Shown in pieces: positions 1-64,000 of a stretch of DNA of 64,000 nucleotides. Every line of letters begins with the position of its first letter. The first letter of the stretch is position 1. The notes beneath the pieces were generated by a model, which ran no database searches, was not told the origin of the DNA, and was given only the letters and a program-made list of their open reading frames with translations. Where the stretch lies: the NCBI GenBank assembly GCA_048268245.1, contig JBLWVX010000009.1:11368-75367 (forward strand). The letters are read 5' to 3'. Origin of the DNA: Arcobacteraceae bacterium (GTDB taxonomy: Bacteria > Campylobacterota > Campylobacteria > Campylobacterales > Arcobacteraceae). The translations under genes were made by a program, and so were the position numbers.

Positions 1-1034
1 TAATCATCCATAATAGGAGTATTTTCATTGCCATAACCCAAGGCTTCATAATACGGCTGTTTATTAATTGGTATATAATGATATTGTAAAAAGATATTTC
101 TATTTCTTAAAAACAAAAACAACTCTTTTTTTGTTTTTTTAAATTTTTCAAAATCTATTTTCACCACATACAAATGATATGAAGAATTATTAGTATATTC
201 GTATAAAGGCTCAATATTATTTATATCTTTAAAAATTTCATCATATCTTTTTGCTAAATCTCTTCTTTTTTCTATAAAACTATCAAGTTTTTTTAATTGT
301 GACAAACCTAAAGCACATGAGATATCTGTAAGTCTATAATTATAGCCTAGTTCATTCATATCATAATGCCACGGTGCAATATCAGGTCTTGCTTTCATTC
401 CATGATTTCTTAAAGATAAAATTTTTTCATAAATTTCTTTACTATTTGTAAGTACTACTCCACCCTCACCAGTAGTCAGCTGTTTTACAGGATGAAAAGA
501 AAAAACTGAAATGTCAGAGTTTTTACATGACCCAGTCTTAATACTATCAAATTTTGCTCCTATTGAGTGAGCACAATCTTCTAATATTTTAATATTAAAT
601 CTCTCTTTTAACTCTTTTAACTTCTTTTGATCTACAGGATTACCTGAAAAATGAACTGCATAAATTGCTTTTATGGAAGGGTCTTCTTCCAAAGCTTCTT
701 CACATAAATCCAAGTCAATATTTCCATTTTTTTGTATATCTACAAAAATTGGTTTTGCATTAGCATAAAGTATAGAATTTGTAGTTGCTAAAAAAGAATT
801 TGGAGTAGTTATAACCTTATCTCCTTCTTTTAGTAAAACTAATGAAGATAAGTGTAAAGCAGCTGTTGCATTTGAAACTGCAACACAATACTTAGCTTGC
901 GTATATTTGCATAAAGCTTTTTCAAACTCTTTTACTTTTGGCCCTGTTGTTAAAAAGTCGCTTTTTAGAACTTCCACAACTGCATTTATATCATCATCGT
1001 CTATAGTTTGTTTTCCATATGGAATTATATTCAT
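1..1034 (-). CDS. pseC: UDP-4-amino-4,6-dideoxy-N-acetyl-beta-L-altrosamine transaminase PseC (runs off the left edge)
   Basis: Not in ORF track. Manual translation from ATG at 1034: MNIIPYGKQTIDDDDINAVVEVLKSDFLTTGPKV; PLP motif SFHPVKQLTTGEGG; directly downstream of pseB. Confidence 0.88.
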   Translation of the reverse strand, partial: MNIIPYGKQTIDDDDINAVVEVLKSDFLTTGPKVKEFEKALCKYTQAKYCVAVSNATAALHLSSLVLLKEGDKVITTPNSFLATTNSILYANAKPIFVDIQKNGNIDLDLCEEALEEDPSIKAIYAVHFSGNPVDQKKLKELKERFNIKILEDCAHSIGAKFDSIKTGSCKNSDISVFSFHPVKQLTTGEGGVVLTNSKEIYEKILSLRNHGMKARPDIAPWHYDMNELGYNYRLTDISCALGLSQLKKLDSFIEKRRDLAKRYDEIFKDINNIEPLYEYTNNSSYHLYVVKIDFEKFKKTKKELFLFLRNRNIFLQYHYIPINKQPYYEALGYGNENTPIMDD

Positions 1035-1035
1035 T

Positions 1036-2046
<1,011 letters not shown>

Positions 2047-2130
2047 TTAATATAGTATAATATCAAATAAATTATTAATACTCTATATTAAGAGTTTATA
2101 TGCAATAATAAACAAAAACTAGGTGTAGAT

Positions 2131-2343
2131 ATGGCTGAAAACAGTATTCCAGATAATATTATTAAAATTCAAAAAAAACTAGCTACTTTTGAAAAAGGTT
2201 CTAGAAACTACAAAAAGTACACTAAAATACTTGCAAAACATATTAAAAAACACTCTATGAAAAAAAGAGTGACTTCACATATAAAAACAATTGAAACTGT
2301 TGAGAAATTTACTGAAAAAAAGAACGAAAACATAGAAAAATAA
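2131..2343 (+). CDS. Small basic hypothetical protein
   Basis: 70-aa Lys-rich ORF with AGGTG SD-like sequence upstream, between pseB and recA. Confidence 0.6.
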   Translation: MAENSIPDNIIKIQKKLATFEKGSRNYKKYTKILAKHIKKHSMKKRVTSHIKTIETVEKFTEKKNENIEK

Positions 2344-2442
2344 AAAACATTACAATTTGCAATAAAAATATATACTTTATATTTTTTCTGCTAAAATTCC
2401 AACATATATAAAATAAATGAAATCTACACAGGATAAAAAACA

Positions 2443-3477
2443 ATGGATGATAATCAAAAAAAATCTTTAGACTTAGCAATAAAACAAATTGATAAAGCAT
2501 TTGGTAAAGGTACTTTAATTAGACTTGGGGATAAAGAAGTTATTCCAACTGAGTCTATTTCAACAGGATCTTTAGGACTTGATTTAGCACTTGGTGTTGG
2601 TGGTATTCCAAAAGGTAGAGTTGTTGAAATCTATGGACCTGAATCATCTGGTAAAACTACACTTACACTTCATGCAATTGCAGAGTGTCAAAAAGCAGGT
2701 GGAGTTTGTGCCTTTATTGATGCGGAGCATGCTTTAGATACAAAATATGCAAGAGACATTGGAGTTGATATTGACAACTTACTTGTATCTCAACCTGATT
2801 TTGGTGAGCAAGCTTTAGAGATTTTAGAAACTGTTATTAGATCAGGAGCTGTTGATTTAGTTGTAGTTGACTCAGTTGCAGCACTTACTCCAAAAGTTGA
2901 GATTGATGGTGATATGGATGACCAACAAGTTGGTGTACAAGCAAGATTAATGTCAAAAGCTTTAAGAAAAATTACTGGTTTATTAAACAAAATGAACTGT
3001 ACTGTAATTTTTATTAACCAAATAAGAATGAAAATTGGTATGACAGGCTATGGAAGCCCAGAAACTACAACTGGTGGAAATGCTCTTAAATTCTATTCAT
3101 CTGTAAGATTAGATATTAGAAGAATTGCTACACTTAAACAAGCTGAAAATTCAATTGGTAATAGAGTAAAAGTAAAAGTTGTTAAAAATAAAGTAGCAGC
3201 ACCATTTAAACAAGCAGAGTTTGATATTATGTTTGGTGAAGGTATTTCAAAAACTGGAGAACTTATTGATTATGGTGTGAAACTTGATATTGTAGATAAA
3301 GCCGGAGCTTGGTTCTCTTATGGTGATTCTAAAATAGGTCAAGGAAAAGAAAACTCTAAAATCTTCTTAAAAGATAATCCTGAAATTGCAAATGAAATTG
3401 AAAAGAAAATTCTTGATGCAATGGGTGTAAATGATGAAATCATCCAAGGTGAAGTAGAAGAAGATACAGAAGAGTAG
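2443..3477 (+). CDS. recA: Recombinase RecA
   Basis: GPESSGKTT Walker [24 protein letters not shown]. Confidence 0.99.
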
Positions 3478-3495
3478 AAAAAACTACTTATATAG

Positions 3496-3529
3496 AAAAG
3501 GGGAAGAATATAATTCTTCCCCTTTTTTT
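3496..3529 (+). terminator. Intrinsic terminator after recA
   Basis: AAAAGGGGAAGAAT-ATA-ATTCTTCCCCTTTT followed by T run. Confidence 0.85.
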
Positions 3530-3609
3530 ATACCTATAAATTTGTAAAAGCAAAGAAAAATTTAATTTTAGCTATAATGTAGCAAATTATATGAATATAG
3601 GAGACCTAA

Positions 3610-4884
<1,275 letters not shown>

Positions 4885-4902
4885 TTAGATATTTAGTAGT
4901 TT

Positions 4903-5145
4903 ATGAAAAAAAAGCAACGTGGACTAAAAAAGTTTTTTATAATTGTAATTATTTCAGTAATAATTACAATCTTTTTAAGTTACCATGTTGCAAATATTCT
5001 TTTTGGAGATAATTCTTTAAAGGTTTATAATTCTTTAAAACATAAAAGAGATTATCTTCAAAATGAAATAAAAAGATTGCAAAAAGAGAATGCATATTTA
5101 CAAAAAGAGTATTTTGAATTAAAAAACTTGGAGCCAGAACAATGA
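4903..5145 (+). CDS. Septum formation initiator family (FtsB/DivIC-like) protein
   Basis: Single N-terminal TM helix then coiled coil; typical position after eno. Confidence 0.7.
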   Translation: MKKKQRGLKKFFIIVIISVIITIFLSYHVANILFGDNSLKVYNSLKHKRDYLQNEIKRLQKENAYLQKEYFELKNLEPEQ

Positions 5146-5894
5146 AAACTTTATCTTTATTTACATCAGCGCTTATTTTAGCTGTAAGCTTAGAAGCAAG
5201 AGAAAATCCATTTGATACTACAGCTGCATACGAAGAAGAAGCAGCAAGAATTATAGAGCTTAATGAAGAGAGCTTATATAACCCGAGTGAAGAAGATTAT
5301 GCTCAAAGAATGCAAGAAAAACTTGCAGTTGAAGGTGAAAATAAAAATGAAGTTGAGAAACAAATAGAAAAAATTGTTCCTATGATGCAAGAAAAAACAA
5401 AGCAAGAACATAAATACTCAAAAGATGAAGTAGAAAAACTTATCAAAAAAGCTCAAAAACAAACTGAATACAAAACAAAAAAACTAATAGAAAAAAAGCT
5501 TGAAGAAACAAAGAAAATTGAACCTAAACAAGTAGTATTTGTAAAACCTAGACCTGATGTAATAATTGAAAATACGACAAAAGAACTTCAAATTCTTCCT
5601 TTTGTAAAACTTGAATACTCAGATAGTGAACTAATGATTCATACTGACTATAAAGTATCTAAAAAATTTAGTATAAACAAAGAGAACAAACTAATTATTG
5701 ATTATAAAGCAAATGTAAACTTTTATACAAAAAGAGAAAACTTAGATTCAAAAAACTTCAAAAAGATTACAATTGGGAATCATAAAAAAAATGGATTCTT
5801 TAGAGTTGTAGTAGAACTTGATAAAAACCCATCTTCTTACAAAGTTGATTATAAAAACAACTTAATTACGATCTTTAATAGTGATGAAATGTGA
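5142..5894 (+). CDS. AMIN-domain periplasmic protein
   Basis: Signal peptide, ARENPF motif, C-terminal KLIIDY...GNHKKNGFFRVVVELD AMIN-like segment; Campylobacterota recA-eno cluster. Confidence 0.75.
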   Translation: MKTLSLFTSALILAVSLEARENPFDTTAAYEEEAARIIELNEESLYNPSEEDYAQRMQEKLAVEGENKNEVEKQIEKIVPMMQEKTKQEHKYSKDEVEKLIKKAQKQTEYKTKKLIEKKLEETKKIEPKQVVFVKPRPDVIIENTTKELQILPFVKLEYSDSELMIHTDYKVSKKFSINKENKLIIDYKANVNFYTKRENLDSKNFKKITIGNHKKNGFFRVVVELDKNPSSYKVDYKNNLITIFNSDEM

Positions 5895-7022
5895 TAGTAT
5901 TCTAATTAATACCATCACTATTAATACTTCTAAAATAGCTGCTAAAATAAACGCATAATAATACTCTTGATCAATTGAATGATTATTATAAGCCAGTGTT
6001 GTTACTGCAATTAAAAGGGTGATTGGCATTGAGTGAGAAAGACCTATCATAAAGAACTTATTCCAACCCATCTCTTTTATAAATAACATAGAAGCTATAA
6101 ATCTTATTCCAACCATTGCTGCAACTATTAATAAGGCTTTTATTAGTAAACCATCTTGTAATAAAGCTGTTAGCTCAAATGAAGCTCCAACGGAAATGAA
6201 GAAAATAGGAACTAACCAACCAAACCCAAAGTGTTCTAACTTATGAGATAATTGCTTATTATGCTTCTCAAAAAATGTTGTAATAAAAGTTCCTGCAATA
6301 AATGCTCCAAATGCAACTTTTAGATGTAATAACATCATTACAGCAATCATTAAAAAGAAAATTGCCATTGAAATTCTAATATCTTGTTCTTGATGGTCTT
6401 GCTCAGGCATCAAATAAGCTTTAATCTCAGGAAACCACCAGATAAGATTATGAAATACTTTATATATTAAAAGCATTGATAATAAGAATGCTACAAATAA
6501 AAACATTGTTCGATAGAACTCAAAGTTTATTCCAAACTCTAGTGCAGCAGAAACCGTTGTAAGTGCAAAGATTGATACTATCTCACCTATAAGCCCTACT
6601 ACTATGGATAATCTAATCCATTCAACATCCCCATACTCTTTTTTTAATGCTGCTAATAAACCAATAGATATTAAAGGTAGAATTACGATAAATATATTTC
6701 CAAGCCCTAAATATACGGATATTAATGTGGATAAAGAAAAGAGAATTACATTGTAAATAAGGGACTTTTTTAGTATAGTAGGTGATATATTAGCAAGTTT
6801 TTTTAAATCTACTTCAAGTCCAGCTAAAAACATCAAATATAAAAAACCAAGTTTAGAAGCTAAATCTAAAATGGCATGATCAGAGATAAAAGCAAAATAA
6901 GAAGCAATTGCTCCTAATATAATCTCCACAGTTACAGTAGGAAGTTTTAATAACTTCCCTATTAATGGTGAAGAAAATATAATCAACGAAATTGTTATAA
7001 TTATTAAAATCTCTTCACTCAT
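5862..7022 (-). CDS. Cation:proton antiporter (CPA2 family)
   Basis: Multiple TM helices; GFLYLMFLAGLEVD, GAFIAG, PIFFISVG motifs. Confidence 0.85.
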   Translation of the reverse strand: MSEEILIIITISLIIFSSPLIGKLLKLPTVTVEIILGAIASYFAFISDHAILDLASKLGFLYLMFLAGLEVDLKKLANISPTILKKSLIYNVILFSLSTLISVYLGLGNIFIVILPLISIGLLAALKKEYGDVEWIRLSIVVGLIGEIVSIFALTTVSAALEFGINFEFYRTMFLFVAFLLSMLLIYKVFHNLIWWFPEIKAYLMPEQDHQEQDIRISMAIFFLMIAVMMLLHLKVAFGAFIAGTFITTFFEKHNKQLSHKLEHFGFGWLVPIFFISVGASFELTALLQDGLLIKALLIVAAMVGIRFIASMLFIKEMGWNKFFMIGLSHSMPITLLIAVTTLAYNNHSIDQEYYYAFILAAILEVLIVMVLIRILSHFITIKDRN

Positions 7023-7051
7023 TAATTTAAACCTTTATATAATTACTAAAT

Positions 7052-7933
7052 CTATTTTTCGTTAGGCATTCTAACTACATGTTTTGCAATTTTATACCCT
7101 AAGGCTTCTAAAGCTGCTACATCATCTTTAGGAGTTTTACCCTCAGTAGTTAAGTAATCACCAATTACAAAAGCATTAGCACCTCTCTCAAAGATTTCAT
7201 ACTGTTGCTCACCAAACATTAACTCTCTTCCACCTGCTACCATGATTTTATGTGCATTAGGAATCATTTCTCTTGCTAATTCGATTAATTCAAAAGCTTG
7301 TTCTCTTGTAATTGAATTCTCTACAAGAGGTAATGCTTCATTTGGATGGAAGAAGTTTAAAGGTACATTCATAGGATCTAATGAAGCAATAGATTTTAAC
7401 ATAGAAATTCTATCTTCTTGAGTTTCACCCATTCCAAAAATCCCACCACATACAAGTTGTAAACCTGCTTCTTTAACATTTAAACAAGTTTGGTATCTTT
7501 CATCCCATGAGTGTGTTGTACAAATCTCTGGATAATACTCTTTTGAAGCTTCTAAGTTGTGATTGTAGTTATCAACACCAGCAGCTTTTAGCTTTTTTAA
7601 TTGTTCAACAGTTGCTGTACCATTACAAGCAATTAATCTTAATCCTAAGTTTTCTGCTTTTACAGCCTTTGCAACTTCGGCAATATATTCAGTTTTTTTA
7701 TCAGTAAGTCCTAATCCAGCTGTTACTAAACAGAACCCAACAGCTCCATTTTCTCTAGCTCTTTTAGCCTCTTCGATAATTTGCTCTACAGTTTTCATTT
7801 TATATCTTTGAATATCTGCTTTATATCTTACACTTTGTGTACAGAATTTACAGTCTTCATTACAAGTACCACTTTCTACATTACAAATTGCACATAAAAA
7901 TATTTCATCAGTCACTTTAAATTTTTCGTTCAT
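7052..7933 (-). CDS. bioB: Biotin synthase (radical SAM)
   Basis: CNEDCKFC CxxxCxxC, YNHNLE, GGIFGMGE, VPLN, AGGRE, YLTT. Confidence 0.92.
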   Translation of the reverse strand: MNEKFKVTDEIFLCAICNVESGTCNEDCKFCTQSVRYKADIQRYKMKTVEQIIEEAKRARENGAVGFCLVTAGLGLTDKKTEYIAEVAKAVKAENLGLRLIACNGTATVEQLKKLKAAGVDNYNHNLEASKEYYPEICTTHSWDERYQTCLNVKEAGLQLVCGGIFGMGETQEDRISMLKSIASLDPMNVPLNFFHPNEALPLVENSITREQAFELIELAREMIPNAHKIMVAGGRELMFGEQQYEIFERGANAFVIGDYLTTEGKTPKDDVAALEALGYKIAKHVVRMPNEK

Positions 7934-8435
7934 ATTTATACTCTTCTTTCTTAAAAAATTGTTCGTTTGTATTTTTAAAATAGTATGAGATTATATACTC
8001 ATTTTCATTAATTTCTAAAAAGACACACTCAATTAGTGGTTTTTCCCTTGCACAAACCTCCCCTGGGTTTACAAAAAGTGTCTTATTTTTATAATCATGC
8101 TCAAACATATGAGTATGTCCAAAAATAACCACATCCGTATCAGGAGTTAGATGATAAGGTAAATGCATTAGTTTAAATTTTATATCTTTTATTTTAAAGT
8201 AGTACGGCTCTTGTTTAATTCTATACTTATTTGAAAAAGAAATTAAACCCATATCATTATTACCAAAAACTGAAACATAGACTAGACCTGATTGCTCAAG
8301 AAGTTTTAGGTTTTCTTCCACACATAAGTCTCCTGCATGGATTAAATATTGACTTCCTTTTTCTTTTAAAAAGTCAATTACTTCTTTTGTATAGCCCACC
8401 TGATGGTGGCTATCTGATAAAATTCCTATTTTCAT
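7917..8435 (-). CDS. YfcE-family metallophosphoesterase
   Basis: SDSH, HAGD, GNND, FGHTH, NPG motifs. Confidence 0.9.
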   Translation of the reverse strand: MKIGILSDSHHQVGYTKEVIDFLKEKGSQYLIHAGDLCVEENLKLLEQSGLVYVSVFGNNDMGLISFSNKYRIKQEPYYFKIKDIKFKLMHLPYHLTPDTDVVIFGHTHMFEHDYKNKTLFVNPGEVCAREKPLIECVFLEINENEYIISYYFKNTNEQFFKKEEYKYERKI

Positions 8436-10804
8436 TAGCTTTTAGAAGGGCTCTTTTTTGCTGTCGTTTTTTTAGTTGTAGTCTTTTTTGTTGTTGTTTT
8501 CTTAGCTGTTGTCTTTTTTGCAGTAGCTTTTTTCGCTGTTGTTTTAGACTTTGGATCTTTTGCAATTATCTCTTGACACTCTTCTAATGTTAAATTTTCT
8601 GCAACTTTTCCTTTTGGTATTTTAAAGTTTTTTCTACCTTGTTTGATATATGCCCCATATCTTCCATTTAAGATTTGAATCTTTTCTTCTGCAAACTCTT
8701 TTATTGTAGCTTTTGCTTTTGCTTCATCAAGCTCTTTGATTACCTCTTTAGCTCTTGCTTCTTCAATAGTATATGGATCATCAGTTTTTAATGAATAATA
8801 TTTACTTTTTACTTGTAAATACGGCCCAAATCTTCCAATGTTTGCTTTGATATCTTCCCCATCTTCTGTTTGTCCAACAACTCTTGGTAAAGTAAATAAA
8901 AATAGTGCTTCTTCAAGTGTAATTGTATCCATATTTAAATGATCAGGAATTGCAACAAACTTTGGTTTTTCCTCATCATCTTTAGTACCAATTTGAACAA
9001 AAGGTCCATATCTTCCAACTCTAGCACTAATTGGCTTACCAGACTCTGGGTCTGTTCCAATCTCTCTTACTTGAAGATAATCTTCTTTATTAACACTCTC
9101 TTCTTTTTCAACAATTGTTTTTTTGAAATTTCCATAAAAGTCAGTCATCACTTGTTCCCAAGCTATTTTACCCTCTGCAATTTCATCAAACTCTTCTTCT
9201 ATTTTAGCTGTAAACCCTAAGTCAACAATATCTGAAAAATGATCATTTAAAAATGAGTTTACAATCTCTCCTGTTGGAGTTGGTGCTAATTTTTTATCTT
9301 CTGTTTTTACAACATATTCTCTTTGTTGTATTGTTGAAATAGTAGGAGCATAAGTTGATGGCCTTCCTATTCCTTCACTCTCTAATTTTTTAACTAGTGA
9401 TGCTTCTGTATATCTTGCAGGTGGCTTTGTAAATAACTGTTCTAACTCTAATTTTGAAAGATTTAAAACTGTACCTTTTTTGATTGTTGGAAGAATTTTT
9501 TCACTACTATCAAGTGCAGATTCAGGATTATCACTTCCTTCTGTATATGCTTTCATAAAACCTGGGAATACTATTCTTTGTCCCTTTGTTTGGAACTCAT
9601 ATTCACCATCTTTTCCAGCTTGGATTTTATATGTAGTATTTGCAATTTGAGCCGGTGCCATTTGAGTAGCAAGTGTTCTTTTCCAAATTAAACTATAAAG
9701 TTTATATTGAGAAGCCTCTACATAAGGTTTTATATCACTTGGTTTTAAGCTTAGATTTACAGGTCTAATAGCTTCGTGAGCCTCTTGTGCTCCTTTTGCC
9801 TTAGATTTATAAACTCTAGGCTTACTTAATGAATAGTCTTTTCCATATTCAGCTTCAATTACTTCTTTTGCAGCACTTGTTGCAACTTTAGAAAGGTTTA
9901 GTGAGTCAGTTCTCATATAAGTGATTAAACCACCTGAATGATCTGGAATGTTTCCTACATTACCTTCATATAACTGCTGTGCAATAATCATTGTTTGCTT
10001 TACAGAATATCCAAGCTTTCTACTGGCTTCTTGCTGTAAAGTAGATGTTGTAAATGGAGCTGCTGGGTTTCTTTTTGAGTCTTTTTCCTCAATATCAACT
10101 AATGTGAAATTTCCAAGTTTTAAAGAAGCTTCTATTGCTTTAGCTTGGGCTTCATTTGTTACTTTTACATTTTTACCATTCTCTTTAGCTAATTCTGATT
10201 TTAAAGATGGATCTATAAACTCAGATTTAATTTTCCAATATTCTTCTGGTTTAAACTCTCTAATTTCATTTTCTCTATCAACTATGATTTTAACTGCAAC
10301 AGATTGAACCCTTCCTGCACTTAAACCATATCTTACTTTTTTCCATAATAATGGTGAAAGTTCATAACCAACAGCTCTATCTAAAATTCTTCTTGCTTGT
10401 TGGGCATCAACTAAATTTTGGTCAACATCTCTTGGGTTTTCTAATGCTTTTATTATTGCATCTTTAGTGATTTCGTGAAATACAATTCTTTTAATAGGGT
10501 TTTTTTCAATTTTTAGTGCGGGGATTAAGTGCCATGCAATAGCCTCTCCCTCTCTATCCTCATCGGCCGCTAGATAGATTGTTGTATCTTTAGTAATCTC
10601 TTTTTTTAAATCGCTTATTACTTTCTTTTTATCAGTTGATACTAAATACTTTGGCTTAAAATTATCTTCTGGGTCAAACCCTAATTTTGATTTTGGTAAA
10701 TCTCTTACATGACCCATAGAAGCCATTACCTTAAAATCTTTACCTAAAAATTTTGATATTGTCTTTGCTTTGGCTGGAGACTCCACTATTACTAAATTCT
10801 TCAC
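8435..10804 (-). CDS. topA: DNA topoisomerase I
   Basis: IVESPAKAKTI, DxDREGE, SAGRVQS, ITYMRTDS, EAHEAIRP; Lys-rich C-terminal tail. Confidence 0.98.
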   Translation of the reverse strand: MKNLVIVESPAKAKTISKFLGKDFKVMASMGHVRDLPKSKLGFDPEDNFKPKYLVSTDKKKVISDLKKEITKDTTIYLAADEDREGEAIAWHLIPALKIEKNPIKRIVFHEITKDAIIKALENPRDVDQNLVDAQQARRILDRAVGYELSPLLWKKVRYGLSAGRVQSVAVKIIVDRENEIREFKPEEYWKIKSEFIDPSLKSELAKENGKNVKVTNEAQAKAIEASLKLGNFTLVDIEEKDSKRNPAAPFTTSTLQQEASRKLGYSVKQTMIIAQQLYEGNVGNIPDHSGGLITYMRTDSLNLSKVATSAAKEVIEAEYGKDYSLSKPRVYKSKAKGAQEAHEAIRPVNLSLKPSDIKPYVEASQYKLYSLIWKRTLATQMAPAQIANTTYKIQAGKDGEYEFQTKGQRIVFPGFMKAYTEGSDNPESALDSSEKILPTIKKGTVLNLSKLELEQLFTKPPARYTEASLVKKLESEGIGRPSTYAPTISTIQQREYVVKTEDKKLAPTPTGEIVNSFLNDHFSDIVDLGFTAKIEEEFDEIAEGKIAWEQVMTDFYGNFKKTIVEKEESVNKEDYLQVREIGTDPESGKPISARVGRYGPFVQIGTKDDEEKPKFVAIPDHLNMDTITLEEALFLFTLPRVVGQTEDGEDIKANIGRFGPYLQVKSKYYSLKTDDPYTIEEARAKEVIKELDEAKAKATIKEFAEEKIQILNGRYGAYIKQGRKNFKIPKGKVAENLTLEECQEIIAKDPKSKTTAKKATAKKTTAKKTTTKKTTTKKTTAKKSPSKS
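8438..8551 (-). repeat. Degenerate 15-bp coding repeat encoding TopA KKTTA/KKTTT pentapeptides
   Basis: Translation KSKTTAKKATAKKTTAKKTTTKKTTTKKTTAKKSPSKS. Confidence 0.8.
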
Positions 10805-10863
10805 TAAAAAACCTCATTTCACTTTTTAAATTCGTGCATTCTAACATAAATTAATTAATATTT

Positions 10864-11643
10864 TTAATAAACTATAATCTCTTTTTTAATATCTATATTA
10901 AACTGCTCTTTTATCTTATCTTGGGCTAAACTAATCATATAAATAGCCTCTTCATATGTTCCACCGCCATAATTCACTAAAAAGTTAGCGTGTTCTTGGG
11001 AAAATCCCATGCCACCTTTTTTAAAACCTTTTAGTCCAACTGCTTCTATTAATCTTCCTGCATAATCATCTTTCGGATTTTTAAAACAAGAACCTGCACT
11101 TGGCAATTGTGGCTGATTATCTCTCATCTTCTTAAATTTCTCGGCCATTTTCTTAGAATAGCCATATTCAATATTAAATACTACCTCATAAACAATAGTA
11201 TCAATTTTTGTATTTCTATAAGAGTATTCTATATTCTCTTTTTTAATATAACCTTTATTTGTCTTAATTGAATGAATATAATTGAAAATTTCCCATTCTT
11301 TTAATCCAGCATTCATTTTTACAAGACCACCAAGACAACCTGGAAGTTTTCCTAAAAACTCTAAATTTGCTAGGTTATTTCTTTTTGCATAAGATAAAAG
11401 CTTTCCTGATTTAGTAGCACATCCAACATATAAAAGTCCATCTTTTTGCTCAATATACTCAAATGCCTCACCTAAAACAGCAAATTTTGGTGGATTATTT
11501 GATATTAATGTATTATTAGCACGTCCTAGTATTTGGTAGTCCGGATACTCACCTATTTCATTTATTACTAAAACCTCACAAGTTGGTCCTATATGTAAAG
11601 ATGAGTATTTACTAAAATCTATTTGTTTAAAATAATTTTCCAC
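10864..11643 (-). CDS. murB: UDP-N-acetylenolpyruvoylglucosamine reductase MurB
   Basis: PGCLGGLVKMNAG, YSYR, QP..PSAGSCFKNP, HANFLVN. Confidence 0.95.
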   Translation of the reverse strand: MENYFKQIDFSKYSSLHIGPTCEVLVINEIGEYPDYQILGRANNTLISNNPPKFAVLGEAFEYIEQKDGLLYVGCATKSGKLLSYAKRNNLANLEFLGKLPGCLGGLVKMNAGLKEWEIFNYIHSIKTNKGYIKKENIEYSYRNTKIDTIVYEVVFNIEYGYSKKMAEKFKKMRDNQPQLPSAGSCFKNPKDDYAGRLIEAVGLKGFKKGGMGFSQEHANFLVNYGGGTYEEAIYMISLAQDKIKEQFNIDIKKEIIVY

Positions 11644-11654
11644 TTATACCTTTA

Positions 11655-12518
11655 CTATCTTGCTCTTAACTCTTCATAATCATCAGGAATCAAATAATCT
11701 CCAGCTTTTATAAGGCTCTCATAAAAACCATGCTTATAACCCAATTCATATAGTTTATCTAAAGCTTTGTATTGAATATCACTTAATTTAACTGAATTAT
11801 CATTTGCGTATAAATCTAAATAGTTATCTAAAGTATCAGCATCTACTCTAATAAGACCTTTTTCAAGTAACATAGGAGCTAAAACTTTTCTATTTTTATT
11901 TGCAACATCAACTGCTTTGATTAAAGTTTTTTCATAATCAATAGCATTGTGTAAAGGAAGTGATCTTCTTAAACACATTCCACCAAGTGGTAGTGGTAAA
12001 TCTCCACCACTTAACTCAACCCAAACATCCCACATCTCTTTTTCTACTTCTAGGGCATCATCATAAGTTAAAATTGATTCATGAATTAATACACCAGCAT
12101 CAACTTCTCCATCAATTACAGCTTTTTCAATATCTAGGAAGTTCATATAAGTAATTCTTGCATCAGGATAAGCTATTTTAAATAAAAGTGCATTAGTTGT
12201 AAACTCTCCACTAAGTGCTACTTTAAAATTTCTTTTAAGCTTAGTACCTTTTCTTTTCATAAGTTTAGGCCCATAACCCTCACCAAATGATACTGCTGTT
12301 TTTAATAGTGCATAATCATTTTTCACAAATGGATATAAAGCAAAAGAGATTGCACAAATATCATACTGACCTTTTAATGTAGCTTTATTTAGTGTCTCAA
12401 TATCATCTGCAATATTTTCAAATACAGCATCTTTTGGAGTAACCCAACCAAATTTTATTGCATAATACATAAAAATATCATCAGCGTCCGGTGAATGTGC
12501 AACAGTAATTTTTTTCAA
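11655..12518 (-). CDS. mqnD: Futalosine-pathway menaquinone biosynthesis protein, MqnD family
   Basis: AHSPDADDIF, DIETLN, GYGP, TTNALL, IHE, LPLPLGG. Confidence 0.85.
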   Translation of the reverse strand: MKKITVAHSPDADDIFMYYAIKFGWVTPKDAVFENIADDIETLNKATLKGQYDICAISFALYPFVKNDYALLKTAVSFGEGYGPKLMKRKGTKLKRNFKVALSGEFTTNALLFKIAYPDARITYMNFLDIEKAVIDGEVDAGVLIHESILTYDDALEVEKEMWDVWVELSGGDLPLPLGGMCLRRSLPLHNAIDYEKTLIKAVDVANKNRKVLAPMLLEKGLIRVDADTLDNYLDLYANDNSVKLSDIQYKALDKLYELGYKHGFYESLIKAGDYLIPDDYEELRAR

Positions 12519-12584
12519 AATCTTTCCTTATGATTAATTAATTGGATTTTAGCAAGTTATGGTTTATCTTTTGGTTATATTAAC

Positions 12585-13070
12585 TTAAAGTCTGTATTCA
12601 AGCTTAAGTTTTTTGATAATTTTAAAAATACTATTTGCATACTTAAAACCTGTTTTACTCTCATATCTCCAACCAGTATTATATGAAGCCCATGTTTTTG
12701 CCCAGTTATTATTATGGACTTTTCTCCAATATTCAAGCTCTATTATTGCATTTGCTGTTGCAAAAGAAACATCATTTATAAGTTTATTAGCAAAAAACTC
12801 TCTATTTTCTTTAGTATCTTTTACTTTCTGTCTTGATATTATAGTTTTGATATTTGCTTGAAAAAGTCCATAATCTTTTGTTTTATGATTTACTACAAAC
12901 TTCCCAAGATTAGACTCTTTTATGGCTATTGCCATAAGTGAATAAGATAACATTTCATCATCACTTAGTGATTTTATTTTTTTTAGAATATCTAAGTCCT
13001 TATTATCAAGATTTAAACTATTTGAAAAAAGAAATGTTGAAAAAAGTAGTAAATAAAAAAAAGCTTTCAT
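12585..13070 (-). CDS. Secreted lytic transglycosylase (SLT-domain) protein
   Basis: Signal peptide; AIAIKES, YGLFQ, ASYNTG motifs. Confidence 0.78.
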   Translation of the reverse strand: MKAFFYLLLFSTFLFSNSLNLDNKDLDILKKIKSLSDDEMLSYSLMAIAIKESNLGKFVVNHKTKDYGLFQANIKTIISRQKVKDTKENREFFANKLINDVSFATANAIIELEYWRKVHNNNWAKTWASYNTGWRYESKTGFKYANSIFKIIKKLKLEYRL

Positions 13071-13090
13071 AAATTGATTCTACTATATTC

Positions 13091-13117
13091 CTAGCCATTT
13101 AAATATTAAATGGCTAG
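13091..13117 (-). terminator. Hairpin downstream of nuoN (likely terminator)
   Basis: CTAGCCATTTAA-ATA-TTAAATGGCTAG perfect 12-bp stem, 8 bp past the nuoN stop. Confidence 0.7.
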
Positions 13118-13125
13118 ATTATATA

Positions 13126-14628
13126 CTAAAATCCTGAACTAGCTACGTAGTGAGAAATTATGTCTAGTAATGGTTGAATATAGAAAATTGAAGTAATTGC
13201 TAAAAATACTGCAAAACCAACAACTGATTTCATTGGAGTTGTTGCATTTTGCATAAATTTAGTATTTGCCCCTTGCTCTGGGTCTCTTAAGAACATATAA
13301 GAAACTGGTCTTAAGTAATAGTATGCTGCAATTGCAGAGTTTAGTACAATAACAACTGCTAAAGCAATTTCACCTGCATTTACTGCACTTGAAACTAAAT
13401 ACATTTTTCCCCAGAATAATGCAAATGGAGGAAGTCCTGTAAGAGCAAATAAGAATAGTCCTAAGATTGCTGCTGTAAATGGTGAAATTTGAGCAAGCCC
13501 TGAGAACTTTTTAAATGAGTATGGAGAATCATAATCTTTATACTCTTTACCTCTATTAAGCCATAACATACCAAAAGCACCAAAGTTAGTAACTGTAAAT
13601 AAAATCCAATATAAGAATAGTGCATTTGTTGATTGATGTGTTCCTATTAAAATTGCTGCCATTGCCATACCCGCATTTGAAATAGATGAGTAAGCAAGCA
13701 TTCTTTTAATATCTGTTTGTTGTAATGCAATTAAGTTTGGAATAGTCATAGTTAAAATTACAGTGATATATAACATGAAGTAAATAATTGTATCTCCACT
13801 ATGTACAAATACATCAAAAAATCTAAGTGCTACAACAAAACCTGCCATTTTTGGAATAACAGACATAAATCCAGCTAATGCTGATGTTGAACCTTGGTAA
13901 ACATCTGGAACCCATGTATGAAATGGGAATAACGATAATTTAAATCCAAGTGCTGCGAACATAAATACAAATCCAACTAATACCATAACATAGTTAGAGA
14001 AATTATCACTTGATAAATAGTTTTGTTCACTTAATACTTGAGAAATTTGTGCTAATTCAAAAGACCCTGTTAAGGCATAGAAAACCATAGAACCAAATAC
14101 AAAGAAAGCAGCTGCTAGTGCACCCATTGTAAAGTATTTAATAGCAGCTTCAATTGAAACCATTCTATTATGCATTGCAATCATTGTATATAAAGCTAAT
14201 GAAGCAGTTTCAAGTCCTACAAAAATCATAATTAAAGAATCAGAACTTACCATAAACTGGAATCCTGCTACCATAAATAAATATAGTGCAAAGTACTCAG
14301 CATGTCTAAAGTCTTGGAATCTTAATTTTGAAAGTCCTAAGAAAATAAATAGAATTGATCCACCAATAATAATACATTGAGATAGTATTGCAATACCATC
14401 AAGTAGCATTATGTCAAATAAACCTCTTTCATTACCTGAAAAGGCTAATAGTGTAAATAAGTCAAATACTAAGAAAAGAATAACAATCATTACATATAAT
14501 GATTTATGCTTATTTTTATTAAAAAGGTCTGTTAAAATAATACTAATTGCACCAATAATTGCAATAACCATAGGTGCTAAAGTACCTAGGTTTAAACTCT
14601 CTAAACTAATTGAAATAGGCTCTAGCAT
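13126..14628 (-). CDS. nuoN: NADH-quinone oxidoreductase subunit N
   Basis: EAAIKYF, FKLSLFPFHTWVPDVYQG, KRMLAYSSI; last gene of nuo operon. Confidence 0.96.
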   Translation of the reverse strand: MLEPISISLESLNLGTLAPMVIAIIGAISIILTDLFNKNKHKSLYVMIVILFLVFDLFTLLAFSGNERGLFDIMLLDGIAILSQCIIIGGSILFIFLGLSKLRFQDFRHAEYFALYLFMVAGFQFMVSSDSLIMIFVGLETASLALYTMIAMHNRMVSIEAAIKYFTMGALAAAFFVFGSMVFYALTGSFELAQISQVLSEQNYLSSDNFSNYVMVLVGFVFMFAALGFKLSLFPFHTWVPDVYQGSTSALAGFMSVIPKMAGFVVALRFFDVFVHSGDTIIYFMLYITVILTMTIPNLIALQQTDIKRMLAYSSISNAGMAMAAILIGTHQSTNALFLYWILFTVTNFGAFGMLWLNRGKEYKDYDSPYSFKKFSGLAQISPFTAAILGLFLFALTGLPPFALFWGKMYLVSSAVNAGEIALAVVIVLNSAIAAYYYLRPVSYMFLRDPEQGANTKFMQNATTPMKSVVGFAVFLAITSIFYIQPLLDIISHYVASSGF

Positions 14629-16155
14629 CTATTTAACCTCCCCTACTGTATTTAAAGCTTTTAACTTCTCTTTTGTATCTTCATTTACTGCTTTTACTTG
14701 CATAACTTGAGTTAAATGATTTACAGAAGTATTAAGCGGATCTAGTACAACTTTTGGATAAACACCTAATGCAATAATTAAAGCAACTAAAGATCCAAGT
14801 GCAACTAATTCTCTTCCAAAAATATCTTTTAAAGGTTTGTTCTTTGGATTAGTTAACTCACCAAAGAATGTTCTTTTGTACATTGATAACATATAAATTG
14901 CACTCAATACAATAGTTAAAGAAGCAATAAATGTTAAAATTGGAGATGCTTTAAAGAATCCAAGTAAAGCTAAGAACTCACCAACAAATCCAGCTGTTAA
15001 AGGAAGTCCAACAGAACCCATTAAAACAACTGCATATACAAGTGCAAACATTGGCATATTATGAGCTAATCCACCAAACTCTTTAATCATCTTAGTTTTT
15101 CTTCTATCATATAAAACACCTACACACATAAACAGTGCTCCTGAAACAATAGCATGTCCAAGCATCAGATATACTGCACCTACAATACCTTCTGTGTTTA
15201 AAGCGAACACACCTAATGTAATAACACCCATGTGAGATACAGATGAGTATGCAATCATCTGCTTCATGTCTTCTTGAGCATAAGCAAGCATTGCTGTATA
15301 TATAATAGCTATAATAGCTAGTGCTGCCATAAACCACATAAAGTAAACTGCTGCATCAGGGAATAATGGAAGAGAGAATCTAATAAATCCATAAGTTTCC
15401 ATTTTTAATAATACAGCTGCAAGGATAATAGATCCAATTGTTGGTGCTTCACCGTGTGCTAAAGGAAGCCATGTATGGAATGGAATCATTGGAACCTTTA
15501 CTGCAAATCCGAAGAAGAATGCAATAAATAACCATAATTGAACATCAAATGGTAAAATCGCTCCATACCAATCAAGTAAGTTAAAGCTCCAAGTTCCTGT
15601 AGTTTGATGATATATATATCCAAAATATAACATACCTACAAGCATGATTAATGAACCAATGAATGTATATAAGAAAAACTTCATTGCAGCATAAAATCTT
15701 CTTTCAGCTCCCCAGAATCCAATGATATAGAACATTGGAATAAGTGTTAATTCCCAGAAAACATAGAACATGATTACATCAAGAGCAACAAATACACCAA
15801 CCATTGTCATTTCTAAATAAAGCATAGTAATGATTAGGTTTTTAATATTTCTTTTTTCAGTTAATCCAATAACAGCAATCATCGTCATAAATGTAATCAT
15901 AATAATTAAGAATAATGATACACCATCAACACCAGCAACATAACCTATACCCATAGAAGAGATTATTGGTAAATTTTGAACAAACTGCATTCCAGCCATA
16001 CTTGGATCAAAGTGATACCATAAAAGTAAAGCTAAAACAAACTCAACAACAGTTACAACTACACCATATTGTCTCATTGAATCCTTATGAATTAAGAATC
16101 CAACCGTTGCAGCTGCTGCTGGGAAGAATATCAGCATCGATAAAATATTTTCCAT
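14629..16155 (-). CDS. nuoM: NADH-quinone oxidoreductase subunit M
   Basis: FYVFWE, KFFLYT, VKVPMIPFHTWLP, AYSSVSHMG. Confidence 0.96.
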   Translation of the reverse strand: MENILSMLIFFPAAAATVGFLIHKDSMRQYGVVVTVVEFVLALLLWYHFDPSMAGMQFVQNLPIISSMGIGYVAGVDGVSLFLIIMITFMTMIAVIGLTEKRNIKNLIITMLYLEMTMVGVFVALDVIMFYVFWELTLIPMFYIIGFWGAERRFYAAMKFFLYTFIGSLIMLVGMLYFGYIYHQTTGTWSFNLLDWYGAILPFDVQLWLFIAFFFGFAVKVPMIPFHTWLPLAHGEAPTIGSIILAAVLLKMETYGFIRFSLPLFPDAAVYFMWFMAALAIIAIIYTAMLAYAQEDMKQMIAYSSVSHMGVITLGVFALNTEGIVGAVYLMLGHAIVSGALFMCVGVLYDRRKTKMIKEFGGLAHNMPMFALVYAVVLMGSVGLPLTAGFVGEFLALLGFFKASPILTFIASLTIVLSAIYMLSMYKRTFFGELTNPKNKPLKDIFGRELVALGSLVALIIALGVYPKVVLDPLNTSVNHLTQVMQVKAVNEDTKEKLKALNTVGEVK

Positions 16156-16167
16156 TTACATAACCCC

Positions 16168-18030
16168 TTATATAACCGCTAAAACTAAGGCGAATACAAG
16201 ACCCATAATAAGTCCTATAACCATTAGTCTTAATGATGTTGATAAATTACCTGATTGAATAACTCTAATATTTGTACCTAGTTTATAAATAAATCTAGCA
16301 ATTGAATCAATCGTATTATCAATCATTTTAATTTCTATTACTTTAAAGAACCATACAGACATTGCATAATATGGTTTAGAAACAAATTTCTCATAGAACT
16401 GTGGAACATAGTATTGGTTAATTAAAAGCTTGTAAATTGCTTTATTTTCCCACTCTTTACTAAATCCATCACCTTTGAAGTACTTAACATAAGCAACTGC
16501 TATACCACCAAGGGCTACTGCAGTTGTAACTAGTATTAAAATCCAAACAGTTGAGCCTGCTGTATTTGAAGCTTCCCATGTTGGTAAAATCTTAGTTACA
16601 AAATCAATAAATGCATGTTCAAACCAACCAGCAATTACTGCTAATACAGCTAATGGTAACATTGCAGCGATAACAAAACCTTTTGCTTCGTGAGGATGGA
16701 ATTCATCATTACTGTAATTTTGTTTTCCAAAGAAAATTTTAAATACAAGTCTAAATGAATAAAATGCTGTTAAACCAGCAGTTATCCATAAAGTAGCCCA
16801 TAAAATATAAGCATCAGCATTAAACGCAGCTTCTAAAATTTTATCTTTTGAGAAGAACCCTGCTAATGGGAAGATACCAGCAAGTGCAAGTGAAGCTACA
16901 AACATAATAATTGAAGTAGCTTTCATCTTTTCATGTAATCCACCCATCTTTCTAATATCTAATTCATCATCCATAGCGTGCATTACATTACCAGCACCTA
17001 AGAATAATACTGATTTAAAGAAGGCGTGAGTTGCTAAGTGGAAAAGTGCTACCCAGTATGCACCAAGACCAGCTGCTACAAACATATATCCTAATTGTGA
17101 TAATGTTGAGTAAGCAATAATTCTTTTCATATCATTGTTTACTAAAGCCATTGTTGCTGCAAAAATTGCAACAAATGCACCTAAACAAGCAATACCATAT
17201 CCAACTTCTGGAATTAGTGCATATAATTCATTTGATCTAATTACTAAGTAAACACCAGCTGTTACCATTGTTGCTGCGTGAATTAATGCTGAAACAGGAG
17301 TAGGCCCTTCCATTGCATCTGCAAGCCATGTATGTAAGGGGAATTGTGCTGATTTACCCATAGCACCAACAAATAATAAGATACCAATCCAAGTAAGTGT
17401 AGAAGTCTCTAAATTTGCAACATTAGCAAATACTACATCATATTGTAAACTTCCTATATTCCAGTAAATTAAGAACATACCAAGTAATAAACCTAAATCA
17501 CCTACTCTATTCATAATAAATGCTTCATTTGCAGCCCATGATGCAGATTCTTTATGATACCAGAATCCAATTAGTAACCATGAACAAACACCAACACCTT
17601 CCCATCCAATAAATAGTACAGCAAAGTTATCAGACATAACAAGTACTAACATTGAGAATACGAATGCTGAAAGGTAAGAGAAGTATCTATTAAAACCTTT
17701 GTCATGTTCCATATAACCAATTGAGTGAATATGAACCATTGTAGAAACCACAGTTACAACAGTCATCATTACAACTGATACATGATCAACTACAAATCCC
17801 ATAGGTATATTTAAACTTCCTGATACAATCCATTCAAATAAAACTACATTAAAAGTCTCATCTGTTGTATAAACATATTGTAAAAGGTTTAATGAAGCTA
17901 CCATTGAAACAGCTAACATAAACGATGTAAACCAACCAGTGAAGGCATTTTTTGGCTGCATTGAGAATAATGCAGCTACAAGTGAACCAACAAGTGGGGC
18001 AAAAAGTGCTATATATATAAATTTTTCCAT
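16168..18030 (-). CDS. nuoL: NADH-quinone oxidoreductase subunit L
   Basis: GWEGVG, NRVGD, GKSAQFPLHTWLADAMEGPTPVSALIHAATMV. Confidence 0.97.
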   Translation of the reverse strand: MEKFIYIALFAPLVGSLVAALFSMQPKNAFTGWFTSFMLAVSMVASLNLLQYVYTTDETFNVVLFEWIVSGSLNIPMGFVVDHVSVVMMTVVTVVSTMVHIHSIGYMEHDKGFNRYFSYLSAFVFSMLVLVMSDNFAVLFIGWEGVGVCSWLLIGFWYHKESASWAANEAFIMNRVGDLGLLLGMFLIYWNIGSLQYDVVFANVANLETSTLTWIGILLFVGAMGKSAQFPLHTWLADAMEGPTPVSALIHAATMVTAGVYLVIRSNELYALIPEVGYGIACLGAFVAIFAATMALVNNDMKRIIAYSTLSQLGYMFVAAGLGAYWVALFHLATHAFFKSVLFLGAGNVMHAMDDELDIRKMGGLHEKMKATSIIMFVASLALAGIFPLAGFFSKDKILEAAFNADAYILWATLWITAGLTAFYSFRLVFKIFFGKQNYSNDEFHPHEAKGFVIAAMLPLAVLAVIAGWFEHAFIDFVTKILPTWEASNTAGSTVWILILVTTAVALGGIAVAYVKYFKGDGFSKEWENKAIYKLLINQYYVPQFYEKFVSKPYYAMSVWFFKVIEIKMIDNTIDSIARFIYKLGTNIRVIQSGNLSTSLRLMVIGLIMGLVFALVLAVI

Positions 18031-18032
18031 TA

Positions 18033-18332
18033 TTACCCCTTCATCCCTTGAATATCATCTAAATTAATAGAACCCGTTCTTTTATACCAAAGAATTAATA
18101 ATCCAAGACCAATAGCAACTTCAGCAGCAGCAACTGCAATAATAAAGAAGGCAAACATTTGTCCAGATAAATCCCCATGGAATTTAGATACTGCTGCAAG
18201 TCCTACATTTACAGCATTTAACATAATTTCTGTTGAGAAGAAAAGCATTAGAACATTCTTTCTTCTAATTACTCCAATCAATCCTATACAAAATAGAAGT
18301 GTTGAAAGTATCAAATAGGCATTAAGTGTCAT
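18033..18332 (-). CDS. nuoK: NADH-quinone oxidoreductase subunit K
   Basis: EIMLNAVN, AVAAAEVAIGL. Confidence 0.96.
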   Translation of the reverse strand: MTLNAYLILSTLLFCIGLIGVIRRKNVLMLFFSTEIMLNAVNVGLAAVSKFHGDLSGQMFAFFIIAVAAAEVAIGLGLLILWYKRTGSINLDDIQGMKG

Positions 18333-18925
18333 TTTGCCTCCTTAGATTCTTTTTGAGCTTCAGCTTGAGCTTCTGCTGCGATATGTGCATCAATTTCTTC
18401 TTCATGCATTTCAGAATAAGATTCGTTCATTTTCTTACCTGCAAGTACAATTCCACCAATCATTGCTACAAGTAACATAATACCTGCAACTTCAAATGGA
18501 ACTAAGTACTTAGTAAATAGAACTAAACCAACGTCTGCTGAATTACCATATTCAGGGTTGATAGGATAATTTGCTTGAACATTTTCTCCAATTACTGGTG
18601 CCATAAAAACAACAACAACAATTAAAGCAACCATTCCTGAAAGTAAAAATACTAACCTAGGATTATTTACTTTCTCTTTTACAACAGAAAGTGAGTCAAA
18701 GAACATCATACCAAAGGCATAAAGTGCCATTACTGCACCTGTATAAACCACAATTTGTACGGCACCTAAGAAGTCTGCACCTAGTAAAAAGAAAAATGCA
18801 GAAATAAAAATCATTCCTGCTGCCATTGCACTTAGTGCATATAAGGCATTATTTGTAAGTACTGTTATTAGGAACATTCCTATTGTTAGTACTGAAAAGA
18901 CTATAAAAGCTACTGTTTCAAACAT
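18329..18925 (-). CDS. nuoJ: NADH-quinone oxidoreductase subunit J
   Basis: QIVVYTGAVM, YLVPFEVAG. Confidence 0.95.
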   Translation of the reverse strand: MFETVAFIVFSVLTIGMFLITVLTNNALYALSAMAAGMIFISAFFFLLGADFLGAVQIVVYTGAVMALYAFGMMFFDSLSVVKEKVNNPRLVFLLSGMVALIVVVVFMAPVIGENVQANYPINPEYGNSADVGLVLFTKYLVPFEVAGIMLLVAMIGGIVLAGKKMNESYSEMHEEEIDAHIAAEAQAEAQKESKEAK

Positions 18926-18934
18926 TCAGACTCC

Positions 18935-19555
18935 TTAGTAAGATAATGGAGTTTTCTTGATTTTTTCATCAGCATCTGGAGATACTGAACCAAAACCTGC
19001 AAACTCTGTTTGTTGATTTAATTGATCAAATGGCGTTAAAATATCCTCTTTTAATGAGAAGTGTGCTCTTTGCTCAGAAGAGTTTTCATATCTTCCTCCA
19101 TGAACGATAGCTAACTCAGGACAAACTTCAGCACAATAACCACAGAAAATACATCTTCCCATGTTAATTGTATATTCTGTCACTGCCTTTCTTGAGTTCT
19201 CATCAATTTTAGTTTCCATTCTAATACAATTTGCAATACAAATCTTTTCACATAAACCACAACCAATACATCTTTCACTTCCAGACTCTAGAAGTACTAA
19301 TAGTTTATGTACTGCTCTATATCTAGGACCAATAGGTAATTTTTCAGCTGGATATTGAACAGTTGCCATTTCTCCTTTGAAAAGTGCTCCTGTCATCATT
19401 TTCCATGTAATTTTAAGACCTGTTAAAAGTTCACCTTTTACAGATCTTTTCATTACTTGCTTAAAAGATTCCCATTCTGTTTTTGGATAATTATCTTCTT
19501 GAACTGTTACGTAATCTTCAGATATATTTCTATTTTTAAACTCTTTAAAACTCAT
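18935..19555 (-). CDS. nuoI: NADH-quinone oxidoreductase subunit I
   Basis: Two [4Fe-4S] motifs CIGCGLCEKIC and CIFCGYCAEVCP. Confidence 0.96.
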   Translation of the reverse strand: MSFKEFKNRNISEDYVTVQEDNYPKTEWESFKQVMKRSVKGELLTGLKITWKMMTGALFKGEMATVQYPAEKLPIGPRYRAVHKLLVLLESGSERCIGCGLCEKICIANCIRMETKIDENSRKAVTEYTINMGRCIFCGYCAEVCPELAIVHGGRYENSSEQRAHFSLKEDILTPFDQLNQQTEFAGFGSVSPDADEKIKKTPLSY

Positions 19556-19564
19556 AATTACCCC

Positions 19565-20557
19565 TTATATCATTATCACTAAACCAGTAACTAAAATATT
19601 TAGTACTGCTAGTGGCATTAATATTTTCCAACATAACCACATTAACTGATCAGGTCTAACATGTGGCCACGCTGCTCTTGTCCATAAGAAAATGAAAATT
19701 AATAACATCACTTTTAAAATAATTGCTAATCCACCAGGAATAAACCATAATGGCTCAAATCCACCTAAGAAGATAAGTGCAATTAAGAATGAAATTGTAA
19801 ATAATGCAGCATATTCACCAATAAAGAACATACCCCATCTCAAACCTGAATACTCAGTTGCATAACCTGCAACTAATTCAGCTTCATGCTCAAGTAAGTC
19901 AAATGGTGTTCTATTTGTTTCTGCAAATCCTGCAATTACAAATAAAATAAATGCTAAAGGCTGATACCAAATAATCCATTCAGAAATACCACCTGCTTGG
20001 TAGTTATTAATATCAATTAGTGATAATGAACCAACCATCATAATAGGTGCAAGTAAAGCAAGACCTGATACAATTTCATATGAAAGCATTTGAATTGCTG
20101 TTCTAGCCCCACCAATTAAAGCCCACTTATTAGCAGAACTCATACCACCAAGTAATGGTCCATAAAGCCCAATAGCTCCAACTGATAATACAAATAAAAC
20201 CCCAACATTTACATCTGAGATAATTGGTCTTACTGTATATCCAAAGATTTCAAACTCTGGGAAGAAAGGAACTGCAGACATTGCTATAAATGCGGTAGCT
20301 GCTGTAATAATTGGTGCTATCATAAAGATTGGTTTATTTGCATTTGCAGGGATAAAGTCCTCTTTTGTAAATAGCTTAATACCATCTGCTGCAATTTGTA
20401 AAAGACCATAAGGACCTACATTTGTAGGACCAAGTCTTCTTTGCATAAATGCTAAAACTTTTCTTTCAATATACGTAGTAAATCCAGCTAGTGCAGAAAA
20501 TACTAAGATTACTGTGAAAACTTTTACAATTGTTTCTATAATAATTCCAGTTTCCAT
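19565..20557 (-). CDS. nuoH: NADH-quinone oxidoreductase subunit H
   Basis: ERKVLAFMQRRLGP, ADGIKLFTKE, AETNRTPFDL. Confidence 0.97.
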   Translation of the reverse strand: METGIIIETIVKVFTVILVFSALAGFTTYIERKVLAFMQRRLGPTNVGPYGLLQIAADGIKLFTKEDFIPANANKPIFMIAPIITAATAFIAMSAVPFFPEFEIFGYTVRPIISDVNVGVLFVLSVGAIGLYGPLLGGMSSANKWALIGGARTAIQMLSYEIVSGLALLAPIMMVGSLSLIDINNYQAGGISEWIIWYQPLAFILFVIAGFAETNRTPFDLLEHEAELVAGYATEYSGLRWGMFFIGEYAALFTISFLIALIFLGGFEPLWFIPGGLAIILKVMLLIFIFLWTRAAWPHVRPDQLMWLCWKILMPLAVLNILVTGLVIMI

Positions 20558-20558
20558 A

Positions 20559-23033
20559 TTATACCTTTGTCACTTTTGCTTTACTATATCTGTAAGTGTT
20601 AAATAAAGCTCTTGAAGCTGAGTTTTTCTCAAAAGTAGATACATATGCAATTTCACCATTAATTTGGATATCAACATAAGCATTTAACTCTAAAGTTTGA
20701 CCATTTGCTTCAATTTTTACCTTATCACCCTCTTGTAACTCTAACTTATCAAATGCACTTTGAGAGAAGAAAACACCTGATTTTAAATCATCTTTAAATT
20801 CATGAGCAATAGCTGTAAATTCATTGAATTGATTAATTGGATTAGCTTTATAAACTACTATTTCATCTTCTGCAAGCTCTAATTTAGATGACAAGTTTAA
20901 TTCAACTTCATCACTAGCCTCGCTTACTAATACAGATAAATCATATCCTCTATACTCAACTCTATCATTTCCAAATTCATTTGGTAATGAATCAAATTCT
21001 ACTGCTTTAAATCCACCTGTAAGTGGTAATTGCTCTGTGTATTCAATTGTATATTCAACTTCATCATTTAACACTATATTTGCAATATCATTTAAGTTAT
21101 AACCTTTATGAGCAAGTGCAGCGTTTGTAGGAATAACTTTCTTATCTACATTTGTGAAAGTTCCTTCTTGTTGATTAAGTGCAGGAATATCTAAATCTCC
21201 ATCACCTAAAGCAGATAATTCAAAGTCAGCTTTTTCATTGTACCCTACAACAAAACCACTCTCTTCTTTTGCTAAGTCACAAATTAAAGATACTCCAAGA
21301 GTATTTGTTTGAGTTGGTAAAATTACAATATCAAAAGCAGTATATCTATCAATAATTCCACATAGTTTTGCTAAATTTGTTGCATTTGGATGAGTGATTA
21401 AATCTTCACCAACAATTAGTGAGAATTTATCTTTTTTAGCAAGCATTGAATCAACTAATTCTAAGAAAGTTTCGTCTTTTCCAAACTCTTCAATAAATAC
21501 GTTGTATTCAAATTCAACTTCTTTTTCAACTTTCTTAGGAACCATTTTTGAAACTTCTTTTTCTTCACCTGTTTCTTCATCTTTTACAATTTCAACAACT
21601 TTTTCTTTTACAGTTTCAACTACAGTTTTAGTTCTCATTTCAGTTTTTGAGTCAATAAACTCTTTGATTGATGCTGGTAAATCTTTTCCAAATTTATATA
21701 AAATAAAGTATAAAATAGCTTCTTGTGCCATTGCATCATGATAAATAAAGTCTGTTGTTTTACCTTTTTTACCAATTTTTTCCATAACAGGATCTGCTAC
21801 TGGGTGGAAGTATAAAGCAGCACCTTTATTCATAATAACTGAATTATTAAAGGCATATCTTGCATTTGGTAAGTCAGATTTTAAATATGAACCAACAGAA
21901 ATTACAAAGTTAGCTTGGTGAACATCAGTTAATGTTGATGAGTATAAAGATCTTCCAGATGTTGATGCATAATTCTTTAAGAATTCTTGGTATCTTCTAG
22001 CATCTTCATTTACAAGTCTAGCACCTCTTTGTTTTGCAAGTTTTTGTAAGATTAAAGCTTCTTCATTTGTGATGTATGAGTTAAATTTAATAGTATCAGC
22101 TTTACTAAATGCTTCAATAGCTTTATTAAATGCTACTTCATCTTTTGCTTCAACTTTGTTTTCAAAATCATATGCAAATCTTCCAGCACCATTTACAGTA
22201 GAGAAATGAGGTTCATTTGTAACTCTATAAATTCTCTTTTGAGCATGGTTATCTATAGATTCTTGTTTGATTTCATAATACATAAATGCACAATCAGATG
22301 AGTGTGGATTAGCTGCTGGAATTTTCTTTAATTCCCAAGCATTTGAAGTATATTGGAAGTCATGAGATACTAAAGCACCTACTGGACAAGCTGAAATACA
22401 CTCACCACAATCAGTACATGCATCACTGTCATATCCAATTAATGATTTATTTAATTTATTCCACATTGCATAAGCATCTTTTGGCATTTCTGCTTTAAAT
22501 GTCTTATCAATTGCATCTGCACCTCTTTTTACAGTAGATAGTGCGTTTGATCCAACCATATCTTTACATACAGTTACACATCTTTCACATACAATACAAA
22601 GTGCTGGATCATAGTTCATAACACCCCAGTGTTGTGTTGGTCTATGAATATCTTTTATACTATAGCTTTGTGAGTCAACATTCATGTATAAAGAGTAGTT
22701 TTGTAATTCACACTCTCCACTTTGGTCACAAACACCACACTGTAATGGATGGTTTACATCGTAAACTTCCATAATTGCACGTCTTTCTTTAGCAATATTA
22801 GGAGTAACAGTTGAGATGTCCATCCCCTCTTTAATCTTAGTATTACAACCATAAACTTGTTTTCCATCTGCTTCAACAAGACATAGTCTACATGCTAAAG
22901 TTGGTGAACATCTAGTTAAATAACAAACCGCAGGAACAAATATATCATTTGCTCTTGCTGTATTTAAGATAGTTTCACCATCTTTTGCCTCTACAGACTT
23001 ACCATCTATTGTTAATGTAATCATATCACTCAT
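20559..23033 (-). CDS. nuoG: NADH-quinone oxidoreductase subunit G
   Basis: CRLCLVE, HPLQCGVCDQSGECELQ, CIVCERCV, CTDCGECISACPVGAL. Confidence 0.96.
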   Translation of the reverse strand: MSDMITLTIDGKSVEAKDGETILNTARANDIFVPAVCYLTRCSPTLACRLCLVEADGKQVYGCNTKIKEGMDISTVTPNIAKERRAIMEVYDVNHPLQCGVCDQSGECELQNYSLYMNVDSQSYSIKDIHRPTQHWGVMNYDPALCIVCERCVTVCKDMVGSNALSTVKRGADAIDKTFKAEMPKDAYAMWNKLNKSLIGYDSDACTDCGECISACPVGALVSHDFQYTSNAWELKKIPAANPHSSDCAFMYYEIKQESIDNHAQKRIYRVTNEPHFSTVNGAGRFAYDFENKVEAKDEVAFNKAIEAFSKADTIKFNSYITNEEALILQKLAKQRGARLVNEDARRYQEFLKNYASTSGRSLYSSTLTDVHQANFVISVGSYLKSDLPNARYAFNNSVIMNKGAALYFHPVADPVMEKIGKKGKTTDFIYHDAMAQEAILYFILYKFGKDLPASIKEFIDSKTEMRTKTVVETVKEKVVEIVKDEETGEEKEVSKMVPKKVEKEVEFEYNVFIEEFGKDETFLELVDSMLAKKDKFSLIVGEDLITHPNATNLAKLCGIIDRYTAFDIVILPTQTNTLGVSLICDLAKEESGFVVGYNEKADFELSALGDGDLDIPALNQQEGTFTNVDKKVIPTNAALAHKGYNLNDIANIVLNDEVEYTIEYTEQLPLTGGFKAVEFDSLPNEFGNDRVEYRGYDLSVLVSEASDEVELNLSSKLELAEDEIVVYKANPINQFNEFTAIAHEFKDDLKSGVFFSQSAFDKLELQEGDKVKIEANGQTLELNAYVDIQINGEIAYVSTFEKNSASRALFNTYRYSKAKVTKV

Positions 23034-23842
23034 TATGCATCAACCTTTTCTATTTTTACTTGCTTATATCTATAACCTTTAAAAAGTTCACTCTCACAGT
23101 TTAAACTTTTTGCTATTGATACAGTACCATTTAACTTATCATCAACTTTTAAAACTCTTTTTGTTTTTTCACCTGCAAAGTTAATAAAAACTTCATTACC
23201 ATCTTGAACTTTTGCAATATTAGCAAAAGATTGACTACAAGATAAAATATCATTCTCTTCTTCATCAATCAATCTATAAACTAATGTTCCGTTATATGAT
23301 TTTAAGTCTTCTATTTCTTCTAAGTCAAAGTTTTCACAAGAGTTAACTTTTTGTTCTAAATCCTTATTTAAAACTACAATATTTAAATCTGAATACTTTT
23401 TAATTACAGCTAGAAGTTTTACAATATTCTCAATTCTATCATGTTCAATAATATCATCACCAACAATTAGTGTTTTGAAAGAAGACTCTTTTGATGCCTC
23501 ATAAACTTCTTCAAACTCTTCTTCCCCTGCACTACTTTCTGCTGAAACATACCCTAAATCTAAATCATCAATATAAGCTTTTACTTCTTTATCACAATCT
23601 TTTACAAAAGCATCAAGAAGTAAAGCGCAAATACCTTCTTCACTTCCTACTTCATATTTTATAAACTGTGTATAATAAAGCTTAATATCAATATTATCAA
23701 TTGGATGCATATAAACAAATTTTGCGTTTGTTTTTGCTATTGATTCAATAATTGAGTCTCTGTAAGCCTCTTTATTATTAGAAAGCATTGTTCCTAAAGT
23801 AATTACAAAATCACTTTTAGCAATTAGCTCTTTTTTATCCAT
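23033..23842 (-). CDS. Epsilonproteobacterial complex I subunit in the nuoF position (no NADH/FMN-binding motifs)
   Basis: Between the nuoE-position gene and nuoG; YEVGSEEG motif; lacks NuoF GRGGAG/Fe-S motifs. Confidence 0.8.
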   Translation of the reverse strand: MDKKELIAKSDFVITLGTMLSNNKEAYRDSIIESIAKTNAKFVYMHPIDNIDIKLYYTQFIKYEVGSEEGICALLLDAFVKDCDKEVKAYIDDLDLGYVSAESSAGEEEFEEVYEASKESSFKTLIVGDDIIEHDRIENIVKLLAVIKKYSDLNIVVLNKDLEQKVNSCENFDLEEIEDLKSYNGTLVYRLIDEEENDILSCSQSFANIAKVQDGNEVFINFAGEKTKRVLKVDDKLNGTVSIAKSLNCESELFKGYRYKQVKIEKVDA

Positions 23843-24117
23843 TATTTAGCATCCTGTGAAGCTTCTTCTTCAACTTCTTTTGGTTCAGGCTTAACTTTCT
23901 TTACAACTAAAGTCCAATCAACTTCATTGAATTTAATAGAGTTCATTAAAGTATATCCTGCTTCATAAATAACATCAGCAGATTTTTGGATATTTTCAAA
24001 ATCACCAATCTCAAACATAATAATAGCCGTTTCACCATCAGCAATTTGAGTATCCATAAGCTCTAACATTCTGTCATAGAAGTCGTTTTTTAAATGTCTT
24101 AAATCAAATCTTTTCAT
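23842..24117 (-). CDS. Epsilonproteobacterial complex I subunit in the nuoE position
   Basis: MKRFDLRHL...FEIGDF...LMNSIKFNEVDW; no 2Fe-2S cysteines. Confidence 0.82.
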   Translation of the reverse strand: MKRFDLRHLKNDFYDRMLELMDTQIADGETAIIMFEIGDFENIQKSADVIYEAGYTLMNSIKFNEVDWTLVVKKVKPEPKEVEEEASQDAK

Positions 24118-24129
24118 ACTTCTATTCCC

Positions 24130-25362
24130 CTATCTATCAATTTCACCAAATACGATGTTTAGGTTACCAATAATAGTAACAACGTCAGCTAATTGTGTTC
24201 CTACTAGAATCTCTTCTAAGATTGCAGTATGTTGGAAACTTGGTGTTCTCATTTTAAGTCTATAAGCGTATGGTGTTCCATCACTTACTACATAATATCC
24301 TAACTCACCCTTTGGTGATTCAGTTGCAACATAAACTTCACCTTTTGGTGGTCTCATACCTTGTGTTACAAGTACAAAGTGTTGCATTAAAGAGTAGTTT
24401 TGAGTCATAATTTGCTCTTTTGGAGCTGAAATATACTCAGGAGCGTGAGCCATAAGTTGAGATTCACTTTCCATGTACATTGGGAATAATTGTCTTAAAA
24501 TTTTAGCAGACTCTCTAATCTCAGCAATACAAAGTTTGTATCTACCATAAGAGTCACAAGTTTCAGAAATTGGAACATCAAAATCTAATTCATCATAAAT
24601 ACCATAAGGCATCTCTTTTCTTAGGTCCCATTTAATACCAGCACCTCTTAAAGGAATACCTGAACATCCCCAATCTTTTGCCATTTGAGGTGTAATAACT
24701 CCTACATTTTCAAGTCTCATTTTCCAGATTCTATTTTCTGTTAATAAACCTTCATATTTTTCTAACTCTTCATGTAAGATCTTTAAGAATGACTCACAAT
24801 CATCAATCCAGTTAGATGGTAAGTCTAAAGGAACTCCACCAATTCTAACAGCTGAGTGTGTAAGCCTTGCACCACAATAGTCTTCAATTAAGTCCATTGC
24901 GTATTCTCTTTCTCTAAAACAGTATAAGAACATCGACATAGCACCAACATCAAGTGCATGAGTTGCTAACCAGAATAAGTGAGAAGTAATTCTATTTAAT
25001 TCTAAAAGCATAGTTCTAATAATCTCTGCTCTTCTTGGTGCTTCAATACCAAGTAACTTTTCAATAGCTAAAGCATAACCATAGTTATTAGAAGTTGCAG
25101 CGATATAGTCCATTCTGTCTGTAGTTGGTAAGAATTCATTATAAATCATATTCTCAGCCATTTTTTCCATACCTCTATGAAGGTATCCAATTAATGGTCT
25201 TGATTTTACAACTTCCTCACCTTGTAATTCTAAAGCAAGTCTTAACTGACCGTGAGCTGATGGGTGTTGAGGCCCAAAGTTCACCATCATTGTGTTATCT
25301 TCTCTCTCGAAGTTTATATTTTCAAAAAAAGGTTTTAATCTATTTGGTTGTTGTGTTTGCAT
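24130..25362 (-). CDS. nuoD: NADH-quinone oxidoreductase subunit D
   Basis: [36 protein letters not shown]. Confidence 0.97.
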
Positions 25363-25368
25363 ACTTTA

Positions 25369-26172
25369 TTACCTTCTTCTTTTTAAAACAACTGATTCTT
25401 CAGGTTTTAATTTTTTCATAATTGGTGTGGCATTATCTTCTTGATAGTTAATAGCTGTTTCAGGCTCAAACTGTGAAATATCTGTATCATAAGGTACTTC
25501 ATGTCCAAGTCTTGCAAATCTAGTTGTGTCATATCTATCAATTGCTGCTGGATCTCTTTGTTCAGGTCCTATAATATCTCTAGCTTCTTTTCCGAAGATT
25601 TTATCAACTTCATACCATGAAGCTGCCTCATCACCTTGAAGTGGATAAGTTTTTCTAAGTGGGTGATCATACCAATCATCTGGCATAATAATTCTTTTCA
25701 TATTAGGATGATTTACTACTTTTACACCTAACATATCATACATTTCTCTCTCAGACCAGTTTGCTGATTTAAATACAAAAGTTACAGATTCAACAGCATC
25801 ATCTTTTTGTAAGAAACATTTGATTCTTAATCTTTTATGTTTTGATAATGATAGCATTTCATAGAATAGTTCATAACCATCTCTTTTAGCTAAGTAATCA
25901 ATAGCTGATAATTCCATTAACATATCGTACTCAAGCTCATCTTTTAAAAGAGTCATTGCATCAACAATAGAGTTTTTATCTATGTGCATTACTAAATGAG
26001 TATGTTCAATATAAGCTTCTTTTACATCAATCTTTGATGAGAAAGACTCATAATCTTTTGCAAACTGCCCATCTTCATTTACATCAAGTCTTGGTAAACT
26101 TGGTGTTACATAAAATCTATCTGAGAAGTATGATTTTCTTTGTACATCATCTTTTGGTTTATACTGTCTCAT
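25369..26172 (-). CDS. nuoC: NADH-quinone oxidoreductase subunit C
   Basis: ANWSEREMYDMLG, HPLRKTYPL. Confidence 0.95.
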   Translation of the reverse strand: MRQYKPKDDVQRKSYFSDRFYVTPSLPRLDVNEDGQFAKDYESFSSKIDVKEAYIEHTHLVMHIDKNSIVDAMTLLKDELEYDMLMELSAIDYLAKRDGYELFYEMLSLSKHKRLRIKCFLQKDDAVESVTFVFKSANWSEREMYDMLGVKVVNHPNMKRIIMPDDWYDHPLRKTYPLQGDEAASWYEVDKIFGKEARDIIGPEQRDPAAIDRYDTTRFARLGHEVPYDTDISQFEPETAINYQEDNATPIMKKLKPEESVVLKRRR

Positions 26173-26681
26173 TAAACTAACCTTTTTTTCTTCTTAGCTC
26201 TAAAGATTGATTCTCTTCTAATCTTCTTTTGCAGAGTCATTAATGCATACTGTAATGTTTCTGGTCTTGGAGCACAACCTGGTAAATAAATATCAACAGG
26301 TACAATTCTATCTGCACCTTGAACTGTTGCATAAGTATTAAACATACCACCTGTATTAGCACATGATCCCATAGAAATCACCCATTTTGGATCAGGCATT
26401 TGATCATAAAGCCTTCTCATGAATTCAGCGTGTTTTTTAGTTAATGTACCAGCAATAATAATACAGTCAGATTGTCTTGGAGATGCTCTAAAGATAGTAC
26501 CAAATCTATCGAAGTCATATCTTGAAGCACCAGTAGCCATCATCTCAATGGCACAACATGCTAATCCATAAGTCATAGGCCATATTGAGTTTGACCTACC
26601 AAAATTTACAAGCTTATCAATAGTTGTTAATTTTATAGGCGCTCCGCCATCTTGTAAATAATTTACTTTATGCTGTGCCAT
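26172..26681 (-). CDS. nuoB: NADH-quinone oxidoreductase subunit B
   Basis: [27 protein letters not shown]; start moved to MAQHKVNY (26681). Confidence 0.96.
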
Positions 26682-27052
26682 TCTAAGGCTCCTTTCTTCC
26701 ATTCATATAGGAATCCTATTGATAAAATCGTGATAAATAAAATCATTGCTACAAACCCAAACCAACCTAAAATTTTAAAGTTGATAGCCCATGGGAACAT
26801 AAAAATAATTTCAACATCAAATAGAATGAATAGTAATGCAACTAAGTAGAACTGTGTAGAGATTGTATTTGGTTGCTTTGTAACCTCTGGTCCACACTCA
26901 TATAGTGTAGTCTTAAGTTTCTCAGTATCAAGTCTAGCAATTTTCCTACTAATAAACCTTGATAACCATACAGTAGCACCAAATGCAGCAAATGTTACCA
27001 CAAACATAACAAATGCACCGAAATAAGGATGTGCAAAATCCATATGTGTCAT
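26663..27052 (-). CDS. nuoA: NADH-quinone oxidoreductase subunit A
   Basis: [21 protein letters not shown]. Confidence 0.96.
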
Positions 27053-27337
27053 ATCGTATATCCTTTATAAAACTTTCTAAAAAAGTTTACTTGAAGCTTA
27101 AATATAGTACCTAAATAGTATTAAATAGCCACTTTAATAGTTATGGTATGATATTTCTATCCCAATAAAAAAAAGCTTATGGGCTATTTTTTTGCTACAC
27201 ATGTAATCAAATTGACACCAAATGAAACACTATACTTCTATACCAACTTTTTATAGTCTTTTAGAACCATTATAAAAGAAGTATCTAAAATTGGTATGAT
27301 AAACTTACATATAATTATTACAAAAAATACACTTTTC

Positions 27338-27369
27338 ATGTTTCAAAATCTCAATGTTTCAAAATTTCA
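27338..27369. repeat. 16-bp tandem direct repeat upstream of nuoA
   Basis: ATGTTTCAAAATCTCA / ATGTTTCAAAATTTCA, one mismatch. Confidence 0.6.
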
Positions 27370-27499
27370 CATATTTACTTTTTTTTCTAACTTTATATAT
27401 TCTTTAAATTTTTACATTAGTTTATTTTTTTAATTTGAGCTGTTTTGAACAAAAAAGTATTTTTTTTAGTTTTTCTTTGGAGAAGATGAGAATATTTTT

Positions 27500-27525
27500 C
27501 AAAGAAGTAAAAGTTTACTTCTTTG
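27500..27525 (-). terminator. Hairpin after AAA ATPase gene
   Basis: CAAAGAAGTAAA-AG-TTTACTTCTTTG. Confidence 0.65.
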
Positions 27526-27533
27526 TTTTTCGA

Positions 27534-29267
27534 TTAAAAAAAGCCTACTTTATTTTCAGAATCAAACTGACCTTTTTGCTCTTTTTGAATCTGTTCTTTG
27601 AAGTCTTCAACTTTAAATATTGGATCATCACTAACTGCTAATTTATATGCAGTGTTTTTTATAATAAGCTCAATTTGTCCACCTGTTAACTCATAAGAAG
27701 CTAACTCTTCTAAATCAAAGTTTTCATCAAGTGGTAAAGCCTCAGGTAAAAGCTTTTTCCAAAGTAATACTCTTTGAGCTTTATTTGGTTTCATAAACTC
27801 AATTTTGTAGTTGAATCTTCTTGAAAATGCTTTATCTAAGTTTTCAAGTAAGTTAGTTGTTGCTATTAAAATTCCATCAAATCTCTCAATTTGTTCTAAG
27901 AAAATATTTTGCATTTGGTTGTGCATTTTATCACTACCACTTCCAGCACCTGTTGTTCTTGAACTTAAGAATTGATCTGCTTCATTTAAAAGTAAAATTG
28001 GCTCTGATTTGGAGATTTCTCTAAGTTCGTAATACTTATCAAAAATAGCTCTTACATTCTTTTCACTCTCACCTACATACATAGAAAGTATTTTTGAACA
28101 ATCAAAACTAAGAACTTCTTTTTTAAGTGATTTAGCCATTGCTAAAGCTGTTAAAGTTTTACCAGTTCCTGCAACACCATAGAAAATGATTTTTGCATCA
28201 ATTCCTCTTTTTTTATCTTTAATTCCCCATTGCTTTAATCTGTTTGCAACTGTTTTATCTACTTGCTGTAGTAAAGCCTCTAAAGTCTCTTTTGTTTTAT
28301 CATTTAAAACCACATCATCCAAGCTTTTAGATGTATTTACAAGCTCAAACATATCTTGGTCTTTGATAACTGAGTCTAGTTTGATTTTTGTTCTTCTAGT
28401 TTTTTTCTTTGTTGGGTGAGAGATTTTATATAAAATCTCATCAGGAATATAGAAGTTTCTGTTTATTCCACCAAAAGCTGTAAGAACTTCATCATAATCA
28501 ACTAAACCTTTTGATACTAAGTTTGAACTTTCTTCAAGTAAACTTCTATATTTTATTTTTTCATAGTCATCAGATGAAATTAGTTCAATTAAGGCATTCA
28601 TATCTCTAATCGAACCATCACCACCTGAATACTCTTCTTTTAATAAAGCTAAAAATAGTGTTTGTTCTTGATCACCTAAATCATTCTCTTTAAAAAAATC
28701 TTCAAGCATTATTGAACTATTTGTTACTTTTACTCTCTCTTTAATTCTATTTTCTAGTAAAACAAGTTTTGATTTTAACCTATTTGAACTAGGAGAATTA
28801 ATATCAAAGTTCTTTCTAACTACATTTAGTTGTTGTACTAAATCTATCTTGAAAAATTGATCTTGTAAATACTCTAAATGATCGCTGTAGCTTTTGATTT
28901 CAGGAAGAATAAAATCCCCTGAGATATTCTCAAATAGTTTTAAATATGAACTAGAAAGTGCAATATTTGAGTTTAATAATTCAAGTTTTGAAACTTCATT
29001 TAACTTTATTTGATCAAAAGCAACTTGAACTAACCAGCCACATTCTAAAAGGGATTTGATTAAGTCTAATTTATCTAAGTGTTCATACTCTTTTATGTCG
29101 CAAAATTCAGATAATACATCTATTACTATTAAAGTGTCTCTACCTTTCACATACTCTTTTGTTAAGTATTGAAGTAAAAGACCTTCATCTTTTTTACATT
29201 TTAACCTTTTATAAAAATTTGTCTTTGTAATATCCGAAGCTTTTATAAAATTAACTAATTCTTTCAT
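27534..29267 (-). CDS. AAA+ family ATPase
   Basis: YGVAGTGKT Walker A, LLLNEADQF Walker B, ATTN sensor, AFSRRF arginine finger. Confidence 0.9.
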   Translation of the reverse strand: MKELVNFIKASDITKTNFYKRLKCKKDEGLLLQYLTKEYVKGRDTLIVIDVLSEFCDIKEYEHLDKLDLIKSLLECGWLVQVAFDQIKLNEVSKLELLNSNIALSSSYLKLFENISGDFILPEIKSYSDHLEYLQDQFFKIDLVQQLNVVRKNFDINSPSSNRLKSKLVLLENRIKERVKVTNSSIMLEDFFKENDLGDQEQTLFLALLKEEYSGGDGSIRDMNALIELISSDDYEKIKYRSLLEESSNLVSKGLVDYDEVLTAFGGINRNFYIPDEILYKISHPTKKKTRRTKIKLDSVIKDQDMFELVNTSKSLDDVVLNDKTKETLEALLQQVDKTVANRLKQWGIKDKKRGIDAKIIFYGVAGTGKTLTALAMAKSLKKEVLSFDCSKILSMYVGESEKNVRAIFDKYYELREISKSEPILLLNEADQFLSSRTTGAGSGSDKMHNQMQNIFLEQIERFDGILIATTNLLENLDKAFSRRFNYKIEFMKPNKAQRVLLWKKLLPEALPLDENFDLEELASYELTGGQIELIIKNTAYKLAVSDDPIFKVEDFKEQIQKEQKGQFDSENKVGFF

Positions 29268-29449
29268 CTATTTAAAATATCCTATATAATATATGTGTAA
29301 TCTTTGATAATACATTAAATTCTCTTAACTACTAATGAGCTGTTAAAATTAACTTAAAAATTATAATATTGTTGCATATAAATTATTATTTAAGAATAAT
29401 TTATCTAAGATATCATATTTTTAAATTATAATTATAATAAGGAATACTC

Positions 29450-31828
29450 ATGAAGAATAGTCTTATAGCTTTATTTGCTTTGATTTTTTTTACTGCTTGT
29501 TCGATCTCTAACATAAATCAAAATAGCATTAGTCCAAAAGAAGAGTTAATAAAAGCTTCACAAAATGGTGATTTAAATGCTATGTATCAATTAAAAGAAC
29601 ATTATAAATTTCCAGAAACAAAAGAAGGATTATACTATTTTGATAAATGGTATAAAAATATCAATAGTAAAAACAATGCCCAAGAGATTACAAAGGTAGC
29701 AAAAATCTATGATGAATATGCTGATATGTTTATCAATGGAAACCAAAAAGCTCATGAACTTTTTAAATTAGCAGCAAGCCTTGGTGATAATGGTGCAAAT
29801 ATAGAACTAATAAAGTCTTATTTAAAAGTTTATAAAAGAGAAGAAGCTAAAGCTTTAGAAGATAAAATAATTAACTCTTTAAACGAAAAGCAAATGCAAG
29901 AACTATACTTATTTTATTCTAAGAACTACTTTTCAAGACAAACTGAAAATATCGAAAAGATTATGAAAGAAAAATCTTTTGAACTTCCTATTGAAGCTAT
30001 CATAACAAAGATTAGAAGAAGCAGTTATAGAAAAAGTGAAGAAAAAAAAGTCAATGAGCTAATAAACTCTATTTTAGATAAAAAAAATAGTGAAGACATT
30101 TATAAAGTTGCAAATTTATTTTACAAAAAATATAGATTTAAAAAAGCAATACCTCTTTATGAAAAGGTACTTGAACTAGACCCTAAAAACCAAAAAGCTC
30201 TAATTGAGTTAGGAAGTATTTATAATAAAGGGAACTATAGAGAGAAACTTGAAAAAAGTAGTGACAAAGCCCAAGAGTATCTTGAAAAAGCTTCAGTTTT
30301 AGGAAATGAGGAAGCAACTTCTAAACTTCTAAAAAGTTATGCATATGATAAAAAATATTTAGATAAATACTTTACATTAAAACAGAATCTTGAAAAATCA
30401 CAAGATGGCAAACTAATGCTTGCTAAATTTTATAAAGAAAAAAGAGAATATACAAAAGCTTATAATATTTTTGAAGAATTAGCAAATGATGGAATTCATG
30501 AAGCAATTGTAGAACTTGCAATAAATAGAAATTCTAGGTATAGATTTAATCCAGAAACTCATGCTAGAACAAAAAAATGGCAAGACTATATCTACAACTC
30601 AAAAGATGAAAAACTAAAAGAAAAATATAAAAAGATAATTTCAGACCCTTATAAAAAAAGATACTTTAAAGAAGAAAATGAAAAATACTCTACAAATAAA
30701 CTTGAAACAGATAATATCTTTGAATTAAGAAATGTTTTTAGAGATTATAAATACAAAGACAAAGATTTAGCACTAAAGGCTATAAAAAAAGCTGTAGAAT
30801 TTGGAGATGTGAAAAGTACTTACTCTCTTATTAACTTTTACAAAAGAGATAGTAAATACAAAGATTTCAATAAAGCCTTAGAGCTTTTAAAATCTTTAGA
30901 AAAAAGAGGTGAGAAAAAAGCGACTAAAGAGCTTGCTGATTTATATTTCAACCCTCCATATGGACTTAAAAAGTATAAAGATGAAGAAAAAGCTATCAAG
31001 CTTTATGAAAAACTTGCAGAGCAAGGAAACTATCAGGCTTTAAGAAAACTTGTAGATATATATCTTTGTGGAAGATGTGAAGGAAATAGAACAGACCATA
31101 AAAAAGCAAAATACTTCCTTGAGAAGTTAGCACCAAGAGGATACTCTTATGACTTAGCTAATTTAGGTTGGGTAAATCAATATGGTGTTGGAGTAAAAAG
31201 AGACCTTCAAAAAGCAAAAGAGCTATATGAACAAGCTGCTCAAAAAGGCTATACTACTGCTTATTATTATCTTACTTGGCTTTACTATCAAGATGAAGAA
31301 TCGCCAAAAGATACAATGATAAAACTTGATTATAAAAAAGCCTTAGAATACTTAAAAAAAGGTCATGAAAGAAAAGACTACAGAGCTACAAATCTAATAG
31401 GTGTTTTTTATGAAAAAGGTTTTGGAGTAAAAAAAGATAGAGAAAAAGCTGTATCTTACTATAAAATGGCTGCTTCAAAAGATATGTTTGCGGCTTATCA
31501 TTTAGGACAATACTACTATGATATAAAAGATTATGAAAAAGCTGCTAAACAATATAAGCAAGCTGAAGATAAGGGACATAAAGCAGCTATTGTAAAACTT
31601 GGAATTATGTATGAGAAAGGTCTTTTAGGAAAAGTTGATATAGAAAAAGCATTAAACTATTACACAAAAGCTTATAAACAATATGATGATAAAGTTGCAG
31701 CATATAATATTGGTCTTATTTTCCATTATGGAAAAGGTGGTACAAAAAAAGATGTTAAAGTAGCTAAGCAATGGTATGAAAAAGCAGGTACAGAAAATGC
31801 TAAAAAGCAACTAAAACTTTTAAAATAA
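29450..31828 (+). CDS. Sel1/TPR repeat lipoprotein
   Basis: Lipobox FTAC; repeats such as GVGVKRDLQKAKELYEQAA and GFGVKKDREKAVSYYKMAA. Confidence 0.88.
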   Translation: MKNSLIALFALIFFTACSISNINQNSISPKEELIKASQNGDLNAMYQLKEHYKFPETKEGLYYFDKWYKNINSKNNAQEITKVAKIYDEYADMFINGNQKAHELFKLAASLGDNGANIELIKSYLKVYKREEAKALEDKIINSLNEKQMQELYLFYSKNYFSRQTENIEKIMKEKSFELPIEAIITKIRRSSYRKSEEKKVNELINSILDKKNSEDIYKVANLFYKKYRFKKAIPLYEKVLELDPKNQKALIELGSIYNKGNYREKLEKSSDKAQEYLEKASVLGNEEATSKLLKSYAYDKKYLDKYFTLKQNLEKSQDGKLMLAKFYKEKREYTKAYNIFEELANDGIHEAIVELAINRNSRYRFNPETHARTKKWQDYIYNSKDEKLKEKYKKIISDPYKKRYFKEENEKYSTNKLETDNIFELRNVFRDYKYKDKDLALKAIKKAVEFGDVKSTYSLINFYKRDSKYKDFNKALELLKSLEKRGEKKATKELADLYFNPPYGLKKYKDEEKAIKLYEKLAEQGNYQALRKLVDIYLCGRCEGNRTDHKKAKYFLEKLAPRGYSYDLANLGWVNQYGVGVKRDLQKAKELYEQAAQKGYTTAYYYLTWLYYQDEESPKDTMIKLDYKKALEYLKKGHERKDYRATNLIGVFYEKGFGVKKDREKAVSYYKMAASKDMFAAYHLGQYYYDIKDYEKAAKQYKQAEDKGHKAAIVKLGIMYEKGLLGKVDIEKALNYYTKAYKQYDDKVAAYNIGLIFHYGKGGTKKDVKVAKQWYEKAGTENAKKQLKLLK

Positions 31829-31852
31829 AGAAGTAACTTTACTTCTTTATTT
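31823..31852. terminator. Bidirectional terminator hairpin between convergent genes
   Basis: AAATAAAGAAGTAA-CT-TTACTTCTTTATTT. Confidence 0.7.
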
Positions 31853-32192
31853 CATCTTTTAAATCTTCATAAAACTTATAAAGTTCATCTTTAGACTTGA
31901 ACTGTAACTTTTCTTTATCATTTAATAAAATATCTAATTTTTCTACTTTGATATTTGTAATATTACTATAGCTATACTCTTTTGTATTTTTCTTCAAATC
32001 AATAGTAAAACTATTTGCCACATCTAAAATTTTATCATTACATAAAGCTTTATATGAACCTTTTGAGTATGTTATAGATGTACAGTTTTTTGATTTTAAG
32101 TAATCTTCTATTTGCTCTAAGTTTGATGAGTTCATCATATTTAAAGATACTGCAATTAAAGCTATAAATAAAAAGAAACCTATAAAAATCAT
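31839..32192 (-). CDS. Hypothetical membrane-anchored protein
   Basis: N-terminal hydrophobic helix, AGGAG SD upstream. Confidence 0.7.
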   Translation of the reverse strand: MIFIGFFLFIALIAVSLNMMNSSNLEQIEDYLKSKNCTSITYSKGSYKALCNDKILDVANSFTIDLKKNTKEYSYSNITNIKVEKLDILLNDKEKLQFKSKDELYKFYEDLKDEIKK

Positions 32193-32314
32193 ATAAAATC
32201 TCCTAAATAAATATATGTAAATATTACAAGAATAACTCTTAACTTCGTATAATTATCTAAAATTAGATAAAATATTATCAAAAAATTACAAGTTGTATCT
32301 ACAAGGAATAAAAT

Positions 32315-32932
32315 ATGTTAAAAAGCACTACAAAACTTTTAGTGACTTCTGCAATAGCTTCTATACTTTTAACAGGATGTAACAACTATGAGCAGTCACT
32401 AAAAGTTTTACCAACAGAATTAGCCCAAGCAAATCAGTGTATCAGTCAAGATAAAGAGTTTGAAGAGAACTGCTACGATTTAATCTCTTACAAAAATACT
32501 ATTGCTATTTTAAGACTTGGTATTAAGAAGTATTCAGAAGGTAAATATAAAGATGCTTTTACTCTTTATACTTTAGCTCAAGAAAGAGGTAATTTCTATG
32601 CAAATGCACTACTTTCAGAGTTATACCTGAAAGGAAGAGGTGTAATAAAAAATGAAGAACTTGGGATAGACTTACTAAAAGATACAAAAAAAGTAGACCC
32701 AATGGCTGCTTATAAACTATCTTTTTATTATATGAATGAAAAAGATTATGATGAAGTAATAAAGCTTTTAACTTTTGCTGCAAATAACAATGTAAAAAAT
32801 GCCCAGTTAGAACTATCAAAAATCTATGCAAACGGGAAAATAGTAAAACCAGATACTCAAAAGAGTATCTTCTGGTTAGAAAAGTTTGAAAACAAAACAA
32901 ATAGTTTTATGATGAAAATCTACGGTATCTGA
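32315..32932 (+). CDS. Sel1 repeat lipoprotein
   Basis: Lipobox LTGC; YLKGRGVIKNEELG and YANGKIVKPDTQKS Sel1-like repeats. Confidence 0.82.
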   Translation: MLKSTTKLLVTSAIASILLTGCNNYEQSLKVLPTELAQANQCISQDKEFEENCYDLISYKNTIAILRLGIKKYSEGKYKDAFTLYTLAQERGNFYANALLSELYLKGRGVIKNEELGIDLLKDTKKVDPMAAYKLSFYYMNEKDYDEVIKLLTFAANNNVKNAQLELSKIYANGKIVKPDTQKSIFWLEKFENKTNSFMMKIYGI

Positions 32933-33852
32933 TAACCTTCAAGTATCATAAGTATTGCTGAAATTGAAAATATCGAAAGTAATGTCTGCATAGTAATAAT
33001 TGCGGACATTAGCTTTAAATCTCCTCCCAATTCCCTTGCCAAAATATATGCACTTGAAGCCGTAGGCATAGCCCCAAAGAGTACAAGAACTAATAACGGA
33101 AGTCCCGTAACACCTAAATTTACAGCTGTAAAGAAAATAAGTACAGGGAAAAGAGCAAGCTTTATAAATACAGATGAGAATAACTCAAACTTCACTTCTT
33201 TTAAATGAGTGATATGTAAACCAACCCCAACAGATAAAAGACCCAAAGGAAGTGCAGCAGCACTTAAAATAGAAAGAGTTTTTTCCACAGGAGCAACAAG
33301 TGAAATATCTAAAAAGTTTAAACCTCCACCTATTATACAAGCTACAATCAATGGATTTTTGAAAATAGATTTTACAAAAGAGATGAAAGTAATCTTATCA
33401 CTTGAGGCATAAATAGAAAAAATCCCTATACAAAATACATTTATACTAGGTATTAAAAAGGTCATAAGTAAAGCAGCTAAAACTAAACCACTATCACTAT
33501 AAATAGCATCTGTTAAAGCTAAAAACACGTAAGTATTAAACCTAATTGAGCCTTGATAAACAGAAGTAAAAGAAGGGCCATCAAAAAAGAACATAATCTT
33601 ATCAGCTATCATAAGTAAGCCTGTGATAATTCCAATAGTCAAAAGAGCTGAAAAAACAAAGTTTACCCCATCTATGTCATCTAAAGAAGCAGTTGAAAGC
33701 TTATAAATCAAAAGAGCAGGAAATAGTATGTAATAGGTAAACTTATCAGCATATTGCCAAAACTGTTCATCAGGGAATTTTATACGCTTTAAAAAGTATC
33801 CTAAAGATATAAGTAAAAAAATTGGTATTAGTGCTAGTAGTATGTTTTGCAT
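32920..33852 (-). CDS. AEC (auxin efflux carrier) family transporter
   Basis: YILFPAL, KNPLI, PLGLLSVG, MPTASSAYILARELGGD. Confidence 0.88.
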   Translation of the reverse strand: MQNILLALIPIFLLISLGYFLKRIKFPDEQFWQYADKFTYYILFPALLIYKLSTASLDDIDGVNFVFSALLTIGIITGLLMIADKIMFFFDGPSFTSVYQGSIRFNTYVFLALTDAIYSDSGLVLAALLMTFLIPSINVFCIGIFSIYASSDKITFISFVKSIFKNPLIVACIIGGGLNFLDISLVAPVEKTLSILSAAALPLGLLSVGVGLHITHLKEVKFELFSSVFIKLALFPVLIFFTAVNLGVTGLPLLVLVLFGAMPTASSAYILARELGGDLKLMSAIITMQTLLSIFSISAILMILEGYQIP

Positions 33853-33935
33853 GTTTATCCTAATAATTTATATAATTAAGATATTATATTTAAGTAGTTT
33901 TATTTTTTGTTTAAAGTATTAGCAAAGAAGTAAAA

Positions 33936-34781
33936 CTACTTCTCTACTAAATCATATAAGGCTTGAATTTCCTCAGCCCAGATAGTTTCATCGATTGTTT
34001 CTAGTACTAATGGAATATCATCCATTCTATCATCATTCATGATAAACTTAAATGCATCCCATCCAATCTGTCCCATACCTAAACTATGGTGTCTATCTAC
34101 TCTACTCCCTAGTTCTGGTTTTGAGTCATTTATATGCATTCCCATAAGATACTCACGTCCTACTACCTCATCAAACTCTTTCCATGTTTTATCATAAGCT
34201 TCTCTTGTTCTGATGTCATAACCAGCTGTAAACATGTGACAGGTATCTATACATACACCAATTCTTGATTTATCTTCAACTTTATCAATTAAGTATGCTA
34301 AATGCTCAAACTTATAACCTAAATTACTTCCTTGACCGGCTGTGTTTTCAATAACTAATTTTATATCATTTGTAGCATCAATTGCTTGATTTAAAGATAA
34401 TGCAATTCTATCTAAACACTCTTCTTCACTTATCTTTCTAAGATGAGAACCTGGGTGAAAGTTAAGTCTATCAAGCTTTAAAATTTCACATCTTTCAATC
34501 TCATGTAAAAACCCATCAAGTGACTTTTGTCTTTTCTCTTCTTCTGGGTGACCTAAGTTGATTAAGTATGAATCATGTGGCAAGATATGTTTTGCTTCGA
34601 TTCCTGTTTCTTCCATCTCTTTAAACCACTTATCTAAAACCTTTGTTTCAAAGTCTTTTGCTCTCCATTGTCTTTGGTTTTTTACAAAAAGAGCAAAGGC
34701 CTTACATCCAATCTCTCTTGCGTTTATTGGGGCATTAAATACTCCACCAGTTGCGCTTACATGTGCTCCTACATATTTCAT
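33936..34781 (-). CDS. nfo: Endonuclease IV
   Basis: [39 protein letters not shown]. Confidence 0.97.
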
Positions 34782-35095
34782 ATATTTATCCTATTAATTT
34801 AATATTATTTACACTTATTAGATTTATAATATAAGCTTAATTTAATAAGTGATTTTTGTTTCATGATTTTTGAATTATTATAAGCTTATATAAAGTGTCA
34901 TTTATTAACACTAGTTAAGAAATTTACAATCTTTAGCAAGTTTTTATCATATCCTAAAATGGCTAAGTATAGAATAATTGAATATTTTAAGTTTGAGGCT
35001 CGCTATATATGGGCTATAAAAATTTAGTAACATTTCAAACATATATTTGTAAAAGTTTATCTTACAAATAAAATAGTGAAAAAAAGGTTTATTTG

Positions 35096-36298
35096 ATGGA
35101 AAAAGTTGTAATAATTGGTGGTGGTTATGCGGGTATTTATGCATTAAGAGAATTAGTTAAAAATAAAAATATAAAAATCACATTGATTGATAAGCATACA
35201 TTTCATAATCTTCAACCAGAAGTTTATGATCTTATTGCAAACAAGTCTAATATTGCTGATGTTACTATTGATTTAACTACTTTATGTTTAGGATTTAATC
35301 ACAACTATTTAGAGTATAAAAACTTAAAAGTAAGAAAAATAGACCAAGAATCAAAAAAAATATTCACAGAAGAACAAGAAATAGTTGAGTATGATTATTT
35401 AATCATGGCAGCAGGTACTAGAACATTTTTCCCACCACAAATTCCTGGATTAAATAATGCCCACGATATCAAAAAACTTCACTGGGCTATGTTCTTTAAA
35501 CAAAGTTTTGAAAACCAACTTTTCAAAAAAATCCAAGATGAAGCCAAAAAATGTGATGATACTCATATCGTAGTTGTTGGAGCTGGTTTATCAGGTGTAG
35601 AAATTGCAGCAGAGATGGCATATAACTCAAAGATGTTTTTTCAAAGAGGTAATTTCTCTTGTGATAACCTAAAAATTTCCCTTGTAAGTAGTTCTGATAC
35701 TATTCTTCCAGGTCTTACTCCTGAATTAATTAGTATTTCACATAAAAGACTTAAATCCCTTGGTATTAATGTAATTACTAATACAAAACTTCAAAAGTGT
35801 GAAGATGGTTTTGCTTATCTTTCAAATGGAACAAAAATCTATAACTCATTTTTAATCTTTACAGGGGGAATTGAAGCCAATAAAATCACAGAAGAACTTG
35901 ATGTAGCTAAAAACCCTAAAGGACAAATAATAGTAAATGAGTTTATGCAAAGTGATAAAGACCCTAAAATTTTTGCTATTGGGGATGCAGCTGAAATCAA
36001 AAATAAAAAGGGCGAGATTATGCCTCCAAATGTTACTATTGCTAGAATCAGTGGAACAAATGCAGGTAAAAATATTTTAAGAATGATAGAGAAAAAAAGA
36101 TTAGTAAAATGTGATCCAAAGCTAGATGGTATTTTAATTGCCCTAGGTGGAAAATACGCAGCTGGTAATATTGCTGATTTATTCCATGTAAAAGGAAGAC
36201 TTGCTTACGAAATCAAAAAGTATGTATTTAGCTCATATAGAAAACCTCTTCTAAAACTTATTAAAACAGGTTATTCAAAACTAAAAAAAATGGCATAA
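35096..36298 (+). CDS. NAD(P)/FAD-dependent oxidoreductase, type II NADH dehydrogenase-like
   Basis: IIGGGYAG and VVGAGLSGVEIAAE dinucleotide motifs, FAIGDAA. Confidence 0.8.
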   Translation: MEKVVIIGGGYAGIYALRELVKNKNIKITLIDKHTFHNLQPEVYDLIANKSNIADVTIDLTTLCLGFNHNYLEYKNLKVRKIDQESKKIFTEEQEIVEYDYLIMAAGTRTFFPPQIPGLNNAHDIKKLHWAMFFKQSFENQLFKKIQDEAKKCDDTHIVVVGAGLSGVEIAAEMAYNSKMFFQRGNFSCDNLKISLVSSSDTILPGLTPELISISHKRLKSLGINVITNTKLQKCEDGFAYLSNGTKIYNSFLIFTGGIEANKITEELDVAKNPKGQIIVNEFMQSDKDPKIFAIGDAAEIKNKKGEIMPPNVTIARISGTNAGKNILRMIEKKRLVKCDPKLDGILIALGGKYAAGNIADLFHVKGRLAYEIKKYVFSSYRKPLLKLIKTGYSKLKKMA

Positions 36299-36323
36299 AG
36301 AAAAGACTTTTTAGTCTTTTCTT
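36298..36323. terminator. Hairpin between convergent genes
   Basis: AAGAAAAGACT-TTTT-AGTCTTTTCTT. Confidence 0.6.
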
Positions 36324-36694
36324 ATTTTTATAAGTATTCTATTATCTCTATCCCTATGAGTTATCTCTTTTTCATTTTTATTAAAAAGTTCTCTTAAAAA
36401 ATCTTTATTATATGACTTATGTAAATTCTTTGCATTAAAAACTTCTAGTTTTTCACATCTAAAAGTTGAACTACAAACTCTATCCTCATAGATTTTCATA
36501 TCAAGAACTGCTGTACCTGCACTAAAAATTTGAACTTGTGTATAATCGTCATATTTAAAAATAAAGCCTTTATCATAAAACTTCATAGTTGGTGTTTTTA
36601 TAAGTATTGTAGCACTTGATGTAATTGTTGGCTTTTGATTAAAACATCCTGTAAAAAGGAAGATAGTAATAAGTAATAATGATAAATTTTTGAT
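36311..36694 (-). CDS. Lipoprotein, apparently initiating at a non-canonical ATC codon
   Basis: Track ORF 36311-36586 extends 36 in-frame codons to ATC 6 nt after AAGGA, giving (M)KNLSLLLITIFLFTGC with a lipobox. Confidence 0.7.
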   Translation of the reverse strand: MKNLSLLLITIFLFTGCFNQKPTITSSATILIKTPTMKFYDKGFIFKYDDYTQVQIFSAGTAVLDMKIYEDRVCSSTFRCEKLEVFNAKNLHKSYNKDFLRELFNKNEKEITHRDRDNRILIKIRKD

Positions 36695-36760
36695 GCCTAA
36701 TCCTTTGTTTTGAAATATTTTACTATAATATCCATAAATTATAAAATCAAAGGTTATTTA

Positions 36761-37834
36761 TTGTTAGTACATATTTGTTGTGCAGTCGATAGTCACTATT
36801 TTTTAGAAAGAATACAAGAAGAATATCCAGATGAAAAGTTAGTAGGATTTTTTTATGATCCAAACATTCATCCATATAGTGAATATAGGCTAAGATACTT
36901 AGACGTAGAATACTCATGCCAAAAACTAGGAATTGAATTAATTGAAGGTCCTTATAACCTAGAAGCATGGCTAAAAAAAGTTAAAGGTATGGAGCATCTT
37001 CCCGAAAAAGGTGATAGATGTACAGTTTGTTATGATGATAGACTTGATAACACAGTTGCAAAAGCAAAAGAGTTAGGACATGATAAATTCACAACTACAC
37101 TTCTTATCTCACCTAAAAAGTCTCAAGAAAAACTTGATAAGATTGGTCACAATCTTCAAAGTTTACATGGAATAGAGTTTATTTTTAGAGATTACAAAGC
37201 TGGAAATGGTGCAGAAATTCAAGGTAAAAAAGTAAAAGAAAACCAACTTTATAGACAAAACTATTGTGGTTGTTTATTTGGTCTTTCAGCGCAAAGAGAA
37301 GCCCAAAAGAAAATCATGGATGAGATGTTTAATCCTATCTCAAATCAGATTTTACCTGAGTCAATTGAAGAGCGACTTGAGCTATATAAAAGAAGAAATA
37401 CTCTTGAAGCAAATGGTGATGAGTATAAAATCATAAAAAATAGATTTCTAAACTATAGACTTTTAAGTGGAAAAGTTTTAGTAAAAAAACAAATCAAACC
37501 TTCATATATCTTCCCTTACTCGATAATAAATAGAGGAAAAACAAATGGAAGAATTGATTATAAAAAAGATGGGGTTAACTATCTAAACAGAGATGAAGTA
37601 AAAATCATAAGTTTGGAAAAATACAATGAACTTAGCAATACAAATTATGCAAGTGTAAAAGAGCTTATGTATAACCCTCCACTATTTGAAGAAGAAATTC
37701 AAATAAGAGCAAAAATAATCAAAAGCCCTTATGATTTAAGTGCAATTATAGTCTTAGATGAAATTCTTGATGAAAAGTATGAGATTTTTATGGATGCTCA
37801 AACATATGATGACGTAAGGGAAGAGATAATATGA
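36761..37834 (+). CDS. queH: Epoxyqueuosine reductase QueH
   Basis: LVHICCAVDS, PNIHPYSEY, RCTVCY, YRQNYCGC; probable TTG start at 36761. Confidence 0.88.
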   Translation: MLVHICCAVDSHYFLERIQEEYPDEKLVGFFYDPNIHPYSEYRLRYLDVEYSCQKLGIELIEGPYNLEAWLKKVKGMEHLPEKGDRCTVCYDDRLDNTVAKAKELGHDKFTTTLLISPKKSQEKLDKIGHNLQSLHGIEFIFRDYKAGNGAEIQGKKVKENQLYRQNYCGCLFGLSAQREAQKKIMDEMFNPISNQILPESIEERLELYKRRNTLEANGDEYKIIKNRFLNYRLLSGKVLVKKQIKPSYIFPYSIINRGKTNGRIDYKKDGVNYLNRDEVKIISLEKYNELSNTNYASVKELMYNPPLFEEEIQIRAKIIKSPYDLSAIIVLDEILDEKYEIFMDAQTYDDVREEII

Positions 37835-38874
37835 AACTTTTAGTATGTGCTATGGAAACTTCTTCAAATATTCACTTAAAGGAGCTTAAAAAGCACCTTA
37901 GTGATGATATAGAGCTTGTAGGAGTGTTTGATAAAGAACTTGGTAACCCAATGTATGATTTAACTGCTTTGGCTATTATGGGCTTTATAGATGCTCTAAA
38001 AAAGCTTCGATTCTTTTTTAAGTTAAGAGATGAACTTGTAGAAGCTGCTGAAACTTGTGATAAAGTTCTTTTGATGGATTCATCAGGGTTCAATCTTCCT
38101 CTAGCAAAAAAACTAAAACAAAAGTATCCAAACAAAGAAATTATTTACTACATCCTTCCTCAAGCATGGGCTTGGAAAAAAGGAAGAGTTAAAAAACTTG
38201 AAGCTTACTGTTCTAAACTTTGCTCTATCATACCTTTTGAAAGTGAACTTTATACACAAAAAGATAAAATCACTTATGTAGGTCATCCTTTGCTTGATGA
38301 AATACATCACTTCAAAGAAGAACTTACACAAAGCAATAAAATTGCTTTTATGCCAGGAAGTAGAAAAACAGAGATTAAAAATCATATGCCAATCTTTAAA
38401 AGCCTAGCAAAACATATTCCTAACAAAGAACATATTTTAATAATTCCTTCAAAATTTGATGATGAATATATTAATAGAACTTATGGAGATATATCAGATT
38501 TTACTATTTCAAGACAAGCTCATGAGACCTTACAGGAAAGTGAATATGCCTTTATATGTTCAGGAACAGCAACCCTAGAAGCTGCACTTATTGGAACACC
38601 ATTTACACTAAGTTATATAGCTAAAAAACTGGATTATAAAATAGGGAGAACCTTTGTAAAACTACCATATATTGGCCTTGCAAACATCTTTTTTGATAAG
38701 ATGGGTAAAGAGTGTATACATAGTGAATTTTTACAAGAAGATGTAAGTGTTGAAGCTTTATTAAATGATTATAAATCAATGAAAAAAGACAAATTTTTTG
38801 AAGATTCAAAACTTTTAAGAGAGTACTTAAAAAATGGAAGTTCAAAAAACGTAGCAAACATAATTCAAAACTAA
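37831..38874 (+). CDS. lpxB: Lipid-A-disaccharide synthase
   Basis: PQAWAWK, YVGHPL, PGSRKTE, SGTATLE, LANI. Confidence 0.95.
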   Translation: MKLLVCAMETSSNIHLKELKKHLSDDIELVGVFDKELGNPMYDLTALAIMGFIDALKKLRFFFKLRDELVEAAETCDKVLLMDSSGFNLPLAKKLKQKYPNKEIIYYILPQAWAWKKGRVKKLEAYCSKLCSIIPFESELYTQKDKITYVGHPLLDEIHHFKEELTQSNKIAFMPGSRKTEIKNHMPIFKSLAKHIPNKEHILIIPSKFDDEYINRTYGDISDFTISRQAHETLQESEYAFICSGTATLEAALIGTPFTLSYIAKKLDYKIGRTFVKLPYIGLANIFFDKMGKECIHSEFLQEDVSVEALLNDYKSMKKDKFFEDSKLLREYLKNGSSKNVANIIQN

Positions 38875-38923
38875 TTTTTTTTTCGATAAAATATCTACCA
38901 TTAATTAAATTTTAGGATAATAA

Positions 38924-39367
38924 ATGTTAGATGTTACAGAAATTCAAGAAATTCTTCCTCACAGATACCCATTCTTATTAGTTGATAGAATCACTGATAT
39001 GGAAAAAGGTAAAAACATTGTAGGTTTTAAAAATATCTCAATTAGTGAGCCAGCGTTTATGGGACATTTCCCAGGTCACCCAATTTACCCAGGTGTTTTA
39101 ATCTTAGAAGGTATGGCTCAAGCTGGTGGTATTTTAGCATTAAAAAGTAATGACTTAACAGCAGAAGAGTTAAAGAACAAAGTTATTTACTTCATGAGTA
39201 TCGACAAAGCAAAATTCAGAACGCCTGTAAAACCAGGTGATCAATTAGAATACAGAATCGAAGTTAAAAAACTAAGAGGTACACTAATTGTTCTTGAAGG
39301 TAAAGCTTATGTTGATGATGCATTAGTTGCTGAAGCTGAACTAAAAGCTATGGTAGTAGACAAGTAA
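38924..39367 (+). CDS. fabZ: 3-hydroxyacyl-ACP dehydratase FabZ
   Basis: [27 protein letters not shown]. Confidence 0.98.
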
Positions 39368-39378
39368 TTAGGTAAAAA

Positions 39379-40158
39379 ATGAGTAATATACACAAAACAG
39401 CAATAATTGAAGATGGTGCGAAACTAGGTGAAAATGTAACTATAGGTGCATATACAATTATTGGTAAAGATGTAAAAATCGGTGATGGAACTATCATTGA
39501 TTCACATACAGTTGTAGCGGGTAAAACTACAATTGGAAAAAACAATCATATTTTTTCACATGCAGCAATAGGAACTATTCCACAAGATTTAAAGTTTGAT
39601 GGTGAAGATGTAGAGCTAATTATTGGAGATAACAATAAAATTAGAGAATTTACACTATTTAATCCAGGAACTAAAGGTGGTGGTTCTATCACAAAAATTG
39701 GAAGTAACAACTTATTTATGGGTTATACTCATGTAGCTCATGATGTAATAGTTGGTGACAATTGTGTATTTGCTAACTGTGCTACTTTAGCAGGACATGT
39801 AGAAATAGATGATTTTGTTGTAGTTGGTGGACTTACTCCAATACACCAATTTTGTAAGATTGGTACACAAGTTATGATTGGTGGTGGTTCTGTAGTAACA
39901 CAAGACATTCCTCCATTTTGTTTAGCAGAGGGAAATAAAGCTGTTCTAAGAGGTCTTAACTTAAATGGTTTAAGAAGAAGATTTGATAATAGAGAAGATA
40001 TAAATGCAATTAAAAATGCATACAAAGCTTTATTTGAAAGTGGTAAACCTTTAGCTGATGTAGCAAATGAATTATTAGAAAATGAAAATAAATATGTAAA
40101 AGAGTTAGCATCTTTTTGTTTAGGTACAAAAAGAGGAATTCCTTACAACAGAAAATAA
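39379..40158 (+). CDS. lpxA: UDP-N-acetylglucosamine acyltransferase LpxA
   Basis: Hexapeptide repeats, PQDLKF, HVAHD, LAGHV, IHQF. Confidence 0.98.
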
Positions 40159-40175
40159 AAAATAGGTTTGGTAGA

Positions 40176-41405
40176 ATGAGTAAAGTAACATGCGATTTTT
40201 GTGGAGCAACAGATAGCCCTAGCAATCCAGTAATAGCAGGTGATAACGCTTGTATTTGTAAAGCTTGTGTTGGTGCTGCACATGAAATAATGAATGGTGG
40301 TGCCCCTGAAGATATGGAGCATTTACCAGCAACAGTTGAAGAAGAAAAAGTTCAAGAAGAGATAAAACTTAGAACTCCGGCTGAATTAAAAGCTATTTTA
40401 GATGACTACGTAATAGGTCAAGAAAGAGCAAAAAAAGTTTTATCAGTTGCGGTTTATAATCACTATAAAAGAATTTTTAGACACAATGAGATTGATGATG
40501 ATACAGAGTTAAACAAATCAAATGTTCTTCTAATAGGACCAACAGGTTCAGGTAAAACACTATTAGCTCAAACTATCTCTAAATATTTAGATGTACCTTT
40601 AGCAATTGCTGATGCTACTTCTTTGACAGAAGCTGGTTATGTTGGTGATGATGTTGAAAATGTGGTTACTAGATTAGTTCAAGCTGCTGATGGAGATATT
40701 GAAAAAGCTCAAAGAGGAATTATCTTTATTGATGAAGTTGATAAAGTAGCTAGAATGAGTGAAAATAGATCAATCACTAGAGATGTTTCAGGTGAAGGTG
40801 TTCAACAAGCTTTACTTAAAATAGTAGAGGGTTCTGTTGTAAATGTTCCACCAAAAGGTGGAAGAAAACATCCTGGACAAGATGCACTTCAAGTTGATAC
40901 TACAAATATTCTATTTGTTTGTGGTGGAGCTTTTGATGGGCTTGAAGATATTATCAAGAAAAAACAAGGTGCAAACGTACTTGGGTTTAATCAAGATAAA
41001 AAATCTAAAAAAGAAGAAGAGAAAATCATCTCTCAAGTTGAAACTGATGATTTAGTAAAATATGGTTTAATTCCTGAATTAATCGGTAGATTACATATGG
41101 TAGCCACTTTAAATGAAATCACAGAAGATGATATGGTACATATCTTAACTGAACCAAAAAATGCCCTTATCAAACAATACATCAAACTATTTGAAATGGA
41201 TGATGTAAACTTAGAGTTTGATAAAGAAGCCCTAAAAGAGCTTGCTAAACTTGCAATTGAAAGAAAAACAGGTGCAAGAGGTCTTAGATCAATTTTAGAA
41301 GATATTATGCTTGATATTATGTATGATCTTCCAAAATATAAAGACAAAACAATTACTATTACAAAAGATGTAGTAAAAAAAGAGAAAGAACCAAAAATCG
41401 CATAA
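40176..41405 (+). CDS. clpX: ATP-dependent Clp protease ATP-binding subunit ClpX
   Basis: Zn finger CDFC...[29 protein letters not shown]; probable ATG start at 40176. Confidence 0.98.
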
Positions 41406-41425
41406 TATAAGAGAGGGAAAACAAA

Positions 41426-42457
41426 GTGTTTTTAGATAAATTAATTGGTCTATTTTCAAGTGATATGGCAATTGACCTTGGAACTGCTAATACTATTGTT
41501 TCTGTAAGAGGAAAAGGTATTATCATAAATGAACCATCTGTTGTTGCTGTACAAAATGATAAATATGGTAGAGATAAAATTTTAGCAGTTGGTCAAGAAG
41601 CTAAACAAATGATTGGTAAAACACCACTTAATATTCAAGCAGTTAGACCTATGCAAGATGGTGTTATCGCTGATTTTGAAATGACTGAAAGAATGATAAG
41701 ATACTTTATTGAAAAAGCCCACTCTAGAAAATCTTTTATTAGACCTAGAATTATCATATGTATTCCATATGGTATTACACAAGTTGAAAGAAAAGCTGTT
41801 GAAGAATCAGCAATGAGCGCAGGAGCTAGAGAAGTATTCTTAGTAGAAGAACCAATGGCAGCTGCTATTGGTGCTGGTATTCCTGTATCTGACCCATCTG
41901 GGTATGTTGTTGTTGATATTGGTGGTGGTACTACTGAGATTGGAGTAACTTCTCTTGGTGGACTTGTGCTTTCAAAATCAATCAAAGTTGCAGGTGATAA
42001 GTTTGATAAATCAATTATTGATTATGTAAGACAAAACTACAACTTATATATAGGAGAGCGAACTGCTGAGAATATCAAGATAGAAATTGGTACTGCAATT
42101 AAACTTGATACTGAACTAAAAATCAAAGTAAAAGGTAGAGATAACTCTGGATTACTTTCAACAATTGAACTTGGAAGTGAAGGTGTTAGAACTGCTATAA
42201 AAGAACCATTAAAAGAGATTGTTTCTGCTGTAAGAAGTGTCTTAGAAGATATGCCACCTGATTTAGCAGGAGATGTTGTAGATAATGGTGTAATTCTTAC
42301 TGGTGGTGGTGCTTTAATTAGAGGAATTGATGAATATATCGCTGATATTGTAAAACTTCCTGTTAAAGTTGCAGAAGATCCACTTCTAGCAGTAGCTTAT
42401 GGTACAAGCAATGTATTAGATGAGGACGCACTTTTAAAACTAATCACTAATGCGTAA
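41426..42457 (+). CDS. mreB: Rod shape-determining protein MreB
   Basis: IDLGTANT, EPSVVA, DIGGGTTE, LTGGGAL. Confidence 0.98.
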   Translation: MFLDKLIGLFSSDMAIDLGTANTIVSVRGKGIIINEPSVVAVQNDKYGRDKILAVGQEAKQMIGKTPLNIQAVRPMQDGVIADFEMTERMIRYFIEKAHSRKSFIRPRIIICIPYGITQVERKAVEESAMSAGAREVFLVEEPMAAAIGAGIPVSDPSGYVVVDIGGGTTEIGVTSLGGLVLSKSIKVAGDKFDKSIIDYVRQNYNLYIGERTAENIKIEIGTAIKLDTELKIKVKGRDNSGLLSTIELGSEGVRTAIKEPLKEIVSAVRSVLEDMPPDLAGDVVDNGVILTGGGALIRGIDEYIADIVKLPVKVAEDPLLAVAYGTSNVLDEDALLKLITNA

Positions 42458-43268
42458 ATTCTTCTTTATTCTACTTTTTTTAGTAGTTGGTTTATCTTAC
42501 CTATTCGAGGTAGATAAACTAGTTGCTAGAAACTTCACTTTTTTAAACGACATAAAACTATCATACATTAACTCTGTTATAGATATTTCAACAACTATTG
42601 AAAAATATTTTGACCAAGTTACAACTATAGAAGAACTAGAAAAAGAAAATGATGAACTTAAAAACTACAAAGCCTTATATCTTACTACCCAAAAAAAACT
42701 TGACAGTATAGATAATTTTCTTACTACAAATGAGCAACATCAAACAAGAATAGATATAAAACAAACAAAAGTTTTATCATATATAAACTTCAATGACTTT
42801 ACAAAAGTATGGCTTGATTATGAAAAAGAAGATGATGCAATTTTAGGACTTATTAGCCAAGATTATGCAGCAGGAATTGTAGTAAAAGAGCAAGGAAGAG
42901 CAGTAGCACTTCTAAATGGTAACCAAAAATGCTCTTACGCTGTATTTATAGGAGAGAGTAAAACTCCTGGTATTCTCACAGCAAAAAAAGATGGAACTAT
43001 CTTAATAAAATTTATTCCTATGTGGTCTGAACTAAATGTAGGTGATGAAATAGTAACATCAGGTATGGATAACATTTTCGTAGAAGGTCTAAAAGTAGGA
43101 AAAGTAAAAGATATACAAATACTTCCACAAATGAAAACAGCAACAGTAGAAATGTATGCAAACGTACTAAAGAAAAAATACTTTTATGTGTACAAAGAAG
43201 CTCCTACAACTTCAAGTAAACAAGAAAATTTAACTAAAGAAAAAGAGGAAGAGACTACCAATAAGTAG
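42450..43268 (+). CDS. mreC: Rod shape-determining protein MreC
   Basis: Follows mreB; TM plus coiled coil; VGDEIVTSGMDNIF..G..VG. Confidence 0.93.
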   Translation: MRKFFFILLFLVVGLSYLFEVDKLVARNFTFLNDIKLSYINSVIDISTTIEKYFDQVTTIEELEKENDELKNYKALYLTTQKKLDSIDNFLTTNEQHQTRIDIKQTKVLSYINFNDFTKVWLDYEKEDDAILGLISQDYAAGIVVKEQGRAVALLNGNQKCSYAVFIGESKTPGILTAKKDGTILIKFIPMWSELNVGDEIVTSGMDNIFVEGLKVGKVKDIQILPQMKTATVEMYANVLKKKYFYVYKEAPTTSSKQENLTKEKEEETTNK

Positions 43269-43276
43269 CCATAAGC

Positions 43277-44167
43277 CTAATACTTTTTTATAAATTTAAT
43301 ATTATTTAAAATTTTCACCGCAATTATTGTTAAAACTGTTCCTAATAATATTGAAATAGTAATCTGTTCATCTAAAAATAGTCCACTTAAACTTATTGCT
43401 GCAAAGGGAACTAGAAATATAAAAGAACTTACTTCGCTTGCACCTAATTTTTCAATCCCTAAAAAATAAATTGTATTTGAAAAAGTTGATGCCCCAATTG
43501 ATAATACTAACATGTTAATCCAAAATATAGAATCTAATTTTGAATATTCAATACTTATTAAATCTACAAAAAAGAATAAATTTAAAATGCAAATTATTAT
43601 ATATAAATAAAAGGTAAATACAATTGGAGAAATATTAGAAGCTTTTGAGCTTAGTATTGTAACCATTGCCCAAAGAAAAGCTGCTAAAATAAAATAAAGA
43701 TTTTGTATTACTAGAACTTCATCTATATTAAAAGACCAAATATCTAACATTGTCATCACACCTATGGCACCTAAAGAAAGTGCAAAGAAATCTTTTTTTG
43801 TAATTTTTTTTGTTCCTAGTAAAGCTAAAATCACAAATGTAATAATAGGGATTAAACTAGTTACAAATGCTCCACCTAAACTTGCTGTACCATATTTTGT
43901 ACCTAAATAAAAATACTTCATATAAGCTATCAATGCAATTGACGTAATAAAGACCCATATAAAACTTTTTAAATCTATTTTAAATGATTTTTTTAGAAAT
44001 ATAATAATTGGAAGCATTGTTATAGCTGTTATAAAAAATCTAAAAAACATTGTTTCAAACTCATTTAAATAACTACTTAATACTTTGATATTTACCCAAG
44101 ATGCACCCCAACCTATCATGGCAAAAAAAAGTAAAAAATAAAATATATTTTTATTTGTTGTTTTCAT
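43277..44167 (-). CDS. DMT/EamA family transporter
   Basis: About 10 TM helices, WGASW, duplicated EamA pattern. Confidence 0.88.
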   Translation of the reverse strand: MKTTNKNIFYFLLFFAMIGWGASWVNIKVLSSYLNEFETMFFRFFITAITMLPIIIFLKKSFKIDLKSFIWVFITSIALIAYMKYFYLGTKYGTASLGGAFVTSLIPIITFVILALLGTKKITKKDFFALSLGAIGVMTMLDIWSFNIDEVLVIQNLYFILAAFLWAMVTILSSKASNISPIVFTFYLYIIICILNLFFFVDLISIEYSKLDSIFWINMLVLSIGASTFSNTIYFLGIEKLGASEVSSFIFLVPFAAISLSGLFLDEQITISILLGTVLTIIAVKILNNIKFIKKY

Positions 44168-44208
44168 AATACCTCTTTATAATTAATAAAAAAGTCTATC
44201 TAAGCTTG

Positions 44209-45009
44209 TTAATTTTTGTATAGAATAAAGTTGCGGTTTTCATTTATCCATGTTGGTGAGAAATCAAAGATTCGTTTAAAGTTTCTATTAAAGTGAGATT
44301 GATCATTAAACCCAGATTCAAGTGAAGCATCTACTATACTATATCCTTTTTCTATTAAGGCTCTTGCATTTTCTACTTTTGTATTTATTATATATTGATG
44401 CGGAGTTAGTCCAGTTTCTTCTTTAAATATTCGTATAAAGTGATATTTACTTAAACCTATGTTTCTTGATAACTCATCTAAAGTTGGAGAATTATATAAA
44501 GTATCATTTATAAACTCTATACTTTTTGAAATAACTTCATTATTATTAAAATTGCTATCTAAATCTTTGCCAACACTTGTGTAGTTTTTAATTAAATAAG
44601 CTAAAGCATCAATACAATGTGTTTCTAACACAATATAATGTTGTTTATAAATTATCGACTTAAAAACATTTTTTAGTTTAGAATATAATGTAAAATCATC
44701 AATAATATGCTTTTCAAATATAGGTATTTTCTTTTCATCAAAAATCTCAAAATAAATTTCACTCATTAAGTCAATAGATGGATAAAAATAATGATTAAAC
44801 CAATCTTGGGATAATCCTCCATGAAGTTCGTATGGATTATTTACTCTTGTTGAATTTGCATAAAAAGTGAAAGTATTATTTTTATTTTTTGATTTATATA
44901 ATCCCTTATGAGTAATACCTATTGAGTAAGTATTATGGAAATGCATATCAAAATTTTTATTTGATTGTTTAACATTAGTAAAAAGAATATTATTCAATAA
45001 CTTATTCAT
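44209..45009 (-). CDS. AraC family transcriptional regulator
   Basis: HFH cupin N-terminus; LSKYHFIRIFK..GLTP and GFNDQSHFNRNFK HTH motifs. Confidence 0.93.
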   Translation of the reverse strand: MNKLLNNILFTNVKQSNKNFDMHFHNTYSIGITHKGLYKSKNKNNTFTFYANSTRVNNPYELHGGLSQDWFNHYFYPSIDLMSEIYFEIFDEKKIPIFEKHIIDDFTLYSKLKNVFKSIIYKQHYIVLETHCIDALAYLIKNYTSVGKDLDSNFNNNEVISKSIEFINDTLYNSPTLDELSRNIGLSKYHFIRIFKEETGLTPHQYIINTKVENARALIEKGYSIVDASLESGFNDQSHFNRNFKRIFDFSPTWINENRNFILYKN

Positions 45010-45094
45010 TTTTTATTGTACTATAAAGAAAGTGATTTTTACTATTTGACACTTCTACTTTATATTTATTAAATAAATATAAATACATACAAAT

Positions 45095-45715
45095 TTAATA
45101 AGTAGCCATGATCCTATCTACATCATTCCAAGAAAGTTCATCTTTTTTATCTTGAGTTCCTTTGAACATATTATAAACATATCTAGCAAACATATCTGTT
45201 TCTAGGTTTACTTTTGTTCCAACTTTATATCTTTTAAATAAAGTATTCTCAATTGTATGTGGAATGATTGTAAGTCTAAATGAGTCTTTCATCACATCAT
45301 TTACAGTAAGTGAAACTCCATCTATCGTCACACTTCCTTTTGGAATAATATATTTTGAGTATTCACTTGGAAGTGATACATAAAAATCAGTTGAATTTCC
45401 ATTGTTTTTAATAGCACTAATAGTTCCTAAACAATCAACATGACCTTGAACAATATGCCCTTCAAACCTATCACCCATCATCATAGCAGGTTCTATATGA
45501 ACCTCATCTTTGTAGTTTTCCATGGCTAAAATCTTTTGAGATTCAGGTGAAAGCTCAACTGTAAAAGTATCACTTGTATATCTAACTACCGTTAAACATG
45601 CACCATTTACAGCTATAGAATCCCCTATTTTTGGGCTATATTTTGCTTTTAATGTTAAGAAGTTATTTTTAAGACTCACTACCTGAGCCATCTCTCTTAT
45701 AAGTCCAGTAAACAC
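45095..45715 (-). CDS. ribE: Riboflavin synthase (alpha chain)
   Basis: MFTGLI, GDSIAVNGACLTV, GHIVQGHVD, KGSVTIDGVSLTV. Confidence 0.95.
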   Translation of the reverse strand: MFTGLIREMAQVVSLKNNFLTLKAKYSPKIGDSIAVNGACLTVVRYTSDTFTVELSPESQKILAMENYKDEVHIEPAMMMGDRFEGHIVQGHVDCLGTISAIKNNGNSTDFYVSLPSEYSKYIIPKGSVTIDGVSLTVNDVMKDSFRLTIIPHTIENTLFKRYKVGTKVNLETDMFARYVYNMFKGTQDKKDELSWNDVDRIMATY

Positions 45716-45940
45716 TGTATTCCTTCATATTTTATATACGATATAGTATCTAATAACATTTAATTTCTAAATTAAGCATTAAATCTTAAAAAAAATTAAA
45801 ATATATTTGGAATAATCATATTTTTTTGGTATTATACGAAAAAAATATTCTGAAGCTTATTTTCAATAAAATCACTATTCAAAAATGCTTCATTTAACTT
45901 AAAATATATTAATAATTACTATTCAATTTTTGGAGAACTT

Positions 45941-47812
45941 ATGAAATACGATATTATCGTTGTGGGTGGAGGACATGCTGGTATTGAAGCAGCCTTAGCA
46001 TCTGCAAGAATGGGTAAAAAAACCCTACTTATTACAATGTTAGTAGAGCAAATTGGTGCTGCTTCTTGTAATCCTGCTATTGGTGGACTTGCAAAAGGGC
46101 ACCTAGTTAGAGAACTAGATGCCTTAGGTGGAGAGATGGGTCTATGTACTGATGCTACAGGTATCCAGTTTAGAATCCTAAATGCCTCAAAAGGTGCAGC
46201 AGTCCAAGGAAGTCGAGCTCAAATTGATATGGATAAATATAGAGAGTATATGAGAAAGGTTTGTCATAACACTGAGAACCTTGAAGTATACCAAGATGAA
46301 GTGAGTGAACTTCTAATAAATGAAAACAAAGAAGTTTACGGTGTAAAAACTAGACTTCAAGAAGAGTTTGAAGCTTCAAAAGTTATCCTTACAACTGGTA
46401 CATTTATGAAAGGACTTATTCACATTGGTGAAAATAAGTACGATGCAGGTAGAGCATGGGAGCTTCCATCATCAACTTTATCTATTCAGTTAAAAGAGCT
46501 TGGATTAAATGTAGGAAGACTAAAAACAGGAACACCTGCAAGAATTGATGGAAAATCAATCAACTTTGAAAACATGGAAATGCACGGGGGAGATGTAAAC
46601 CCAGCACCTTTCTCTTTTAGAACAAATAAAGAAGAGTTTAGCCCTACTCAATACCCATGTTATATCACATACACAAACCTTGATACACATGAAACTATTA
46701 GATCTAACTTTGATAGAACTCCACTATTTACAGGTCAAATAGAAGGTACAGGTCCTAGATATTGTCCTAGTATAGAAGATAAAGTAAATAGATTCGCTGA
46801 AAGAGATAGACACCAACTATTCCTAGAACCACAAACATCTATGTGTACAGAATACTACATAAATGGTCTTTCAACTTCACTTCCTATTGATGTACAAAAA
46901 GAGATGATACACTCAATCGTTGGACTTGAAAATGCAAAAATCATTAGATATGGATATGCTATTGAGTATGATTATGTTGATCCTACTGAGTTAAAACACA
47001 CCTTAGAAACTAAAAAAGTTAAAAACCTTTACAACGCAGGTCAAATTAACGCAACTACAGGTTATGAAGAAGCTGCAGCACAAGGACTAATGGCAGGTAT
47101 CAATGCATGTTTAGCAATAGATGGAAAAGAACCATTTGTACTTAGACGTGATGAAGCCTACATTGGAGTTTTAATTGATGACTTAGTTACAAAAGGAACA
47201 AATGAACCATATAGAATGTTCACAAGTAGAGCAGAATACAGACTTCTTTTAAGAGAAGAAGGTGCTGATTTAAGACTTAGTCCTTATGGTTATGAATTAG
47301 GTCTTATCAATGATGAGACAATTGAAAAAGTAAACTTCAAACAAAAAGTTATTGATGAATCAATAGAATTTATGAAAAATGAATGGTTTACATCTAAAAA
47401 AGAGAACCTTGAACTGCTTGAAAGATTAGGACAAGATAAAATCAAAGATAGAGTACTTTTAATTGATATTGTTGGAAGAAGTACTGTTAAAATTGAACAT
47501 CTTGATGAGTTCTTGCCACAATATGCTGACTTATCAGACTATTTAAAAGAGCAAATCTTAGTAGAAGCAAAATACTTTAGATATGTAGAAAAACAAAAAA
47601 AGCAAATTGATAAGATGAAAAAAATGCTTAAAATGACAATTCCAGAAGACTTTGACTTTAGTCAGATTTCAGGCTTATCAAATGAAGCAGTGGAAAAACT
47701 TCAAAAGTTCAGACCACCTACTCTTTTCAATGCAAGTGAGATTTCAGGAATTACACCTGCTGCTATTGATGTTATTCATATGTATATGAACCTTAAATGT
47801 GAAAAGCAGTAA
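45941..47812 (+). CDS. mnmG: tRNA uridine-5-carboxymethylaminomethyl modification enzyme MnmG (GidA)
   Basis: [50 protein letters not shown]. Confidence 0.98.
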
Positions 47813-47867
47813 AAATTGATAATGTGCAGTAAAAAATGATAATATATATGCTAAAACTTGATAATGA
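47798..47867 (+). repeat. Transposon end: TGTGAAAA terminus plus three putative TnsB-binding sites
   Basis: GCAGTAAAAATTGATAATGT (47806-47825), GCAGTAAAAAATGATAATAT (47826-47845), ATGCTAAAACTTGATAATGA (47848-47867); TGATAAT cores at 47817, 47837, 47859. Confidence 0.85.
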
Positions 47868-47881
47868 AAGTTTAAAATAAC

Positions 47882-49579
47882 ATGTCACAGAATAAAAGTA
47901 TCATCCCTGAATTTATGTCAAATAATCCAACTGATACTTTTAAATTTCTATTCCCTCTAAAACTTAAACTTGATGAAGATAAGTTTGGGAATAGTCATTA
48001 TGAAGTTGTTGTAAAAAACCTTACAAAAAAAGAAGTTTTTACCTACGAAGTTTCCCCTGAATTATTATTTACACACTTTCCTTTACATAAATCATTTAAA
48101 AATGGTGATAATACAGGTGATGAAATACATGAAGATACTTTCACTATAAATTCAAAAAATATAAATAGTGAAAAAGAAAAAAAACTAAAAAATATACTCT
48201 CAAAAAATCAAATTGGAACACTTCTTGGTTGGAGTTTTAAATACATTGATATTGCAAAAAATATTAATTGCTATTTAGTTGAGCATGAAAACTTTAAATT
48301 AATAATCCCTCATTATGCTATAGGAATCTACTATTACTTTAGATTTTCAGAGTTAAGAGAAGCTGCATTAGAATGTAATATTGAAGATTTATATGTAATG
48401 TGTGACGATAATAGAAGTAATGCAAAAATCGTATTATCTAGTCCTAGAACAGATGCAGATGCAGCCTTCATTCATAGGTTTGCTTGTCAAAAAAACGCTT
48501 CTAATGAATTTGATAATATTGGTAGATATATACACAATTATTTATCTTTTATGAGACATGAAGATATAGATAAAGAACCTGGAGATATTCATTTAAAAAT
48601 TAATTTTCCTACTAAAGAGATCTTCCAAATTGATGCAAGAGTGTCTCATTTTAAAGATGAAAAAACAGAAGAAGAATATTACTATATTCATGAAATAACA
48701 AATGATAATTCAGATATTGGATTTGATAAATTTACAAAAATTATTGAACAAAATAAAAATATCACTTCTATTGATAATTTAGAAAATTTATCAAAAGTAG
48801 ACAGAGAAGTACCAGATGAAACAACAGAAAAGCTAAAAGTAATTGATGCTAATAAAAAGTACGCCAGAACAAAGCATCATAAAGATAGAAAAAAAAGTTG
48901 TGGAAGTTTAAACAATATAGAAATTAATCATGAAACATTAACAAAGGCTGTTGTTGAAGACTTATTAAAAATATATAAAGAGCAAGAGGATGGGAATAAG
49001 GTTGACCAAAGCCTTACAGAATCATCTAATAAAGGTGATGTTAATACTAGAAGAGTAATCATATCAAGTGAGTTTCTAAAAAAAGAACAAAAACCTCTTA
49101 ATGAAATAGAAAACTTCAATGTTTTTAGACAGTATATAAACTTTTTAAAACAACAATCTAATATAAAAGAATTAATAATATTTGATGTTAAAAACTTACC
49201 TGAGTTTAAAATTAAAAAAAATGGCGAGGAAAAAGTCAATACTAAATGTAAAATAAAAAGACGTTTAAGACAATATTTAACTTGTACCTTCAAATATGAA
49301 AATTTATATGTTGGACTATTAGAATTAGAAAACTACCCTTCATCTGCTGCTTCGTCATGGGTTATAATTTCAGATAAACCTGTAAATAGTTATACTTTTG
49401 AAAAGTTTATTAAATTATATATAAAAGATAACATGTCTATTCCTGAGATTGTATCAAAATATAAAAATTCTAACCCTAAGTTTTCGAAAAAGAACCATGA
49501 AAGAAATAAAAAGCTAGATAAGATGCAACTTGCAAGATGGTACATAGGGTTATTAGGAAAAATTAATTTAGGTGGTTGA
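47882..49579 (+). CDS. Putative TnsE-like target-selection protein (divergent)
   Basis: 565 aa, first gene inside the Tn end; IIPHYAIGIYYYF..SELREAAL and C-terminal FNVFRQYINFL...LP...RQYL...LLELE...SSWVI...NH...W pattern resemble Tn7 TnsE by eye. Confidence 0.6.
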   Translation: MSQNKSIIPEFMSNNPTDTFKFLFPLKLKLDEDKFGNSHYEVVVKNLTKKEVFTYEVSPELLFTHFPLHKSFKNGDNTGDEIHEDTFTINSKNINSEKEKKLKNILSKNQIGTLLGWSFKYIDIAKNINCYLVEHENFKLIIPHYAIGIYYYFRFSELREAALECNIEDLYVMCDDNRSNAKIVLSSPRTDADAAFIHRFACQKNASNEFDNIGRYIHNYLSFMRHEDIDKEPGDIHLKINFPTKEIFQIDARVSHFKDEKTEEEYYYIHEITNDNSDIGFDKFTKIIEQNKNITSIDNLENLSKVDREVPDETTEKLKVIDANKKYARTKHHKDRKKSCGSLNNIEINHETLTKAVVEDLLKIYKEQEDGNKVDQSLTESSNKGDVNTRRVIISSEFLKKEQKPLNEIENFNVFRQYINFLKQQSNIKELIIFDVKNLPEFKIKKNGEEKVNTKCKIKRRLRQYLTCTFKYENLYVGLLELENYPSSAASSWVIISDKPVNSYTFEKFIKLYIKDNMSIPEIVSKYKNSNPKFSKKNHERNKKLDKMQLARWYIGLLGKINLGG

Positions 49580-49951
49580 TTTTTTATATATTCTAACAAA
49601 ACCTTTCTTTTTCAAGTATTTAATAACTTTTATTACTTCTTTTTACTTTATTTTCTATGAGGATCAAATATTACATAGAATCATATATGAATGATAAAGA
49701 TAAAATTAGAGGATATTCAAATAAACAAAAAAATAAAACTACTAAGTTTTATAGATAATAAGTAAAAGTAAAGTAAGTGATAATACTTTCAAGTTTTTTA
49801 AAGTACTATTTTGAGAAGGATCTATCGATATTAACTGTAAAAAGAATGTTAACCTAAAATTTAAAATTAAATATCATAAAAGAGTTAACCTTTTAGAAAA
49901 AACATATATTGACTTGAGATATAAATATTCCTAGTAAAATCACTATATAAC

Positions 49952-50542
49952 TTATTTAAGACTATTTGAAAAATCCATCATTAAATGAAATAATTTTAAT
50001 GAGGAATGATTTGATGAATATAATTTATTAGATTCTATAGAATTTAAAGAAATAGACATTTTATTTAAATTTTCATCAATATCTATTTTTTCTACTATAA
50101 AGCCAAGCATAGCATTTAATCCATAATAACTTGAATAATATCCTGTTAAAAACCTATCTACACCATTAGTAATATAGTGATTATTTAAAGTTGACTTTCC
50201 ATCTAACCTTTTACATTCAATTATGTAGTAAGCCTTATAATTCTCAAAATCATTAATATCTTTAATTTTTAAATCTACTCTTCCTGTCTTCTCATCAACT
50301 TCTTTATCTAATAAAAAGCCATAAATATTACAAATTTCATTCCTAATTTTTGTCTCAGAAATATATTCATATAAAGTATCTCTAATTTTATTTTCATCAT
50401 TCTTAGGTACTTTTACCTTATCAGCAATCATATATTCATAGCAACTATAAATATTAAGTAATAGGTTTTTAAATGTATTTTCATATATTGTCTCTGATTG
50501 AATAAAAGCAGTAGCATCTAAATCTAATTCTAATTCTTCCAC
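49952..50542 (-). CDS. PD-(D/E)xK nuclease-like protein coupled to the MTase
   Basis: ENKI...GRVDLKI...IIECKRL motif; overlaps the MTase 3' end by 13 bp. Confidence 0.7.
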   Translation of the reverse strand: MEELELDLDATAFIQSETIYENTFKNLLLNIYSCYEYMIADKVKVPKNDENKIRDTLYEYISETKIRNEICNIYGFLLDKEVDEKTGRVDLKIKDINDFENYKAYYIIECKRLDGKSTLNNHYITNGVDRFLTGYYSSYYGLNAMLGFIVEKIDIDENLNKMSISLNSIESNKLYSSNHSSLKLFHLMMDFSNSLK

Positions 50543-53442
50543 TGATTTCTCCCTGCTTTTAATATCGCATTTTTAAACTCATTAAAATCCAAATAACCTA
50601 CAGCTTTGTGCCAGTTTTTATACTCATTAGGTTTAACTACATAAAAACCATTCTTTTCAAAACCTTTAATATCCTTCTGTATAAATAAACTTTCTAAAGA
50701 TTTGGATCCTGATAGTTTTATAAAATTATCTATACTTTTTTCTTCAACCCAGTCTATATTTTTTGAACTATCGCAACTGTTAGTAATTGAAAAAAACATA
50801 CAGATAGCATATTTATTATAGATAACTTTTACATTTAAATACTTTTTTTCATTTTTAAAAATATCTGAAAAATAATTAATATAAATATCCAAATATTCTA
50901 TTAACATATTTTTATCTCTTTGTTTTGATAAGTTTAAACCTTTAAAAACTTTAGAGAAATCTTTTTTCATAATCCAAGGTATTAACACCTCTTGAGAATA
51001 AGATATTAATGTTTTTTCTTGTTCATTTAAATTAAAATCATTTAATACACTTTTATCCAAGTCATTTTTTAGTCTTCTAAGTTTTGTCTCGTCAGGTAAT
51101 AAAATTTCTTCTTTAAAAAAATTTTCAATTTTCTTTACTAAATTAATAGTTTTTTTACTAAAAATAAAAGGAACACCAAACTTCTCAAAATTATGAACCT
51201 GTTCCCTTTCTGTTCCAATTGAAGATGCTGTATGAATCATAATATACTTAAAAATAGATGAATTTAAGATACCCATAATATTGTATAAAGTATCTTTATC
51301 TTTGCATTTCACAGCTGTAATGGAATCTTTAAAAATCGAATCTCTATTTAAAACTCCCATTTTTAATTCAAGCTCTCTACTTATTCCTTTTGATATCAAT
51401 AAAGAGGGTGCCTTAAACAACTCTAAATCTTTAGCCCTATGAACTGATTTTGTTTCCCACTTCTTATCACTTTCTCCAATATAGCAGATTTTAAACTGTT
51501 TTGTTTCTACAAAAGGCATACCAATATATTTAGTTGCATCATTATCATCACAGCCATTCTCGATAATTCCCTGTTTTGCATCTTCATAATTATTTTCAAT
51601 ATTACTGTAACTTTTAAATTTCTTTATCAATTCAAAATCTAAATAGTTTCCATAAATTAATGTTTTCCATAAATAATCATTTTCAATCAGTTTTTGCTGT
51701 AAAACTTTTTTATAATCCTGCTTTGAAATAAATAACATTTTTAATTTATTAAAAAATGGAGTTGGTTTTACGGATATATATTTTATCAACTGATTTTCAT
51801 TTGTTCCTAGCTTGTAAAACATTACTAAAACAGGTGTTGTCGCTGTAGGAAAAACTTCATTTCTTACAGAAGATAACTCTAATATATGATCAATTGAATA
51901 ATTTGATAAGAAATATCTTCTAAAATCTCTAGATTGTACATTATAAAAATTTTTACTGTTTAAAATAAACGCAATTTTTGATTTTTTTATAATATCACTT
52001 GCTCTAAGCATAAAAGCTTGAGAAATTTCTTTATTTCCAATTTTTACATTATCATATGATTTTTTTCTATAATTCAAATATTCAGTTAAAATTTTAGAAT
52101 TCCCAGCACCTCTTTTATATGGAGGGTTTCCTATCATAAAATTAAAATCTATATTTTCTAGAATTTTATTGTAATCTGCAGAATAATCAAAAAAATCTGC
52201 ATTAAAAAAATTTGCTTTAGGGTTTTTATTACTTTCAAGTAAATAAGGAAATTTAAACTCTTCTATATCTTTAGGTTTTAAATAATCTAACATTGTTAGA
52301 TATAATGAAAAAACACTAATCATTACTGCATTTTTATCCTTATCTATTGCATATATATTCTCTTCTACTAAATGCTTGATTTCAGAAGGCTTAATTAACC
52401 TTTTTTTAATTTTCTGAAACTGATGAATTAACTTTCTTAATGTTTCCACTAAAAAAATTCCACTTCCACATGCAGGGTCTATAACTTTACAAGAATATTT
52501 CTCTGGGTTATTATTAAAATATTCGTCAACTGTATGTTTTAAAATATAGTCTACTAAGAAAGTTGGGGTATAAAACGCTCCATTTTTAGATTGTGTTTCT
52601 TCTCCTATGAAGCTTTCATAAACATTTGATATAAATTCTATAGGAATAATAGAAAAATCATAAATATCAAAAAGAGAGCCTTGTCCTGTTTTAATATTTG
52701 TCCCACTAACCAAATCTGATAAAATTTTTAATTGAGATTCTTTTACTTGTAATTCTTCATTTTCAAGAATAGGAAACCAGTCTCCATTAAATCCATCATG
52801 AGACTTTAAATATTTAAATAATATATATGTATCTTTTTTATTATTCAATATAGAAATAAACTTTTCATTATTTAATAATTGTTTTTCACCTTTAAATGAA
52901 AGCTTTACCTTTCTATCAATTAGATATCTAATAAAAATTACTCTTCCAAGTAGTGCATTTGCTAATTCTTTTTCAATTCCTGAGTTTAGTAATTTTATTC
53001 TTGCATTTTTTATATTTTCTAATAGTTTTTTATCAATTTTTTTTTCTGTTTTTTGAAAAGCATCTTGATTAAAATAACTACCATTTAAAATAGATATATA
53101 GTTGAAATCTTTTTTATCTAATTTTTCTAATAAAAAATCACCGTTTCTAATTACATATGCATAAGCATTATACAGTTCATAACTATCTTCTGTTTTTATA
53201 AAAACTATTGGTGATTCTGAAAAGTTCCAACATTGTTTAAATATAAGCTCTTTATTTTCTGAACTTTCAAAAAATAATACTAAAGGCTTATTTTTTGAAA
53301 TTAAAATTGCATAAGGACTAATTGTCATTTCATGAAGAGATTTATTTACTCTTAAAGGAAGATATTCCATATCAATATTTTTTTCATAAAAATATACACT
53401 TTCTTTTTCAAGAAAATTATTTTTACTAAAAATATTTTCCAT
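50530..53442 (-). CDS. N6-adenine DNA methyltransferase with C-terminal target recognition region (Type IIG/Type I-like)
   Basis: GAFYTP, DPACGSGIFL (motif I), GNPPY (motif IV). Confidence 0.9.
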   Translation of the reverse strand: MENIFSKNNFLEKESVYFYEKNIDMEYLPLRVNKSLHEMTISPYAILISKNKPLVLFFESSENKELIFKQCWNFSESPIVFIKTEDSYELYNAYAYVIRNGDFLLEKLDKKDFNYISILNGSYFNQDAFQKTEKKIDKKLLENIKNARIKLLNSGIEKELANALLGRVIFIRYLIDRKVKLSFKGEKQLLNNEKFISILNNKKDTYILFKYLKSHDGFNGDWFPILENEELQVKESQLKILSDLVSGTNIKTGQGSLFDIYDFSIIPIEFISNVYESFIGEETQSKNGAFYTPTFLVDYILKHTVDEYFNNNPEKYSCKVIDPACGSGIFLVETLRKLIHQFQKIKKRLIKPSEIKHLVEENIYAIDKDKNAVMISVFSLYLTMLDYLKPKDIEEFKFPYLLESNKNPKANFFNADFFDYSADYNKILENIDFNFMIGNPPYKRGAGNSKILTEYLNYRKKSYDNVKIGNKEISQAFMLRASDIIKKSKIAFILNSKNFYNVQSRDFRRYFLSNYSIDHILELSSVRNEVFPTATTPVLVMFYKLGTNENQLIKYISVKPTPFFNKLKMLFISKQDYKKVLQQKLIENDYLWKTLIYGNYLDFELIKKFKSYSNIENNYEDAKQGIIENGCDDNDATKYIGMPFVETKQFKICYIGESDKKWETKSVHRAKDLELFKAPSLLISKGISRELELKMGVLNRDSIFKDSITAVKCKDKDTLYNIMGILNSSIFKYIMIHTASSIGTEREQVHNFEKFGVPFIFSKKTINLVKKIENFFKEEILLPDETKLRRLKNDLDKSVLNDFNLNEQEKTLISYSQEVLIPWIMKKDFSKVFKGLNLSKQRDKNMLIEYLDIYINYFSDIFKNEKKYLNVKVIYNKYAICMFFSITNSCDSSKNIDWVEEKSIDNFIKLSGSKSLESLFIQKDIKGFEKNGFYVVKPNEYKNWHKAVGYLDFNEFKNAILKAGRNQWKN

Positions 53443-53468
53443 AGTTTCTCCTTTATTAAATTATAAAT

Positions 53469-53480
53469 ATTATATCTAAT
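53469..53480 (-). promoter_or_regulatory. Putative sigma70 -10 element for the MTase operon
   Basis: ATTAGATATAAT on the minus strand about 27 bp upstream of the start; identical 12-mer at 63809-63820. Confidence 0.45.
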
Positions 53481-53541
53481 TTATTTTGATTTTATGCTTA
53501 ATATGGTATATTTAAAATACTATTAAAAAAGAAAGAGTATA

Positions 53542-53811
53542 TTGAAAGAGAATAAAAGAATATATAATGTCTTATTTTCAGATATGAAAAAAGAAGACTT
53601 TTTAAAAACTCTAAAAAAGCTTGATATTTCTAAAGCTCAACTATCAAGAGATATGGGTATAGCATATTCAACCGTAAAGTCATGGTATGTAAATAATAAG
53701 AAAATGCCTCTATATGTTGAGAAATATCTCTTACTTCTTCTTAAAGTACAAAAATACAATGATATAGAAAAAAATATAAAAGACTTAACGAAATCAATAG
53801 AAAAGCTGTAA
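53542..53811 (+). CDS. Small XRE/Cro-like HTH regulator
   Basis: ISKAQLSRDMGIAYSTVKSW helix-turn-helix; divergent from the MTase; alternative ATG at 53584. Confidence 0.8.
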   Translation: MKENKRIYNVLFSDMKKEDFLKTLKKLDISKAQLSRDMGIAYSTVKSWYVNNKKMPLYVEKYLLLLLKVQKYNDIEKNIKDLTKSIEKL

Positions 53812-53820
53812 AATATACTA

Positions 53821-54993
53821 TTAATTCTTTAATAGTAACGCTTTATATCCTTGATTAAAACCTTTATGAGTTGTAGGATGACAATCTATTACCTTTGCTA
53901 CATTTAATTGATTTATAATTTTTCCCTGTAATTGCAAAAATCTTATTGCCCCTAAAATTTCTGAATAACTTATCTCTCTACCTACTTTGTCTTTCATTGG
54001 TATTAATTCATCTATAAAGTTTTTGTACCAAAATGAATAATCAAAACCATGAACAAAGTCTCTATGAGTTAAATGGTTTAGTTTTATAAAATATTTAAAG
54101 TTTTTAGGAAAGTTTTGAAATAAGTAGTAGACCATTGCTGTTAAAAAGAAATCTTTATATATTGCTGATGTTTTTTTTGATGAGTATTTTTTTAATTTTT
54201 CACATAAATTTTTATACTCTTCATAAAGAGGGAACTTATTCAAAATTAATTTTTCTTTTCTATCTAGTAAATAAACTAATTTAGTATATGCTTCAAAAAC
54301 AAATAATGACTTTACTTTCTTCTTGTTAATAATAAAGTAGCCTCTCTTTAAACCTTTTGTAAACCACTTTACAGCTTTTAATCCATATTTATAATTTGTA
54401 GATATTTCTATAGTAAATGTATCTGATAAATCATTTTCACATTTACTACAAATAGCTAAACTTTTCATATGTTTTATTTTTGAAAAACTGATTTTTTCAT
54501 AACAAACCCAACATCTATCAGTTAAAAAAACATTATGCTTAGTACAAACATTATAAAAAGTATATCTCCATTTCTTTCTAAAATAAGGTACTTTATCTTC
54601 AGCTAAACATTTTGGACAATACATCAAACCAAAATGTGTTCTTTTATCTATAAGTTTTCTTATTTGTTTAGGAGGATATATACAGTTATTACAAGTAAAA
54701 AGGTGACCTTCTTCACTTCTCAAAGACATTTTATATATTTGATTAAAACTCAACTTACTCTTCTGAGATAATGCATTAAAAAGCTTCTCATTATATTGAA
54801 AATCTATATCTGTTCTAGTAGATGAACTTCCATCATGTCTAATAAACAAAGAAAAAAATAAAGGTAATGTTCTTTTATGTTCTATTGCCATTCTAGAAAG
54901 CCAAGAACTTAAAAGTTCATCTTCAAAAGGTTTAGGTATAAATAAAAAGAAATAGTCCTGTATCCAATCTCTATTTCTTTTATTTTTTGCCAT
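53821..54993 (-). CDS. tniQ: TniQ family target selector
   Basis: PKPFEDELLSSWLSRMA N-terminus; Zn motifs CPKC...WR...CTKH...CWVC...CSKC; last gene of the tns operon. Confidence 0.9.
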   Translation of the reverse strand: MAKNKRNRDWIQDYFFLFIPKPFEDELLSSWLSRMAIEHKRTLPLFFSLFIRHDGSSSTRTDIDFQYNEKLFNALSQKSKLSFNQIYKMSLRSEEGHLFTCNNCIYPPKQIRKLIDKRTHFGLMYCPKCLAEDKVPYFRKKWRYTFYNVCTKHNVFLTDRCWVCYEKISFSKIKHMKSLAICSKCENDLSDTFTIEISTNYKYGLKAVKWFTKGLKRGYFIINKKKVKSLFVFEAYTKLVYLLDRKEKLILNKFPLYEEYKNLCEKLKKYSSKKTSAIYKDFFLTAMVYYLFQNFPKNFKYFIKLNHLTHRDFVHGFDYSFWYKNFIDELIPMKDKVGREISYSEILGAIRFLQLQGKIINQLNVAKVIDCHPTTHKGFNQGYKALLLKN

Positions 54994-54995
54994 GA

Positions 54996-55865
54996 TTATA
55001 ACTTTGGTAAATACTCTATATCATCAACAATAATATATTCTCGTTTAGATTTTATAGCTTTTACAGCAGCTTTTTTTAATAAGTTTACAGCTTTACCTAT
55101 CAAGCCCTCTGATTGATGAAATAAAGCACTTATTATCTCAGGATTATCTGCTAGCTTTGAAGCTTCTTTTAAAGGTAAACATCTCTCATAAGTTGCGACA
55201 AATGATCTAAACTTTCTATCATTATTCCATCTTGGGAGTTCAATAGAAGGAAATCTCGACCCAGTTTCTCTCCCTATAGATAATGCAGAGTGAGCTTCCC
55301 TTGTACCTGCAAGGATAATTGTAAGGGAAAGTCTATTGCTTAACTGTTTTAAATCATCTATAAAAGTTCTTTGTTTATTCAAATTTCCTGTCAAAGCACT
55401 ATGGATTTCATCTATCAAAATCATTCTTGTACCTAATTTATCTAAATAGTGTTCTACTAATTTTGATTTAGCCTGTATTTTATCATTATGTTTATATGGT
55501 ACACAAAGCTCATCTAAAATTAGACTATAAAGTCTATTCTCATCAGGAATTGTAGGAGCTTGGAAATAAATAATAGGTATTTCATATGTAGTAATATTAC
55601 CTTTTGAAATTGGTTCTAATTTCACTTTATGTAAATCATACATCTTTTTTAATATTGCTGTTTTACCATTATTTGAATCTCCATAAATCAATAAACCCTC
55701 ATGTCTCATTTGAGGAGGATCATAAAACTTATCTTCTAAGAGCTCTAATAGTTTTACTGCTGAACTATAACCTATCCAATGGTCTTTTTTACAATAAAGT
55801 ATTCTTTCTTCATCACTTTTTTCTAAATATCCTAAAGCCTCTTTAATTAAACCTCTATCATTCAT
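54996..55865 (-). CDS. tnsC: TnsC/TniB AAA+ ATPase (short TniB type)
   Basis: ERI...WIGY, YGDSNNGKT Walker A, ILIDEIH Walker B, SRF, LPLK. Confidence 0.92.
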   Translation of the reverse strand: MNDRGLIKEALGYLEKSDEERILYCKKDHWIGYSSAVKLLELLEDKFYDPPQMRHEGLLIYGDSNNGKTAILKKMYDLHKVKLEPISKGNITTYEIPIIYFQAPTIPDENRLYSLILDELCVPYKHNDKIQAKSKLVEHYLDKLGTRMILIDEIHSALTGNLNKQRTFIDDLKQLSNRLSLTIILAGTREAHSALSIGRETGSRFPSIELPRWNNDRKFRSFVATYERCLPLKEASKLADNPEIISALFHQSEGLIGKAVNLLKKAAVKAIKSKREYIIVDDIEYLPKL

Positions 55866-55874
55866 GTTGCTCTC

Positions 55875-57752
55875 CTAGCCTATTGGATAGATTTCATATC
55901 CATCATCCTCATCATCAAAAGATTTATTTTGCACTTGTTGTTTTTCTTCTATAGTCTCTTTTAAAACTTTTTTTTCAAGTTCAATTGTCTTTTTTTGGTG
56001 TTTTTTAGAACTTTGTTTTCTTCTAATAGACTTCATCTCTTTCTTAGAAGTTTCAACATATTCATGTAACCTATCATAAGCTTCAAAAATATCATGAGGT
56101 TCTAATTCTCTTCCTGTAATAGCTTTTTTTGCCTCAGATATAGATTCTCTTAATTCTTTTAAGTTCATAGCAGGCTTTTTAATATCTGCATAGGGAACAA
56201 TTATATAGTCTTTTATATCTTCATCATAAACATATATTTTACTTATGTCTCTAGGATCTCTTCTACAAATAACCGTATTATTAAATTTAGAGTCTAATTT
56301 CTTATATTGAGTTGGAACTATCCATTTTCTAAGAGTTTCAGAAAAGTAGGTTATATAATCAATTGTAATCCCATTCTTTTGTACCTTTCTCTCAATTGCT
56401 GGAAGCAAAGCCATTCTAAGTTTAATATTATCTACAGGAACTGTAGGTAAAAAAGGTATTCTATTATCTCCTAAGCCAAATACTCCTTGATAAAACTTTT
56501 CCTCTGGAGTCATACCTAAAAAAATATGTTCTGTTTTATGATATATATTTACTAAAAAATCTAAATACCATCTTTCTAATTCACTTATAGTCATACATGC
56601 TTCTTTTTCAGAATTGTATGTACCTTTCTCAAAAATATTTGAACGCGTCGTACCTGGTAATTCATGGGTTTTGTTCATACAAGTACCAATTAATCTTTCA
56701 ATAATCCCACCAAAGTGACTTCTTCCAACAGGTCTATAGACATCAGTTATTCTAAATTCTTGACAAAAACTTTGTAAACTTACACTCCTAAACTCTTTTG
56801 CATTATCCATTGATACTAATCTTGGTAAACCATATACTGGCCACTCTCCTGAGATATTATTCTCTTTTAAAATTTCATCTTTAGGTAGTATTGCATGTAA
56901 AAGGCATTGTCCTGCACTAAAATAATTAACAGGTTCCAATGAAATATAAAAACCATAAACCATTCTACTAAATACATCTATTGCAACTGTTATATTTGGT
57001 CTTCCTATACTTTGCCTTGTTTCTTCATCTACTAAAATTACATCAACTTTTGTATGATCAATTTGAATTACATCTAAAGGCATTTTTACATCAGGAAATG
57101 TTCCTGGCATACCTCTTGTTTCATTTACTTTCATACCACGTCTTCTTTTAGCTACAAGTTTAGGATGAATTTTATCAATCTTATTTCTAATTGTATTCTT
57201 TGTAGGTGGAGTTTCACCTAAGTTTTTACACCCTTTAACAACTTCTCTATAGATTGTAGACAAAGGGAATTGTTGTTTTGTCAAATAAAACTCTTCAATT
57301 ACTGAATCTATTACAGCGTCAACCGAACTAGTTAATCTACTTTTACCTTTACCACCACAATTTTCTCTTTTAGTAGATAAAGAACTAACTACCCCTGACT
57401 TTTCAAAAGCTGTAAGCCATCTGTAAATCGTAGCAATACCTTTTTTATGTTGTTTTGCTATTGATTCAACATCTTTAGCTGTTCTATTTTCTAATTCTAA
57501 AAGAGGTTCAATAATCTTATATCTTTCTAAAGCCTTGTCAAAGTCTTTTTTATCTATTTCTACCAGTGACTTTATAGGTTCTTTTTCATTATTAGCATCT
57601 TTAATTAACTCATTTACTTTTACTATTTTCTCAGTATATGGAGTAATTGTTTCTTTTAATAAAACTTCTGTGAATGAAGGAAAACCTTTTACAATATACT
57701 CTTTCTGATCAAATACAATTTTTGAATCTATATCAAATCTTATAACACCCAT
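55875..57752 (-). CDS. tnsB: TnsB/TniA DDE transposase
   Basis: HTH ATIYRWL; QIDHT, IDVFSRM, MDNAKEF, IERL catalytic motifs; RDPRDISKIYV. Confidence 0.93.
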   Translation of the reverse strand: MGVIRFDIDSKIVFDQKEYIVKGFPSFTEVLLKETITPYTEKIVKVNELIKDANNEKEPIKSLVEIDKKDFDKALERYKIIEPLLELENRTAKDVESIAKQHKKGIATIYRWLTAFEKSGVVSSLSTKRENCGGKGKSRLTSSVDAVIDSVIEEFYLTKQQFPLSTIYREVVKGCKNLGETPPTKNTIRNKIDKIHPKLVAKRRRGMKVNETRGMPGTFPDVKMPLDVIQIDHTKVDVILVDEETRQSIGRPNITVAIDVFSRMVYGFYISLEPVNYFSAGQCLLHAILPKDEILKENNISGEWPVYGLPRLVSMDNAKEFRSVSLQSFCQEFRITDVYRPVGRSHFGGIIERLIGTCMNKTHELPGTTRSNIFEKGTYNSEKEACMTISELERWYLDFLVNIYHKTEHIFLGMTPEEKFYQGVFGLGDNRIPFLPTVPVDNIKLRMALLPAIERKVQKNGITIDYITYFSETLRKWIVPTQYKKLDSKFNNTVICRRDPRDISKIYVYDEDIKDYIIVPYADIKKPAMNLKELRESISEAKKAITGRELEPHDIFEAYDRLHEYVETSKKEMKSIRRKQSSKKHQKKTIELEKKVLKETIEEKQQVQNKSFDDEDDGYEIYPIG

Positions 57753-58414
57753 TACGCTAACTCCACATAAGAATCCATAGATAGTTCTTCATTGTTAATG
57801 TCTGTTTTTAATTTATCATTTGCCACCATACTCCAAATAGTATTTGAAATTATTGAGTACTCAGAGATAGAACTAGTAATATTTGAAACCAAATCTTTCG
57901 CTTTTATTTTTTTTAGTTCATATACTTTATGTAATATAATCTCTTCATATTTATTGTTTAAAGGATTTGTTTTATATCTATATAAAAAATCTAAATTAAA
58001 AAGTTCTACTTCTGAGTAGTTCTCATCAGTAAAAATCTCAAAATCCATATTTAATTCATCTGTAGCAATCTTTATAGCTTCAAACTTATCTTCTAATTCA
58101 TCTTTTTTCTTTTTAAGTTCAGAAACATATTTGGCTTCAACTATTACATCTTTTTTATCAGAGTTTTCAACTCTTCGTATATAACAATCTGCACTATATA
58201 TTTTTACTTTTCCATTTCTTAGTATCTCTATTTGAGGTTGTTCTTGATAAGAGTATACAGAATCATCAAACTCTAAAGTTAAAAATAAAAAACTTTCAAG
58301 CTTTGATTCAAAAGCTATTGATTTATTATTCTTTATACTTGGAAAATGTCCCGTAATGGAACGATAGTTCTTTTTTATTTTTCTTTGATTAAATGTTATA
58401 TGGGTATCACACAT
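57752..58414 (-). CDS. tnsA: TnsA endonuclease
   Basis: RKI...SITG.FPS.K...FESKLE...LEFD...QEQP...YSAD...VEAK; stop overlaps the tnsB start. Confidence 0.9.
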   Translation of the reverse strand: MCDTHITFNQRKIKKNYRSITGHFPSIKNNKSIAFESKLESFLFLTLEFDDSVYSYQEQPQIEILRNGKVKIYSADCYIRRVENSDKKDVIVEAKYVSELKKKKDELEDKFEAIKIATDELNMDFEIFTDENYSEVELFNLDFLYRYKTNPLNNKYEEIILHKVYELKKIKAKDLVSNITSSISEYSIISNTIWSMVANDKLKTDINNEELSMDSYVELA

Positions 58415-58524
58415 AGCTATTCCATATTATGGTTTTATTTATTATATATCAAACTATCTTTTATTTATATTTTAAAAAAAATCTTCGTATTATCAAATAT
58501 TAAATTATAAATAAATCATATAAG

Positions 58525-58558
58525 TTAAAATTTGTTATAATAAAATAACAAATTTTAA
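58525..58558. promoter_or_regulatory. Perfect 14-bp inverted repeat overlapping an extended -10 box
   Basis: TTAAAATTTGTTAT-AATAAA-ATAACAAATTTTAA; contains TGTTATAAT (58533-58541), abuts SD AAGGAG. Confidence 0.6.
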
Positions 58559-58567
58559 GGAGAGTAA

Positions 58568-61060
58568 TTGAGCCTAGAAAAATCATTAGCTACATTAGAA
58601 AGATTGAATGCTAAATATAAAAATTCTGCAATGAATGAATCAGATACTCGTTTTCAAATAATTGATAAAATAATAAAAGAAACTTTTTTTTGGCCAGAAT
58701 CTTCTATTAAAACTGAAAGCCATACAAATGAAGGATATACTGATTATCAACTTAAAGAGAAAAATAAAACCTATTTAGTTATTGAAGCAAAAAAGCAAAA
58801 AATAAAGTTCAACTTCTCTGAGTATAAAGAAATGTCAAATAATAAAATTAAAGTAAAAATTTTATTAAAAGATTCTCAGACAGCAAAAACAATAAAACAA
58901 GTAAAAGATTATTGTAATGATATAGGATGTAATTATGCTTGTATAACCAATGGCCATGAGTGGGCTTTTTTTCGGACATATATTGATGGTGAAAGTTGGC
59001 AAGATGGGAATGCATATATTATAAAAGATTTAGATGACTTTATAAATAAATTTGATGAAATCAATAAATATTTTACTTATAATAAAATAGTTAAAAACTT
59101 TTCATTTAAAAAGTTATTTGAAGGAGGAGACTATAGCTCAACAGAAAGATATGAACCTAAAAGACACATAAAAGGTTACACAGAGCAAATTGAAAATAAT
59201 CATATAACTGTTCAAATTAAAGGATATGTTGATAAATACTTTGGAGAAATACGAATCGATGATGATGAACTATTAGAAAAATGCTATGTAGAAGAAAGAG
59301 GTTATACGATAAATTTTGATAAACTTGTTTCATTACTTGAAGACTCATTATCTCCATATATGAAAAATATAGGTTTACAAAATATAATCAATAATCAAAA
59401 TAATAATTCTCTAAGTGATAAAATTGTAGAAATAATAAAAAAAGAAAAAAAGTCAAAAGTTTTAATTTTATTTGGAGGAAAAGGTTCAGGTAAAACTACT
59501 TTTTTAGTAAGTCTATTTAACAATAAAAAGAATAAGGCTATTAATCAGCAAAGTATTATAGCAAATATAAATCTTCTAAGAGTAGCAAATGATAAAGAGG
59601 CAATAAAAAATGAGATTTTAACTCAACTTATCACAAAACTTGATGTAGATAAAAAATTATCAGGAACAAATCAAGATTTAGAGGAATTGTTTTTTGATAA
59701 ATTTGATGTAGAATTAAAACAATCATTAGAAAATGAAGATCGTAAAAGTGACTACTTTAAAAAAAGAAGAAGTCACTTATTTTCAGAATATAAAAAAGAC
59801 TATATGTATTGTTTAAAAAGATTAGCCTATTTATTAAGAAACAAAAATAAAGCAATTATTATCAATATTGACAACACAGATCAACTTGATCAAGACTTAC
59901 AAGATTATTGTTTTAGCTTATCCAATCAATTATCTGAAAAATTATATTGTATTACAATTATTTCATTAAGAGAAGAAAGATATATAACATCAAGTATCGA
60001 AGGATATTTAGATGCATATGAAAAGAATGGTTTTCATATCAGTTCACCAAATCCCCAACAAGTATTTCTAAAAAGACTACATTTTATACGGGAGAAAATA
60101 AATACAGAAAATAAAATAAAAACTAAATATAAAACAGATATTAATAAATTCTTTCATGTATTAGAAAAAAATTTAGAAAATGAGAAGAGTGAATTTAATA
60201 CTTTTATGACTGCTGCAACACACGGTAATATTAGACAAGGACTTGAACTTTTCAAACATATTTTATTCTCTAGATATACCCATCTTAATGAAATGATTAA
60301 TGATGAAGAGTGGTACATATCATTACATCAAATTTTAAAGCCTATAATGATCCCTATTTATAGATTTTATGATGAAACTACATCTAATTCTATTCCAAAT
60401 ATATTCAGACTAAGAAGTGAATCTAATAGCTCTCATTTTACAGCCTATAGAATATTATCAAAGTTATCAAAGAAAAATGACAGTTACATCTCAATCTATG
60501 AAATAAAATCGTATTTCATTGACACATTTAATATGGAAGATGATTTTAAAGAAAACATTGATATTTTATTAAAAATGGGAATGATTGAGTCTGAAAACGG
60601 CCTTGATAAATACCAAGAGGATTTACAAAAGATTAAAATATCATCATTTGGGTATCATACATATAATATCATTTGTAAAGATTTTACTTATCTAGAGTTA
60701 ATTGCATCTGATTTAATCTATTTAGATAAACAAACTAACAATACAATAATTAGTTACTCAAATAAAGAATACGATTTGATAAAGAAAGGACAAGATAGAA
60801 ATATAACCTCAAAAGAACAAGATGAATATAGATTTAAAAGAGTAAAAGTTAGAGTGTCTAAAGTGAAAAAATTAATTCAATATTTAAAAGAACAAGAGAA
60901 TCTAGAAATATCTAAATATGAATTAAATAAACAAGAAATAATTAGTGAAAAAATTGATAAATCTGTATCAAGTCAAATAGATAATAGAGTTTTAAAAAGT
61001 GCAAGAAAAAATTTAAATATTTCAGAAGAAAAAACTAAAAATGGTATTACGAAACTCTAA
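58568..61060 (+). CDS. HsdR_N-type nuclease fused to a P-loop ATPase (candidate defence protein)
   Basis: NESDTR...YTDY...IEAKK...QVKDY...TNGHEW nuclease domain; GGKGSGKTT Walker A; INIDNTDQ Walker B; GNIRQGL. Confidence 0.78.
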   Translation: MSLEKSLATLERLNAKYKNSAMNESDTRFQIIDKIIKETFFWPESSIKTESHTNEGYTDYQLKEKNKTYLVIEAKKQKIKFNFSEYKEMSNNKIKVKILLKDSQTAKTIKQVKDYCNDIGCNYACITNGHEWAFFRTYIDGESWQDGNAYIIKDLDDFINKFDEINKYFTYNKIVKNFSFKKLFEGGDYSSTERYEPKRHIKGYTEQIENNHITVQIKGYVDKYFGEIRIDDDELLEKCYVEERGYTINFDKLVSLLEDSLSPYMKNIGLQNIINNQNNNSLSDKIVEIIKKEKKSKVLILFGGKGSGKTTFLVSLFNNKKNKAINQQSIIANINLLRVANDKEAIKNEILTQLITKLDVDKKLSGTNQDLEELFFDKFDVELKQSLENEDRKSDYFKKRRSHLFSEYKKDYMYCLKRLAYLLRNKNKAIIINIDNTDQLDQDLQDYCFSLSNQLSEKLYCITIISLREERYITSSIEGYLDAYEKNGFHISSPNPQQVFLKRLHFIREKINTENKIKTKYKTDINKFFHVLEKNLENEKSEFNTFMTAATHGNIRQGLELFKHILFSRYTHLNEMINDEEWYISLHQILKPIMIPIYRFYDETTSNSIPNIFRLRSESNSSHFTAYRILSKLSKKNDSYISIYEIKSYFIDTFNMEDDFKENIDILLKMGMIESENGLDKYQEDLQKIKISSFGYHTYNIICKDFTYLELIASDLIYLDKQTNNTIISYSNKEYDLIKKGQDRNITSKEQDEYRFKRVKVRVSKVKKLIQYLKEQENLEISKYELNKQEIISEKIDKSVSSQIDNRVLKSARKNLNISEEKTKNGITKL

Positions 61061-61165
61061 AAAACACTATTACAATGAAGTTTTAGACTAGTTTTATAAA
61101 AGATGAGAATATTAAAGTTTTCAAGTTATAAGTAATTCAAATAGTATTCTTATATTATTGATATT

Positions 61166-62668
61166 TTACTTCTCTTCTTTTATTTCTGTAATAGTTATGG
61201 ATTCATTAAAAATATAATTAAAAGCTTTATTGCTATTCCAACTAATAATAGACATAAATATATATAATAAACTTACTACAAATAAAACTATTTTAAAATT
61301 AAGTTTTGCGCTTGATAATGCATTTCTTATATGCTCTTTTAATTCTTGTGCAGACATATGATTACGTACTATGTTCTTCCAGGATATTATTAGTTTTTCT
61401 GCTTGTTTAACTACAAATATAAAATGCCATAACCTTAAAAGTAATGAAAAAGCTAAATAAATAGCAAATGCTTTAAAAAAAATATCTGCTTCTTTTGAAA
61501 AAAGCAAATTCTCATTTACTATTTTTTTTGAAACTACTCCAACTGTTAAGATAAATGCAAAGGTCAATATATCTCGTAAAAAGCTAAGTATATACTCGTT
61601 TGTACTTGATATATATTTATCTATTACTCCCACTATGTCTTTTTGTAATTCAGATAGCTCTTTTGTATATTCAGCTTTTCTATCCAATACTACATATTTA
61701 TATCTAGATTTAGCTTCATTAAAAGCTGTATTTATTTTGTTTTTAACTACACCTAATAAACAACTCTTTTCATCTATATCCAAACTTAACCTATCTACGA
61801 GTAATAAAATTCTTGTTGTCTCATCATTTTCAGCATAACACCAAGATACAACCTCCACTAAAGTTTCAATACTTTCTTTATCAATAGATACTTCTCTATT
61901 GTCAGACATTTTAACTTCAATTCTTTTTTTGCCATTCAATATTATCTTATTATCATTGTAGTATTCCTGTACAACTGTATATAAAAGAGATTTTGCTGAT
62001 GCTACATGAAATTTAGTTGCTAGCTCACAATTAATATCACCCCATGTAATTAAAAAGTTCTCAGGTGAAAAATCTACAACATCAGAAGAAATAAAGTGAA
62101 CAGTTTTTTGGATTTTTCCAATACTTGGTAATTTAGTTGAATTTAACCAACCATAGACTGATAAATCAGTAAATCTTTTACTCAAAGGTATTATTGCAAT
62201 TCTTGGACCACCAAAAAAATGTTCTAAATCATAAACATAGATCTTATGTGGAATATAGGCTGTTAAAAAGCCTTGTTCTATTGGATTAGCTAAACCTGAA
62301 GCTTTTTCTAACCATTGTGAAAAATATTCTTTATCAAAAAACAATAACTCTTTTATGTCTTCTGAGGTAGAACTATTATTTAATAACTGTTGTTTATCAC
62401 CTATTGAAAGTTCCCATTTTTTGCTTCCTTTAAATGATAAACTATCCCAGTCTTCTTCAACTTCATCTAATATAAATAAAAACGATTTTTCTAACTTTGA
62501 GGTAATTATATATTCTTTTAACTCACATATTATAGATACTATTTCATCATTTATTTGACCAGAATAATTAATTCCATTTGTGGTCTCTTTTTTATTATCT
62601 TTATCTTTAATATGATTTCTTATTTTCTCTAGTATAAATCCAAGATCGTTTAAATTTAAATTTTCCAT
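61166..62668 (-). CDS. Hypothetical protein with C-terminal transmembrane helices
   Basis: Large soluble N-terminal region, coiled coil, then about 3 hydrophobic helices; start overlaps the upstream stop (TAATG). Confidence 0.75.
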   Translation of the reverse strand: MENLNLNDLGFILEKIRNHIKDKDNKKETTNGINYSGQINDEIVSIICELKEYIITSKLEKSFLFILDEVEEDWDSLSFKGSKKWELSIGDKQQLLNNSSTSEDIKELLFFDKEYFSQWLEKASGLANPIEQGFLTAYIPHKIYVYDLEHFFGGPRIAIIPLSKRFTDLSVYGWLNSTKLPSIGKIQKTVHFISSDVVDFSPENFLITWGDINCELATKFHVASAKSLLYTVVQEYYNDNKIILNGKKRIEVKMSDNREVSIDKESIETLVEVVSWCYAENDETTRILLLVDRLSLDIDEKSCLLGVVKNKINTAFNEAKSRYKYVVLDRKAEYTKELSELQKDIVGVIDKYISSTNEYILSFLRDILTFAFILTVGVVSKKIVNENLLFSKEADIFFKAFAIYLAFSLLLRLWHFIFVVKQAEKLIISWKNIVRNHMSAQELKEHIRNALSSAKLNFKIVLFVVSLLYIFMSIISWNSNKAFNYIFNESITITEIKEEK

Positions 62669-63780
62669 TATTCTTTTTCAGTTATTTTATTTGCAATGAT
62701 CGTAATTTTAACTGCGCCATCTGGCATGACTTCTTTCTTAAGTTGATTTGTACTTCTTTGTCCATCCCAAATAATTTGAATACCAGTATCTGTTTCCCAA
62801 ATACCTTTTCTAGATCTTCCAGGTATACTTTTAGGTTTAGGAGAAAAAGATATTCCTTTTAGCCCTTTATCTGCCATATATTCATCAAAATCATCTTTCA
62901 TCTGATCACTTTTTTTAGAGTCTTCATGTCTACAGATTATATCTTTAAACTCATCATAATCTAATTGTTTGTCTTCGTATGCATCTATATAACTTATTAC
63001 TGAATGTCTAATATCAGCAGGTGTTCTATTACCTTTATCACCTTCATAAGATTTCGCCCATGCATGACATTCTGTAACTATCTTTTTAGTTAATGAAGAA
63101 TCATTTTGTTTTAATCTTATACCCATAAAATTCTTAAAGTAATCAGTAATAGCTATTTCAGTATCTAAAAAAGCTCCTGTTTTTTTTCTTTCTACTGCTA
63201 GAACATCCCATTCAAATTCATTCCCAATATTAACTAATGCTCTTTTTTGGACAGATGTTTTTTGCTCAGATAAAGCTTCTAATACTTCTTCTAGTTCAAC
63301 AACACTTCCATTTTTATGAGCTCTATGTTGTCTCATAACAGGTGTATAATCTAACTTAAGTAAAGCAAGAAATGAAACTCTATCTATATTTACAGGTATA
63401 GTCACTCTTGCGACAATTAATACTCCATCAGACATACTTCCTCCTGTATGCCGAGATAAAAAGTCTTGTGCTAGTAGTCTCGATACTTTTACAAAATTTT
63501 TATCTGGACTTTTAATTATACTCTCGCAATTTTTTTGGAAAGGTGTAGTATTATCATTCTTATCTACACTTTTTAAATCATTTATAAATTTATATTGTGT
63601 ACCTTGACCTGTTTCAGCAATAATTTTCCTAAAAAATTCTTTTTGTCGATCATTAGCTAAGTGTACTTCCTCTAAATACTCTGGTTTTTCTTCATCTTTT
63701 TTTATTATATGATATATGAAGTTTTCTACTTGAAGTTGACTTTTCTGTTCTTCACTTAAAACACTATCTCTTCCTCTCAT
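62668..63780 (-). CDS. YejK/NA37 nucleoid-associated family protein
   Basis: FIYHII, SDGVLIV, LALLKLD, VQKRAL, YFKNFMG pattern typical of the NA37 family. Confidence 0.72.
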   Translation of the reverse strand: MRGRDSVLSEEQKSQLQVENFIYHIIKKDEEKPEYLEEVHLANDRQKEFFRKIIAETGQGTQYKFINDLKSVDKNDNTTPFQKNCESIIKSPDKNFVKVSRLLAQDFLSRHTGGSMSDGVLIVARVTIPVNIDRVSFLALLKLDYTPVMRQHRAHKNGSVVELEEVLEALSEQKTSVQKRALVNIGNEFEWDVLAVERKKTGAFLDTEIAITDYFKNFMGIRLKQNDSSLTKKIVTECHAWAKSYEGDKGNRTPADIRHSVISYIDAYEDKQLDYDEFKDIICRHEDSKKSDQMKDDFDEYMADKGLKGISFSPKPKSIPGRSRKGIWETDTGIQIIWDGQRSTNQLKKEVMPDGAVKITIIANKITEKE

Positions 63781-63926
63781 TTACACTATCCTTATTTTAA
63801 TTAAAGCCATTATATCTAATATAAAGTTATATAATAATTACTATATTTAATATTATTAATACTCTTCATAAATATTTTTTGATATAATAAATAATAGATA
63901 ATAAAGAATTATTATGAAGGTAGATA

Positions 63927-64000
63927 ATGACGAAACTGACAAAAAAAGATTTAAATAAAAATTTACATAAAGCAAAAGCTAATAAAAAAGATGAATTTTA
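63927..64000 (+). CDS. EcoRI-family adenine-specific methyltransferase, N-terminus (truncated by window)
   Basis: MTKLTKKDLNKNLHKAKANKKDEF(Y) resembles the LHKAK...DEFYT N-terminal signature of M.EcoRI; AAGGT SD upstream. Confidence 0.72.
   Translation, partial: MTKLTKKDLNKNLHKAKANKKDEF

Follow-up and report, generated by a model that had tools for sequence, protein, structure and literature searches.

The window analysed here is the final 64 kb of contig C9 of an Arcobacteraceae genome (2.68 Mb, 57 contigs). The last codons of its mnmG gene harbor, in a fixed orientation, a transposon of the Tn7 family, at least 16.2 kb long, which encodes TnsA, TnsB, a short TnsC and TniQ (Table 1). In Tn7 itself, TnsE guides insertion towards replicating plasmid DNA. 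We propose, with a probability of about 0.7, that the 565-aa ORF located at the mnmG-side end of this transposon is a divergent member of the TnsE family, which would operate as its second target selector.

Table 1. Features of the mnmG locus and of the transposon in the window (nucleotide positions in the window; values are E-values)
Feature	Position	Strand	Basis or remark
mnmG (tRNA uridine-5-carboxymethylaminomethyl modification enzyme)	45941..47812	+	Pfam GIDA 6.4e-164
Target-site duplication TTAAA, near copy	47793..47797		same 5 bp after the far end on contig C36
Transposon end at the attachment site: terminal TGT and three putative TnsB-binding repeats	47798..47866	+	
TnsE-family gene (probable), 565 aa	47882..49579	+	region 1-402 beta-rich, OB-like; 405-565 predicted TnsE C-terminal domain fold
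Cargo, 196-aa ORF	49952..50542	-	weak PD-(D/E)XK match: Pfam PDDEXK_9 0.0016, below cut-off
Cargo, type IIG restriction enzyme-methyltransferase, 970 aa	50530..53442	-	PADLOC REase_MTase_IIG 2e-192; Pfam Eco57I 1.4e-19
Small 89-aa ORF	53542..53811	+	weak HTH match: Pfam HTH_26 0.0014, below cut-off
tniQ, 390 aa	53821..54993	-	Pfam TniQ 3.4e-22, residues 18-157
tnsC, short TniB type, 289 aa	54996..55865	-	Pfam TniB 8.2e-53
tnsB transposase, 625 aa	55875..57752	-	Pfam Mu-transpos_C 6.8e-14; rve 1.2e-4, below cut-off
tnsA endonuclease, 220 aa	57752..58414	-	Pfam Tn7_TnsA-like_N 1.3e-8; NCBIfam TnsA-like 2.2e-8
Further cargo, continuing until the contig stops: 830-aa P-loop NTPase, 500-aa ORF, 370-aa NA37-family protein	58415..64000		

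The initial annotation had described the 565-aa ORF as lying on the opposite strand to the tns core and more than 4 kb away from it, which proved correct: the two convergent genes are separated by 4,241 nt, from the ORF stop codon to that of tniQ. The annotation had also correctly positioned the ORF start, but the gap to the third repeat of the transposon end measures 15 nt, not 14. The ATG start codon is supported by the N-terminus of the protein, as the residues M1, P9, F11 and M12 are invariant in 10 relatives. The spaced motifs previously noticed do exist in the translation (IIPHYAIGIYYYFRFSELREAAL at residues 141-163; LLELEN, KNHE and ARW in the C-terminal part). The ORF goes well beyond a chance reading frame (272 database proteins matching at E ≤ 0.001; 136 matching cluster representatives), and its named homologues belong to Aliarcobacter species. 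As for the other proteins, the nearest solved chains of TniQ are the TniQ of CRISPR-associated transposons, the nearest one of TnsC is VchTnsC of Tn6677 (2.6e-11), and the genes of the 196-aa ORF and the type IIG enzyme overlap by 13 nt.

The boundaries of the transposon were determined through the following lines of evidence. First, the mnmG-side end contains three repeats with the core (A/T)TGATAAT (47813-47824, 47833-47844 and 47855-47866), spaced by 20 and 22 bp, the longer 19-nt form of which has two matches versus 0.12 expected by chance. Second, the homology of the mnmG DNA to that of relatives ends at about 47790, and a metagenome contig also diverges at 47789. Third, the last four mnmG codons and the stop codon (47798-47812) come from the transposon end, which adds CEKQ to the preceding NLK. 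Fourth, the far end occurs at the end of contig C36 (about 23816-24003), in the order ...ACA, TTAAA, AAAGAAGAATCTAACTAA and an AT-rich inverted repeat, where AAAGAAGAATCTAACTAA is the displaced native tail of mnmG (ending in KKEESN and a stop codon). This far end and its matching TTAAA therefore indicate that the element runs from 47798 beyond the end of the window contig. In agreement with the absence of a terminator after mnmG noted earlier, no terminator-like site was found in 47600-50100; it is missing because the transposon inserted in mnmG, the native tail of which is now on C36. The AT-rich inverted repeat following this tail may be the displaced mnmG terminator.

The two ends differ in the density of their sites: three sites within 69 bp at the mnmG-side end, versus a single terminal site at the far ends, with one or two others located about 100-140 bp further in. 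We take the mnmG-proximal end to be the counterpart of Tn7R, where Tn7 has tnsA, and the ORF was aptly said to occupy the tnsA position. A conserved mnmG coding block is found 17-69 bp upstream of the insertion, at a distance that is fixed in 10 of 11 loci and shifted by 2 bp in G089.

Two other candidate far ends, one lying no more than about 200 bp from tnsA (58415-58567), the other at 61949-61973, were rejected for want of a terminal TGT/ACA with a matching duplication. A TnsB-site-like motif, TTTGATAATACGAAGA (58486-58499, minus strand), occurs about 75 nt upstream of tnsA and is kept in seven of 10 sequences (the window and six of nine relatives); the word TGATAATACGAA also occurs on C36, as an inner site of the far end. 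This motif may have persisted from an older end, or else serve TnsB as an operator in autoregulation. Directly upstream of the 830-aa ORF stands a perfect 12-nt inverted repeat (58527-58556; AAAATTTGTTAT, 6 nt, ATAACAAATTTT), which is likely an operator or a terminator.

Ten related loci, all taken from complete or long assemblies, were compared. Nine of them have the same order, i.e., mnmG, the TGT end and the TnsE-like gene, followed, after 0-9 kb of cargo, by the convergent tniQ-tnsC-tnsB-tnsA genes. Eight loci (type 1) have the TGT and the same three repeats at the same place; in both loci of type 2, the end also begins with TGT, but its repeats are of a distinct type. The far ends of the relatives lie past 5-24 kb of cargo beyond tnsA and terminate in ...ACA, and matching 5-bp duplications were found in seven relatives (G070, G131, G126, G159, G130, G011 and G135) and in the source genome. 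The protein was matched in 23 of 151 sampled genomes of the family, and all 15 full-length or near-full-length copies are directly after mnmG. It was not found in the 128 others, and a search for mnmG DNA in 31 relatives gave a match in 30. Co-occurrence with this TnsABC clade, suggested as a check by the initial annotation, was borne out, since all 13 sampled genomes whose TnsC reaches 79% identity or more (source genome included) have the gene. In two genomes where TnsC is 43-44% identical, homologues that are 27-31% identical occupy the same place. In G066, the gene follows mnmG, but TnsC gave no match at E ≤ 1e-20, and the G049 copy is broken by stops. In G126 and G131, the gene abuts tniQ (stop codons 36 and 183 nt apart), and these smallest elements comprise only tnsA, tnsB, tnsC, a short tniQ and the TnsE-like gene, with no TnsD-length protein, TnsF or Cas genes. 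The TnsE-like gene is thus a constant part of the element, beside the end that abuts mnmG.

Several of these loci display nested, tandem or truncated elements. In G126 (L037/L038; oriented positions 2809-2942 and 33678-34221), a 30.8-kb element of the same type is nested in the TnsE-like gene of an older, resident copy, at about codon 8 and about 108 bp away from the usual insertion position at mnmG, with the duplication TCATT; all that is left of the resident copy is its end, TnsE residues 4-68 and a TnsA fragment. In G131 (about 20765-20796) and G135 (about 20800-20833, both oriented), two element types with the end repeats TGATAAT and TGAGAAT stand in tandem behind mnmG. The 5-bp duplication is common to both types, which suggests a repeated use of the insertion point without cross-immunity. 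The mnmG-side remnants of L031 (G101), L029 (G116) and L032 (G085) consist of the transposon end and the first 39-45 TnsE-like codons. In G101, a far end occurs about 190 nt further, generating a non-autonomous miniature derivative, about 450 bp long, behind which lies the end of a type-2 element. Such remnants are probably the source of many short database proteins (residues 1-50 or 1-75).

Direct searches with the 565-aa protein returned no match in Pfam, NCBIfam and PADLOC (none to TnsE_C at E ≤ 10), only the ATP synthase subunit d (E 0.17) with phmmer against the PDB, and no usable match in the ESM Atlas; PF18623 had no match at E ≤ 1 in the whole genome. Likewise, five close homologues named "TnsE C-terminal domain-containing" in UniRef do not match Pfam TnsE_C at E ≤ 10. 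As to the distant full-length homologues, 10 of 46 match TnsE_C at E ≤ 0.01, three of them above the 26.7-bit cut-off, and one of those matching carries the NCBI name TnsE. Using hhalign, the close clade (A3) was aligned to nine TnsE_C-linked relatives (A4) over 541 columns, with a probability of 100 and an E-value of 2.4e-56. As judged from these profiles, homology to the proteins called TnsE in databases extends over the whole protein. A profile of 56 sequences retrieved from the PDB the TnsE chain 5d17_A in first position, at a marginal E-value of 0.021, with the unrelated PSTPIP1 interleaved (0.036), and the aligned blocks were LLEVD/LvEie, LST/lST, NHPK/KHPk and W.ER/RWc.r. The A4 profile alone retrieved no PDB chain at E ≤ 1. 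A word-based search with A4 returned 87 proteins, three of which are named, all from Sulfurimonas; none is a named protein from Gammaproteobacteria. In the N-terminal part, the sole invariant column in the 56 sequences is P143, in IIPHYAIGIYYYF, a region that presumably resembles the clamp motif of Tn7 TnsE.

The structure predicted by AlphaFold2 (pLDDT 90.5, pTM 0.73) was compared with the TnsE C-terminal domain, as had been recommended. The first seven Foldseek rows are TnsE C-domains from E. coli and Thiopseudomonas (E 6e-3 to 4.5e-2; probability 0.99-1.00; target TM 0.58-0.66), and the later rows have a probability of 0.23 or less. The C-terminal 160 residues are thus predicted to adopt the TnsE C-terminal domain fold, with its central antiparallel sheet and V-loop, at only 14-17% identity to the C-domains of Tn7 and Thiopseudomonas TnsE. 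The FP domains of Fbxo7 and PI31 rank second and fifth among the structural neighbours of this C-domain, and for the TnsE C-domain the PI31 FP domain was the sole remote neighbour reported (Shi et al. 2015, PMC4678854). By residue numbers, the V-loop of E. coli TnsE maps to VDASDGVKMLS (PMC4678854), and the matching stretch has the same length here in the profile alignment. With the N-terminal model the best Foldseek E-value was 1.1; TnsE's N-terminal domain was described as two OB/PriB-like single-strand-binding folds (Faure et al. 2023, PMC10293859). The stretch 300-400 is modelled as an ordered beta structure, whereas the matching region of E. coli TnsE comprises disordered linkers (PMC12153342). 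Together, the predicted C-domain fold, the TnsE_C matches of the relatives and the linkage to tns genes sustain the TnsE likeness proposed earlier, as that of a distant family member.

The closest known parallel in layout is provided by Tn6022. TnsE proteins occur in Tn7 relatives, and remote homologues confirmed by structure prediction occur in Tn6022-like transposons (Faure et al. 2023, PMC10293859). The TnsE (Orf4) of Tn6022 is, as here, remote from tnsABC-tniQ, on the opposite strand and at the distal end, together with a short TniB-type TnsC (PMC10293859, PMC11014353), and it is functional, TnsABC and TnsE driving transposition into the F plasmid (Nucleic Acids Research 2024, PMC11014353). 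The present element shares with Tn6022 its TnsA, TnsB, short TniB-type TnsC, short TniQ and distal opposite-strand tnsE. Consequently, the pairing of TnsE with a short TniB-type core, initially presented as unusual, is not so: Tn6022-like elements already combine them (PMC10293859), and the pairing is established because it was reported, with its function, in Tn6022 (PMC11014353). In the comM element of A. baumannii that we examined, a 598-aa ORF directly follows the 5' comM fragment in the same orientation, as the present gene follows mnmG, and the TnsC has 306 aa (TniB 1.4e-61). This ORF is very distant from our family profile (hhalign probability 64.6, E 6.3e-5), and the core proteins of the two elements are 22-35% identical. 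The differences are as follows. Tn6022 targets comM, whereas all 15 full-length loci studied here have their insertion at the 3' end of mnmG. Tn6022 has TnsF, an inactivated tyrosine recombinase, encoded in an operon with tniQ, whereas no such ORF is found here: those between tniQ and the TnsE-like gene in the window are the HTH protein, the type IIG enzyme and the 196-aa ORF. Unlike in Tn6022, tnsA is away from the end of the element, and cargo flanks both sides of the tns operon.

Our element resembles Tn7 in being a Tn7-family transposon with a TniQ/TnsD-type selector alongside TnsE. In Tn7, tnsE is the last gene of its operon, and TnsC is long. The gene studied here stands alone at the attachment-site end, convergent with the operon, in contrast with the tnsABCDE operon stated for Tn7 (PMC10293859). 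TnsE of Tn7 (E. coli, PDB 5D16/5D17) and Thiopseudomonas alkaliphila (9D5L) are of similar overall size (538 aa versus 565 here), with the same succession of an N-domain and a C-domain (PMC12153342). The full-length family also comprises a Sulfurimonas sp. SWIR-19 protein called "Tn7-like element transposition protein TnsE", as well as Aliarcobacter (57-61% identical) and Sulfurimonas proteins called "TnsE C-terminal domain-containing protein", all of these being database names only. A full-text search of open papers returned nothing on an mnmG-targeting Tn7-like element, an Arcobacter Tn7 TnsB or a gidA attachment site, and the terms Arcobacter, Aliarcobacter, mnmG, Sulfurimonas and TnsE are absent from three of the four supplementary files of Faure et al. 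2023. In summary, the layout with a distal TnsE at the transposon end is already known from Tn6022 transposons; what is new with respect to Tn6022 is the mnmG target, the Campylobacterota family, the lack of TnsF and the cargo on both sides of the tns operon.

A family member was also found on a plasmid. The pHRV44 plasmid of Nitrosophilus labii (L051, NZ_AP022827.1, 13222-32266) carries a Tn7-like element with a 519-aa TnsE-family ORF, annotated only as hypothetical, which is likewise distal and on the opposite strand (hhalign probability 98.1, E 1.1e-13). This element comprises, in order, duplicated tnsA-tnsB genes, tnsC-tniQ, cargo including a 1153-aa methylase, and the TnsE-family ORF. The repeats ATTATTCAAATATA are inverted at its two sides, where a matching target-site duplication was not found. 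A tblastn search of the PLSDB plasmids with the 565-aa protein returned no match, and all 15 full-length chromosomal copies are at mnmG; therefore, no product of a TnsE-type pathway was seen in this clade.

By analogy with Tn7 and Tn6022, we propose that TniQ would direct homing to mnmG through the conserved coding block upstream of the insertion, and that the TnsE-like protein would serve an alternative pathway. Its C-terminal domain would bind duplex DNA without sequence preference, as does the TnsE C-domain in a solved complex (PMC12153342), and its N-terminal OB-like region would read the single-stranded part of 3'-recessed ends and contact the sliding clamp. TnsC, and then TnsAB, would thereby be recruited to lagging-strand replication structures, such as those of conjugating plasmids. 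Regarding expression, the gene is co-oriented with mnmG and begins 69 nt after the new mnmG stop codon; since no terminator lies in between, it could be transcribed by read-through from mnmG. Alternatively, a promoter might be formed by the TnsB-site repeats themselves (which generate TTGATA-16 nt-GATAAT at 47816-47843) and be occluded by TnsB. Both read-through and a TnsB-occluded promoter are plausible. In three public runs (one recorded as RNA, two presumed to be RNA), only the mnmG part of 47400-49700 was covered.

The main rival to an alternative-pathway selector is that the TnsE-fold protein and the short TniQ are both needed for sequence-specific homing into mnmG, like TnsF for Tn6022 at comM, instead of or besides the targeting of replicating DNA. 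We regard this as unlikely. It draws on the five-gene composition of the smallest elements, on the location of all full-length copies at mnmG and on TniQ itself, in which only the TniQ domain is recognised and the nearest solved relatives of which work with a partner. Against it, the TnsE C-domain has no sequence preference on duplex DNA (PMC12153342), Tn6022 has both TnsF and TnsE, in separate roles (PMC10293859, PMC11014353), the roughly 230 uncharacterised residues past the TniQ domain could bind DNA, and a family member resides in the plasmid-borne element of pHRV44. We are slightly more doubtful still about a broader speculation, namely that the TnsE-fold protein was recruited to help TniQ home into mnmG in the role of TnsF (a reading suggested by the fact that it is, with the short TniQ, the only accessory protein of the minimal elements), or else that the position of its gene, right after mnmG and the three TnsB sites, makes up a switch for plasmid hopping. 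If such a switch were true, host read-through would drive the plasmid-hopping pathway and TnsB occupancy would damp it.

It is still less probable that the protein derives from TnsE and has lost target selection, to become, for example, a transposition regulator, or that it is decaying and persists only through its linkage to the transposon end. The very weak direct sequence signal to TnsE, the linker region unlike that of E. coli TnsE, and the N-terminal fragments (G101, G116 and G085) and stop-broken copy (G049) of relatives would fit such a loss. Yet full-length frames are kept at 27-72% identity over at least eight genera of the family, with conserved motifs throughout both domains, a confidently predicted fold throughout and a V-loop-matching stretch as long as that of E. 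coli TnsE (PMC4678854). Finally, although the protein has no direct family match, it is highly improbable that the ORF is an unrelated cargo or host gene merely downstream of mnmG, given its position inside the TGT boundary and target-site duplications, its patchy distribution compared with that of mnmG, the occurrence of a fragment 30 kb from mnmG, in a copy split by a nested insertion, and the fold match to TnsE.

The three ORFs beyond tnsA and the type IIG restriction enzyme look like defence cargo. For the 830-aa P-loop NTPase (58568-61060, plus strand), the AAA/STAND matches are all sub-threshold and the PD-DExK match is weak, the 500-aa ORF (61166-62668, minus strand) has a weak MinE-like match only, and the 370-aa ORF (62668-63780, minus strand) matches the NA37 nucleoid-associated family (5.3e-14). 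Apart from weak rows, the cargo ORFs beyond tnsA match no PADLOC system at E ≤ 0.001.

These elements, with their proposed TnsE, add a well-bounded Tn7-type family, in Arcobacteraceae and other Campylobacterota, for which the 3' end of mnmG serves as a safe site, an attachment site not described in the open papers searchable. The Tn6022 layout, i.e., a distal TnsE with a short TnsC, now appears in another phylum, without TnsF, and the most compact elements, with five genes totalling about 6.5 kb, would be handy for asking how a TnsE-type selector recruits a short TnsC. As elements with restriction and other defence-like cargo stack in tandem behind mnmG, they shape a genomic island in the food- and water-borne Aliarcobacter.
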